From Salisapilia sapeloensis CBS 127946 (Eukaryota > Protista > Oomycota): a stretch of 64,000 nt of DNA. Shown piece after piece: positions 1-64,000 of this stretch (positions within the stretch are counted from its first letter, which is position 1; each line of letters begins with the position of its first letter). The stretch spans positions 1-64,000 of the forward strand of contig JAADVB010000075.1 in the NCBI GenBank assembly GCA_023334545.1. The letters run 5' to 3'. Below the pieces are notes generated by a model. That model was not told where the DNA came from. It did not search any database and saw only the letters and a program-made list of their open reading frames with translations. The position numbers were made by a program, and so were the translations under genes.

Positions 1-140
1 TCGCGCCAACGAGAACACGCCTCTAGTCTAGTGTCGATAATGCAGTTGCTTCGCCTTGTGCCTCCATCAAGCGTACGCTCGGGACTGCACGCACACACAA
101 GCAGCTCAAGAGCAATGAATGGAAAGCTAGATTTTGCCAT
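1..140 (-). CDS. Possible 5' end of a gene running off the left edge (MAKSSFPFIALELLVCACSP...)
   Basis: ATG at 140-138 opens a stop-free frame to the window edge with a hydrophobic N-terminus. It is divergent from the SPO22-like gene. No recognisable family. Confidence 0.2.
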   Translation of the reverse strand, partial: MAKSSFPFIALELLVCACSPERTLDGGTRRSNCIIDTRLEACSRWR

Positions 141-464
141 ACACCCACTACTTTTGATCATGCTCTCGCACTCTTTACTATCTACAGATTTATAGGAAGG
201 CAATGAGCGTCTATTGTCATAGAAAGGCTCTTGCGGATGAAACTAGCTATATCTAAACTAAAGATGTTGGTGAAGAATAAAAATAGCGGTAGCTGATCCG
301 AATCGGCTATTCTCAATGAACGTAGAATTTGCCGATTCGATTATCAAGAATACAATTACATAAGATGATTGCTTAATAATGCTGAATCAGTATGCAGCGC
401 AAACACAGTCTTAATTGCATAGTATCAAGTTGAAGTTACTTTCCCTAGATTACAACAAGCCGAA

Positions 465-3400
465 ATGGAGGAAAGTAGATTTATTGATGCTGCTGCGCGC
501 TTGCACACTCGATTGCTTCAATGGATCAAAGACATCTCAGCCGTAGACACAAAAGAAGCAGATCGAGCAAGCCAAGGGCTACAAGAGCTACAGCACGCGT
601 TGGAAGCGTACGAATCGCAGCGCGTGCTCGTGCTCGATAGCTGGCAGCTCATGGATAGTGGCATTGATGTATACAATGCAGCTCGTAAAGCATTCATAAA
701 CCTCCCACACGTCTCTGAAAGCGACCTAGGACATCACATTCGCTTCCAACTTGCACGCGCACGTTATATCGCTGCTCGGATCATGCACTTATCTCTCTCC
801 TGTTCCACTGCAGACAAAGCCCACGATCAGACTAGACACAAGCAATTAAACGCAAACTACCTGAACCAATGTATCGATGTGCTCCGGTCATTCGCTCGAG
901 TGGGAGCAGTGCTGCTCGAACTCGCTAGTCACGACCCGAATCGATCCGATGAGTACCTTTCCTTGGCACAAGACGTGTTCGAGCGAGTGCAAAGTATATG
1001 GTCTGGCATCGGACTTGCTCATCTCGCAAGGTACAAAGTCGGAATGGAACTAGAAGAAGTACTGAGTGACTTGTGGACATGCTGGATGGATCGAATCCGT
1101 GTGAACCAGCTCGTAGCATCTCGTCAGGAACAAGTACTAGATAGCGTACGCGAGCTCCAGACGTTGCTACCGTACCTCCCTGCTTATACAAATGACTTTC
1201 TGGAGATGACAAAGAGAGTGAGTGATAGCTATAAGCAGCAGAGAGATGATAAGAGTCTCGCAGTGTTCACGGAAGAAGTGCTGCGGACATACGAACTCCT
1301 CGAGGGAGACATATCCTTCACAAGTGACTCTGATACGCACGCTACGAAGCAGCATATCGTCTTAAATTACTTAGAAACGCTTATTAAGGTAAAAGACGTG
1401 GAGCGTGCAGAGGCATGCTTTGCTTTGCTGCCAAACTCGAACGATGCCAAGGCACTAGCTGCCTTGGTAGCAGTCTACGTCCATACAGAGCTGTATGACA
1501 AGGCTCGGCGTACACTAGTAGCTCTATTTGAGCTAGGAAACTTACAAGAATCGTTCAAAGGCGTTCGAATGTACGTCCAGGCTTGTCACTATAGTGATAA
1601 AGCACTAGAAATCTATCAAGAGCTGCACAAATACCACGGAGCAAAGTCTTTGGAAGTAAGTGTCGAGATGGCATGCAACTTGGTAGATGCAGAAGGCAGA
1701 GAAAAACGACGAGTCGCAAGAAAGGAGCTGGAACGTGTAGCTACGTTCATCTGTGATACAAAGAGGTACCAAGTCAAACAGACTTGTGTCGACGTTTTGA
1801 TGGAAATGTGTGACTTGTGATATTGAATATAGTGAAGGTGAGCACTCGGTTTTACTAGATAAAGTGTTCCATACGATCCTGGACGCGGCACGACGCTGTT
1901 TTAACGAGAATGCAACCGAGGTACCATTGTATTATGATGATCTAAAAGCTGCTAACTCACTATACAACCATCAGGAATGCTTGGAGTGGGCAAAGACCGG
2001 GTATGACCTCGCCAGGAACGATGAACTCGCGTCCATCTACCAAAGGCAAGACAAGCATACCTTTCGATGCATTAAAACACATTTTCATAACGACATTTAC
2101 ATGTTTCCAGGGTGCTTGCACTCACACACATGAGACTTGGACATCAGGAGCAAGCACTCCAGTACGCAACCCAGGCGCATGCGTGTCAAAAGTCCAAGCC
2201 TTCGCTCTACTGCCTCTTCCAAGTGACTTTCCACTCCGATCATCCAAATGTCGATGAGCTGCACAATATTCTCAATCAGCTCCAGTCCCGAGATGACTTC
2301 CAAATCAAAGACCTCGTGGTCTTCGTGAAAGCTGCAACTGAGATGCAGACCACTGCCGACCGTTCGTTCCTTCTTAAGCTTATGGACGACCTCTGCAGCC
2401 ACTTGAAGGATGGTAAAGCTGCAAAAGAGAACCTACCAGTCGAGTACATCCTCCAGGACACAGCTCAACTAGCCTACAACTCCATTCTCCACTCGAATAC
2501 TGATCAAAAGAGTGACTCGACTTCGACAAATACCTTTGCCACCGCCTTTCGACGATACGCACACATACTAGTAGAGCTATCGACTGAGAGTCCTCCACCG
2601 TCAGATCAATTTACAGATTTTGCTGCCATCTACCAATGGTTCTACGCCACCAGGTGCGTATATATCCATTTAGACAAGAGCATGTACATCTACTAGACTC
2701 TCGAGTAGTTTCATGGTGGGTAAGACGACGGAAGACGCTTCCTTCTTCATTCTAGCTGCCGATATAGCACATCTAGCGTTCATTAGATTAGGAGATAGAT
2801 CCCCTCTACTAGATCGAGAAGCACAAAGTCTGCTAGCAGCTATTAGCTCCTGGATGAGTCGATTCGAAGAACTAGATCAAACGCAATTACGAAGCATCCT
2901 TACGCTCGTGTCGAGGTATGAGCAACTAGTCAAGAGCGACAGGATGGCAGACGATGTCAAGGAGTATCTAGTACGCTCCTAAGAGATCATCCTCATTACT
3001 TTTTATAACAGCTCGAGAGTAGACAAAGAGCCATGTTGCTTGCCAAGTACGTCTACTAGAGGCTGAACCGGATGAACTCTTTCAGCTATGCCAGAGTCGT
3101 CTACGTCCGGATGTGAAGATATATGAACAGCTAGCAGGCACATCTCTCTTGTATCATGCTGTCTACACAGATCAAGTGCTCATCAGCTTTTTGCCGTTAG
3201 AACTCGTTCTCTACGCTATCAAGTTCGAAGAAGCTTTTCATGTACAAGCTACTCCTCATCTCCGTCTACATAAGCTACTCAACTTCATACATCATAGGCA
3301 CAAGCCAAGTATCGTAAACTAGCCAGTGACCTCTTTCGTCATGCGTAAGCCTCTTCCTTTTACAAGAGTCCAAGTCGTTGGGTTCATTAGCGTTCAATAG

Positions 3401-3871
3401 TCTCCAGCTTTCACTTCAGCACGACTATGTCTCATCTGAACGAGTCAGCTACCTCTTCCGTCGGCTTATTGACTTGGCCGAATCCAAAGCGTCTGCATAC
3501 GAATGGTTCCAGCAACTTGTCCAACTGTCCGATAGCATCGCTTTGGACCTAACCGAGGCAGACACGGAGTGGTTTGTCGGTCGTGCTTGGAACATGGTAA
3601 ATACTAGACATTTATAAGCGTAGTCTGTAGTTATCTAGAGCTTAAATATGTAGGGTGTCCGATGCCATCGCAGTGAGGAAACACCAGACGCCAAGAGGTT
3701 CTTGAGTATGGCGCTATCCATCTTGGGTACGATGAGAACTATGACTTGAAAGACTTCTAAGACCAAGCTGACAGACGTTCCATTTATGTAGATAAACATG
3801 CCCAACTCTCTAGTCGCATGAAAGCAGACATGCAACAGCAGTACCATCACTTTATCTCGTCTCGACAGTAG
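465..3871 (+). CDS. SPO22: Meiotic ZMM protein SPO22/ZIP4/TEX11-like, TPR-like, multi-exon
   Basis: Chain of ORFs (465-1820, 1810-2133, 2112-2696, 2713-2982, 3113-3322, 3378-3617) joined by short GT-AG introns. The protein is helical and TPR-like. The C-terminal DTEWFVGRAWNMGVRCHR..AKRFLSMALSIL resembles the ZIP4/TEX11 W...AWN.G signature. Predicted stop TAG at 3869-3871. Confidence 0.7.
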
Positions 3872-4224
3872 CTCTAGCTTCCCTTCCATCTATAACTCCA
3901 TCCAACGCGCAATCCAACACTTTTTACCAACTCCATAAACTCCATCAGCCTACATGGACATGTACAAACACCCACATACTTTCTAATATGTCTTATGCTA
4001 CCATACACCCTCGCATGACTGGAGCATGCGGTACACTAGACTGATCGAATATCCAGACCTGATCCATACGGTACGCAATAGAGTGAGTAAGATAGACAGA
4101 TTAGTTCAAAACTGTCCGAATCCTAATAAACAATCTTCGGTCGAACCGCGTGGCCACGTCCTAGTCTTCCAACTGGATTCCCTGCCTCTTCTTAGGACAC
4201 CACTTTTGCTCTGCTATCGTAACC

Positions 4225-5397
4225 ATGGACATGTCCAAGGATAAATACCCCGGCGCGTACGTTTCTACTTGATATCGTCTTGATAAGACTACACGTGGAC
4301 GAAAAGATCGGCCGGAAGGACGCCGAGTCGAGACTGACACGTTTATCCTGCTCATAGCGCGCTTTTGACCAAACACAAGCGTAATATCGCTCTCTGGTCC
4401 GGCTTCTTCGTCGTCGTGCTCTTCTGCTACCATCTCTTTAGCGATGGCGACTTCTCTTTCCTCATGGTACGCACTCCCATCATATCTCGTCTAGATACTT
4501 TATTAACCCACAAGTAGACATTCGGTGCCTTTGTACGTGCCTTTGGCTTTGGCGTTCTCATCTTCAAAGCCTTCTCCCAGCGCTCTGTTTCAGGTACTTG
4601 CATTTGGAGCTACAAGATGGATGGCACATGACAAAATGACATAGGACTATCGCTCAAGACGCTGGAGATCTATGCTTTCGTCTTCATCTTCCGACTCAGC
4701 TCCATCCTGCGTTACCAGGGCTACTTGCCATACGACAGTAGCGGCGATTGGCTCTACTCGTTCCTCGAAGTTGCGGCCTTAGCCATGTGCGGCGTCGTCA
4801 TCTACCTTGTCACTTCCCGCTTTAACTCCACGTACGAGCTCCGATACGACAGCTTTGGCTGGCTACACATTCCCACGGAACTCGGAGCCCTCTACCTCAT
4901 CGTTCCATGCGTCCTCCTCGCCATGGTACCTAGTCATCCTCATACCAAACACGCCCGACGCTCATTTAAAAAACGTAGCTGATCCATCCGAATTTGAACC
5001 GTAACTGGCTAGCAGACGTCGCGTGGACGATTGCTCTGTACCTGGAGGCAGTGGCAATCATGCCGCAGCTCTTTATGTTCCAGAAGAGAGTACGTCACCA
5101 TCGCTTTCTAGTATGAATAGAAACTAATTTCGATTGTAGGGAGGCGGCGCAGTCGAGTCATGCATCTCGCACTTTGTCTACGCACTAGCGTTCGGCAGTT
5201 TCTTGCACCTTGTCTTTTGGTTCTCTTCGTACCATGAGCTAGGCGACAAGGACGCCGGGCAGCACGTCGGGTACACGGTCATCCTGGTCCAGATTGGCCA
5301 CATGCTCATGATGGCCGACTTCCTCTACTACTACTTCAAGAGCATGACTGAAGGTGGGCCGATGATGCTTCCGACGCACGGCGGGTACATGGCTTAA
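4225..5397 (+). CDS. ER lumen protein-retaining receptor (ERD2/KDEL receptor-like), multi-exon
   Basis: Spliced product includes FCYHLFSDGDFSFLMTFGAFVRAFGFGVL, SLKTLEIYAFVFIFRLSSILRYQGYLPYDSSGDWLY, YLEAVAIMPQLFMFQK and ADFLYYYFKS, typical of the ERD2-like family. Confidence 0.85.
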
Positions 5398-5584
5398 GGC
5401 ACTAGTTCTAGCACTTGAATACACGTCCGAAAGGCCTTTGAAATCGTAAAAAAAAGTAAACTGTATTCGTCACCGTCCATTCTTCTTTCGATGCAACCAA
5501 AACCATACAAGAACGTTTTGGCTAGATGACAAGCTTAAGATATTTCTTTCATGAAAGAAATCAAAAATGCAGAAACACGAGCCC

Positions 5585-6781
5585 TTAGTACTCTTCTTCT
5601 AGACCGAGATCTAACGTCGAGCGATCAATGTCTGGTCCCAAGAGTCGATCCGCCTTGGCACTCTGCCACAGACCTTCCTGGTTCTCCAGAGTCTTCACGC
5701 CGATGCATGTATCACACACGCGATATTTATCTTTCGAGCGGAAGCCAGAAGACAGCTGACGTTGCTGTGCAAGGGCTTCTTGTCCGTCCGGTGCGAATGG
5801 AAGATACCGCTTGTGCTTGCGGCAGCTGGAGCAACACGCTCGTCCGCACAGACGGCAGTGGTGGCCTCGACTTAATAGACCAAAAGGTTTCATACACGCC
5901 ATGCAGGTCTTTTGGATTGCCAACGACACCTTCCTCGGCGGGTGGACGATGAACTGAGCCAAGTAGGCGAGTTGGGGTTGCGTCAATTGGTGCAGCAAGC
6001 TCTGTCCGTCGTCATTCCGAAGATCTAAGCGAGCTTGATGATGGACTAGGAATGCCGCCGTCTTCCATAAGTTCTGTGTGACGGCAATGTGCAGTACCGA
6101 GTTTCCGTGGGCGTCCACCGTGTCGATGTCGCAGCCGTGCTTGAGCAAGAGACGTACGATGGTCGGTTCATCTTCCTGAGCAGTTAAGACGTGGGCAATG
6201 ATAGGGAAGATGTTGGTACGGCTCTTTGCCGTCGGGTTGGCACCTCGCCGCAGCAAGAGGGCTACGACGGCTGCCGCATCGGGCGTATTGGATGTCGCGG
6301 CAAAGTGCAGCGGCGTGTTGCCATTCCGGTCAGGGCAACTGATCAGCGGCTTGAACTCGGGTGTTGTGAGTATTCGCACGGCTTCTAGACGACCGTATCT
6401 AGCGGCGAGATGCAGCGCGATCTGTTGCTGTCGATAAGAAGCCATGGACGCGAGGTCGATGGCTCGACCGTCGTACATGGCGAGTAGCGAGAGTAGGACA
6501 CCCGGGTCGCCTCTTTTCGCGGCTCGGTGCAGTGCCGTGTACCCTCCATTGTCCGGTTTGTACGGGTGGTATCCTAGCTTCTTCCACTTGGAAGCTGTCG
6601 TAATAGAATTCTGTAGACTGGCGCTCTCGCGGATGGAGTGGAGGCCAGACAGGGTTTTTGAAAGGTGTTTGGAAACGTGCTCGCTCGCCTGCCACGAGTG
6701 GAGGCGGCGTAGGGTGGCGGGCACTTCGTAGTCCGAGTCCATCGTGGACGTGGACGTGAAGGAGCTTTCATCCCTCGACAT
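5585..6781 (-). CDS. Ankyrin-repeat plus C-terminal FYVE zinc-finger protein
   Basis: Ankyrin motifs GYTALHRAA, ALHLAARYG, GNTPLHFAA, GNSVLHIAV. FYVE motif CMACMKPF..LSRGHHCRLCGRACCSSC...RVCDTC. Start uncertain (6781 or 6742, or upstream exons in 6830-7312). Confidence 0.85.
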   Translation of the reverse strand: MSRDESSFTSTSTMDSDYEVPATLRRLHSWQASEHVSKHLSKTLSGLHSIRESASLQNSITTASKWKKLGYHPYKPDNGGYTALHRAAKRGDPGVLLSLLAMYDGRAIDLASMASYRQQQIALHLAARYGRLEAVRILTTPEFKPLISCPDRNGNTPLHFAATSNTPDAAAVVALLLRRGANPTAKSRTNIFPIIAHVLTAQEDEPTIVRLLLKHGCDIDTVDAHGNSVLHIAVTQNLWKTAAFLVHHQARLDLRNDDGQSLLHQLTQPQLAYLAQFIVHPPRKVSLAIQKTCMACMKPFGLLSRGHHCRLCGRACCSSCRKHKRYLPFAPDGQEALAQQRQLSSGFRSKDKYRVCDTCIGVKTLENQEGLWQSAKADRLLGPDIDRSTLDLGLEEEY

Positions 6782-7420
6782 TGGTCGAAAGGCTCGTACG
6801 ACTTGACACCTGTGCGTATAAAATGGCAATGTGCCGTCCGAATCGACTCTAGTCCCAGCCTATGCTGCCGCTTGCTCTTGTGAAAGGGGACTCGTATCAA
6901 GGAGCGCTTGATGGCAGCCAAGGTGCGTGACGGGCTCACTAGTCTTCGACTCCAGCGAGAAGAATGAATTTTGCCCTTCTCTTGTTGTTTATATGTGACT
7001 GACGCCTGGCTATGCAGTGGGTTCAGGTGATCGAGCGCTTTGTCCGGCAAGGAGCGTCTGCTTCGTACGAGCTCTAGATCCTTTCGACTGCAATGGCGCA
7101 GATAACCGAGATAGATAAAACGGTAGGTGACGGCAATATGCAAAGTGTCTACTACCGAGATCTACATGTAAAAGTTCGACAATCGTAGTGCGTACCGGAT
7201 CCTTCGGTGTAAGTAGCAACATGAAAAATTGGGAATGAGTAACGAGTCTGCGGACGAGAACCAGGTTCTTTAGGAGCATCGAGTCGATGTGTCCAACGTC
7301 CTTGTCTTGCATCTCGCAATCTTCGAGAAGCGTTTATCTAGTTAGTTGAATGAGGTCGCATGTAGCCATACGGTAGGTTCACTTGACACGCATCTCATCA
7401 CAATAAAAATTCACCAGGAG

Positions 7421-10400
7421 ATGCAGATCTTTAGTCGAGCTCTCTCGCTTGGAGAAGCACCACGAACAGCTAGTGTGACTAGCGCATGTCAGTCCACTGC
7501 AGACGGTACGTTCGCTGTCGCGAGTGGGGCTGTGCTACGCGTGTATGCTGGCGCGTGCGGCATCCTCCTCCATGAATTCCCGACGCTACATGCTCGCGTC
7601 TTGGCCGTGCACTACACGAGCCTACCGGACTGTCTCGTGACACTCGAAAGCGACGGACAGGATCTGCTCGATGCAGAGATCTACCTGTGTGTCTATCACG
7701 ATTGGCGCCAGCGACAGCGCGTGAGAGGATATACACTTCCATTGGGATCTCTCGAAAGCCCAACCGCCGAGAGATTAGCCAACCGAGTCGCAGTCTGCAG
7801 CACGACAGGTCGAGTCGTTGTCGCCACCGGGTCCTCGTTGAACGTATGGCAGTGCAGTCGCGGCTTCTTTGAGCACGTGCTGGAGCTCACAGTCGACTTG
7901 ACACAGCGATCGGCGTACCATCAGATCGAGTTCGTCGCGATTGATGGAAGCTACCTAGCCTACGGGTCCTCCACTGAAGTGCGTGTGCTAGAGATCCATG
8001 TAACAACGACAGAATCAGCGAAAGCTAACTACAGTTCAGTCGAGACGGAGGAACAAGAGGAAGACGGGATGCAACTACGGACACGAGCGGATTTGTACAA
8101 GATCCCAGAAGTACGTATTCCTAGCGCCAACTTTGAAGGGGCAGAGGAAGATCCTGTGACAAACGACCGAGATGTGTTCGAAGAGGAAGATCAGGTGCCG
8201 CTCGTGCTCGGACGAGATGAAGCGCAGGAGGAACAAGAGATCTTAGCCGGACTCTTGCGACCGACTGACGTGCGTGTGAACCAGGCACAAGGCTACCACG
8301 TCAGCAGCGATGGCATGCGGATGCTACTACGACGCTTCGTCCCTCCCAACCAACGACTACAGTCCTTGCGCTTCCTCCCAGAGACCGTGGAAGGCGCCAA
8401 AGGTCACGCTCGTTTGCTCGTACAGTCTCGTTGTCATGCTTTTGTCTACTTCTTCCTCTCCGCCGAAGCAGATCTCACGCGCAAGCACATGGCGCGCAAA
8501 GTCCTCGGTCGTGGCGATGGTTCATGGGCTGAAAAGCTCCAGTGGTCCGTCCAGCCACGTCGAGAGACGAGTCGTGTCGTTGTCCAATACTCGTTCAAGT
8601 CCAGCGCCACGAGTGTCGCAGCTAACAGCAGCTTCCTCTTCGTCGCGACGAGGAAAGAGCTTCAGATATGGACGATTTGGAGTCCATGCCAGTACTTGGC
8701 GACGCGAAAAGTGTTTTCCGAGTCGCAAGTGCCGCAACCATCGCAGCCGCAGCTTCTGTCGGTCGTCCCATTACCGTATGCAGCCAAGAGTATGGCAGCA
8801 TTAGACTCGTATCTCATCCTCCTTCCTCCTCATCGAGAAGAAATGGTTCGAATGAGCGACTTTTACGTCCGATCCGAGAGCGAAGCAGCAGTCGATTTAC
8901 TTCCAGAGAATGAAATCGACTTAAGGACGCAAGTAGAACCGAAGCGTCATAAAGGCGCGATGCTCGTGCTACAACAGAACGCTCCGTCTGCCATCTTCCA
9001 AAACGTCCGCACAGCCATCGCATCTCTTGAGACAGTCGGTCAGAGCCACATTGACGTCCTCCTAAGTCTCTTCTCCCTCTATCGTTTCCGCGCAGATGCG
9101 ACGTTCCAAAGGAGTAAGAAGAAATCATTGAATGACCAGGAACGAGTAGCATTGCAGGTAGAAACACGGCAGTATGGGAAGCTAGCAAGAGCGAGTGCAG
9201 GTGTCCTCGCGCACTTGTTCGTGTCGTCGGAACAAGTGAATTTGTCTCGTGCAGCACACTTGTTCGTCGTGTCAGACGTTCCATCCGAGACGGCAGTGCA
9301 GACGCTTGAAGATGTAGAGGGTGTAGACGAAGTAGACGTACAAAAGGGCGTGCAGACGTACCTCGAAGCCTTTGCATTGGCACCAAACGCCGTTGTGACG
9401 GACGACTCCTTCCGCACAAAGGTCTTGGAACACTACAAAGCACTCGGATCATCCGATCTTGCGTCGCTGATGCTCCAGTCTCGTCTAGACTGGAGTCCAT
9501 CCGACCTGGAATTTGCCTTCCAAGCGTTGGAAGGAGATGTATTCGTAGTAGAAGCTGCACGACTAGTGCTGCTAGTCCAAGGTCTCGAGAGCACAGCGTC
9601 AGGCGCTTTTATAGATGAGTGTAGTCGTGATAAAGTATCGAGTCAATTGGATTTGTTGCTGGAGAGAGGACGAGAGGAGACGATAGAGCTATGTGTGAAA
9701 CATCCAGAGCTACTAGAATCGACAGACGGGAAAGGTGTGTCTGTCTTGGCGACTGTCTTACTCGACTCACAGCCAAGTGTGCTGCTCCAAGTGCTGCAAA
9801 AGCTATTTGGAACGAACGTAAAGCAGCAGAGAGGACTGCAGCCGACTCTATTATACTGTCTACAGCTACTGGGCTCCACTGCAGCCGATAGCGTCCAACG
9901 CATCTCGCACTGGATGAACGACAAGGATGCAGTCGTGGAGGCTGCGTTGGATGGCTTCAAGGACCAAGATCTGGCGCTACTAAGCTTCCTCCTCTATGTC
10001 CTAGGAGAAAGAAGTCACGTCCAAGAGCTCGTGGATACGAGCCAAATCCCAGACGAAGACGAGGACGTCACGATGCTCTACCAAGCAGTCGCGACCGAGA
10101 CACTCTTGATCGGCATGGCACTGAGCCACCATCGCGACTGCCAAGATGAAACAATTACGCATCTACTGCCGTCTTCAACTGACGTAGAAGAGCAGCCTGC
10201 ATGGGTCCAGCAGCTTCTATCAACGCAAGAACCTGCCAACCTGCATCCGCTATTCACCAGGATGCTACAGTTGATGCAGCACCATGGCAACGTCCTCCCA
10301 CAACCTCTAATCAACGTATACGAAAAAGGCTCAAGCTCTCCGTTCTCGACACTCGTCGCACTCCTGTCGTTCCCTATGCTCTCTCGCACTCAAGATGCCC

Positions 10401-10726
10401 TACGTCTACTCTACACTCGACAAGACTTAAAGAAACTACTGCTTCCGTATGGAAAACACTTTTGTTCGACTCTAGACGAATGGAGGTTACTGCTCGAGAT
10501 GCTAGCAGACGATGACCGGGACGAAGAACAGGTGCTGGACCAAGTGCTCACGTACATTTGCTCGACACTCGGACCAGAGGAGCTTGTACAAGTGCTGCCG
10601 GAAGACGGAGATCTCGGGAGGTACATGGAGACATTGGAGCTCAACGTACGTCTGCAAAAGGCGCATGACAGTCGTCGTAGTCGACAGCCAATGCACTCGT
10701 TCCGTCAGCCACTCGTCATTCCGTAA
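7421..10726 (+). CDS. HPS3: BLOC-2 subunit HPS3-like protein, single long exon
   Basis: ORF of about 1100 aa. The N-terminus (FAVASGAVLRVY...RVLAVHYTSLPDCLVTLES...YLCVYHDWR...VAVCSTTGRVVVATGSSLNVW) parallels, from memory, animal HPS3 (LFVAAGCKVEAF...RVLRLAYSEAGDYLVAIEE...FLRAYVNWR...ISCCPVKGDLLVGC). Confidence 0.7.
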   Translation: MQIFSRALSLGEAPRTASVTSACQSTADGTFAVASGAVLRVYAGACGILLHEFPTLHARVLAVHYTSLPDCLVTLESDGQDLLDAEIYLCVYHDWRQRQRVRGYTLPLGSLESPTAERLANRVAVCSTTGRVVVATGSSLNVWQCSRGFFEHVLELTVDLTQRSAYHQIEFVAIDGSYLAYGSSTEVRVLEIHVTTTESAKANYSSVETEEQEEDGMQLRTRADLYKIPEVRIPSANFEGAEEDPVTNDRDVFEEEDQVPLVLGRDEAQEEQEILAGLLRPTDVRVNQAQGYHVSSDGMRMLLRRFVPPNQRLQSLRFLPETVEGAKGHARLLVQSRCHAFVYFFLSAEADLTRKHMARKVLGRGDGSWAEKLQWSVQPRRETSRVVVQYSFKSSATSVAANSSFLFVATRKELQIWTIWSPCQYLATRKVFSESQVPQPSQPQLLSVVPLPYAAKSMAALDSYLILLPPHREEMVRMSDFYVRSESEAAVDLLPENEIDLRTQVEPKRHKGAMLVLQQNAPSAIFQNVRTAIASLETVGQSHIDVLLSLFSLYRFRADATFQRSKKKSLNDQERVALQVETRQYGKLARASAGVLAHLFVSSEQVNLSRAAHLFVVSDVPSETAVQTLEDVEGVDEVDVQKGVQTYLEAFALAPNAVVTDDSFRTKVLEHYKALGSSDLASLMLQSRLDWSPSDLEFAFQALEGDVFVVEAARLVLLVQGLESTASGAFIDECSRDKVSSQLDLLLERGREETIELCVKHPELLESTDGKGVSVLATVLLDSQPSVLLQVLQKLFGTNVKQQRGLQPTLLYCLQLLGSTAADSVQRISHWMNDKDAVVEAALDGFKDQDLALLSFLLYVLGERSHVQELVDTSQIPDEDEDVTMLYQAVATETLLIGMALSHHRDCQDETITHLLPSSTDVEEQPAWVQQLLSTQEPANLHPLFTRMLQLMQHHGNVLPQPLINVYEKGSSSPFSTLVALLSFPMLSRTQDALRLLYTRQDLKKLLLPYGKHFCSTLDEWRLLLEMLADDDRDEEQVLDQVLTYICSTLGPEELVQVLPEDGDLGRYMETLELNVRLQKAHDSRRSRQPMHSFRQPLVIP

Positions 10727-12216
10727 TCGGCGGCAACGAAGTGTCCACGAGTGTCGAGGCACTTAGACCTCGGTCTTCTAGTAACTTGGTAATCGTTTCA
10801 ATGTACTGCTCTCTCGTTAGTCTTGTGTCTATCATTTACAATAAAGAAAACAACGTACCGACGTACGAAGTGTTCGGAAACCACGCTTGTGGCTAGCGCG
10901 ATGGGAGATATGGAAGTGGACGACCCACTTGGTCATCGGTTCAAGCGCAATGAGACTTTCATTCCCTCGCGCACGTTCAATGAGACTATCCTCTTCTCTC
11001 AAATTCAGATGCAGAAGGTCCTTGGACTTTTCAGATGCGGCCACGGAGCTTGGGTTTCTCGTCAAAGGATTCTTCTCTGGTTTCTTATGAGCAAAAGCTG
11101 CTTCTAGCTGTAGTATCCGGTCTAGATCCTGCATGAACGCTCGGACTTGTGATGTACTTGCGTGGGCAGGAAGGCGGATACGTAGCTGGAGACGCCAGAA
11201 GTAGGACTGGATGACGGTAGTAGCTAGCGATACGGTTTGTCCCGCAGGAATGTAGAGCTTGGAGTCGTCATCCGTTGTGACGACGAGGAAACCTAATGGA
11301 GCGTCGCTTATGCTTCCTTGGCTCGTGCCGGGCAGCTGAATGCGCGTATCGATGTGCAGCATGTTGGAGAGGAACATGTAGTGCCCACCCATCACGTTCC
11401 GGAGCTAAGTAAAAGACTTAGCAAGAGGATAGCAAGATGAGAAAGAGAAGAAATGTACGATTGGGAGTGTCGCGACGGATATACATAGGAAGAAGGCGGA
11501 TGAAAAGACAAAGCGCAGTCGCTCGTCCTCTCCGATGAGCGTATCTAGGTAATACGTGTAGACTACGAGCACAAGGAAGATGATCTTGGCCATCTATTAC
11601 CACACGCATTTCAGCATATATACATGAGTAGCTTGTGCATCAAATAGTCCGTACGGTTGACCCTTCCTCCAGTAGCGTGATACGGCCAGCTTTATCCGCG
11701 TCCGACATTTTCGGTCGCTCTTCCTCGGCTTCCTCATGCTCTATTTTCTCTGTCTCTCGACGAATGATGTACTAGATCAATGTTGTAAGCTTCCTACCAG
11801 GTACGACAGATCTATAGGTATCGTACCGCCCGGAGGACATTAAATACAGCGTCCAGCCAAACGACGAGACAGATGCCAAAGCCCCAGGAAGGCCATTGAC
11901 ACAGGATTTTGTCGAGATTCGACGCCTTGAGCGATATCCAGAGCATGCCTGTGCGAAACAAAAGGGCCGTCTGCCACCGCCCAAGCCGCTTGGCATCATC
12001 CGGCCATCGCCAGCTCCGAGGACTGCCTTTACGAAGGATAAAAAAGATAATCCGAGTAATCGGGTCCGTGAGCACGGTCGAGAGTGCAACGAGGACGAGT
12101 GCAACGTAGGACTGCCACGCCCCACTGGCTTCCTTCCACCAATCCCCCCACCTGTCCATTCGGATGAGGCAAATATCACCCTCCGTGAGCTCCTCGGTGG
12201 TCATACTACCCTCCAT
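10716..12216 (-). CDS. Mechanosensitive channel MscS-like membrane protein, about 5 exons
   Basis: ORFs 11812-12216, 11405-11593 and 10832-11395 join through GTACG...TAG/CAG introns and give several TM helices. These are followed by LRNVMGGHYMFLSNMLHIDTRIQL...GFLVVTTDDDSKLYIPAGQ (MscS beta domain pattern) and WRLQLRIRLPAHASTSQVRAFMQDLDRIL (MscS C-terminal pattern). Confidence 0.55.
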
Positions 12217-12274
12217 GATCGATCCCTTGTTTTGAATCGTTTCAAAAGCGTGATTATTGGTGTCCAGAAGCGAG
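12217..12274. promoter_or_regulatory. 58-bp putative bidirectional promoter with a 7-bp inverted repeat and reverse CCAAT
   Basis: Lies between divergent ATGs at 12216(-) and 12275(+). Contains TTTTGAA-TCGT-TTCAAAA (12230-12247) and ATTGG (12256-12260). Confidence 0.5.
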
Positions 12275-12906
12275 ATGAGTACGCAGCGAGGGAACGTAAA
12301 GAAGCAGCGAGCGCCGAGGCATCAGAACTCGTTCGCTTTCAGACATAATCCCAAGTCGAAGAAGACGCAGAAGATTCTCGCTGCGCCAATTCAAGGACTG
12401 TGCGAGAAATGCCATGCGCAGATTGAGTGGCGGAAGAAGTACCGCAAGTATAAGCCATTGACACAACCTGCGACTTGGTACGATTGGACATGTAGACTTT
12501 AGATGCTTCTGTGGCTTATGACGGTGGAATGTAGTGCGGACTGCCATCAAAAGACCGTCAAGGCGGCATATCACACCCTATGCGAACCATGCGCCAAGGT
12601 ACGTCGAATTACAATTCATTTCATTTAGCTAGTACTCAGTCTACACTACAGGCTCGAGACGTGTGTGCCAAGTGCTGTGAAACGAAGGAGATCGTACCAA
12701 GGTACTAGCACATCTTTCGCCAGTCTGATTCGCCATCTAATCCTGTCCGTAGCGCCGAAGAAGTCGAAGCAGAGCAAGCCCAGCAAGAAGAAGAACAGGC
12801 TGAATTGATCAAAGGCATGTCCGAACGAGAACGCCGAGCCTACCTTCGCGCGAACGGCATCGAACGCGTGGCCACCAATGTCGACGACGAGGACGAGGAC
12901 TTGTAG
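12275..12906 (+). CDS. C9orf85-like (DUF2039) small Cys-rich protein, 4 exons
   Basis: MSTQRGNVKKQRAPRHQNSFAF...GLCEKCHAQIEWRKKYRKYKPLTQPAT/CADCHQKTVKAAYHTLCEPCAK/ARDVCAKC matches the conserved C9orf85 pattern. Confidence 0.85.
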
Positions 12907-13227
12907 TTCGAGTCGTGTCGTCCGTCGTCGTAGAGATAGCTTACGTCAACATTTTTTACTTTCAATCATACTCTTTTTTCCCCTGTACTTGCGTCTAGCT
13001 CATCCAGCTAGACCACCGTACTACTTTGCCTTGACGTCCATGTAGCGCATGACAAGCAGCTACTTCAGACCTGACGCTTGCTGACGTCACTTGTGTCGGA
13101 CGTAATCAGGGACACATGATTCCGACGTCACGCACTTGGCCTATTAAAACGAGACACATGCCGACAATAGCTGGTGGGCATCACAATTCCTTTCGCATCG
13201 TACGCCCCTGCACGTCTCGTTGGAGGT

Positions 13228-14318
13228 ATGGACAAGACACAGGCACCACCACCGCTCTTCGAGGAGGTCCCAAGCCTCCGGTTCCTCTACCCGTTCGAGT
13301 GGGAACGCAATTGGGTACGTACAATCGACAAAAGATGCAATTGACGAGACTGACGCAGGACTATGCAGCGCGTCGGCGGACAAGTCGAGTTTTGCCGAGA
13401 AACGCTGCCGCATGCCGTTGCACTCTGTGCTGCCTATGCCATCCTCTGCTTCGTAGGTCAGTGGATCATGCGAGACCGCAAGCCGTTCAACCTGCGCATG
13501 TACGTCTCTTGTGATGCCTCCCTCGTCCTGCATGCCCAACTCACTCTTCTCTTGTCTGCAATAGCCCGCTCGCATTGTGGAACCTCGGGCTAGCCGTCTT
13601 TAGCTTCATCGGAAGCATCCGCACAGCCCCTTTCCTGCTCAACAGCCTCTACCGCCGTGGACTCTACTACTCGGCGTGCACACCGCCGATGGAGCACTAC
13701 GGTCAAGGCCCGATCGGCTTGTGGGTGACGCTCTTCATCTTCTCCAAGGTGCCAGAGCTCGTCGACACGTTCTTCATCGTCATCCGCAAGAAGCCGCTCA
13801 TCTTCCTCCATTGGTACCACCACATCACCGTCCTGCTCTTCTGCTGGCATGCATTCGCGACGCTCTCGGCCAGGTATGCATCCTCTTGTTGACGCTTGCC
13901 TTTGCCCATACTAACCGCTGCATGCAGCGGACTCTTCTTCGTCGCGATGAACTACACGGTGCATGCGATTATGTACTTTTACTACTTTTTGACCGCTTGC
14001 GGCTACCGCCCCAAGTGGGCACTAGCTGTCACCGTGTTCCAGCTGAGTCAGGTACGTTCTGTTTAACATGATTCCGTCCGCCACTATGCTCATCGTTGTG
14101 GATTGTATTGGCAGATGGTCGTCGGCGTCTTCGTCTGCGGCGCCAACCTGTACTACATCAACAAGGGCTACGACTGCAGCATCGACCGAGACAACCTCAA
14201 GTGGGCTGTCCTCATGTACTCGAGCTACTTTGCACTCTTCCTCAAGTTCTTCCTCGAGCGCTACTGTTTGCGTAAACGCTCCTCTTCGCCGACGTCTAAG
14301 AAGTCCAAGGCCGAGTAG
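13228..14318 (+). CDS. ELO/GNS1/SUR4 fatty-acid elongase, copy 1 (5 exons)
   Basis: FIFSKVPELVDTFFIVIRKKPLIFLHWYHHITVLLFCWH (HxxHH box), AMNYTVHAIMYFYY and MYSSYFALFLKFF. Four GT-AG introns. Confidence 0.95.
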
Positions 14319-14688
14319 AGCTTTCCATCGACCAAGCTAGCTCCTGCTTTCGACCCTGTAGCACTGCTTCCCATTTTCCAAGAGACGTACTAGAACCCTC
14401 GTCTTGGTGACGTCGCTTAAGCTCCAGGGCAAATAGATTTTTGAAACCTCTCGCTACCTGGCCTTACGCTTGCTTTGCCACCAGCTCGAATGAAAAGATC
14501 AGCCTTCAGACGCTGACTCGAGCTTCGTCACCATCTTTTCATGCTTTTCTACGAGACGCCTACCACCCGTTTGTATCACCTACGTCGCTACTAATCTGCA
14601 CCGCAACAGGTGATCTAACACGCAAGCTCGCCCAGATCAACCAGAATCCGATTCGCCTCGCCCCCGAACACAACACATCCTCATCGGA

Positions 14689-15778
14689 ATGGAGCAGTCG
14701 CACAAGACGCCCTTGCTCTTCGAAGAGGTCCCGAGCCTACGCTTCCTCTACCCGTTCGAGGCTGAGCGCAACTGGGTACGCTATTTATGCTTTAAAATCC
14801 CCGTTTTAAATCTAATTTGTAACTTTTGCTGGACCACAGCCACTCGGTGGACAAGTGGAGCTCGTCGCCTCCACCCTCCCGCATGCCATCGCCCTCTGTG
14901 TTGTCTACGTCCTGCTCATCTTTGGCGGACAATGGTACATGCGCGACCGTAAGCCCTTCGATCTCCGTGTGTACGTATCCAAGCATTACATATGCATATA
15001 TCATGTCATCTCATGCTTGTCATCAGACCGCTGGCGCTTTGGAACCTCGGGCTAGCTGTCTTCAGTTTCATCGGTAGTCTCCGTGTCGTCCCGTTCTTGC
15101 TGAACCACATCTACCGCCGTGGACTCTACCACGCGTCCTGCGGCCACCCATTGGACAACTATGGCCACGGTCCGATCGGCTTGTGGGCGACCTTGTTCGT
15201 CTTCTCGAAAATCCCAGAGCTTGTGGACACTCTATTCATCGTCGCTCGCAAGAAGCCGCTCATCTTCCTCCACTGGTACCACCACATCACCGTCCTACTC
15301 TTCTGCTGGCACGGATACGCGACGCTGTCTGCTAGGTATCTTCCATGGCTGCAATCTTCCTCCCTCCCGATCTAACCGTTTATTATTGTCTAGTGGACTG
15401 TTTTTCGTCGCGATGAATTACACGGTGCATGCCGTCATGTACTTTTACTACTTCCTCACGGCATGCGGATACCGTCCGCGATGGGCGTTGGGTGTCACCG
15501 TTCTCCAACTGAGTCAGGTATTTTCTCTACTTTCCATCTCTACAGACTCTATGCTAACATAAACTGTTTTTATCTAGATGGCTGTCGGTGTGACTGTCTG
15601 TGGCCTCGACCTGTACTACTTGAACAAGGGCTACAAGTGCAGCATCGACACGGACAACCTTAAATGGGCTGTCATCATGTACTCGAGCTACTTTGCGCTC
15701 TTCCTCAAGTTCTTCCTCGAACGCTATTGCTTCAGCAAACGGTCATCCAATGCATCGAAGCAGAAAAAGGTTGAGTAG
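14689..15778 (+). CDS. ELO/GNS1/SUR4 fatty-acid elongase, copy 2 (tandem paralog)
   Basis: Same motifs (SKIPELVDT, FLHWYHHITVLLFCWH, MNYTVHAVMYFYY) and the same four intron positions as copy 1. Confidence 0.95.
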
Positions 15779-15942
15779 CATGTGTCTTAGTCCGATCCTT
15801 TCCTTTCGTTAGCAGTACAAGAGAAATAGATCGTCGTGATAGCTTCTCCTTTGTCATTGTTTGCGTCATGATTTTTGAAGTTGATCGCAACCTTTCAAGA
15901 TGCCTACATCCTCCCCTCCGTATAGTAACAAGACCAAGGACC

Positions 15943-17007
15943 ATGGACGAAGCAGAGTCGACCAAGCACATCGATGTGGACGAAGGAACGTACTGGGGAC
16001 GCGTACGCAAGAACCTCGACATGCTAGATGTCCGCATGGCATTCGTTACGCCACACCAATTACAAGATGCTCTTCGTGTACTCGAAGACAGACGTACGCC
16101 ATATTGTGTCATTCGCCTTTCAAATCCTCTCACGCTTCCTAATCACATGTAGAGAACGGGGAGATTGTAAGCGACGAGGAATATGCCAAGGCAGCTAAAA
16201 TCAAGCGGGGGATCATCCATCCCGACACAGGTACATTGAAAACGTATTTACACTATCTTTCCAGTCCCATGACGAGTGTCCACAGGAGAAGCCGTCTTTG
16301 CACCGTTGAGAGCATCCATGATCGTTCCGATGAACATGCTCATGGATGGCGCTATGCTCTTGGCACGTACCTCCACACAGACCGTGTTCGCGCAGTGGCT
16401 CAATCAGACGTACAATGCGCTTCATTACTATGCCAATCGCAATGCCACCAACCACGATTCGGCACAGCAGCGACTCGTTGCGTATGTTGGCGCGACAGCC
16501 AGTTCTGTTGCTGCTTCTCTCGGTATCCGTGCCTTGGCCAAGCGTCGACAGTCGCCACTCCTTGCTCGATTCGCTCCCTTTGCTGCCGTCGCGGCTGCCG
16601 ATTTGCTCAATCTGTCGGTCATGAGGCAAAGCGAATTCATGATCGGAGTCAACGTGTACGATGAGAATGGTGACTGGATTGGGAAGAGCAAACGTGCCGG
16701 TGCATTGGCAGTTGGTTCTTGTATCGCAGGTCGAATTTTCGCGGCTGCTCCGATTCTAATCGGACCTCCATTGATCATGCAGCGACTGGAAAAGCGACCG
16801 GCGTTCATCAAGAGGCCGTGGCTGCGAGTACCGACTCTCCTAGGTCTAGTGGGACTCGCCATCCAGTGCTCCGTGCCGCTCACGTTTGGACTGTTCCGAC
16901 AGACGGCACAAGTGGAAGCGCACCACTTGGAGAACGATATCGCGCGTGCAACGAGGAAAAAGGATGGTAACCCAGTGCACTTGGTCACGTACAACAAGGG
17001 CATCTAG
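15943..17007 (+). CDS. SFXN: Sideroflexin (mitochondrial tricarboxylate/serine carrier family)
   Basis: IIHPDTGEAVFAPLRASMIVPMNM, FAQWLNQTYNALHYYANRNA, RFAPFAAVAAADLLNLSVMRQSE and the terminal YNKGI are sideroflexin signatures. Two introns. Confidence 0.92.
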
Positions 17008-17108
17008 AACGTCTGGATCTGTAGATACGACGTGTGGAACGATAGACGTGGTTTTTGCCAAACGAAAAGTATTTATAGTCTCTTGATTTCCATTTCTCTC
17101 GATCGACC

Positions 17109-18494
17109 ATGGAGGAAGAGTTCTCGGCCGAGAATGCGTTTAAACAGCAAGTGGATACGCTTCAGGCCGAGTGTCTTCAGGCACGAGTGCTCCAACTCCA
17201 GGAAGAGAACGATACGTTCCGGTCACGACATGATAAACGAGAGCAAGAGACGCATGAGTTCGTCGCTTACTTTCAAAAAGAGCTGCAGGCGAGAGACCGA
17301 CAGATTAGCAAGTTAACGGAGGAGATGGCTGCGTTGAAACTCAAGCACACGCTAGCGCTTGAAAATGTGACGCAGACAAAGGACGGTGTGATCCAGCAAA
17401 TGCAGTTACAGCTTTCTACGAAAGAGGAAGGGTACCAGGAGCAATTACGAGAGATGCAGGAGGAACTAGTGCAGCTCGAGAGGTTCCAAGACGTCAAAAG
17501 TACGATTGAGTCCAAGGTGAAAGACCTTGAGAGTCAATTGCTTAAGGAAAAGGTCCAAGGGAAGGAAAGCTTGGAAATGCTGGAGCGCAAGTTCTTGGAG
17601 GAACAGTCAAAGCTCCGGAAGGAACATGATAAAAAGATGGAGCAGGTACGACAGCAGGCGACGGAGGATGCTCGACAAGGACTGGATGCAGAAACCCGGA
17701 AGATCATGGCTGATAATCGGAGGATGGGCGAAGAGCTTCGCTTCCAACTGCAGATGACCGACGAGCTGCATCAAGAGAAGGCAAAATTGGAACAGGAACA
17801 CAAGCGCTTGGTAACAGAGATAGATCTGGCACAGTCCAAGGAACGAGAGTACGCCTTACACTCGCAACGCCAAGCTCGAGAGATCAAACAGCTTCGATCC
17901 AACCTCCGTGATCAGGAGAAGCGAGCGAGCTCGACACTATCGGACATGCAAAAGGAACAGCAAACAGCAGCGCTACAGGCTGAGCGAGACAAGCAGGAAG
18001 CGACGATGGATGCCGACGGACTGCGGAGGTTACTACAACTAAAGAATCGAGAGCTACGAAACCTAAGGCGGCTGTCCCAGACGATACTGGATCAGCGTAC
18101 AGACGTCGAGCAGTTCTTCCTAGATGCCTTGGCGCACGTTCGGAAGCAGATATTGGAAGAACGCAAAGCGAAGCGAGAGGAGGATCGAAAACGATATGAA
18201 TCTGAAATGACAAGGGCAAATGGCGGAAAGACGCCTGTCAAGTTTCCACCGCTGCGATCCCATTCGACTCCTGGTCCGAAAGACGAGATGAAAGTGGACA
18301 TCCGGCAGTTGTCATGGGAAGACAGGGAGCGAGTGCTACGACTCGTCTTTGCACGTATCAATGGAAGCAAGAGCATGGCCGCGACGGCACCTCCATCTCC
18401 ACGAGAAGATCGCATCGCGAACCAAAGTAGCGAGAGCGTGTATTATACAACGGAGCCGTCTGGATACCTGGAAGCAGTAACCGAGACCGAGTAG
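17109..18494 (+). CDS. BBOF1: Basal body-orientation factor 1 (BBOF1/CCDC176) coiled-coil protein
   Basis: 461-aa coiled coil with ILDQRTDVEQFFLDALAHVRKQI and VDIRQLSWEDRERVLRLVFARING, matching the BBOF1 C-terminal motifs. Confidence 0.85.
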   Translation: MEEEFSAENAFKQQVDTLQAECLQARVLQLQEENDTFRSRHDKREQETHEFVAYFQKELQARDRQISKLTEEMAALKLKHTLALENVTQTKDGVIQQMQLQLSTKEEGYQEQLREMQEELVQLERFQDVKSTIESKVKDLESQLLKEKVQGKESLEMLERKFLEEQSKLRKEHDKKMEQVRQQATEDARQGLDAETRKIMADNRRMGEELRFQLQMTDELHQEKAKLEQEHKRLVTEIDLAQSKEREYALHSQRQAREIKQLRSNLRDQEKRASSTLSDMQKEQQTAALQAERDKQEATMDADGLRRLLQLKNRELRNLRRLSQTILDQRTDVEQFFLDALAHVRKQILEERKAKREEDRKRYESEMTRANGGKTPVKFPPLRSHSTPGPKDEMKVDIRQLSWEDRERVLRLVFARINGSKSMAATAPPSPREDRIANQSSESVYYTTEPSGYLEAVTETE

Positions 18495-18635
18495 GATAGT
18501 GCCAACATGCACATGTCTTCAACGTCTGCGCATGCCATTGAACTCTAGGACAAGTACGAACTAACTGGCCGTGAACAAAATACGTACATTACTCCTGCAC
18601 ATTCTCTTCCTATCACTTTTCTATCAAACGTACCT

Positions 18636-20069
18636 TTAAGAGTACGCGACTCGTTGGTCGTTCACCTGTTCGTCGTCCGATTCATACCGTAGCGGATCTT
18701 GGAACAAGTCGCCTCCGTGCGTCCACCGCGTCTGGTCTCGCTTACTATCTCGCATGGACGACGGACTGGACACTTCCGTCCCGTACGAGTGGTAGAGAGA
18801 TGTCCCCAATAACGTCTCATCGTGGTGCTTGTCCGTAGCGTTGATGATGTGGAAGACGCCAAAGTCTGGTAGTTTATTACTATTTGATGAACGATGTCGA
18901 GGGGCTGCGACACCTCCGACCTTGGTCGTGATAAGACAGAGGAGCAGAACGGTCGGGAGGAACTCCCAGAAACAAAAGAAGACAAAGCAAGCAAACGTCG
19001 TGACGCGGCCATTCATATCGAGTTGGTTCCAAATGCTCAGAAACCAGTTCTGAGACGTCGCCAAATCCCGAACGGACCGCGTGAAGAAGATGACGAACAG
19101 CAAGACGTTGATGATCGCGAGACTCTGTCGCGTAGAAATATTAGTGGAAAGAGCAAAACCGTTTTGTGGAGCCATGTACTCTGGGTTTGGAGATCAACAG
19201 ACGTCGACGCTTCCAACTTTCCACCTACGTCACATGCCTATAAGCAATGTACTAGACAAAAGTGCAAAGGATGTACGTACATTGGCCATTTTCCATCCAA
19301 AGAAACCGAAAAGAAAGGAGAGGAGGAAGAAGGAGATGGCAGAGTATGCTAGCTGGATACTGACGTCCGAGACTTGGGAAAACTCTTGGTCGTATTCATC
19401 CTACATGACTCAAACGGTTGGTGACCTTTGCTGGTGAGACTACTTGTCAGCAGCTTTAGCAGTGATGATGACAACATACTCCGTACTCGATCGCAGCATT
19501 GATATCGTCAGACAATGTGAATGCCCACACGACAGTGAAGACACCTGCGAAAGAAATAGAGTCAGAGACGCTATCAACACGACTTCGTTCAGATAGTACC
19601 CATGGATAGAGATAACGCCAGGTATAGAGGTATACATATTCTTCTCCACCGAGTTCTCCACTCTTTCCCCGTCAACACTTGTATGTAGAAGAGCACGAGG
19701 AGAGAAAAGCTCGCGAATCTGTCCGTGCCGAGTGCATCGATACTCGCAATTAAGTCCTGTACAAAAGGTCGTAGCGTACTACTAGGCAACGTACTGAAGT
19801 GGCGTTGGCAGCCAATACAAGAGGTACAGCTCGAGATACGTCATGCTATCGCGAGTCTGGAGGATGACCCAGTAGGCCGCTCGAACGAGCGTCCAGAGGA
19901 GGCAGAGCGTATAGAAGCTCGTGGACCACGACAAGACCTTGTTCTTGTTCAAGAGTGATGCCAAGAGACGTGTGAGCAAGAATAGGAACAAGGCGATGCA
20001 CATGGCTGTCAAGAGGAGCGCATAGATCGTAGGCGCCGGCCCCGTTCGATCGCCGCCACGCTCGCTCAT
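18636..20069 (-). CDS. GPR137/THH1-TOM1-TOM3-like multi-pass membrane protein, multi-exon
   Basis: FYTLCLLWTLVRAAYW, LLYWLPTPLQ.FASFSLLVLFY and FCFWEFLPTVLLL. About 7 TM segments over several exons. Confidence 0.65.
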
Positions 20070-20189
20070 TTTAGCTTGTCAACAAAATAGCATCACACCC
20101 TCTCCATACAAAGTATCTATCAAAGATACAGAATATAATGAGACGTATCTTAAAGAGTCGTGATAATCAGATGGATAGTGCATCAAGCC

Positions 20190-21749
20190 AAGTCTGTTGG
20201 TCACGACGTCAGTTCCTCGATGCTGTGCATGAAGGTCAAGCGGCAGTAGAGAAAGAATATACGTATATTAGAATCAACTTCCTTGTGTTGCTTTCTTTCT
20301 GCTACCCATGGTCTAGTCCCATATGATAGATGTCAACTTACTTTCGAACGTATCGACGGATGACATCCAGGAGCGGACGAAGACGACGACGCTGCTCGGC
20401 ATCCCCTGAAGCTGTTGCGAGGTAGTCATCTGCCAAAGAAAAATCAGTCAAGTGGTATCTCACTCAATTGTAATGCATTATCACCTTGGAGGTTGCGTAG
20501 AGCTGTAATCGTCTCGGATGAGTCGATGTACTGCTCCTAGAGGTAAGCGTTAGCATTCCAAATAGGTAGAGTCTATCAGACGTAAGCTTACTGTATGCGT
20601 TTGGAAGTCTTCCGTATCACATAGTAGAGCCAAGGTCTCTGCGCCAGTCAAGACCGTCGCATGGCCGAGCAAGTGCCCGTTCGAGCTCAGGTGCATGGCT
20701 AGTAGAGCAAGCACGCGTTTCTCCTCAATAAGTGGCATGATCCTAAATGTAGAGTACGTTAGCTGCCTAACGCATCGCAAGTGTAATCACTAGGAAAGAT
20801 GACCTCGATTCGTCGATCGACTCTAGCTGCTTGCAGAGTCCCCATAGAAAGTGGACGACCGTCACTTCCTGACAGTTGTCCACATCCCGATTAGCAAGGT
20901 ACTACAGGACGGTGTAGACAGTTAGCAATGGTTGTAGAAGGTGATAGAATAGATATGAAACTACCTCTGGGTTCTCCAGACTGTACGACAGCACGTCATG
21001 GATGTACTCGATCAAGAGCGGCAGGTCGGTCGTTTGTACTGCTTCTTGGTGGAGCCACGCGTTCTTTAACGTCATGCCCATCCCTCGCTCGAACTTGGCC
21101 ATGTTCTCCATCGTCGAGTCCTGCTCAAAAGGAATTTTCATTGTATGAATGTACTCGACGTTTGTGTACGCTCCCATCGTACCTTGATATTTCCTCGCTC
21201 TAGAACGCGTTTCAAGTAGTCATTATAGGCGACGAGGTTCCGGAGACATCTACACTCGTTGCGTCATAAGCAGAGATAGCAAGATCACGTACATGCGATA
21301 GTATACAGATTCAGTTTAGCGTCTTCGAGTAAATAGCTACGTCTAGCAAGTGAGCATTCGTCCGAATGGTAATGTCGATCAAAAGCGAAATTACCGGAGT
21401 GCGAGCTCTTCACATTCCCACAGTGTGGCATCCGGTCGTTTTGGAAGCGAACGTTCCTATGCATGAAAAACATCCGAATGATCGACGCAATCTTATCAAG
21501 ACTACAAATCCTACCATCTCTGTAATATCGCCGATACGTGCTATCTGCTTTGCCATCTCGATCCAATTGTCCGTGAGCACGGGATAATCAGCCTACAAAG
21601 CCATGAGCTCTGGCTTACCACGTCTACAAACACAAACGCACCATGAACCGAACATGCGCCCTCAGATCCGCGGCAAGCTTGGCTGAAAGCTGCTCAAAGT
21701 TATCCGTCGCGTGCTTGGACGCATAGTGGTTCTTGCGCGTACTCGCCAT
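20190..21749 (-). CDS. Intron-rich hypothetical helical protein
   Basis: Consecutive exons with GT-AG borders encode [90 protein letters not shown] and [33 protein letters not shown]. The 3' end is approximate. Confidence 0.65.
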
Positions 21750-21897
21750 GGTGGAGCCGCACGCCCTTTCAAGATCGTTTAACCGGTTGAAACCCTCCTG
21801 GCGTCGGCATTTGATTGGTGGAAAAGGATGTCCGGCGTGGTGCATAGCATACAAAAGTCAAGTGAGACGAAAGGAGAATTTGAGCGGAGATACGAGC

Positions 21898-22913
21898 ATG
21901 GAGTCGCGTGGGGAGATGAAGTCGCTCGACGCCCAAGTCGAGCGCTTGCGACATGCCGAGAACTTGACCGAGATGGAGGTCTATGAGCTGTGCCAAAAGG
22001 CCAAGGAGATCCTGTCGGCCGAAAGCAACGTGCAGCCGGTCAAGTGCCCCGTCACGGTCTGTGGGGACATCCACGGTCAGTTCTACGATCTCCTCGAGCT
22101 CTTCCGGATAGGCGGCAACTGCCCTGACACCAACTACCTCTTCATGGGCGACTATGTCGACCGAGGATACTACTCTGTACGTACAAGCGTCATATCCGAT
22201 CGAATAGTATATACTGACTTGTTTCCTCCTAGCTCGAGAGCGTGACGTTGTTGGTGGCACTTAAGGTCCGCCACCCGGAGCGCATTACGATCCTCCGAGG
22301 CAATCACGAGAGTCGACAGATCACACAGGTCTACGGGTTCTACGACGAGTGTCTGCGCAAGTACGGCAATGCCAACGTCTGGAAGTACTTCACCGACCTC
22401 TTCGACCACTTGCCCATGACGGCGCTCATTGAAAACCGCGTCTTTTGCATGCACGGCGGACTCTCGCCTTCCATCGACACGTTGGATCACGCGCGCGCGC
22501 TCGACCGAGTGCAGGAGGTGCCGCACGAAGGACCCATGTGCGACCTCGTGTGGTCCGACCCGGATGACCGGTGTGGGTGGGGCATCTCCCCTCGTGGTGC
22601 CGGGTACACGTTCGGCCAGGACATTACGGAGCAGTTCAAACGCAGCAACGGCCTGACGTTCATCGCGCGCGCCCACCAGCTCGTGATGGAAGGCTACCAG
22701 TGGACGCACAACCGCGGCGTCGTGACCGTCTTCAGTGCGCCCAACTACTGCTACCGCTGCGGGAACCAGGCAGGACTGATGGAGATCGACGAGGTGATGT
22801 GCGACCGGCAGGGCGAAAAGGTGTACGACACGTGCAAGTTCATCCAGTTCGACCCAGCGCCACGTGATAGTACGTTCAACGAAAAGAAGCGTACGCCCGA
22901 CTACTTTCTCTAG
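21898..22913 (+). CDS. PPP2C: Ser/Thr protein phosphatase 2A catalytic subunit (1 intron)
   Basis: GDIHGQ, GDYVDRG, RGNHE and [12 protein letters not shown] motifs plus the PP2A-specific C-terminus RTPDYFL. Confidence 0.95.
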
Positions 22914-23004
22914 TCTCAAGGATCACAAGAGCTCTTTTACCTCTACTTTTTACCTCGATTGGACTCTTGCACTAGCTAAAACGCTTCGGAACGTTCTTGT
23001 TTTT

Positions 23005-25053
23005 TCACTCGATACGACTCTCTTCCTTGTCTACTTGTTCTCTCTTCCCGACAGCATACCTACGTAGTCGAGGCAGGATACTCGTCATCTTGGCGTCTTG
23101 TACCACCTTTTCCATCGCGACATATACTTCCGATGCATACTTTGGCAACGACCCGCCGTCTTCATGCAACAGCGTAAACGTCTTAACGAGCTCTACGACC
23201 TCACTCTTGGTCTCACAGACCTCGATCAGCTTGAGCATGTGGTCGGAAGAAATCGGGATACCTTCGCACTCCATGTTGTACGCCACTGCGAGGGTGCGTA
23301 GAGGTAGACGAGCGAGGAGCCCGACGTCGATCAGAGCGCTGTACAGTTGTTTATCGAGCCTCGGCACGAGCTGCATGAAGGAGAAGCACACTTCGATGCC
23401 TTCGGAAGTGTACAGCGCCTGCATCGTAGACGTAGCAAACGCATGGTCTGGAGACAAGTCTCTCGCTCGCATCTCTTCCAATACTTTCAATATCCCATGC
23501 ACGTCTCCCGTCGCGCCGTATAGGACAGCGGCAGGAGTGAAGGCTTGGACGTCTAGCTCCAGCTCCGATCTCGACAGCATCGACTGGAAGAGCACTTGCA
23601 TGTCCTCTGTGCTGCGACGATGAGAGCATGCTGCCTGGAGAGACGTGAAGACCTCGAGCGTCGGGGAAACATCAAAGTCTAGAAAGTCATGCAGCAGCGC
23701 CATGAGCTGCGAGATAGACTCATTGCGATGACTGTCGACCATCGCGAGCATCGTCACGGCGTCTGGCTCGACGCCTCGAGACAGCATGTGCTGGAAGAGC
23801 TCTTTCGCTCCTTCTGCATCTCGAGCGTCAGCATAGCAACGTAATGCGTCGTTGAAAACGAGACGAGGGAGGTGCCAGTTGGGAAAACGCTGCTCCGTTA
23901 AAGACAATTCGTCCAGCACGTGCTCCAACATGGTCGTGTCATGCGTCTGGCGACAGTAGGCGATGGCCAGGCCATACCCAGCATCCTTGGCACACCCGTC
24001 GTGGATCATACGACGATAGATCTCCTTCCACTGGCGCCAGTCCTGTAGCTCTCGACAGGCCACGAGAGCACTCACGTACATGTTCTCATCCATCCGAACG
24101 TCTGGTGTCTCATCGCGCAACGACGATAGGTGAGAGTAGACGCGTAGAGCATCTCGTGGGGACTGGCGGGAAAAGTACTGGAGAGCAGACGCGTAGGTAG
24201 AAGTCAGATAGGATGCGTCTGAACGAGAGTGCTTATGCTGCGCACGAGTGGCCCAGTCGAGGAAGAGAGGGAGGATGCTTTGGGCGTACGGAAGCTCGAG
24301 TTTAGCACAAGAACGAAACAAAGATACGAAGGCGAAACTCTCGTGGTGTCGAGTATCAAACGTCGGGTGGTCGTGGAGCTTACGAAAGACTTGGACGACG
24401 CCCTCGTGCTTGTCTTGAGCGTACAGGTGGTACAGCACCGACGAAGCGATCTTTGGTGGGAGCTTGTGCATACCTGTGGACTTGCCTACGTTGCTCAAGT
24501 AGAAATCTAGGAGAAAGGTGGTGGATGGGACGTCGCCGAGCTTGCTACAGCCATTCAGGAGATTGATGAGGATGGACGAAAGGACCTCGGGACCGGCATG
24601 CGCTTTCAATCGGTCGAGCATGCTGTTGAGATAGCGATTCGAACTAGCGCCTCCCTGTCGGACCGTCGTGAACAGCATGTCTGTCCATAACTGGATGCCC
24701 CCACTCGATGGCTCTGACGCGAACAGGTACTCGACGAGCCACTCGGCGTTCTTCCCATCCTTTTGTCGAAATCTATTTTGCAGAGCAATACTCCAAACAC
24801 GTTGGTCTGTCTTTGCCATCACTTCGACCGGATCAGCCTTCTCTAGCTTGCGTAAGACGCTCGAAATGAGCCCCGGGTCTGCTCGTGGTGAGAAAAAGTG
24901 CCGCATTTCGTCATTGGCAAAGCGCATCCGTCGCTTCCCGCCTTTGCGAGGACGGACACTACGACCAGTACTTTCATTTCGAACTAGCAACGCAGTCGTG
25001 TGCGTACTAGTCCGTCGAAGAGGACGCAGAGCAGCGTGGAGTGCGTCCATCAT
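23005..25053 (-). CDS. Pentatricopeptide-repeat (PPR) protein, probably mitochondrial
   Basis: 682-aa ORF with an Arg-rich transit-peptide-like N-terminus and repeats such as FNDALRCYADARDAEGAKELFQHMLSRGVEPDAVT and YVSALVAC..W..WKEIYRRMIHDG. Confidence 0.85.
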   Translation of the reverse strand: MMDALHAALRPLRRTSTHTTALLVRNESTGRSVRPRKGGKRRMRFANDEMRHFFSPRADPGLISSVLRKLEKADPVEVMAKTDQRVWSIALQNRFRQKDGKNAEWLVEYLFASEPSSGGIQLWTDMLFTTVRQGGASSNRYLNSMLDRLKAHAGPEVLSSILINLLNGCSKLGDVPSTTFLLDFYLSNVGKSTGMHKLPPKIASSVLYHLYAQDKHEGVVQVFRKLHDHPTFDTRHHESFAFVSLFRSCAKLELPYAQSILPLFLDWATRAQHKHSRSDASYLTSTYASALQYFSRQSPRDALRVYSHLSSLRDETPDVRMDENMYVSALVACRELQDWRQWKEIYRRMIHDGCAKDAGYGLAIAYCRQTHDTTMLEHVLDELSLTEQRFPNWHLPRLVFNDALRCYADARDAEGAKELFQHMLSRGVEPDAVTMLAMVDSHRNESISQLMALLHDFLDFDVSPTLEVFTSLQAACSHRRSTEDMQVLFQSMLSRSELELDVQAFTPAAVLYGATGDVHGILKVLEEMRARDLSPDHAFATSTMQALYTSEGIEVCFSFMQLVPRLDKQLYSALIDVGLLARLPLRTLAVAYNMECEGIPISSDHMLKLIEVCETKSEVVELVKTFTLLHEDGGSLPKYASEVYVAMEKVVQDAKMTSILPRLRRYAVGKREQVDKEESRIE

Positions 25054-25180
25054 GCTCTGGTGTCGGCCTTGGTATCCTTCACGCGACCTTCCTGGAACCT
25101 TTCGAGAAAGTTGATGGAAGGTCGCGTGAAGGATCGACTTCCAGCATCGACCGGAGGATTAATCAGGAAGAGCTACGACC

Positions 25181-28100
25181 ATGCCACCACTTTCTCTACG
25201 CATCAGGTACAAGGATCTAGTGTATACAATGTAATTATAGAAGATATGAACCCCCTATGTTTGTATTTTGATAGTAAACTACGCAATATTGAGTACAAGC
25301 CTCTACCAGCAGAGCAGAGCTATGATCAATTGCAAGTGACGAGAGAGAAAGTAGAAGGTCAGCTCGTAGCTGCCAATACGCAAAAGTTCGCTTTCCCACA
25401 TCAATCCGACGGTAGGTTTTCATAGTTACATTTCTCAAGTATACTGCAGAAGAGATCGTAACATGGATAGAGAGTAGGTGGAGGAGCTATCCAAGTCAAG
25501 CTTCTACAAGACGTAGGAAAGGAGGCTTCGTTGACGGTATCCATCTCTCCTCCACATCACCCTTCTTGCCTCTCAACTGATATAATTATCGAGACAGCCT
25601 CCTCTAGTCCGAGCTCATCGACAGAAGGTCACAGCCCTCTCGTTCTCTCCCTTTGACGAGCAGCTCCTGGCTTCGGCAAGCGCCGACACGACCGTCAAGG
25701 TACTCCACAGCCTACTCTTACGCCCCTATCCAATATACAAACCAATAAATTACATGTACTGCATGAATTAGCTATGGAAACTTCCGTCGAAAGGTCTGGA
25801 AACCGACGTGACGGACGCGTCTGCTGTCTTTCAACCCCCAGGTTCATCCGTCGGAGGCCTCTCCTTCCACCCGTCTGCAGCTAACGTCCTCGCTGCGTCA
25901 TCATCCACCAGTCTCTTGATATACGATCTCGAGAGCCAACAAGAGTGCTTCTCTCTGTCTAGTCCTAGTCCCATCACCTCCTTTACCTGGAGCTACGACG
26001 GAAGCTCCCTCCTCTCCTCGACATCCGACCGTAGTATTCAACTAGAAGATCCTCGACATGCCGACAAGAGCTCTACTCCGATCGTCTCAGAAGCGCACTC
26101 TGGTCGACTATCCATACGTGTCGTCTGGTGTGGAGATAAAGACCACTTCTTATCCACTGGAAGCGACAAGATGATGCAGGAGAGAGAGATCAAGCTCTGG
26201 GATCCTCGAAACACGTCCAAGCCTCTGCATCGAGAGCGACTGGACAGCAGCATCGGATCTCTCATGCCCATCTTTGACGAAGACCTCGGACTCGTCTACC
26301 TCATCGGCAAAGGCGATCGGAGCATGCGACTCCTGGAAGTCGACTTACAACGATCTCCTGGTCTACACCCACTGCAGCATCTAAACCTCCCACACATGAA
26401 TCTCGCTGCGAATCTACTTGCTAAAGCTACGTGCGACACGAACGCTTGTGAAGTAGGAAAGCTCTTGAGCTTATCTGATCGCCGATGTGACGTCCTGAGC
26501 TTCCGAGTGCCGAGAAGGAATGGTGAGATGGAGTTCCAGAGCGATTTGTATCCAGATACGAGAGATGAGGAAGCTGCGATCACTTGTGAAGAGTGGAAGC
26601 TAGGGGCGAACGCGACACCAAAGAAGAGGAGTGTGCAGCCGACGCCCAGGAAGGAGAGCAGTGGACAGGTCTTTGGAGGCCAAGCGGTGCAGTGGGGAGC
26701 TACTTCAAAGCAAGCGTGGACAAAGCCGGACTGGAAACCGGCCGATGCTAGTGCCAAAGTGCCGAGTCAAAGCAGTGGCGGTAGTGGATGGAACTCCAAG
26801 GCGACGATGTGGAATGCAGCACCGACGACCAAAACACTTCCGAAAGCGTCTGGATGGGGAGCTCCGTCCAACGCTTGGACCTCTAATCTCTCGAAAGAGA
26901 GCCCTAAGGAGCAGGTAGAGGAGACAAAGGAGGAGACAAAGGAAGAGACGAAGGAAGAGGATCCGATCGAAGCGAAAGAAGAGGAAAAGATGGAGCTGTC
27001 GGAGAAGGCACAGCGGCTGGGCTCCAAGTACGGACACAAGCTCAAGTTCCTTCAAGGCAAGGAGAGTACTCGCCACGAAAACTTTTACATTCAGGACAAG
27101 AGTCTGTCTCCTGCAATTTTGGCGTCTCCTGTCATCAAGACGAATGGCGACGTCTGGGCCCTCCCTCTCGCTGGTGCAGGAGGTCCGATACTTGTACAGC
27201 CCTTGTCTAGCACTGGTAAAGCGTCTTCCTCCACTCCCGTGCTCAACGGACACAAGTCTTCTGTGACAGAGCTAGAGTTCAGTCCGTTAGAGCATAGTCT
27301 TCTAGCCAGTGGTTCTCTCGATACAGACATCCATCTCTGGAAACTGTCGGCGGACGGAGTGCAAGGCTCTGAACGTCCGAGTGTGACGCTTGGTGGTCAT
27401 GTCAAGTCCATTCGGAGTCTAGCTTTCCATCCGACGGTGTCCAACCTCCTCGCTTCTTCCTCCCACGACTTATCCATTCGCCTATGGGATGTCTCCACCG
27501 GACAGGAGAAGATGAGTATTCAAGATAAGCTCGAAGACTTTGTCTGGTCCATGGAGTTTAATCCGTTCGATGGACAGCTACTGGCGTCTAGCTCGAAAGA
27601 CAAGATCATTCGAGTGTTCGACGTACGCTCGCAAGAGCATGTCGTCCAGGAGATGGGCTCTGGGCATGACAGTAGCAAGCCACAGTTTGTCAAGTGGGTG
27701 AATGACCACACGCTCCTAAGTGTCGGCGTTAGCAATCGGAACGAGAGACAGATGAGCTTCTGGGATGCTCGGGACCTCGCGAACCCTGTCGCAACGCAGA
27801 CGATTGAAACGACAGCTTCGTCCTCTGTCCTATATCCTCTGTACGACGCTAGCTCGAGCCTCCTCTTCCTCGTAGGCATTGGCGACAGACAAGTGTCTAG
27901 TTTCCAAGTAGATGTGCAGCAGTCGAGAGCAGACGCCAACCTCCCCTTTAGTCTATCAGGACAGCAGTCCATCGCAGGTGGAGCACTCCTCCCGAAACAG
28001 TCGTGTAATGTAAAGGAGGTGGAGCTAGCCAAGATGCTACTGCTGACGCCTGCATGCGTCGAACGTGCCTCCTTCTCCCTCCCTCGTACGCAGCTGCTGA

Positions 28101-28509
28101 AGCAGTACTTCCAGGACGACGTCTATGGACAAGTGAGAAAGGAGGTGGCAGTCGCTACGTATGACGAGTGGATTGACGGTAAAGACGTTCGACCAGCGTA
28201 CGAGTCTCTTGAGCCACAAGGTACCTCTCTCATCTACTCTACGACCACATATGTACTGACGGATATGATGTAGGCATGACACGTCTGTCGGAGCGACCGA
28301 AGGAGGAGGCAGTGGTGCGGCCCAAGACGCTGGACTTTCAGAAACAGATCCAAGAGGAAGAAGAGCGGAAGCGACAGAAGGACGCCGAGATCGCACGACT
28401 GAATGCTCTTGCAGCCCAGCCGACGCTGCACGCGGAGCATCAAAAGGGGTCTGTGAGAAGACAAGGCGGCGCGTACGACTCGGATAGTGACAACGAGTGG
28501 GACGATTAA
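25181..28509 (+). CDS. CORO7: Coronin-7/POD-1 type tandem coronin
   Basis: Spliced start MPPLSLRISKLRNIEY. Two WD40 coronin propellers (REIKLWDPRN, FQSDLYPDT; HKSSVTELEFSP, YFQDDVY) and an acidic C-terminus DSDSDNEWDD. Confidence 0.88.
26918..26960 (+). repeat. 12-bp coding tandem repeat (EETK x3) in the coronin linker
   Basis: GAGGAGACAAAG GAGGAGACAAAG GAAGAGACGAAG GAAGAG. Confidence 0.8.
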
Positions 28510-28558
28510 GTACAATGCAACAGATCTTGTTAATACGAACGTCGTCTTTCCTGACGAC

Positions 28559-31323
28559 CTAGTCTTGCGTCTTCTGAGGTCGGATAAAAGCTTTCCGCAG
28601 ACGATCACATACGTTGGAAAGGTACTTGTCTTCCGTCCGACGCACTTGGAACACTTCATTCCGAACGTCATACTCGGAGAACTATCCATCTCATCAGTAC
28701 TCTTGCTCCTACGAAAGATAAATACATAACAACGTACCGCTCCACTCGTGACATGCACATCGACATGCCCATTCGCAGCATCTAGACCGACAGGAACGCC
28801 GACACTAAACTTTGTGTCTTCCTCCTGTCTACTCTCTCCAGGACAGAAAAAGTGGATGAAGACCTTGGACTTGTCGTCATCAAACCGGAGCGAAAAGCTC
28901 GCAGATAGACTCCGGAGCTCTTTCAGCAGACGGAACGTCTTGTGGACATAGTGCTCCAGATGCACCAGCAGACGCTTGAGATGCTCCTTGTCGCTATGCA
29001 GTCCCTCCAGCGCCCAGATACGAGAAAAGTACGACGGATCCAGCAGCTTATGCGCCACAAGTCGCACGACGTCCGTCCCGACAGCCGACGCCAAGTCCAG
29101 CTCAACGTCTTTCCCCGTGAGCGTAGACGAGACGTCGAGCGAGTACGTTCCTTGCAGATGCTCCGGCTGCGTCTCGTCTGCAAAGTCGATGACTGTAAGC
29201 ACTTTGGACGTAAAGAATGGGTCTTCTCGCGTCGCATTCAGCTTGATCTGATGGGACGTAGCACCCGCGACACGCCAGATCGTGAACTGCTGTAGTAAGC
29301 AGTACATTTCCTCTGCCTCGAGCACCTTTTTCCGTCTCTGCGTCACCTCCTCCTCCGTCGGCGGTTGATTCGCAGACGCCTCGTCTTCCAACGCAGCTAC
29401 CTTGCGCTCTAGCACAGACGCTTGGAGCGACAGACCCGACACGTCCTTTTGCAGCGCCTCGACCGTCGCCGAGAGGTCCTTCCGGATCGCTCGCTGCTCT
29501 TCAATCGCGTCCAAGAGCTGCGCCGTCTGCTGCTCCTTGGCCAAGAGCTCCTTGACGGCCGCCAGCTTTTGCTCTCGACTCGACACGGCGCTCGAGAGTT
29601 TCTGCTGCAGCTGCGTCTTGTCCTGCCGCAGCACGTCGATCTGCTCGTCCAGACTGGACAGGAGCTGCTCTTCCATCTGAATGCGCTGCTCGAGCCACTG
29701 ACTCTTGGCCTTGGCAGCCTCAATCTCACTGAGCTTCTGCAGCTGCTGATGCCGACTGACGTCCAACGCGTCTTTCGTGAACAGAGGAGACACTTGCTCT
29801 GTCAAGAGCTGCGGCGTGACCTTCTCTAGAGACGCAACTGCCTTCTGCAGCTTGGAAGCATGCTCCTGGACGATGTGTCTGCAGGCAACGTTAAGCGCTG
29901 CGACGCGGAGCTGCTGAGCAGACGTCAACGAGATAAAGTCTGCTTTCGACTGAAGGTCGGCAAAGTCGTTCGGGACATACATGGGCTTCGACCTATTCGT
30001 CAGCGTCGCATACGACAAGAGGTCGGACACAGTGAAGCTCGGTCGGACTTCCAGCGCATTCTCGTCTGCAGACACAGTACCCGCAGGCGTCTCTTGCTGC
30101 ACAGCTGCCTCTTGCTCATGCACTGCTGCTGCTAGTAGACCCGAGACGTCACGCGGGAGGTCGACGGTATGGTCCTCTTTATCCACATCCGGGAAGGGCG
30201 TGTCCCCTATTGAAACTCTGTTCAAGGACGACCGGACGCTGTGGTTGGTATGCTCGCCTGTGATGTCCATGTCTTCTCCTTCCGATGCATCCGAAGAGTC
30301 TGCATATGGCTGTCGATTCTGCATCGAAAGAGAGAACGGGAGGCTCGAGGGAGAACGAGACGGACTGGACATGGTCGACCGACGTGTGTCGTAGCTCGTG
30401 CGCCGAGTGGGCTGGAAGGGAGACGCAGACGACGTGCCTGTTGCTCCTAGAGTCGTCCGACGCTGCTTCTTGGCCGGATGGTCTTCTCCGATGAGAGACG
30501 GGAGGCCGTGGATACTGCGTCGACCGGTCGGAGCCGTCGGAGAGGAGAACAAGGCGTCGTGCTTGGCTCTATTCGCTTCCTTATTCTCCTTTTCCTTGTC
30601 TTGCTTCTCTTCTTTCTCACTCGACAAGTGCTCTGGGGACTTGGAGACAGTCGAAGCATGTCGAGACCGAGGGATCTTGGATCGCAGAGGCGTCATGGAC
30701 ACCGAAGGAGAACCAGGGTGGAACTCGGCGTGCTTGGGTGGACCAAAGTTCACGCGTTTACTAGGCGTGTCTGGGTCTTTCGTCGCGAGAGACCTGGAAG
30801 CTAGACAACTACGTAGAGGCTGTGATAAGGAAGGAGGAGATAAGAGAGCGACGGGCATGGAAGACTGTAGATCCGCGTCTGTCGTACGACTCGCTTGCGG
30901 CGGCGTGGAGACACTGTCACTAGATGTGTTCGGTCCCATGGACTGCCGACGCCTCGGAGGCGTCCGCTTCTCCAGAATACTCGTATGCACCTTCCTCTTG
31001 TTCCCGACCTGGCTGTCACTCGACGTACGTACAGTCGTACGCTCTTCCTCTTGCGTACGAGTGACATTGACGACTGTACTCGCTCGGAAGATGGATGGAG
31101 ATAACGTCTCACTTGTCTGACTCTTGGACTGCTGCTGTAGACGCAGGACCATGGACGGAGATAGCGTATCTCCTCTCTCCTGCGACTGGAGCCTCGGCAT
31201 CTGCGACGGCGACAACGTCTCTCCAATCGAGTGTCGCTGTGAGTTAGTCATCTGCGTCAACGTCGAAGGCGACAGCGTCTGGTTCGATAGAGACATACGT
31301 CTCTCCGTAGCAGCTTCCTCCAT
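28559..31323 (-). CDS. KNL1: Outer kinetochore protein KNL1/Spc105-like (1 intron near the 3' end)
   Basis: Disordered N-terminus with SCLA...KRVNFG (SILK/RVxF-like), many RRx[S/T] sites and an MDIT (MELT-like) motif. This is followed by a long coiled coil and an RWD-like alpha/beta C-terminus. The spliced last exon FSEYDVRNEVF...QKTQD ends at 28559. Confidence 0.65.
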
Positions 31324-31452
31324 GTGCGTCTTGGCGCCTTTTTCGTATTCTCCTTCCCGCTCATGCTTTAAACACTTCCTCCTCCTCATTGGCTATAATT
31401 ATATTTTCATCCAATCAAAACACGCATTTCAGTAAACACGCCGAAATCGACT

Positions 31453-33224
31453 ATGGACGCTCGAGGACGTCTACTACAAGCGCTTCTAGGCTGTACCTTG
31501 GTGCTCGTGGCTCTAGCTTCGGATAAGAGATGCTTTCCAAAGGAATTCATGCTTGGAACGGCTACGGCTGCGTGGCAGGTCGAGGGAGGAGTCACAGCGT
31601 ATGGTAAAAGCCAGAGTGTCTGGGATGCTTTCTGTCTAGAGCAGGACATGCAGTGTGCAGACGTCGCAGATGACTTTATTCACAGGTATAAGCAGGACAT
31701 CCGGCTCATGACTGAGATGGGTCTATCCTCCTTCCGCTTCTCCATCTCCTGGCCTCGCGTCATGACGTGGGACGCACACGAGGGCGAGATGGTGGCGAAT
31801 CCCAAAGGCATCGCCTTCTACCACTCGCTTATTAACGCTCTCAAGAAGAACAATATCGAGCCAATCCTCACACTCTACCATTGGGATCTACCTCTCCAAC
31901 TCGAGACTCAACTATCTCCTGGCGGATGGCTCAATCGAGACATGATCCGACACTTTGACACCTACGCAGCTCTTATCTTCCATCAATTCGGTCGTAAGGT
32001 AGACTTCTGGGTGACGTTTAATGAACCCCTAAGCTTTATCGGAGGCGGATATGCCAACGGAGGCTCTCCTCCGAACATCACGGGCTCGGACTCGTCAGCT
32101 TATCAAGCAGCGCACAACGTCCTCTTGGCACACGCAAAGGCTGTCGAGACCTTCCGACGCTTCCAGAGGAAGCACAAGGTCCACCAACACGCGCGCATCT
32201 CCATGGTACTGAACCATGACTATGCCTATCCTTTGGATGCAGCAGACCCGATGGATGTGGCAGCAGCAGATCGTCGTCAAGTCTTCGGACTCGGATGGTT
32301 CCTCCACCCGATCGTACATGGAGACTACCCCCGCCTCATGCGCGATATCGTCGGCAGTCGACTACCGACGTTTTCCGAGGAAGAGCAAAAGATGCTGCAG
32401 GGATCCTACGACCTCCTGACGCTCAACCACTATTCGAGCTACTTGGTCACCGACTGCAGTAGCCACAAGTCCATCATCTCGTGTGACGATCTGAACGTTG
32501 GATGGAGTCGAGATATGGCGATCGACCAAAACCACATGCCGATGGGAGCAAGACGCTCGGCCATGCGTCCAGACGGCAGTTATATCATCCCTACGAGCTA
32601 CTACTACCCTCCAGGCTACCTCGATACCATCCGATACGTCCATCAATACGATCCTTTGGCTCCGATACTCTTGACAGAGAATGGGTACTGTGGGAACGAG
32701 ACGATTGAAAATGAAGATCAGCTGTGGTACTTTCAACAGTACTTGACGCAAGTCCACAAGGCGCTGACGGAAGAACACATCCCCATCATAGGATACACTG
32801 CCTGGAGCTTTTTAGATAATAACGTACCTTTCTCTCCTTCTTTATAGCTCTTTCATACTCACTTGTTCGTCTGTAGGAATGGGGATCGTACGACCCTCGC
32901 TTCGGACTCTTCTATGTCGACACGCCTGCGCAGAATGAAAGCCATGATCTGAGTAGAGTGCCTAGGACGGCAGCCAAGTGGTACTCGCAGGTCGCCAGGT
33001 CTAAGTGTCTAGAAGACTCCCACTCGAGAGCGCTGGCGATACCAAAGTCGCCCAGTCCGTCTGCCATCTACATGTCCACTGCGCTCATCTGTGGCATCGG
33101 ATCGATGCTTGTCGTGGCTTCTGTCGTCCTGGCGTCTTCGTGGAGACAGAGACATATTGCTTTCCGACGGAGTAGGCAGTCCGAGGCCACGCCCCTTCTC
33201 TCGGAGGAGCGTCAGTCAGACTAA
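31453..33224 (+). CDS. Glycoside hydrolase family 1 beta-glucosidase with signal peptide and C-terminal TM helix
   Basis: GTATAAWQVEG, FRFSISWPR, TLYHWDLP, catalytic TFNEP and LTENG, WSFLDNNEWG after splicing, and a TM segment ALICGIGSMLVVASVVLA. Confidence 0.95.
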
Positions 33225-34557
33225 GTAGGCGTTTGAACTTGGCATGACATTAAATGATTGGAATCTTCTCGTTGGTACAGACAAGTACTGCTGGTTGGTA
33301 TTTTACCTAGTCTTATGTGGCAGGATCTTCGTCTGAAAGGTAGAAGGCTGTATGATGGCAAAATCGCTGGTAAAAGATGGCATGCTGTGAGCTACAGCCT
33401 TCACAAGTTCTTTTACTTCGAATCACTTTCAATTCGGAGTTTCAGCCAAAATGCTCAAATGTTCGTCGCTATGCTACTAGAGTTGGAATGAACAACAAAA
33501 CCATGTCTTGGTGATATCTGTTATCACTGTCTTACATGGAAAAAGGCAATATGATATAGAATTAAGAAGTCCGTGTTCGTCGAGCGGATAATCGGGTTTT
33601 ATGCAAGGAATGATTAGCATTGTGTCAACAAACACAGATGAAATATAATTGGAATGAAGGCCTACATCTTTGGTGTCGGCCTATTCTTACGTTGCTATCC
33701 ACCTTTCTATTCCTGTTTATGTAAATCTTCCGCTCTTCCGGCATGTATTGACGGGTAACAGTGTCGAGCGTATCATCGGAAGCCCTTCAGGTTGAAGTGT
33801 CATTCGATTTACTTGCAACATTGAGCTCTTCGCCATTTTATTAGGACATAGTACAGTGTGAGACATATATCGATCAATTATTCCGTCTAGCACTGTACAT
33901 TCCCTGTTCCGAAATAATAGCGAAGAGCTCACTAGCGCAAGTAAAGCGAAGAGCTCACCAAGCCTTTTGCGCGCTTTTTCAAATTTGCACACGTCGAGAC
34001 CCAAGCATGCCTTGAAGTCTTCTCGAAGATGGTTTCCTCTTGGTTGCATCCAAGGCGATAACAGACATAAACCAGGAATATGAATTCGCATCTCCATTGG
34101 CAGTACAGAACACTCACTTATGCATTCGATATAGTGGGAGAAAGATCTATTGAAGTTTTGTGTTAGGTTTCCATAGCATGTAGCTACTCTGAATCGCCAA
34201 TTCTCAGCGAACACATAGCTATCCGATTCGATTGTCAAGAATAGAACTACATAAGGCGAATCGCCAATCATGCTGAGTCGGATGCGGGGTTTGAAGCGCT
34301 TTGAAAGAAGTAGGCAAAGCTTGGACCGTGTTGGCGCTGAATGCCAATCTCGACATCAAAAACGATGAACCTTTTGATCAGACACACCCCACTTTCGCAT
34401 CCGATACCTCTATCCCTCTCCAGCGTACTCGAGTCTGACAACGACCACATCAACTACATGTCCAAGACATATGCAACAACTTCCAACTAGTTTAAATCCT
34501 CCATAAAATACCACCTCCTCGAAACTCGTGCAATACCAAGTACTCGCCTACTTAGTC

Positions 34558-36876
34558 ATGGATCGAAAGCGTCGACGTAGCTCATCGCCAGAGCCCAAGT
34601 TCTCCAGCAAGGAAGAAGAGGAGGAAGCAAAGCGTGTGGCAGAGATTGCTCGCAAAGCAGAGGAACGAGCTGCCAAGAGACAGCAGACGCAAAAGCCTCG
34701 TGCGAATGGCGATCCCTCCTCTAGCTCCACGGGCGTCACCTTTCGCTCCAAGGAACAGCGAAAGAAGGATGCAATGGAGCGTCTGCGTCAGCGTCAGGAA
34801 GAAGCCGATCGCCGTCGTCGAGAGGCCGAGGAGAGTCGTCGCAAGTTCCTCGAATCTACGTCCTCTCACCCCAGTCGCCGTGATCGGTCTTCCGACCGTC
34901 ACTCAACCACCAAGAAGCCTTCCAGCACACGAGACGAAGCTTCTTCTGCATCCAATCGAGATGAAAAGGAAGAAGAGGCTTTGCAGCAGCTAAAGGACCA
35001 GTACTTGGGTAAGAAGGTGCAGAAGAAGAAGGTCGTGAAAGCGAGTGAAAAGTTCTCCAAAGTCTTTCAATTCGATTGGGATGCAAGTGAAGACACATCC
35101 TCCGACCTGAATCCACTATATAACCAACGTCTAGACGTCAACCTGCTCTTCGGTCGAGGCTATCGTGCCGGCGTCGACTTGCGAGAGCAGCGGAAGAAGA
35201 ACAACTTTTTAACAGAGCTCAGTCGAAAGCGACAGACGGAAGAGCAGCTAGAAGATGAACGTAACCAGAGTCTCTCGAAAGATGAGGTCGCTGCTCGGAG
35301 GAGAGAGCGAGAGAAGGCGCTGGAGAGCATGCAGGCGAGGGAACAGGAGACGATGGAGGCGATGGAGACCAAGGAAGCGCAGGCCTATGGCTCCCACTGG
35401 TCCGACAAGACGCTCGACCAGATGAAAGAGCGCGACTGGCGCATCTTCCGAGAAGACTACGACATCACCATCAAGGGAGGCAAGGCGCCGCATCCGCTGC
35501 GCAACTGGAAGGAAGCGTCGAGCCTCCCGACTGCAGTCTTCCAAGCCATCGAAGCACTCGGCTTTGAGAAGCCATCGCCCATCCAGATGCAGGCAATCCC
35601 CATCGGCCTCGAGCGTCGAGATATCATCGGTATCGCCGAAACCGGGTCTGGTAAGACGCTGGCGTTCATGGTGCCGATCATCGCCTACCTCTACGGCCTC
35701 CCTCCGACCATGATCAGTCGGACGGGGGAGCAAGGTCCCTTGGCGCTCGTGATGGCTCCCACGAGAGAGCTCGCTCTCCAGATCGAGCAGGAAGCTCTCA
35801 AGCTCACAAAGTTCACGACCGTCGGTCCGAAGCAGCAGGAGCATGCCGTCAAGACGGTGGCGGTCGTGGGTGGACAGAGCATCGAGGACCAGGCGTTCAA
35901 GCTCCGACAGGGCATTGACGTTGTGATCGGAACGCCGGGGCGACTGATGGATGCGCTGGACAACCACTACCTCGTCTTGAATCAATGCAACTACGTGGTG
36001 CTAGATGAAGCCGATCGGATGATCGACATGGGCTTCGAGCCGCAGGTGGAGCGCGTCTTGGATGCCATGGGCTCTCTCCTCAAGTCGGAAGCAGAGGACG
36101 AAATGGAGAGACAGATCTCTCTCGCAGCTCGAGGCCAGGACACGAGGTACCGCGTGACAGCCATGTTCAGTGCGACGATGCCGCCAGAGGTCGAGCGTCT
36201 CGCGAAGAACTACCTGCGTCTCCCAGCCATCGTCAAGATCGGAGACGAGGACTCTGGTAAGAACAAGCGCATCAACCAGCGCGTTCTATTCATGAACCCA
36301 GGCAAGAAGCGTGACCGACTCATCGAAGTGCTCGGTCAAGTTCTCAAGCACAAGCCTCGGTCGAGAAAGGAGAAGGCGACGGATAGTGAAAAGGTCATCG
36401 TCTTCGTCAACGTCAAGAAGGAGTGTGACTCGATCTCGAAACTCGTGTCGTCCTCGGGGTTCCGAGCGACTACGCTGCATGGAGGCAAGTCACAGGACCA
36501 GCGAGAGGAGAGTCTCAAGGACTTTCGACAAGGTTTCTGCGACGTCCTCGTCGCGACGGATGTTGCTGGTCGTGGTCTAGACATCCCAGACGTCACGCAC
36601 GTCGTCAACTACGACCTGCCGTCCAAGATTGAGAACTACAGCCATCGCATCGGACGTACAGGACGTGCCGGGAAGGAAGGAGAAGCCATCTCGTTCCTGA
36701 CAGATGACGACGAAGAGATCATGTACGACTTGAAGCAGTACCTGACCTCGACCGACATGCCTGTGCCGACAGAACTGCAGAGCCACCCGTCTGCCAAGGC
36801 TGCGCCAGGAGCTCGAGACGACCGAGGGCACGTGATCGCCAAGAGCAAGCGCGATACGGTCATCTTTAGCAAATAA
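34558..36876 (+). CDS. DDX23: Spliceosomal DEAD-box helicase Prp28/DDX23
   Basis: Q motif PSPIQMQAIP, AETGSGKT, PTRELA, DEAD, SAT and HRIGRTGRAG, plus the Prp28-specific WSDKTLDQMKERDWRIFREDY. Confidence 0.97.
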   Translation: MDRKRRRSSSPEPKFSSKEEEEEAKRVAEIARKAEERAAKRQQTQKPRANGDPSSSSTGVTFRSKEQRKKDAMERLRQRQEEADRRRREAEESRRKFLESTSSHPSRRDRSSDRHSTTKKPSSTRDEASSASNRDEKEEEALQQLKDQYLGKKVQKKKVVKASEKFSKVFQFDWDASEDTSSDLNPLYNQRLDVNLLFGRGYRAGVDLREQRKKNNFLTELSRKRQTEEQLEDERNQSLSKDEVAARRREREKALESMQAREQETMEAMETKEAQAYGSHWSDKTLDQMKERDWRIFREDYDITIKGGKAPHPLRNWKEASSLPTAVFQAIEALGFEKPSPIQMQAIPIGLERRDIIGIAETGSGKTLAFMVPIIAYLYGLPPTMISRTGEQGPLALVMAPTRELALQIEQEALKLTKFTTVGPKQQEHAVKTVAVVGGQSIEDQAFKLRQGIDVVIGTPGRLMDALDNHYLVLNQCNYVVLDEADRMIDMGFEPQVERVLDAMGSLLKSEAEDEMERQISLAARGQDTRYRVTAMFSATMPPEVERLAKNYLRLPAIVKIGDEDSGKNKRINQRVLFMNPGKKRDRLIEVLGQVLKHKPRSRKEKATDSEKVIVFVNVKKECDSISKLVSSSGFRATTLHGGKSQDQREESLKDFRQGFCDVLVATDVAGRGLDIPDVTHVVNYDLPSKIENYSHRIGRTGRAGKEGEAISFLTDDDEEIMYDLKQYLTSTDMPVPTELQSHPSAKAAPGARDDRGHVIAKSKRDTVIFSK

Positions 36877-36919
36877 AATTCAAAAAGGACACCCCGACTC
36901 GTATTTATCTCGTTACGCT

Positions 36920-37909
36920 TTAGCTGATTTCTATCGACACGCCCAAGTGGTGCGAGTCGCTGTCGTAGTGACGTATGTCCATCTGAGCCTGCACACGCGT
37001 ACGCAGGTGGCTCGATGTCTGCCACTCGTACGCGCCGATCCAGTATCCATCGGATCCCAAAGAAGTTGATAAGCGTTCTCGATCCGTCACGTCGTACTGG
37101 ACCTTGGCACGAAGCGTCTGCGTCTCTTTTCGTCTGTCCATGACCAGCTGAGAGCCTACCAAGAGCTCTGGGCGCAAGCACTGCGTCACGTCCAGCTGCA
37201 CTAGCTTCATCTTGTCATTCCTAACGAACCATTAGTCTATGTCGTTAGGTAGAGGAGGATGGAGCATACACTTGGAACAGGGCGAGAACATCTTCGTGGA
37301 CGACGCTCGCAGCCATATCCAGCACCGTCACCCGTCCCAAGCGATCGCTATGGTCCAAACCTACGTCATATGCAGCAATGGCACCGACAGACACAGCCTA
37401 CGCTCACGTCAGTACTCTTACATGAACAATAAAATCGGTATGCTTACGCCGAGGTGGACGCCAGCAGTAGCTTCGAGCGTCGGACCGTTGACTGCGTCCA
37501 TCTTGACACCGACGAATCCGTTCTCGTCGCTATAGTCGCATCCGAGACGAGCGTAGGAAGCAGAGGACATGGTCGCAGAAGCGTTTTCTCGAGCTTCCAA
37601 CGTCACGCGCGTCGTGTCCGTCGCACGCAGTCGAGCCTGGAGCTCCATCGCACGATCCGAGTTCAGGCGTATGTGGGACTTGACAATATCGTTGATCTGG
37701 GGCGAGTAGTGCAACGCAGACTGGACGTTCCGCTTCGCGACGGTGCGTAGGAATGGAGAGACGACGGTCGTGCGCAGACCGATGCGAGCTCCATTGCCCG
37801 TGATCGTCGATAGGCCGACAAAGTGCTCCGACTTGCCTGTGGGCGTCAATGGCTCCTGCAGCCACGTCCGGTGGTCTATGAACTCTCGATAGCGACACCA
37901 GCCAGACAT
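36920..37909 (-). CDS. Divergent eukaryotic porin (VDAC-like beta-barrel), multi-exon
   Basis: Alternating beta-strand pattern. GCDYSDENGFVGVKMDAVNGPTL and the C-terminal AKVQYDVTDRERLSTSLGSDG...HHLGVSIEIS resemble the VDAC strands and beta-signal. Confidence 0.6.
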
Positions 37910-38760
37910 CGCCCTGAGCTCCTCTTACGTCGACTTGCTGATCTCGACTCGAGGTCGCACGTACCGGCTGACGCGTTCGGTTGTTGCGATTGTAAGCAAC
38001 AGCGTTCGAAACACAGTCCGGAGGCTCTGGAAACCGGAGGGAAATGGACTTCTTTCTATATGTCTATAGGCTGTCTAGATGGTTCTGGCATGTCCTAGAA
38101 CTTGTACTTGTTGGAGGATGTAGAGAGATGCAAATGTAGATAGTTGGCATGTACGAAGGGAGATGATGTTGTATGCAAGGTAGTCAACTGAAAAGTGTAT
38201 CCTGTGGTCGATCGAATGGAAGGTGGACGGGAGTACAGTTACTCGAGCCTCACTCCATGTCGTTTCATGCATATAGCAAGTGTGTAATACGAAAGAGCAG
38301 TAGGATAGAGACTTCCAAGTGACTGTCTCTCCGTTCTGGATCAGAGTCCAGTAGCGACGTCGTAAGCACATCCACAGAGGTTCGAATTGTAAATGCTGGC
38401 TATTATAATCCTCACAAACGCCAGAGGAGCATTTATTCTACTACTTCCGTATCCTACCAACACCCGTTCGCATCCACATTACATTCTTAATCCAATCAAC
38501 GCCAGATTACCAGTAGTACATCACCACGAACTACAAGCCAAGTCCAGTCGAGACCTCATGCACATGGAAACCTACCTCTCCCATCTCACTACACAGGAAT
38601 CTATCCTACCATCCCCACTAGCAGCAATACAAGACAAGCAGCATACAGATCTTCCGACTAGGTCGCCGACATACAGCATAAACAGGTCTCAAATGCCTTT
38701 GAAGATCTGACGCATCACGTACCCTCTATCAAGCATAATCAAATCTTCCGGCCCATCAAG

Positions 38761-39873
38761 ATGACCAGTACGCCCATCACACTCTTCGTAGGCACCTACA
38801 CGCGCAATGAAGGCTTCGTGGACGGGCAAGGCAAGGGTATCTACTCAATTACGCTGGATCCAGCCACTGGACAGCTATCGCCTCTCTCTTTGACCGACAA
38901 CATCGGCACGAACCCGTCCTTCATCACCGCCACCGCCACACACCTCTACGCAGTGAACGAGTGCGATGACCCTGCCTCGACTTCCAAGAACACCGACAAG
39001 ACTGGTTTCGCTGTCGCCTTCAAGATCCAGTCGGACGGAACGCTACAGGAGCTCAACCGACAGGAGACGGGAGGCGTCGCGCCAGCGCACATCGCTCTCA
39101 GCCCAGACCAAAAGTTCGTCTCCGTCGCCAATTACATGGGCGGAAGTGTCGCTCTCTTCCCGGTGCTAGAAGACGGGTCTCTCGGTCCCATGGCAGACCT
39201 CCAGCAGTTCTCTGGTGGATGCGGCGTCAACGCCGAGCGGCAGGAAGCTCCCCACATGCACAGCACGACCTGGGCTCCAGAATCCAACGCGCTCTTCGCC
39301 GCTGACCTTGGTAACGACCGTGTCATGCAGTTCCAATTGGATGCTGCGGCCAAAAAGCTGAGTAAGAACGCTACGACGGAGGCTGCCAACCGCCCGGCAG
39401 GATCCGGACCGAGACACATGGCTGTCCATGCCTCCATCCCTGCTGTCTACATTCTGGATGAGCTTTCCAGCACCGTCGGCGTCCACTCGTACTCTCATGG
39501 CACTGGATCCATGTCGTCGGATGCTCTTCAGACGCTGTCGACGCTGCCGTCGGACTTTCAGGGCTCGGCGCTTGCGGCCGACATCCACATCTCGACCTGC
39601 GGCAAGTTCCTGTACACGTCCAATCGGTTCCACGACAGCATCGCGTGCTTCAAGATCCAGAGCACAGGAGAGCTGGAGCTCATGGACATCGAGTCGACGC
39701 GTGGGAAAACGCCTCGGAACTTTTTGATCTACCAGAACCTGATGCTCGTCGCGAACCAAGACTCGAGCGATATCCAGGTCTTCCGCATCGATTCCGACAC
39801 AGGAAAGCTGACGTTCACCGGCCATTCGCTCCAGACCCCGACGCCAGTGTGCATCGTCCCGATCCAGCAGTAG
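38761..39873 (+). CDS. pgl: 6-phosphogluconolactonase, Pgl/YbhE-type seven-bladed propeller lactonase, intronless
   Basis: LFVGTYT, NPSF, VANYMGGSV, PHMH, DLGNDRV, GSGPRH, SNRFHDSIA, GKTPRNF and VANQDS motifs. Confidence 0.88.
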   Translation: MTSTPITLFVGTYTRNEGFVDGQGKGIYSITLDPATGQLSPLSLTDNIGTNPSFITATATHLYAVNECDDPASTSKNTDKTGFAVAFKIQSDGTLQELNRQETGGVAPAHIALSPDQKFVSVANYMGGSVALFPVLEDGSLGPMADLQQFSGGCGVNAERQEAPHMHSTTWAPESNALFAADLGNDRVMQFQLDAAAKKLSKNATTEAANRPAGSGPRHMAVHASIPAVYILDELSSTVGVHSYSHGTGSMSSDALQTLSTLPSDFQGSALAADIHISTCGKFLYTSNRFHDSIACFKIQSTGELELMDIESTRGKTPRNFLIYQNLMLVANQDSSDIQVFRIDSDTGKLTFTGHSLQTPTPVCIVPIQQ

Positions 39874-40018
39874 CGTCTTCCTTTCCTTTTCTCCTAGTTT
39901 CGCATGAAATTCCGTAGCTAGCTCATGAAAATGCATTCGCATGGTTTCATATCCGATGTGTCTTTGTTCTATTCATAGTCTCTCGGTCTGCTAGCGCGCT
40001 AGAGTACTTGATAGAGTG

Positions 40019-41314
40019 ATGGGTACGGAGGTGTGGTCGCTGGAGACGAATGAAGACAAGTTGAATGCTTTGGGAGACACGAAGTCTCTCCTCGGAGCCT
40101 ACATTCCGTCCGGTACCTTCCATAAAGATGTAGAGGAGTTTTGCAAGGCAGCAGACATCACTCCACATCCGCAGCTACTCTTGTCCAGACAGGAACGAGG
40201 TAGAGGTGATACAGAAGACGTTCCAGGAGATGAAGATGGATGTCCAGATGAGATTCAAGTGCGAAACTGGCGCATGGACGCTGGAAACGTATCTGCACTG
40301 TGCTTTGGACTGAAGCATTGTCCTGCCATCCGATCTATCCGGTTGGTCTGTCACTAGCCAAGACCATTCACATACTAGAGCATTGACCTCTCTGCCTTGT
40401 AGGATGTTTAACGCTCAACTTACTATGGACCAACTGACGCAGTTGGTCCAAGTGGTGACCCAGACCAAGGTCCAGGAGCTGTTCGTAGACTGGAACGGTA
40501 TGCAGAGTACGGACGCAGATAAAGAGAATGGTAGCTCGCCTGAAAATCATGTCGGCGCACTGTTCGAGCAGTGCTTGACGAGCGCACCTCACCTGCGCTT
40601 GCTTTCACTCCGAGGAAATGGCATCGACTCCACTGGGGCACTCGCCATTGCACGAGCATTGAGGTCTGGAAACTGTCATCTGGAGGCTTTGAACCTCTTC
40701 CAGAACGACATGGACGATGTTGGAGCAAAGGCATTCGCACAGTCACTCCCGTTCTCGCCAAATATCCGATTCCTGTCGCTCGCAAACAACCGTGTGTCCG
40801 ACGTCGGGTACTTAACTGCCAACTACCATGTACATATCTCTCGATCTAAAGTGTCTGATGTAGACTTCACGCTCTAGTTGGAGGGATCACGAGGCAGGAA
40901 GCAACGCCCGTGATCCTGCAAGAGTTTCAGAATGCAGAGCCTCGCATACAGGCAGAAGTACGCAGGCAGCTTTTTCATACAGATCATGAGCAAATACTAA
41001 TAGTTGAACGTTTTGGGTAGCTGGACCAGGCCAAAAAGGCAAAGAAGAAGATTGATCGAGCAACGGCGATGAAGAACATTGGCTTGCCAGATATGGAAGT
41101 GGTCGAAGAGCAGCAGTACGTCAGTGGAAATGAATCGCTCCAGCACTTGGTCTTGAGCGGAAACTCTTGTATCACGCCACAAGCCATCCACGAGGCAAGT
41201 GCTACGTTGGACGCGTATCGACCGAAACTGGACGCCCACCTCTGTCAGATCAAACTCGAGCGCTTGGATATACAAAAGGAGAACGAATCATTTTCCACGT
41301 TTCTCACATTCTAA
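40019..41314 (+). CDS. Leucine-rich-repeat protein (RI-like LRRs, LRRC71-like), multi-exon
   Basis: LRLLSLRGNGIDSTGALAIARAL, LEALNLFQNDMDDVGAKAFAQSL, IRFLSLANNRVSDVG and LQHLVLSGN. Confidence 0.7.
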
Positions 41315-41338
41315 ATGAATTGAATGACGACGCTGTCT

Positions 41339-42049
41339 CTACTCTCTTCCTTCCTTTCGTACAGGCTGGTAGTTGCGTTGGAGCTGCTGGAGGATCTTCA
41401 TCAGTGGTGAGAAAACGTACCAAGAGACTAGCACTAGCAGAACGACGATCCACACGATAAGAGGGACAGTCGAGATGGGAAACGCACCAAGAATCATTCG
41501 CTCGACTGCAATGTCAAAGGTGCAAATGCGGCCTCTAGTCCTATCTTTTCTAGCCGAGGGGGGCTCGACACCTCGAGGCTGGACATCTACCGAGAACTCT
41601 ACTTGTAGATAGACACCTTGACTAGTATTCAATCCAGCATTCTCTATCTCTTGCTGCAACCCAAGACGGAATGTGCTTTCGCCATCACTCGTCCCGTTCC
41701 TGAGCTCTACCCACTCTTGCGGATGCAGTCGCAGCTTGGTCGTGTCCAGTCGTCGTAGCTCATCCTTCCCACCTTTATTTCGGAGCTGCTGTCGAGACGC
41801 AATGCGTACGTCTTCGACGCGTATCTCAAATGCAGCAGGGTTAGACGCTGGATGAGAGATCTTGACATCGTACAGACTAGACGTGTGCAGGTCATCCACG
41901 ACAAACCTGTGGAGCGAACCGCACGGCACGTGGTTATTCAACAAGGGCGTTTCTAGCTGGAGGTAGGTTGCATTCTCCTGGAGACTCTGAGCAGTTACTA
42001 GAGCCAAGGTCGTCCAGCAGACCAAGGTCGCTTGGTACATGCGTGTCAT
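41339..42049 (-). CDS. Hypothetical protein with signal peptide and C-terminal TM helix
   Basis: MTRMYQATLVCWTTLALVTAQ signal, luminal domain (YDVKISHPASNPAAF) and TM LIVWIVVLLVLVSWYVF. Confidence 0.7.
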   Translation of the reverse strand: MTRMYQATLVCWTTLALVTAQSLQENATYLQLETPLLNNHVPCGSLHRFVVDDLHTSSLYDVKISHPASNPAAFEIRVEDVRIASRQQLRNKGGKDELRRLDTTKLRLHPQEWVELRNGTSDGESTFRLGLQQEIENAGLNTSQGVYLQVEFSVDVQPRGVEPPSARKDRTRGRICTFDIAVERMILGAFPISTVPLIVWIVVLLVLVSWYVFSPLMKILQQLQRNYQPVRKEGRE

Positions 42050-42120
42050 GCTGTTCCTGTGCATCCGTCCTGCTAAGTACGAGTGTAGCCATTAGGGAGG
42101 AGATAGGTACACGCGTGGTC

Positions 42121-44267
42121 ATGGAGACTCGATGCATCTGCCCCACCTGCGCTAAACCTTCCGACAATGACCTGTGTGTCGACTGTCAGACGCCAGTACG
42201 GCCGCCAACCGTGTTTGACTGCGCTCGACTCGGCTGGGTCACGACGTTCCAGCAGCTAGTCGACGAACAGGTACCGTCCTGAGCTTTTCTTCGGCTATCT
42301 ACTGCAGACACTTATTTAAGGCATAGGGCACTGCGTTTGATGTGAATGCAAGAGAGGGGGAGGCACAAGCCACTGTGCTCCACTACGCAGCTAGTAGCAG
42401 AAGAATAGGCATATATAAGTAGGTAGGTACGAGTATCATGTACGTCTCTGCTTCTCACATGTCCTGTAGGTACATTTTCACCCACGAAAGTCTCAAGGAC
42501 CAGGTGCAGGTGGACGCTAGAGCAGGAAAAGACCAGACGACGCCATTGCATTGGGCAGTGCGATACAACTACATCTACGGCGTCGAGATCTTGTACCAGC
42601 ATGGAGCTGACATCCATCGTCGAGACGCAAGCAGACTCACGCCATTCCTCACCTCCATACGTGTACGTCTAATAGCTAGATTCAATGGCAGGAGTAGAGC
42701 CTCATCTTCGAACAGGACGGCTTTCCTCTCATTGCTGCCTACTTGATCGCCAAAGGCGCAGACGTCGACACTAGAGTCGATGGTACCCTTCATCAGCCAT
42801 ACCGACGCCTACTAGTCCTTATACAATGACCACTTGCTGTAGACACCTACATGCAAACGGCACTCATCCTACTATGCACGCCCAAGTCTTTTCACCTCGA
42901 CACCTTCCGCATGCTCCTGAGTCTGCGCATCGACAAAGACGCACAGGACAGTCTTGGAAACACAGGTACCTTCGACACTCCTCTCTACTTTACGACGCTC
43001 ATGTCTAGTCGGTGTTCATAGCTCTGCACTACGCCGCCGCCAATAACCTAGGTCCGGCAGTACGCATCCTTCTCGACAGACAAGCGTCCACGACACTGCG
43101 CAACAAGGATGGGAAAACCGCATTAGACCTGGCAGTCGTCAAACTACCTCCAAAGGCAGCAACCTTACGACTGCTGGGAGACGACAAGCGCCTACGAGTC
43201 GCAGCCTCCACACTCGGACTCTCCGTACGTCCACTCCCTCCATGTCCATCATTTCATTTGAATCTAATCGCTCCCAACAGAAGTCTACGCTGGACCAGTA
43301 CCTCTACAAGACCTCCTTCTTCATCCCGTGGCTTTTGCTTCCTCTCTTCTACGTCGTCCTCTCCGTCTTCAACGGATACAATGTCCTATTAGCTGAACTC
43401 CTTCTCCTATGCACTGCCGCCGGACTCCTCTGGATCTTCCAGACCGGAGCCTACGGAGACAGTCGGAAGGCTGCTGCACTCATGTTCGGAGTCAACGTAG
43501 CCTCCATCTTCTGGCTCTTGGTCTCCTACCCTACCTTTGCCATCGCTGCCAATGTCTCTCTCGGATTCCACATAGCCTTAGCTCTGTCCTCCATCGCCAT
43601 GGTCTTTTTCCTCTACAAGTCCATTGTAGTCGACTCTGGCACCGTCCGCACGACGTACGAGGAGAAACTTGGAAACATCGAGACGCTCGTCGAGTCCAAA
43701 CGACCGGTGGAAACCAAACTCTGTCTCTCCTGTCTGCATCAACGACCTCTACGTGCCAAGCACTGTGCTGAACTAGACGCATGCATCTCTCGCTTCGACC
43801 ACTACTGTCCCTTTGTCGCCAACGCCGTCGGACTGGATAACCATCGATACTTTTTCGGCTTCCTCTTCTTCGCTGTCACCAGCATATCGCTTGAGACACT
43901 CGTGTGCTGGTGGTACGCCACGCAGAATAATCTCTTTTCGTCGTCAGAAGGCATGTGGCATACGATCTGGAGCCTCGTGCACTACGAACCGCTCCTTTCG
44001 TGTGTCATGACGCTCGACATCCTTCACCTGTGTTGGATCGAATACCTCCTCCTGTTCAACGTCTACCTCCTAGTCGCAGACCTGACAACGAATGAAGTAG
44101 TGAAGAATGAAAACAAGGACAGAGTTTACTCGCAAGGCATCCTTCAGAACGCCATCAACTTTTTCCGACTCAAGAACGCTCAGCAGGTCGACTGGAAGAA
44201 ACTGCATCGGCTAGAAGAGTTCTCTGCTTCCATTGATAAGCACAACAACAAAGATAAACACTTGTGA
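42121..44267 (+). CDS. AKR1: Ankyrin-repeat palmitoyltransferase (Akr1/ZDHHC17-like, DHYC variant), multi-exon
   Basis: Ankyrin exons (TTPLHWAVRYN, ALHYAAANN), TM helices and the Cys-rich domain CLSCLHQRPLRAKHCAELDACISRFDHYCPFVANAVG. Confidence 0.9.
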
Positions 44268-44291
44268 TCCCACATGCGTGTCTCTATTCCT

Positions 44292-45542
44292 CTACATGAC
44301 GCGCTCCAAACATCGCAGTCGAGCGCTTCTAGACCGAGGGTTCGCCTCCATCTCCTCCTTGCTCGCTTTCATAGCCTTCCGCTTCACCAACCGATACACC
44401 TCCCCTCCGTCCAAGTCCTCTCCGCCACTATCATCGTCCAACTCTTCATCGCTGTCTTCCTCGTCACTGTCCTCGCTTTCCTTTCCTTCCTCATCCTACA
44501 GAGCACAATATCAGCAAAACAATTACTTCTGCCAAGCAGCATGATAAGCATACGAGAGCTCGAAAGAGTTCCTTGATGGGCCGATCCTCGAGCGAGTGGA
44601 AAGCAATCGTACACAAGCGCCCTCCAGGTGCGAGATGATGGACGAGCGAATCGACACCGTCCTGCACGTGCTGCAGCTCTTCATTCACGTAAATCCGGAG
44701 CGCCTGGAAACACTTGGTGGCCGGATGCGTCTTGCTCTTCCGCGCCTTGATCCGCTTGGACCGGAACGCTGTGCGTTCAATGCAAGTGCGGAGGTCCGTC
44801 GTGGTTACGAATGGTCCTTTGCCACGACTCCGCTCTTGCACAATGGCTCGGGCGTACTCTTTCGCTGCCTGCTCTTCTCCAAACTCTCGAAAGATCTACA
44901 ATCCCTCGTCTTACTCGCTGCATATCACATAGGTAGAAGGTCATGTACCTTGGTAAGCTGGACTTCTGATAGCGTATTAACGGCGTCGGCTGCTGTCATC
45001 TTGTCCGATCGCTGGTCGAATCGCATATCGAGCGGTCCATCGCGCAAAAAGCTAAACCCTCGGCTCGGTTCATCCAAGTGGAAGCTATTGGCGCCCAAGT
45101 CCACGAGGATGCCATCGACTTCCAATGGAAAGTCGTGCTGCTCAATATGGTCCGCCAGGTCCGCGTAGGAGCCGAGCGCAAAGCGCACACGGGGCGCATA
45201 CGGTTTCAGATTCTCTTGTGCAATGGCCAGTACCTATCAATACCCAGGTCACGTGACGTCTTTGCCCTAGATAAATACACGGAAAGCCACCTCTGGGTCT
45301 CGGTCGATGCAGAGCAGTTGGGCGTCCTGGTGCTTGTCTAAGAGCGCTTTGCTGTGTCCTCCAAACCCGACGGTGCCGTCGACGTAGTGCGTCCCGTGGT
45401 CTTTCGCCCAGAGCCCCACCACCTGTTCGCACAGCACAGGCACATGCACTGGCACATCGGCACTAGCGTCGGACGTGAAGCACCGTCTAGACGACTGCAA
45501 GTGGCGTAGCAAGGTAGATCGGAAGTAGGTGGGTGTTCTCAT
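44292..45542 (-). CDS. METTL15: Mitochondrial rRNA m4C methyltransferase RsmH/MraW/METTL15, multi-exon
   Basis: HVPVL, YVDGTVGFGGHS, IDRDPE, DLGANSFHLD..RGFSF..DGPLDMRFD, FQALRIYVNEEL, IAFHSLEDR and NPRSRSARLR. Confidence 0.95.
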
Positions 45543-45648
45543 GAAAGTAGAATGAAAAGAATGACTGGATGCAAGTAAAAGCCCTCGAGAGCATGGTCAC
45601 GTGTGCCAAAACTGTCGCTCTAGTTGAATTCGTTAGGTGTCTTCCTAT

Positions 45649-47976
45649 CTACACACTTGGCCTCGCCATCCACGACTCATACAGCGGCTGATGAGCGCCT
45701 CGTGGATGCATCAGATGCAGCGTCTCGTGCTTCTCCACATGCATCGGCAGGCCAAGAGGTTTCCAAATGTGCGTCGAGGATCTCCGCATGCCACACACCT
45801 GCGCCACGACCTTCTCCAGCTCCTGCTCCGTCAGGTGCGCGCCTAGCTGTACCATGGCAACGTCGTGCTTGGCGGCAGCGACGTAGCGTAAGATGCCTCT
45901 CTCGAGCAGGTACTCGACGGCCTGCTTCATGGTCTCGCTGCACAGGGCTTCTGCGTGCTGGAGCTGGTGGGAAGACAGGAGAGCCTTGGCCAGGAGCTGC
46001 GTCTGCCGAACGAGGTCGCCGACAGACATGTTGTCTATCGAGTGGGAAGCCATCGGTCGTAGGCTCTGGAGACACAGCCAGAGGGAGTCTACCAGCGGCC
46101 ACGAGAGCGCCAAGATGAAGCTAACGAGTCTGCTCTTGCGCCACTTGTTCAGTCGGACGAGGACGAAGGAGTGGCTTGAGTAAGCATTCCCAAAGACGTC
46201 TGGGCAGTGCGTCTGGAGCTGCTCTAGTCTGTCTGCCAAGTCGACGTCCTGGTGGTGACAGAGGTGGCGGAGGTAGGTCCAGAAGGAAGAGGCTTTGTGC
46301 AATAGAGAGCTGGTGGATATGCTGACCTGGTCCTGCGTGAAGATGGTGGAGACGTGGTCTGGCAGGTGTCTCTGGAGGAGGATCGAGTGGATGGCCGTGA
46401 CAATCGCCATGTCGGGTAGAAAGGCATGCAGAAGCTGGTTTCGGTAGAAGTTGAGCACGAGCGCTTGCGTCGGAGAGCCCAGGTGACTCTGTACGACGCC
46501 ATTGGACTGCACTGGCACCTTGAGCACCGACAGGGCGTGGTCTACCACCTCGTCACTCGAGACGTTGCTGACGTTTACCTGTCTCTCTTCTAGTTCCTGC
46601 AGCAGCCACTGGCAGGAGGAGTGAATCATGTCTTTCGTGGCATACGCCCTCCTCCACATGAGGACAGAGGAGACGACCGAGGTGCTCGTGATGGTCCCCG
46701 TCTCTTGCATCCGGACGCCCAGCGTCTTGGCAGTCTCGAGCAAGTTGAACCTAGCGTCCAGAGCGAGAGGCTGTCCGAAGCGGACGTAGGCGTGTCCGCA
46801 GCGGAGGAAGAAGATGCTCCAGATGGACTTGAGCAGCCCTAGCAGAGTCTCCGGCGCCTTTGGCTTCCCCAGCACCTGGGCAGCATAGTCCTCCACCTCG
46901 AGCACCTTGTCGTAGTCGAGCGAAATGGGGACAAGAAGCATCTTTCGCCCTCTTGCATTCTCGTTGGACGTAGGAAGATACCTCTGCAAGAGAGACAGAA
47001 AGCCCATGCGCAGCTGATGCACTCGGCCGGAGCGAGACCGACCTCCTTCCAGAAACACCTCGATCGGATTCCCGTCCGCCATCAGCTCGTGCACGTACGT
47101 GTCCAAGACGTCCTTGTAGAGCTGGTCGTCTCGGAAGGACCGACGCATGAAGAAGCTCCCGTTGGCTCGCAGGAAGCGCCCAACCAGAGGCAAGTCGAGG
47201 TTGTTCCCGGCCGCGATGCGAGGGAGAGGAATGCCGTAGCCAAAGCACAGGTAGCTCACGATCAGATAGTCCAGGTGTGTCTTGTGCGTAGGACAGAAGA
47301 CGACGCACGTGCCGTCGTCCGCCTGCTCCAGAGCTTCCTGTAGGCCACGCAAAGAACCTGCATCGACGTGCAGGCCGTCGAACAAGAGTCGCCATGTCTT
47401 CGTCAGGATGTACCCCAGGCATCGTACAGCCGGTAGGAGCATATCCGACCGCAGAGCCTTTAGAATCTTGGAGACTCGGGCAGGCTCTCGACCGAGTCTG
47501 GCCTGCACCTGCTCCTCGTGCCGAGATGGAGACGACGGACGGTGGCCATGCAAATTGTACTCACATCCGCCACGGAGGCTAAAGACAACGTCCTGAAGCA
47601 ATCGGCGGACGTCGATGCAGCTAGGACTATCCAAAGTCTGGCGCTTGGCGGCGCATCGTCTCCGAGAGCCAACGGACGCCAGAAGCCACGAGGTCTGCAT
47701 GACGTCCACCATGTCTGTCGCTTTCAAATGCTCTCCACTGTGACAAGTAGCACAAGTGCCGCTGCTGCAGAGACTCATGGGCGTCGAGAGCTCCGTGTCG
47801 TCGTCGTCGTCGCCACCGGCGAGCTCTCGTCGGCCCTCGCCCATCTTCTGGTGGTCTCCTTTTCCCCACATTGCCACATCTTTGAAGTTGCCTCTCTCCA
47901 CCCGATGCCATCGACCGCCACTGCGATCTTGAAAGGGAGCGTCACGCCGCGACGAGCGACCGGTCTCACCTGCCAT
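45649..47976 (-). CDS. Glycerol-3-phosphate/DHAP acyltransferase (PlsB/GPAM/GNPAT family)
   Basis: Acyltransferase blocks PTHKTHLDY (HX4D), FFMRR, FLEGGRSRSG and LVPISLDYDK. True start uncertain. Confidence 0.92.
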   Translation of the reverse strand: MAGETGRSSRRDAPFQDRSGGRWHRVERGNFKDVAMWGKGDHQKMGEGRRELAGGDDDDDTELSTPMSLCSSGTCATCHSGEHLKATDMVDVMQTSWLLASVGSRRRCAAKRQTLDSPSCIDVRRLLQDVVFSLRGGCEYNLHGHRPSSPSRHEEQVQARLGREPARVSKILKALRSDMLLPAVRCLGYILTKTWRLLFDGLHVDAGSLRGLQEALEQADDGTCVVFCPTHKTHLDYLIVSYLCFGYGIPLPRIAAGNNLDLPLVGRFLRANGSFFMRRSFRDDQLYKDVLDTYVHELMADGNPIEVFLEGGRSRSGRVHQLRMGFLSLLQRYLPTSNENARGRKMLLVPISLDYDKVLEVEDYAAQVLGKPKAPETLLGLLKSIWSIFFLRCGHAYVRFGQPLALDARFNLLETAKTLGVRMQETGTITSTSVVSSVLMWRRAYATKDMIHSSCQWLLQELEERQVNVSNVSSDEVVDHALSVLKVPVQSNGVVQSHLGSPTQALVLNFYRNQLLHAFLPDMAIVTAIHSILLQRHLPDHVSTIFTQDQVSISTSSLLHKASSFWTYLRHLCHHQDVDLADRLEQLQTHCPDVFGNAYSSHSFVLVRLNKWRKSRLVSFILALSWPLVDSLWLCLQSLRPMASHSIDNMSVGDLVRQTQLLAKALLSSHQLQHAEALCSETMKQAVEYLLERGILRYVAAAKHDVAMVQLGAHLTEQELEKVVAQVCGMRRSSTHIWKPLGLPMHVEKHETLHLMHPRGAHQPLYESWMARPSV

Positions 47977-48404
47977 CTCCTCCGTCTCCTGTCAGACTTT
48001 GTGTCACGCTCGACTTGGCGCTCGACAAAGCTACTTTGGCCGCCAAACGACCACTTGCTGTTGGACCTTGGACCTTTTTTCCACATCTTCCACGGTCATT
48101 CGATATACTCCGACGGCCGATCAGCATGTCGTCGATGTCGACACGGGAAGCTTCGGCCGGATACGGCTCGTGCCAGCAGGATCGGTCTCGACCATCTGGG
48201 AAGCGGATCAAGTTCCGAGACTTGCAAGAGGTAAGCCATCCCTAGTCACCCGGCATCATCCATTCCCTTCTCCTCGCGCTTCAACGATCCATCCGCTGAT
48301 CCGCCTTTACCCTCCTCCTCTAGCTCTCCATACGCACGTGCGACTTGCCACAAGTCCGGTCGGACCAGCGACAGCGACATTCCGCCCCCGCAGACACCTC
48401 CAGG

Positions 48405-50056
48405 ATGACGCCCGTTACAGACCTTCCGGATTCGGTGCAGACGCCCAGGACGCCCATCCAGCCGAGCTCCGGCAAGAAGCGGCGGAGGCGGACCGCTGCC
48501 CAGATCGACCGCAAGTTCAAATGCCAAGTCCATGGGTGCTCGAAGGTATTCTTCTTCTACCCCCATAACTCCCTCTCTTCTCACGACACCATTGACGACG
48601 CAGGCGTACGGGTCCGAAGGCTCTCTTAAGCAGCACGTCAAGCTCAAGCACGATGGAAAGCCAGATACGAGGACGACGCCCAAGACCCTCAAAGTCACGC
48701 CCGTACGTTGAGACGCTCCCTCTTATCTTTCACATTCACATGACGCTCATGTGTGCATAGCAAGTGCAGACGGATGCCATGCACAACCTCTCGAGCCACC
48801 ACGCCTTCCATCTCTTCTCGGCTACACCGTCCGGCACGCGCAATGTCACCATCCGACCAGCCACGCACAGTCCAAGTCTAGGCCACGAGCCCTCGCCCCA
48901 CTCGACGCCCACCACGCCTCCTGCCTTCCCACCCGCCTCCTGGCCTGGCACAGTCCACTTTGCTCTGACTAGTGTAGCAGAACCTTTGAATGGTACAACC
49001 CTTGGCCATCGTGCTCGGTCCTACTCGATGCCATCCTCCCCGCCAAGTGTGTTTCATCATGTTCCACTGATAGTACTCGATAGTCTCATACTCTATGCTC
49101 TAGGTACCTACACGCCCACTGCGAAAAGCCATGCTGAACCACGCAGCCGAGCTGTCCGATCCAGCAAGACCAGTGCCACGCCACGGCCAAAGGGTAAGTC
49201 GTATCGTTTGAAAACACGGTCCCAGTCAGACTCCGTGTCGGATCCACATGCGTTCGACCTTCCGTCGGAGCTGTCGGAGCAACTGTGCAGTTTCAGTGAC
49301 GACCCAGACCTCAGTCCCTGGGATGTCGACGCCCCTATCATGATCTCGTCTCCCTCCGATGCCGTCTCTCGAGAGCACAGCCGATCGCTCGACTGGACAA
49401 TGTCCGGAGCCAGTCTCACACCAGACGAAGAGGTCTTTGACAAGGACATTCTGTCCGTTCTGGCCACATGTGAAGCAGAAGACTCCTCTTCAGAGCGTGC
49501 TTCTACGAAAGAAGAGCCATGTGAGTCTCTTTGGGACTCATCCATCGCGTCAGACAATATTGACGTCTTCATGTCGGAAACCCTCTCGACGGGCTTGATG
49601 GAGACGGCTCACTTGACCAGCGTCATCACGCCGACGGTGGATGTCGACATCAAGGCCCCTTGGATGGTACCCAACGAGCTCTCTTTGCCCACTCTCCCGT
49701 CTTCTTCTAACCCGTCCACCTTCCTCTTTTCCGAAGACCACTTGAAAGACGCTAGTTGGAAACATACAGCTCAAACTACATGTCCAGTGCCACTTTCAAC
49801 CAGTATGAACGGACCGGACGAGGAAATGCCAGCCATTGCCGAAGACAAACCCTTCTTCACCAAGGAAGGCTTCAAGCTAGATGCAATGGCGTGGGATCAT
49901 GACAGACGCCCCTCCAGCAGCTCCACGCGTGACAGCAAGCAGATTGACTCGGCTATTAGCAATGTGCTCGACATGGATCTGAACGATGACACGGCTGGTC
50001 CATCCAGTGATACGGAGAACTCTTGCCCTTTCGCAGACATATTATTATACGATTGA
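48405..50056 (+). CDS. C2H2 zinc-finger transcription factor, multi-exon
   Basis: KKRRRRTAAQIDRKFKCQVHGCSK/AYGSEGSLKQHVKLKH after splicing, followed by a long Ser/Pro/Asp-rich activation-like region. Confidence 0.8.
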
Positions 50057-53000
50057 GAGTGCTAGCTCCATGCGCTCATGTGCAGCCACTGCATACATGT
50101 CAACCACCACTGTGCGAATCACAAGAGAGCTTTTTATGTCTGGCAGTTGGAACCTTTATCTTTGTATCTGTCTCAATCTACTCTTGTATCAGTTACACAC
50201 CATGGCGTGATCTCTTGTGTGTCTACCGTTTTACAATTAAAAAGCTGGATATATGTAATTCCGAGCAAGCATTAAAAGTTTGTTGTTGTTGCAAAGGGCT
50301 AAAAGTTTATTAAGCAAGCTTATATTAGAAGACGACGTCCTTTGGAGTCCACTGAAGGTGGCCTCTACCATTCCGAAAAATGGGATGCTGGTTGCTCAGT
50401 ACATTCGGAGCCCTTGGACTGGAGAACTGCCATAAGCGCGTTTCAGAGCTGACGCTTCCGATACGGCAGTTCCTTGATTTTCGTTTTTTGGAGTCCGTTT
50501 TGAAGCGAGCAAACACTAGCACTGGCAAGAGGGCACGTATACTTTACTCACTGACGTTTATAAGTAGTGCAGACTCTATTTTGTCAATATATTCAACTAC
50601 TGGGCCTACCATAAAGTTTCATAATATTGAAGAGGAAAGTTTGTGGTATATCCGTTACGTGGTTCTTGAATCTATGTAGCAATCGCTAATATCCATCACC
50701 TTATTAGATACATCGTAAACGACAACAACCAGTTATTAATCGAATGTTGGTTGCCCTCGAAGACGGTTGCCGTAGCTCAAGCAGACCCTGGCACAATTAA
50801 CGTAAAATTTATTATCATGGGCAACGTGTAGGAATAAAAGAGTTGAAATAAAATATGGTAAAACAGTCATTTGTTGATGGTTTGCATCACTCGCGCATTA
50901 GACGATTATCCTTACATTAGAGGGCGGTATTCAATCTGTTTGTAGACTGCATACTTTTGCACGAGTCATAACTATGGCACTGGTGCAGCTTCTTTTAAAA
51001 TCATGAAATAAACCTGTCGCGTATGATTTTAAATCTAATTCCTCTAGTCGAAACAGGGAAAGTATGTTTGGAACGCTTGGGAATGCTTAGGAGAGCACTG
51101 AGGGGTAGAAGTTACGGTGATGTCGGATAACTCCGAGGCAGGACAAACGTGGTTGACTTCATGTTCATGTACACTGGGCCGCTGCACAGGTCGAACGTAG
51201 ATAGCCAAGTGTGATCATAGATCCTATAGTACAGGGAGATATTAGCAAGTGGTCTCGCGTGCGCGTGCGTTCGACAGTGAAAATGGACGTACTTCGAGGT
51301 GGCACAGTAGTCGTCGATTTGCAACAGCGAAGCTTAGTAGAGCTGCAAGATGATGTGTTCGGGACTTATCTTGGAAAATGAGTGATGATTTATAATCATA
51401 CCGCACCCTTCTACGCAACAATTCGCATTTGGTCTCATTGTGCAAATTTATGAGGCGTACAAACTTACAGCCACAGTTTTTCATGCTATCAACGAGACAG
51501 CATCGTTTGACCGTCTAACGAGCCCTAAAGTAATGATAGATAGAAGAAGTCAGAACAGTTTTATGACCGAAGAAGAATCACACTCAAGCGAGCTCAAGCA
51601 CCTACTGCACAAAGCGTCCCGTAAATTCATTTAACTAAGCACATAAGACTGTAGTTCTTAGCTATGGATCGAAGAACCTTCTGTACAAAGTGCACGGAAG
51701 ACAGAAGTACCCATCATAGAAATTTGTAGCTGTTACACGAGTTACAGAGACATCAAATGCATATATAGAAGTCAATACGGTTGCAGCTGGGCTTTATACC
51801 GTACTGTCATAGTATAGAACGCAACCATACCCAATCAATGGCTTGACAGTTGACTGCACTTCTCTAGCACTAAAAATAGCTTTGTAAGTAAGTTTTTTCG
51901 TATCTATTTTGTGGATAAAGTTATTTTTAAACGGTAAAATACTTTAGTCCAAAACCTTCTGTCCAAAGCAGTACAGACTTGTAACACTATTTTCATGAGG
52001 CAGTATAAACTTACTAAACCCAATTGTTAATTAACCGCAGATATTGTACATATATCAACTAAATCTCATATTAAATCACAATAAAAATAAAACTTTGTGC
52101 TAGTGTAAACAACTTTTCTATAAGAACTTCATCTTGCATGCATCATATGCATTTCCTAGTTATAAATATGTATGAGAAAATTTATTAAAACATGCAAAAT
52201 TTAGACACATTACTTAAAATAAAGCAAATGATATGTTAAACAAAGTAACGTCAAATTAAAAAAAGGGAAATTGAAAAGAAGACAAATAAGTTCCAAAAAC
52301 AAGTTTTGACATATACGCAAATACTTTTAAAATTTACAGCAAACAAAATTTTTAGCTCTATAAACGAATTAAACGCAAGATCTAAACAAACAGATTGTTT
52401 GTGTTTGCATTTGGTAAGATTTTAGTCTGTATAAAAAATGAATTTTTTATTGTTTTATATCTGACGTAGCGACCACATAAGCAAAGTTTTTATATTAATT
52501 TTGTTTTACAAATGCATTGATATTTAACATGACATGAATTAAATTGTGTGTAGAGCAAATTTTTATATAAAAATCGTATAATTTTACACACAGTTAATTT
52601 AACCAAAATTAATGCAAACTGAAGTATCAGATTGAAAACACAAAAAACAATTTGTATTAAAAACTATAAACAACTTCAAATAAAAACACAAGTTACTTTA
52701 ACGTACAAAAACAAGCTAAATAAGACTTTACAATGTATAAAATTTTTGTATCAAAGCTATTGTTTCGTAAAAAATCATATATTTTAACTTTAGAAAAAAT
52801 ACAAATACAACGTTGTAGGTATTTTGTTAAAGGTGAATAAAAATTACTCTAAATACGATAACAAATAGACTATACATAACATAATTATTAAGGCACTTAA
52901 CAACATAACAAAAGTTAATAAAAACTAGAAATTACATGAAGACAGTATGTTTTGAATCAAACATTGTATTTTTGTATTCAAAGCCCTCTATCTATCACTA

Positions 53001-56000
53001 AGCAATTTTACAATTACTTTTTAATACAATGTAAAGAATAGATCCAACTACTGTTTTAATTAAACAAAATTTGTGACTTTGCATGATGCTTATAACTATT
53101 TATATATCGTATCATCTATTCATCATACATAAACAGTTGTAGAAAGTGCTTTTCTGAATAACCTTTAACATTTAGTGTTTCTTAAAAACCTTTGTGATAT
53201 ATTGTATATAAACATTACAACAAATTTATTTATATTAAATATTATCCTTAGCCTAAATTCATTAAAAACTTTAATAAAAATTGTAGAGCTTACGTAATAA
53301 ATTTGGAAATTATTCATTGTATCCAAAAATTATTTTTTACATATATTGTAGCGTACAGCAAACATCTCATGTTCAAATTTTTTCTCTTAAATTCCTCTAT
53401 GAATGCGCTTTATAAATATGCAGAACACTATGGACGACAACAACGTATAATGAATGTGTCAAAAAGTTTACATTAATAGCAGAAAACCGTCTGTAAAGAG
53501 TATATTTTTAAATCATAAAAAGACAGTAAAAAATACTTGTAGGCTTGTCCACCGCTACATGTGTATTATATTGTTATGAAAAAAAAATTATCATGCTATT
53601 ATCATATTTGATTATATAGTCAAGCACTACAATGTTTTATATATTTAATTAAATTTATCATGATATCGATTCCTGAAAGCATAAAACAAAAAAGGCAAAT
53701 TTGGAGGAAACTACTTTAAACTTAAATAATACTTAATCTTTTTAACTTTAGTTTTATGACTTAAAAATTATGTTTATGTATAAAAGAAAAGTTTGTATAC
53801 ATTGTTGTAATATTTTATATGTGAGCAATAAAAGATCGATTTTTTTATTATATCTGACATTGAATGTAGAAAAGATTTTCTCTTTATCTATACATTTAAT
53901 GTTATATACCTTTTTTACATTTTTATTATTTTAAAAGATACATAATAAATAAGTTCGTTCGTTTAATTTCTATAATTATTAAATGATATTATTTAGCAGC
54001 ATACAGACACTAACCTGTTTAATTTTAAAATTTATAAGTTTATATTTGAGATTTCTTACTAATAGTGATATTGAGATTTGTACTTTGAGTACTAGTTTTC
54101 AATATGTTTTGGTTAAATATTGTTCTTAACGTAAGTGTTATGCTCCTTATAGCATTAATTTAATTATCTAGTCAGTTTATAGTATTTAAAACATAAAAAA
54201 CTTGTGAGAATATATAATATATATTCAATGGTAGTTTATATACTTGTTTTAGCACAAAAGTTTTATTTTCAAATGATAAGTACATGCTATTTTTTTGTTA
54301 ATAGTTTGAAGCTGTGTGTTTAAATGTTATCTCCATATAAGGAAGAAACCTTATCAATCTCAATATTAAGTTTTTTATTTTTTTTATAGTACAAAATGTG
54401 TATTAAACTTATATTTTTTCACGTAAAATAATAAATCTGCTAAAAAAAAATTGCATACAAAGAAGCGTTCTTTGTTGTCGTTATTTTCTAGCTGATCTAT
54501 ATGTGCTAAGTGTTATAATATCACATGTTTGTCATAGCCTAATATGAAATGTTTTTTTTGGTCTAGCTTTTTTTAACTTTGTATAAGAATATCTATTTAT
54601 GAAAATTTTCTAAAAACTTTACAACGCAGTTTATACGATTTCGACATTTTTATTTAAGCAAACAAAGAATACTTTGTAGAAAAACACGTTGATTGCTTAT
54701 ATTTATTACTGTTGAAAGAAAATACAACATTTTATAAATATAGATAGTCTATTTGACTAAATAATTACAGTTGACATTTTAGGCGTTGAGAAAACGCACT
54801 AAAATTTTGTAAATTTGTAGCTGTCGAAAAATTTTGCTCCGTATCAATTTGTAAAGGATACACAAGCAGCGTTAGGTTTAATTTAGGTTCGTCCAAACAG
54901 AGGTCTGGATATTTGACAAGCTTAAGCTCAATTGAATACAGTGTATTTTTACTCATATCTTTACATTCGTTGTTGTAAAATATGTTCTCTTATATTCATG
55001 CAGTATCTATCTTTTTAATGCTTATTGTGCAACTAAGTGTGTTCATTTCGTAGCACAAGACGACCAAATCGACGTAGGAACACGTCGAAGGAACTACACT
55101 CTTACACAATTTGCTGTTTAAATCATGTTATTACAATCTGCAATTGATGTGTTGACAGTATTTTTGATTACCAAGGCGCTGGCGAAATCAAATTCAATGC
55201 ACGAGTACATCATTCTAGAGTACGTTTGTGTTCATTATAAACTCTGTCAATAATGAGGCGACATTTCGCTAGTATTAAGGCAGCAGATATCTGTTATGCA
55301 TGCAAGCGACACTAAGACAGTATCATCTAGAGCAATGTACGTTCTGTTCAAATGTCTTGATTCAAATGCTTTTTATAGTCAACGTGTCTGACAATGGTCT
55401 TGACTGTAAACAATACAATTGGCTTGTGGTCATGAGTAGATAGTTTGATTTAGCGAATGCTGTCGTCTTCTGTAATTCAAAACAGTGTCAGAATGCGGTG
55501 ATTACTCGCTCGGATTCGTATCTGCAACGGCAAACAACATTGCCAGATGAAGCATATCCGTCACCTACATTCTGATAGTCTGACAGTAATCCTATCTCTT
55601 ACATCGATGTACCACAAAGAGTATCCTTTAATATTCGTGAACACTAATATTAATGTAGTCTTAATGCTGTATTTCACAGCGTGCAGAGATTTGAAGAGTC
55701 GATGTATATTTAGCGTTGATACCAAACCTGCTAAAGCACTCTACTTCAGCTGCAATCGCTAGAGTTGATAGACGCCAAAAACTGTATTTATATGCTGGAT
55801 AAAACTTGCTTTAGAAATTGTTCATACAACAGTCGTTGATGTCGTGTGCTTACATTTGAACCACCGTGATCGTTCGCTAATTACTTTGACAGGTACTGCA
55901 ACCTTTTCTAGGCTTACTAATTAATCAGCAAGGTTAAGCAGCTCTTCAATTGCCGCTACGCGCGATATTGAGCTTAAATAGGTTAGTAAGCTCACAAATT

Positions 56001-56993
56001 CAATTCTGTTATATACTTCATCATGTTGAATCCCGGAGGTCTCTATCCTACAACATCATCTAGGACGAGTACTCCTACCAGCTTAGTGCGTGCTCTCTAT
56101 TTTGTACTTGCACTGAGATCGTGTTGGCGAAAGTTTATATAAGCAGTTTTCGAGCATCATCTTTTTGCTGCATTTGTCTATACGTGGTACAATTCAGGAA
56201 AAATCTACCTATACACACCTAGCAATATGTTTGACATTGAATAATGTGCTCAATCGTAGTGTGCCATCAACACAATGCTTGCAAACGCATAGCGATCCGG
56301 CGTTTTTAAAGGTAGGTCTTTTACCTTTGCTTGATAGCATGCGGATTTTGCTTTCACATATTATGGAGCTTTAGTTTGGCTTCTCGATTCGGCGAGCTGG
56401 TTTTCCTTTAGTTGTGCGATTGCTTTTGCATTCGATTGTGCCAAGTTGCAGGAAGAAAGGTATTATTAAAGGTATAAGTTATAATGAGAGTAAATGCCAT
56501 GCGACTATAATAGAATTGCGTGCCTGTTGACAGTGGTTGGTCGTCAAAGTCGTAGAACCAAGGACTACATGCTGCACCCAACCGACGTATGAATTAAAAG
56601 CACTAGGCAGCTCTTGGTACGATAGCAAGCATAGACAAGGTAACTTTTGTGGGTATAGTACACCATGTCACCACCATTACACAGAAATAGGCGCAAAAGT
56701 CACTTGGATGAACGCTGCGGTTAAGCATAAAGCAAGACAGCACAAAGATTACATGTACCGTCACTCGAGTCTGGTAATCTAGCTCTCACCTTTACATACA
56801 ATGCTCTACTTCAGACTTTCCGAATCAGATGCATCAAATTCAAGCAGCCATTTATACCAATCAAAACGCTTGAAAAGGCTCTTATAATCTTGCAGTCTCT
56901 AATAAATACGTCAATTAAGGCAAACGACCCTACATTCCATAGAAACACTGCTATTCCTACGAAGAAGATTGCGCCTAAAACAAGCGTTTTAAC
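50057..56993. other. Gene-free 6.9-kb interval with an AT-rich core (about 51.9-54.9 kb)
   Basis: No credible ORF. Sampled 60-mers contain 13/60 GC (52201), 8/60 (53881) and 13/60 (53641), versus 30/60 in the adjacent CDS (57301). Confidence 0.85.
50994..51033. repeat. 11-bp perfect inverted repeat with an 18-nt spacer
   Basis: TTTAAAATCAT (50994-51004) and ATGATTTTAAA (51023-51033). Confidence 0.6.
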
Positions 56994-58076
56994 ATGACCG
57001 AGATCGGATCGTTCCTGCCGACGACCTCATCCTCCGCCCCTCGCAACCCGTACGCCCGTCATACGAAGAGCGCAGGCCAAACTCCGTCGTCCAAGGTCGT
57101 GCTGGGTGTTATCGCAGCCTTCACAGTCGGATGTGTCGTTTTGTGGAGAACCTCTTCGATGCCATCGATGACGTCGATGACCACGGACTCCAAGGTCGCT
57201 GTGCCTCGGTTCAAAGGAGCTTCGGCAGTCGATCCGCACCAACTAGGTATCATGACCTTCAACCTCCGTTTTGCAGGTGCAAATGACGGACATAATGGAT
57301 GGAGATACCGAAAGGATCACGTGGCAAATATCATCAATCGGTACCATCCGGCCATCATGGGGACGCAGGAGGGACTGAAGGATCAGCTAGCAGACCTCCA
57401 CGACCTCCTCTCTCACCCATATGAGCGGTACGGTATCGAGCGAGAGACGAACGGAGAGTTCGAACAGATCTTCTACGACACAAGTGTCGTCGAGTGGCTC
57501 GACGGAGGGAACTTTTGGCTCTCGGACTCACCCGACACTCCAGGCACTAAAGGATGGGATGCAGCCTGCGTTAGATTGGTAACCTGGTGCAAGTTCCGAC
57601 TGCATGCGACCGGCCAGGAGCTCTTCTTTTTCAACACGCAGCTGGATCACGAAGGCGCTAGGGCGAGAACCATGGGCTCCCAGCTGCTCCACGAGCGCAT
57701 GCAGGAGATCGCTGGCGCCGACTCGGCTGTCTTCCTCGTCGGTGACTTTAACACGTACCGTCACACGAGTACCTACAGCTACTTGACGGCAGCCAAGGAA
57801 GGTCCGAAGCTGTTGGAGGCGTGGCCTGAAGCAGAGAACCAGATCGGAGACGTGTCGTACACATATCATGGGTGGGCCGGCATACAGAATGACGGGGAGA
57901 AGACTGCGAAACGCGCTGCGAACCACATCGACTGGATCTTGTATCGTCCCAAGATGAGAGTTCTGTCAACGGAAGTGATCACGGAGTCTCGGAATAGTCG
58001 GTATCCGTCGGACCACTATCCAATCCATGCTGAGGTCATGTTTCCACCGGTTACACAAGTAGCTCCGTCGTCGTAG
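56994..58076 (+). CDS. Endonuclease/exonuclease/phosphatase (EEP) family hydrolase with N-terminal TM anchor, intronless
   Basis: TM VVLGVIAAFTVGCVVLW, then IMTFNL, GTQEG, GNFWLS, GDFN, IDWI and YPSDHYP. Confidence 0.92.
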   Translation: MTEIGSFLPTTSSSAPRNPYARHTKSAGQTPSSKVVLGVIAAFTVGCVVLWRTSSMPSMTSMTTDSKVAVPRFKGASAVDPHQLGIMTFNLRFAGANDGHNGWRYRKDHVANIINRYHPAIMGTQEGLKDQLADLHDLLSHPYERYGIERETNGEFEQIFYDTSVVEWLDGGNFWLSDSPDTPGTKGWDAACVRLVTWCKFRLHATGQELFFFNTQLDHEGARARTMGSQLLHERMQEIAGADSAVFLVGDFNTYRHTSTYSYLTAAKEGPKLLEAWPEAENQIGDVSYTYHGWAGIQNDGEKTAKRAANHIDWILYRPKMRVLSTEVITESRNSRYPSDHYPIHAEVMFPPVTQVAPSS

Positions 58077-58122
58077 AAAAAAAAAACTTTTTTTTCCATT
58101 TTAAATTTTTTTTCGATTCGAT

Positions 58123-58938
58123 ATGAGCTCCCTGCGGATCATGACGTTTAACCTGCGCTTTGACACGCCACAGGATGGACGGAACCAGTGGGGGCATCGA
58201 CGAGAGCACGTGACAGAGGTCATCGAGCGGTATCATCCGCTCTGCTTCGGGACACAGGAGGGACTAGTCAACCAGCTGGAAGATTTGACACGGTCTCTCC
58301 AGCATCCGTACGAGCGATTCGGAGCGCCTCGGGAGCCCAACTCGGAGCATCAGCAGATCTTCTTTGACACAGACTTTCTGGAAAAGATCGATGGGGACAC
58401 CTTCTGGCTGTCGGACACGCCAGAGAAAGCCGGCACCAAAGGCTGGGATGCGAAGCATGTACGAGTCGCGACGTGGTGCCACCTCCGTCTGATCGCCACT
58501 GGACACGAGTTCTTCCTCTGCAACACCCAGCTCGATCATATCGGACAAGTCGCTCGATTGGAAGGAGCCAAGCTCATTGCGTCCAAGATGAACGCGATAG
58601 CAGGAGGGAAGACGCTCTTTATCATCGGAGACTTTAACACGTACCGAGACTCGGACGTCTATCGCTTCTTAACGAAAGACACTACCGGTCCAAAGCTGTT
58701 TGATGCATGGACAGAGACTGATGAGCAGATTGGCGACGTCTCGTGCAGCTTCCACGGATGGGAAGGTGTCGATGGACCGCATGAAAAGGGTGAAAACAAG
58801 GGCGAGCGCCACATTGACTGGATCCTCTTCCGGCCGAAGATGCAGGTGCTGTCGACGGAAGTTATTACAGAGCATAGAGACGGTCGCTATCCGTCGGACC
58901 ACTATCCGATCCAAGCGGAAATCGATCTGGACGAGTAA
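58123..58938 (+). CDS. EEP family hydrolase, soluble tandem paralog, intronless
   Basis: IMTFNL, GTQEG, TFWLS, GDFN, IDWI and YPSDHYP. Colinear with copy 1 but lacking the N-terminal extension. Confidence 0.92.
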   Translation: MSSLRIMTFNLRFDTPQDGRNQWGHRREHVTEVIERYHPLCFGTQEGLVNQLEDLTRSLQHPYERFGAPREPNSEHQQIFFDTDFLEKIDGDTFWLSDTPEKAGTKGWDAKHVRVATWCHLRLIATGHEFFLCNTQLDHIGQVARLEGAKLIASKMNAIAGGKTLFIIGDFNTYRDSDVYRFLTKDTTGPKLFDAWTETDEQIGDVSCSFHGWEGVDGPHEKGENKGERHIDWILFRPKMQVLSTEVITEHRDGRYPSDHYPIQAEIDLDE

Positions 58939-58972
58939 TGTCAATAACAATCAAAGTCACCTTCCTTTCTAT

Positions 58973-60288
58973 TTAGTTTGCATAACACGACCGAGGGTAC
59001 CCGTCGCCATGACGCAGCGTCACACTGTCCAGCGCGACGGTCTCGTGGCCTTTGGTAAAGTCACCAAGGATGCGAATGGACGAGAGGTCCGACAGGACGT
59101 CGACAAATTCACACTGCGTCGGCTTGGTCCACTCCCGAATGACATTCTGAGGGTCTTTTAGCCATCCAGCATGCTCCTGTAGTGGTAGTCGGAACTGCTT
59201 AGTCGATCCGTCAAACGTGTAGTCCAGAGACATCGGTAGTCCAAGCGTGATGCCGAGGTTGTGATTGCACGATGCGCATTCGAGCAGCACTAGGTTCATT
59301 CGTCCGTACTTGTTCAGGTTGGCCATATCAAAGTTTCCTTCTGCAGACGACAGGACAAAGTCTAACGACCCACCGTATGCAGCCCACTGGTGTCCGAGGA
59401 ACTTGCTCGGAGCTGCAAAGTACCACATCATACTGTCATCCCCCGTGTCGACCTGATGGTGAATGAGATCATCCATGGCGTAGATATAGTAGCTCAAGAG
59501 CCCTCCTGCTCGAGACAGAGGCTGATAAGTTGGCACAGAGTTACCATTTCCTACGACTACCCAGTCTTCAATGTTCACATCGAACGGACTGGAGACCAAG
59601 GAGCTTGTCGTTGTGAGTACAATCATGCCTTCATTCGACACATCGCTCTTGGAGTTAGTTGCTGTATACCGGAACTCTGCATACTGCTCTATGTCAGAAA
59701 GCTGATACTATGAGGATATAGCGAAGCTTGGTACTTTGGTGTGAAGCGGATGCGTATCGTACTGCGGTCTCTTGAATATTACTCGACTCTTACTTCCTGT
59801 CACGACCGTCGGAACAGTGGTAATTGGAACTTGCTCTCGCTTCGGTTCATACCTGCGCAGTCCTCATGAGCAATAATACTAGTGCGACAATCTGGGTGAA
59901 AATGTACCCGTGGATACTGTAGACTTGCGAGAGCTGGTATAGCTGTCCATTCTCAGGTAGCGATGTGATTGTGATGAGCAGCTACAGTATCCTCCAAATC
60001 GTTAGGTATGCATTACACTTTACCATGCACGTGATTAGCTACCTTGTCACCTGTTTTGTCGTAAGCTTTCAGCATAACTTCTGTCTCGTGCCCAGGTGCT
60101 GCATGATAGACGAGATTGCGGGCGACGGGGCTATTTAATCAGGCAGATAAGCTTTTACATGGACTAATGGACATCTGAAAGAATTTTACTCACGTGTCTG
60201 CCATTGCCAATGGCATGAAGACAATGGACAGTAGGAGTACTATCCAAAGCGTTCGCATCCGACTTTTTGTTCGCCACCGTGGTGCCAT
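58973..60288 (-). CDS. Secreted protein with an Ig/cadherin-like N-domain and a laminin B (IV type A) domain, multi-exon
   Basis: Signal MRTLWIVLLLSIVFMPLAMA. Exons PVARNLVYHAAPGHETEVMLKAYDKTGDK and ITITSLPENGQLYQL. Laminin-B pattern WYFAAPSKFLGHQWAAYGGSLDF...EFVDVLSDLSSIRILG...VALDSVTL. Confidence 0.7.
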
Positions 60289-60296
60289 TTGACTCT

Positions 60297-62872
60297 TCAG
60301 GTAGATGCTGACGCTTTAGCTCGAGACGAGACACCTTCGTTTCCAGTCATGAAACGGGCGTTGAATTCTGGAACGACCTGATGACGAATTATAAATGCAA
60401 GTGCTTACGTCTAATAGGAAGAAGGTTTATTATCTCTACTCTGCTCCTACTTCTCCAGCGTATTGGCGTAGTTCGGTCAAAACACCAAGAGCATCGTTAT
60501 CAACTGGGTTCTTGTCATTCATTGCGTGGATGCGACCTAGAAGGGTTTCCAGAAGTCGTTCTTGAAAATGTCCATTCACATGCTGGTTGTCTTCTGGTTT
60601 CTCTTGCTGTGTTGTCTCCAAAAACACCTTAAGACCGTCCATCACCTTTGACTCTAGCAGCACTTCATCGCTGATACGCTGCAAGATATAAATGAGAGCT
60701 GTCTCTGTTGGCAGATGACTCGACTGCGTGTTTTGATCGGCTATATCATAAAGATCCGAGAGCCAAAGCTTACCTTGCTTGTCCAGCAGCTCCTGCGTAC
60801 TGCCTACATCCGGCAAAAGGTCTGCGAGTACCTCGAGTACCATCTCGCCACTGCACAATACAAGCATTAGACTATTTTAGTCTAAAAGAAAGCAGCTAGG
60901 AAACGTACTTGGTAGACGTAGTGTCCAAGCTAGACTCGGCATAGATGACCGCTAGGCGGAACATGGTCTCGTACAGCTTGTCCATGGCTGGTAGTCGCCC
61001 GTTCTCCCGATAGTATGCCGCGACAACCTCTACACCTCGCCGCTGCATAATCTGAGCGACTTGCAGTAGCATTGCACTAGCCTCCGCTTGTACGGTCATG
61101 TCCGAGAACCGTTGTACGTGGGGACTAGCAACCGCATCAACTAGGCCCTTGACATGTGGCAAGAGAACTCGATCGAGAGAGCCTCGCATCAAATGCATCA
61201 TCAGTTGCAGCGTACTGCACGTAGCAGTCGGCGTTATCGTAGCCACTGCGTCGTCCTCACCCCGAATACGGGGCAAGAGGATCTTCAAGTATGTGTCTGG
61301 ACTCGTGAATCTTCCCACAAGTTCAGCAGCTTCCTCAATGTCCTTCTGAAGCTCCTTGTCTCCCCACACACGCCGTAAGGATGCGACAATAATGTGTGCA
61401 TCGACTGTCAGCGTTTCTTCGCAGTAGACGAGGATGGTCTTGAGAAGTCGAGCGGCTCGGACTCGTGTCTGGGACTGCCAATTGGTCAGTTCTCTCAGCA
61501 CAGGCTGGAGGAAGCGCCTTGCACGTCCTCTGACGAACAATCTCGTTCCGAGCGACGGGCGCTCGTGGAACGGAGCTGGCAACTGCCCATTGTAATTGTA
61601 GGATGGGTTACGCCCATCAATACCATACTGCTTCATCTCTATGACCTCACTCGCATGCTCCTGCTCATACGTGTTTCCAAGCATTTCTAGCGTCTTCATA
61701 GCTTGGATAGCAATGTATAGGATCTCGTCGCTCACACCACTGAGTAGATAAGGCAAGAGGCGAGACTCGTGGTCGTATCTGTCCGGCAGCGTCGTGATCC
61801 AATCGCCGACCATGGCATAGAACGCCTTTCGGACACTACTGTTTGCGTCCTGGTCTAGTCTGGCAAAGTAGTTGACTCGAGTCTCGCCAACGTAAAAGGC
61901 AGCAATCGGGATGACGTTCTCCTCTCGATGTCCGATGAGCTCCACCAAGGTTTCCGTTCCACTGCCTTTGCATTTCTCGACATTGGGACAGCTGAGGACC
62001 GTCCGAATGCCATTGATAGCGGCCACACGGACTCTGGCGACACGGTGCAGCAAGAGGTGCTTCATGGCTCGGACGATCGCGACGCTAAAGTGCTTCATGA
62101 CCGAGACCATGTGATCACTAATCAAAGCGAGCAAGTGGCAGCTGCGTATATTGACCTCATGATATGGGTCGTGAAGCCCATTGACTAGTACGAGTATCAT
62201 ATCGAAGATGTAGGCATGTAGGATGGAGGAGGCGCTATGCGTAAATACATTTTGCAGGATCGTCTCGATCAACTGAAGGAAGAGGAGTCTAATTTCCTCC
62301 GACGGTTCAGTCGGCTTTCGTCGATCCACTTGTTTTTCATCGACGTAGATTCTTCCTCTCTGGAAAGCTTCCTGCAAATACGCATCTCTTGTGAACTCTT
62401 GCATGTTTCCATCGAACGCATACGGACTCTCGATCCGCGAGACGATGGACGGCATCAAGTAAGGTAGGTAGCGCATGATGTCTTGTTCGTTTTGGAACGA
62501 CAAGATGCACAAACGGATACTCACGTCTCTGACTTTTTCAATCGAGTCGTGGAAGCGTTTGAATAGTAACTTGGCGACGACATCGAAGTCGAAGTGTTGA
62601 TCCGAGGTTTCCACCAGGATATGCCGCTCGAGAGCGACTGCCGCTTTCTTGCGTACGTTTGGACGATCGTGTGCCATGCGATTGACTTCCAGGTGGAAGT
62701 TGCATGCCGTGGACGACGTACCCACCACACACTCCGTCCCATCTGATGTCGGTTGAGTGTAAGTCGTGTCGGACATGGATTTCCGGAGAACGGCGTCAGC
62801 CTTGGCCGCTCGCGGCTGGGTGTCCGCATCCTGTAGCTCTTGCCATAGCTGGTTGATCCTGTCGTTGGCCAT
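60297..62872 (-). CDS. DNAAF5: Dynein axonemal assembly factor 5 (HEATR2)-like HEAT-repeat protein, multi-exon
   Basis: EPSEEIRLLFLQL, DPYHEVNIRSC and HRVARVRVAAI resemble HEATR2. The gene continues through the 60436-60867 exons to a last exon VVPEFNARFMTGNEGVSSRAKASAST with TGA at 60299-60297. Confidence 0.7.
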
Positions 62873-63477
62873 CGAGACCTTATGCTGAGAGTCGTCTACG
62901 CCTGTTCATGTCTGTTGAAACCGTGGAGGCGTCGAATCTATTTCCGGCGTGGTATCTTAGGACGGTCAGACCTTTTGAACGAAAGGAACAAATCTCGATC
63001 ACAATTCGATCAGTCTGTATTTTCATTCGCACCAGCCACCTGTGCCAGCTAGTATCTGCCACTACCACCACTATCATCTATCATGACATCCACGACGGAA
63101 GACGCTCGGTATAGAAATTTCATTCTTTCCACCCTGTCACTAGCTTACTGAAACGTCTCTAGGCCGTGCACGCCTCGCAAGCGTCTGGAAGAAGCGAAGG
63201 AAGTCGACGGCCAATTATCCGCTTCGAGTGTCCTGCGAGATTTCTGCGCCCACTTCGTGTCGGGCGTTCTGGACCAAGGCCTACATAAATTCCAGTAGCA
63301 AATCAAAATAAAATCCAACTTTCCACATGCGCTGGTAATGGCTTCTTCCGTCCTAGTTTGCCAAAGCCGGTTACAAACTCTTCAACAGGTGGCTTTGCAA
63401 CGCACGCATTTCGTCAACTGGACGACGGACTTTGCCCCCGTTTTGACACGCCCTCTATCGCTTTCGAGCGCTCTGAA

Positions 63478-63494
63478 CTCCATTCGCCATTCTT
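63478..63494 (+). promoter_or_regulatory. Oomycete INR/FPR-like core promoter element upstream of myosin
   Basis: CTCCATTCGCCATTCTT about 20-35 nt upstream of the ATG resembles the oomycete YCATTYY-N-CAWTT consensus. Confidence 0.4.
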
Positions 63495-63513
63495 CTTATT
63501 AAGCACCTACGTC

Positions 63514-64000
63514 ATGGAGATCGGAGTCGGCGTATGGGTTCGAAAGACACACGACGCACCTTGGCAGTACGCGACGATCGTCCACCTTTCGGGCGAAAGT
63601 GATGTCAAGAGTGTCCGCTACCGACTTTCGACCGGCCCCGACGCTCGGACGGACGTGACAAGGGACTTGAGTGCGCAGGCAGTCGAAGCAGAGGAGACGG
63701 AGGACTTTTTACTAGCAAATAACAGCGATATGGACCTCGTGGAGGATTTGATCCAGTTACCTCATTTGCATGAGCCTGGGATCTGCCATACACTAAACGC
63801 TCGATTTAAGCTGAACGAGATCTACACGCTCACGGGGGAGATCCTGCTGGCGATTAATCCCTTCAAGAACATTGGCATCTACTCAGACAAGATCATTCGC
63901 AAGTACATTCGGAACGGAGACAAACGGTCTCTCGGCCACGACGTCCAGCCTCTGCCGCCGCATGTCTTCGGGACGGCCGACCAAGCATACAGGGCGCTCA
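63514..64000 (+). CDS. Myosin heavy chain, 5' partial
   Basis: MEIGVGVWVRK...VEDLIQLPHLHEPGICHTLNARFKLNEIYTLTGEILLAINPFK...PPHVFGTADQAYRAL is the start of a myosin motor domain. The frame is open to the window edge. Confidence 0.95.
   Translation, partial: MEIGVGVWVRKTHDAPWQYATIVHLSGESDVKSVRYRLSTGPDARTDVTRDLSAQAVEAEETEDFLLANNSDMDLVEDLIQLPHLHEPGICHTLNARFKLNEIYTLTGEILLAINPFKNIGIYSDKIIRKYIRNGDKRSLGHDVQPLPPHVFGTADQAYRAL

What the first reader, a model, noticed from the sequence alone, without database searches (positions are those of the whole stretch)
50057..56993. V-shaped GC trough in a 6.9-kb gene desert: candidate compact regional centromere
Seen: genes elsewhere are often only 8-150 bp apart, yet this interval has no credible gene. 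GC falls gradually from about 50% in the flanking CDS to about 35% near 51.0 kb and 13-22% in the 52-54.7 kb core, then climbs back to about 40-47% by 55.5 kb. Known: few-kb low-GC troughs mark centromeres in diatoms, Plasmodium and several yeasts, whereas described Phytophthora centromeres are very large and Copia-rich. Inference: this may be a short, repeat-free, diatom-like centromere in an oomycete-like genome. Alternatives are a heavily decayed transposon or an old NUMT.
Basis: partly seen in the sequence, partly recalled or inferred. Interest (0 to 1): 0.75.

Follow-up and report, generated by a model that had tools for sequence, protein, structure and literature searches.

The report
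Short AT-rich candidate centromere, oomycete
A unique, gene-free 6.9-kb gap with a 3-kb very AT-rich core in a compact water-mould genome is one of roughly twenty look-alike islands and is most likely a small centromere, unlike the huge transposon-filled centromeres known in other oomycetes, but no kinetochore data exist to prove it.

Summary
Window 50057-56993 has no stop-free frame above 107 codons, while 78% of the rest of the window is covered by long frames. It contains a sharply bounded 2,950-bp core (51867-54816) at 23.5% GC. The shoulders are about 40% GC and the rest of the window is 52.5%. The desert is single-copy and repeat-free. It has no Pfam, Rfam or tRNA signal and no transposon or mitochondrial remnant.

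The genome is a deep-branching oomycete (22.4 Mb, 1365 contigs). I confirmed seven further islands by sequence. All eight are 2.3-3.3 kb and 23-27% GC, with no shared sequence or motif. A genome-wide census of A/T runs suggests about 15-22 islands, roughly one per Mb.

Five of six complete islands, this one included, switch from A/C-rich to T/G-rich at the centre. That is the polarity of a constitutive replication origin, as at Candida and Yarrowia centromeres.

The best reading (about 0.55) is a small, composition-defined regional centromere of the diatom / Cyanidioschyzon / Malassezia kind.

Caveats:
- The assembly is too fragmented to test one island per chromosome.
- Unassembled Copia-rich centromeres cannot be excluded.
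- There is no CENP-A data.

The scan had already reached the same reading on other islands of this genome.

The parts
45649..47976 (-). GPAT gene. It is the last gene of the conserved block DHHC - Methyltransf_5 - GPAT on the left of the desert.
   Evidence: Pfam PF19277 and PF01553. Orthologues are 46-48% identical in Pythium, Globisporangium and Phytophthora. Microsynteny with L022 and L023.
48764..50056 (+). Left flanking ORF (430 codons, Ser/Pro-rich, no Pfam family). Its 3' end faces the desert. It occupies the position where other oomycetes have the NIPA gene.
   Evidence: NIPA is the neighbour of GPAT in relatives.
50057..51866 (.). Left shoulder: non-coding, 42.4% GC.
   Evidence: No Pfam hit in its ORFs.
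50280..50448 (.). Short dispersed repeat inside the left shoulder. Five other copies in the genome are 74-86% identical over 60-110 bp.
   Evidence: C581, C662, C850, C525, C966. (L020 against the window).
51867..54816 (.). AT-rich core, 2,950 bp at 23.5% GC. This is the candidate centromere core. It is unique in the genome, with no repeats and no ORF above 57 codons.
53564..54063 (.). GC minimum (19% over 500 bp) containing the strand-skew switch point at about 53732, where A/C-rich on the left changes to T/G-rich on the right.
54817..56993 (.). Right shoulder: non-coding, 39.0% GC.
56994..58076 (+). Right flanking gene, endonuclease/exonuclease/phosphatase family. It is the first of two tandem paralogues, and its 5' end faces the desert.
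   Evidence: Pfam PF03372. Translation.

Best explanation
The 2.95-kb AT-rich core is most likely the kinetochore-forming core of a small regional centromere of one chromosome of this compact oomycete. On this reading the centromere is defined by base composition and chromatin state, not by a sequence motif. The ~2-kb gene-free shoulders would act as a pericentric buffer.

Inferred mechanism:
1. CENP-A nucleosomes replace H3 on the AT-rich core, and CENP-C and the outer kinetochore assemble there.
2. A replication origin fires constitutively at the centre of the core. Over evolutionary time this produces the mirror-image strand bias.
3. The lack of crossing-over and of GC-biased gene conversion at the kinetochore, together with an AT-biased mutation spectrum, drives and maintains the low GC content.

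What is shown: the anatomy, the uniqueness of the sequence, the existence of a class of look-alike islands, the skew polarity, and the presence of H3-variant-like and CENP-C-like genes. What is inferred: kinetochore binding, origin activity and the cause of the AT-richness.
For: 1. This is the only deep trough in 64 kb and the largest gene-free gap.
2. By the diatom criterion of Diner et al. (bioRxiv 10.1101/096016: at least ten 100-bp windows of 32% GC or less in 3 kb), 55 of 59 windows qualify in 52001-55000 and none elsewhere in the window.
3. The sequence is single-copy in the genome. It has no tandem or inverted repeats, no Pfam hit, and no Rfam or tRNA hit.
4. It belongs to a class. Eight islands were confirmed by sequence (C1089, C269, C519, C590, C631, C678, C1122, C1213). 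They are 2.3-3.3 kb and 23.3-26.5% GC, with ~40% GC shoulders, no similarity to each other and no shared motif beyond A/T tracts.
5. The census of A/T runs of at least 20 bp finds about 205 runs. Twelve nuclear loci have at least 3 runs within 3 kb. The estimate is 15-22 islands in 22.4 Mb, about one per Mb. That is far too sparse for ordinary replication origins and is in the range of oomycete chromosome numbers.
6. Five of six complete islands show a central switch from A/C-rich to T/G-rich, always with the same polarity, which is the origin polarity. This matches the centromere-linked skew of Candida, Clavispora and Yarrowia (PMC2924309).
7. The assembly is transposon-poor: 3 Copia RT hits and 10 integrase hits, none on this contig.
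8. A divergent H3-like gene and a CENP-C cupin match are present.
9. The island lies at a synteny break. The GPAT-NIPA pair is conserved in Pythium, Globisporangium, Phytophthora and Peronospora, but here it is split and NIPA lies on contig C545.
Against: 1. There are no CENP-A, Hi-C or replication data.
2. All oomycete centromeres described so far are 100-300 kb, Copia-rich and of average GC (PMC7082073, PMC11139960).
3. The assembly has 1365 contigs and no telomere repeats. One island per chromosome is therefore untestable, and repeat-rich centromeres could simply be missing. The few Copia and integrase hits sit on short contigs that look like collapsed repeats.
4. The island count is an extrapolation. 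Only 8 islands were seen as sequence.
5. The magnitude of the skew is not exceptional: genic control segments reach z = 4.7. One island, C519, lacks the switch.
6. No close relative is available to test conservation of position.
Confidence: 0.55

Rival explanations
1. The islands are not centromeres. They are another kind of composition-defined chromosomal element, such as a constitutive early replication origin, a scaffold or matrix attachment site, or a chromatin boundary. The true centromeres would be Copia-rich arrays, as in Phytophthora and Pythium, that failed to assemble.
For: The mirror skew has origin polarity. Every oomycete examined so far has CoLT-rich centromeres (PMC7082073, PMC11139960, bioRxiv 10.1101/2021.09.14.460278). 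The Copia and integrase hits lie on short contigs, as collapsed repeats would, including one intact 1726-codon element on C881. The assembly is fragmentary and lacks telomeres.
Against: About one island per Mb is 10-30 times too sparse for a genome's set of replication origins. A discrete class of fixed size (2.3-3.3 kb) and fixed GC (23-27%), each inside a 6-9 kb gene-free gap in an otherwise packed genome, is the known signature of small centromeres. Origin activity and centromere identity coincide in yeasts (PMC2924309), so an origin is not really an alternative. Only 3 Copia RT hits were found in 22.4 Mb.
Confidence: 0.25
2. The core is the relic of an inserted foreign or mobile sequence: a transposon, a viral insert, or mitochondrial DNA (which is 12-32% GC in this organism). 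Mutation would have erased it beyond recognition, perhaps through a C-to-T hypermutation process.
For: The GC content of the core equals that of the mitochondrial fragment C952. CC and TC dinucleotides are depleted (observed/expected 0.63 and 0.72-0.85) while GC is enriched (1.5). The island interrupts a gene pair that is conserved in other oomycetes.
Against: No ORF exceeds 57 codons. There is no Pfam, Rfam or tRNA hit, no match to the mitochondrial fragment or to anything else in the genome, no cox1-like remnant anywhere in the assembly, and no LTR or TIR. The eight islands share size and composition but no sequence, which independent insertions would not produce. The dinucleotide bias is mild and is also present in the right shoulder. 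An old relic should drift towards the ~45% GC of ordinary non-coding DNA rather than hold 23.5% with sharp edges.
Confidence: 0.1
3. The feature is an assembly artefact or contaminant DNA joined into an oomycete contig.
For: AT-rich islands often lie at contig ends (C631, C878, C1213, C1228). Around C519 and C100 the assembly shows haplotype-like duplicates.
Against: This island is internal to a contig of at least 64 kb. It has oomycete genes on both sides and graded shoulders. Four other islands (C269, C590, C678, C1122) are likewise internal.
Confidence: 0.03

Closest known systems
Diatom centromeres (Phaeodactylum tricornutum; Diner et al. 2017, read as bioRxiv 10.1101/096016)
   Same: The host is a stramenopile. 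The elements are a few kb long, non-repetitive and unique in sequence, with no shared motif, and are defined by low GC. The published low-GC window criterion is met many times over.
   Different: Diatom troughs are shallow and are not visible with windows of 0.5-10 kb. Here the core is a deep 3-kb block at 23.5% GC with sharp edges and gene-free shoulders. A mirror strand skew is present here, and I did not see one described in the diatom passages I read. Diatom centromeres are backed by CENP-A ChIP and episome assays, and nothing comparable exists here.
Malassezia short regional centromeres (PMC7025860), and the GC-poor-trough centromeres of Clavispora lusitaniae and Yarrowia lipolytica (PMC2924309)
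   Same: The genomes are compact and GC-rich. The centromere is a 3-5 kb kinetochore region around an AT-rich core of about 78% AT at the chromosomal GC minimum, with no repeats. In the yeasts there is a centromere-linked AT/GC skew switch of origin polarity.
   Different: The Malassezia core is under 1 kb and enriched for a 12-bp motif. Here the core is about 3 kb and no motif beyond A/T tracts is enriched. These organisms are fungi, not stramenopiles.
Cyanidioschyzon merolae and Plasmodium centromeres (as summarised in bioRxiv 10.1101/096016)
   Same: They are 2-4 kb AT-rich, sequence-unique regions, one per chromosome, in compact genomes.
   Different: Plasmodium cores are under 3% GC in an already AT-rich genome. 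The contrast here is 23.5% against 52.5%. The lineages are unrelated.
Phytophthora sojae-type oomycete centromeres (PMC7082073, PMC11139960)
   Same: The same class of organism. They are gene-poor and poorly transcribed, and lie at synteny breakpoints.
   Different: They are 115-270+ kb, repetitive, rich in Copia-like transposons, and 52-58% GC like the rest of the genome. None of these features is present here.

Membership tests
Short non-repetitive AT-rich regional centromere (diatom / C. merolae / Malassezia kind) | A few-kb region of strongly reduced GC at the local or chromosomal GC minimum (Diner criterion: at least ten 100-bp windows of 32% GC or less within 3 kb). | tested here: met
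   55 of 59 windows qualify in 52001-55000 and none elsewhere in the 64 kb. The core is 2,950 bp at 23.5% GC.
Short non-repetitive AT-rich regional centromere (diatom / C. merolae / Malassezia kind) | Sequence that is unique and non-repetitive, with no similarity between the centromeres of different chromosomes. | tested here: met
   The region is single-copy in G000. No tandem or inverted repeats. No similarity among 8 islands apart from one allelic pair. No shared motif.
Short non-repetitive AT-rich regional centromere (diatom / C. merolae / Malassezia kind) | Free of genes. | tested here: met
   The longest stop-free frame is 107 codons. No Pfam, Rfam or tRNA hit. Transcription could not be tested.
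Short non-repetitive AT-rich regional centromere (diatom / C. merolae / Malassezia kind) | Exactly one per chromosome. | tested here: inconclusive
   About 15-22 islands are estimated in 22.4 Mb, and no contig has two well-separated clusters. However, contigs are at most about 200 kb and no telomeres are assembled, so the chromosome number is unknown.
Short non-repetitive AT-rich regional centromere (diatom / C. merolae / Malassezia kind) | Bound by CENP-A and kinetochore proteins, and depleted of H3. | not testable with these tools
   Only the genes could be sought. There is a divergent H3-like match at C136:43.6-44.0 kb and a CENP-C cupin match at C1011.
Centromere-linked constitutive replication origin (Candida / Clavispora / Yarrowia, PMC2924309) | AT and GC skews of opposite sign switch together at the centre, with G and T enriched on the leading strand. 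| tested here: met
   The left half is A/C-rich and the right half is T/G-rich, with the switch at about 53732 inside the GC minimum. Five of six complete islands have the same polarity. The magnitude is comparable to genic controls.
Centromere-linked constitutive replication origin (Candida / Clavispora / Yarrowia, PMC2924309) | Earliest replication in S phase. | not testable with these tools
   No replication-timing data.
Phytophthora-type transposon-rich oomycete centromere | 100-300 kb repetitive region enriched in Copia-like (CoLT) elements, with GC like the genome average. | tested here: not met
   The gap is 6.9 kb, unique and 23.5-42% GC. There is no RVT_2 or rve hit on C1089, and only 3 and 10 in the whole assembly.
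NUMT (nuclear copy of mitochondrial DNA) | Detectable homology to mitochondrial genes, rRNAs or tRNAs. | tested here: not met
   No Rfam or tRNA hit. No Pfam hit. No match to the mitochondrial fragment C952. No cox1-like sequence in the assembly. The complete mitochondrial genome was not available.
Decayed transposon | Remnants of RT, integrase or transposase; terminal repeats; related copies elsewhere. | tested here: not met
   The only repeated piece is a 60-170 bp element in the left shoulder.

The most novel reading that the evidence does not exclude
A deep-branching, compact oomycete has replaced, or never had, the large Copia-rich centromeres of Phytophthora and Pythium. Instead it has ~3-kb, composition-defined, sequence-unique AT-rich centromeres that also act as constitutive replication origins. 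Such cores could serve directly as CEN/ARS modules for the first stable episomes or artificial chromosomes in oomycetes.
Probability: 0.5. Interest if true: 0.8.

Novelty: new member of a known kind. Interest (0 to 1): 0.6.

Why it matters
Oomycete centromeres are known only as 100-300 kb transposon arrays. That picture has been used to argue that oomycetes diverged from the short, simple centromeres of diatoms and apicomplexans.

A 3-kb AT-rich centromere in an oomycete would have three consequences:
- It would show that centromere architecture shifts within the class and tracks genome compaction.
- It would give an anchor for reconstructing the karyotype of this lineage.
- It would provide a compact candidate CEN/origin module for episomal vectors. 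I know of no stable episomal vector for oomycete genetics (my own knowledge, not checked here).

The claim can be tested directly with one CENP-A ChIP-seq or one long-read plus Hi-C assembly.

Tried and rejected
1. Telomere count as a proxy for chromosome number. (TTTAGGG)8 and (TTTAGGG)3 gave no match in the assembly, so the island-to-telomere ratio could not be computed.
2. Fetching all candidate islands. The census therefore rests on the coordinates of A/T runs for most loci.
3. 30-mers of A/T with up to 2 mismatches (2363 positions). These do not separate islands from isolated A/T runs and were dropped as a counting tool.
4. NUMT test against the organism's own mitochondrial genome. The assembly lacks cox1 and holds only a fragment, C952, with nad11 and nad1. 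The test is therefore partial.
5. Positional homology with known centromeres. The GPAT orthologue lies mid-chromosome in Peronospora effusa (1.45 of 3.02 Mb) and P. ramorum (2.98 of 6.42 Mb). Its 10-kb flanks there are ordinary genes, and the centromere coordinates of those assemblies are not in the text I could read. No conclusion was drawn.
6. Shared motif search across eight islands (k = 8, 10, 12 against a first-order Markov null). Only A/T tracts are mildly enriched.
7. A second AT patch at the start of contig C519 looked like two islands on one contig. Contig C100 is an 89%-identical inverted duplicate of the intervening sequence, so this is probably a haplotype or assembly join. I did not count it.
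8. Weak Pfam hits in desert ORFs (zf-CCCH, BING4CT, CC_CDK5RAP2; E = 0.06-0.15, far below the cut-offs) were dismissed as chance.
Full report
**Observation**

The trough is real. In 1-kb windows the window runs at 45-60% GC, except at 50-57 kb, where it falls to 41%, then 23-25% at 52-55 kb, then 38-41%. With 500-bp windows, GC below 30% occurs only at 51760-55089. The minimum is 19% (53564-54063), and the median of the window is 52%.

A three-segment likelihood fit gives a core of 2,950 bp (51867-54816) at 23.5% GC. The shoulders are 42.4% and 39.0%, and the rest of the window is 52.5%. The lowest 100-bp window is 13%.

The interval 50057-56993 has no stop-free frame above 107 codons, while such frames (at least 100 codons) cover 78% of the window. 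It is by far the largest gap: 6.9 kb, against 2.8 kb for the next.

The shape is a sharply bounded block on ~40% GC shoulders, not a smooth V.

**What the desert does not contain**

- No Rfam family at E up to 1, and no tRNA.
- No Pfam family in any of the ten largest ORFs of the shoulders or the ten largest of the core, beyond chance hits far below cut-off. The largest core ORF is 57 codons.
- No tandem array, LTR or terminal inverted repeat.
- No second copy in the genome. The core and the whole 6.9 kb are single-copy in the 22.4-Mb assembly. The exception is a 60-170 bp dispersed element at 50280-50448 in the left shoulder.

**Organism and neighbourhood**

The window is contig C1089:1-64000 of a 22.4-Mb, 1365-contig assembly.

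The GPAT gene left of the desert is 46-48% identical to orthologues in Globisporangium, Pythium, Phytophthora and Lagenidium. It is 42% identical to Albugo and 35-39% identical to Saprolegniales. This is an oomycete on the peronosporalean side, but far from every sequenced genus. A dynein-assembly factor gene (DNAAF5) in the window fits a flagellate life stage.

The block Ank-DHHC / Methyltransf_5 / GPAT is syntenic with P. oligandrum and G. splendens. In Pythium, Globisporangium, P. ramorum and Peronospora effusa, GPAT is always paired head-to-head with a NIPA magnesium-transporter gene. Here that position is taken by a Ser/Pro-rich ORF followed by the desert, and the NIPA orthologue lies on another contig, C545.

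The island therefore sits at a synteny break. This is weakly in line with the reported role of oomycete centromeres in fusions and fissions (PMC11139960), but it is also what a random rearrangement would give.

**A class of islands**

A pattern search for A/T runs of at least 24 bp found 64 runs genome-wide. I fetched 20 of those loci.

- Six held a deep island. C269, C519, C590 and C678 are internal to their contigs, C631 is at a contig end, and C159 is a 1.46-kb contig.
- C159 is 96% identical to part of the C631 island, so it is an allelic copy.
- The other 13 loci are gene-bearing 38-49% GC regions with an isolated A/T run.

A complete listing of runs of at least 20 bp found about 205 runs. 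Clusters of at least three runs within 3 kb occur at twelve nuclear loci: C519, C631, C678, C754, C863, C878, C1089, C1122, C1189, C1213 (continuing the end of C1322), C1228 and C1289. C952 also clusters, but it is a mitochondrial fragment encoding nad11 and nad1.

Two of the predicted clusters, C1122 and C1213, were then seen as sequence, and both are deep islands. Two-run loci were islands in one of three cases checked. Allowing for this, and for islands with a single run such as C590, I estimate 15-22 islands, roughly one per Mb. This agrees with the 'about twenty' noted by an earlier agent of this scan, which I only partly re-derived.

The eight islands seen as sequence are 2.3-3.3 kb and 23.3-26.5% GC. 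Those with fetched flanks have 1-4 kb shoulders of about 40% GC. They share no sequence and no motif beyond a mild excess of A/T tracts.

**Strand skew**

In this island the left part is A- and C-rich and the right part is T- and G-rich. The cumulative (A+C)-(T+G) curve peaks at window position 53732, inside the GC minimum.

Five of six complete islands show the same central switch. The polarity is the same in all five, and polarity does not depend on contig orientation. C519 does not show the switch, and the partial islands C1122 and C1213 are compatible with it.

With G and T enriched on the leading strand, this is the polarity of a bidirectional origin at the centre. Koren et al. described the same pattern for the regional centromeres of C. 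albicans, C. lusitaniae and Y. lipolytica (PMC2924309).

The size of the skew is not exceptional, because genic control segments reach z = 4.7 through coding-strand bias. What counts is that the same pattern recurs in non-coding islands.

**Dinucleotides**

CC (0.63) and TC/GA (0.72-0.85) are depleted and GC is enriched (1.5). CpG is neutral (0.96). The right shoulder shows the same bias. This reproduces the 'C after pyrimidine' depletion noted by earlier readers. It is mild, so I read it as the local mutation spectrum and not as a repeat-directed mutator.

**Rivals**

- *Transposon relic.* This has no support: no RT, integrase, terminal repeats or copies. The assembly as a whole has only 3 Copia RT matches and 10 integrase matches, none on this contig.
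- *NUMT.* The mitochondrial fragment has the same GC content, but there is no homology to it, no mitochondrial gene or RNA remnant, and no cox1-like sequence anywhere. Independent insertions would not give a class of equal size. The test is partial because most of the mitochondrial genome is absent from the assembly.
- *Origin only.* One island per Mb is far too sparse for the genome's origins, and origin and centromere coincide in the yeast precedents.
- *Hidden Copia centromeres.* This is the serious caveat. The Copia and integrase hits sit on short contigs that may be collapsed repeats, so Copia-rich centromeres of the Phytophthora type (PMC7082073, PMC11139960, bioRxiv 10.1101/2021.09.14.460278) could be missing from the assembly. 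In that case the islands would need another role.

**Comparison with known systems**

The island passes the published diatom low-GC criterion many times over (bioRxiv 10.1101/096016). In depth and contrast it resembles Malassezia cores even more closely: 78% AT in a GC-rich compact genome, within a 3-5 kb kinetochore region (PMC7025860). It also resembles the 2-3 kb low-GC centromeres of C. merolae.

It fails every defining feature of the described oomycete centromeres. Three full-text searches found no report of short AT-rich centromeres in any oomycete.

The genome has three canonical H3 genes, a divergent H3-like match (C136) and a CENP-C cupin match (C1011). A CENP-A-based kinetochore is therefore plausible.

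**Verdict**

The most likely identity is a small, composition-defined regional centromere with a built-in origin, at confidence about 0.55. It is one member of a class that this scan has already flagged on other contigs of the same genome.

It would be a new member of the known kind 'short AT-rich regional centromere', in a lineage where only the opposite architecture is known. Proof needs CENP-A mapping or a chromosome-level assembly.

Noticed in passing
window:50280-50448: A short dispersed repeat. Five other copies (C581, C662, C850, C525, C966) are 74-86% identical over 60-110 bp. It could be a MITE-like element or a conserved UTR element. It is the only repeated piece of the desert.
   Followed up: partly
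G000:C952:1-5200 (L038, L043): A very AT-rich contig (12-32% GC) with long ORFs for nad11 (NuoG-like) and nad1. It is a mitochondrial fragment left in the assembly, while cox1 is absent from the assembly. An identical 21-mer occurs in inverted orientation at 119 and 5153.
   Followed up: partly
G000:C159 against C631:691-2142, and C100 against C519:2870-4220: Small contigs that are 96% and 89% identical to parts of AT islands or their flanks. These are probably alternative haplotypes. If so, allelic divergence in and around the islands is 4-11%, and AT islands tend to break the assembly.
   Followed up: partly
window:33629-34262 (also window:289-409), L007:5120-5799, L015:6073-6514: A sequence family of about 400-650 bp that is 73-77% identical between this window and contigs C456 and C534. 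It overlaps a 184-codon ORF (33717-34271, minus strand) in a locally GC-poor (45%) stretch. It was not identified.
   Followed up: no
window:56994-58076 and 58123-58938: Two tandem endonuclease/exonuclease/phosphatase-family genes lie directly right of the desert. The first has an N-terminal hydrophobic segment.
   Followed up: no
G000:C881:1772-4543: An apparently intact Copia-type element (rve plus RVT_2 in one 1726-codon open frame) on a short contig. Its copy number would bear on whether Copia-rich centromeres are hidden from the assembly.
   Followed up: no
L005-L020 (for example C662, C563, C645, C523): Many gene-bearing regions of this genome run at 38-47% GC over at least 10 kb, well below the 52% of this window. 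The base composition of coding DNA is therefore heterogeneous across contigs.
   Followed up: no
G000:C136:43601-43993 and C1011:12026-12115: A divergent two-exon H3-like match (84 bits, against 164 for canonical H3) and a CENP-C cupin match. These are candidate CenH3 and CENP-C genes for tagging. The sequences could not be fetched.
   Followed up: no
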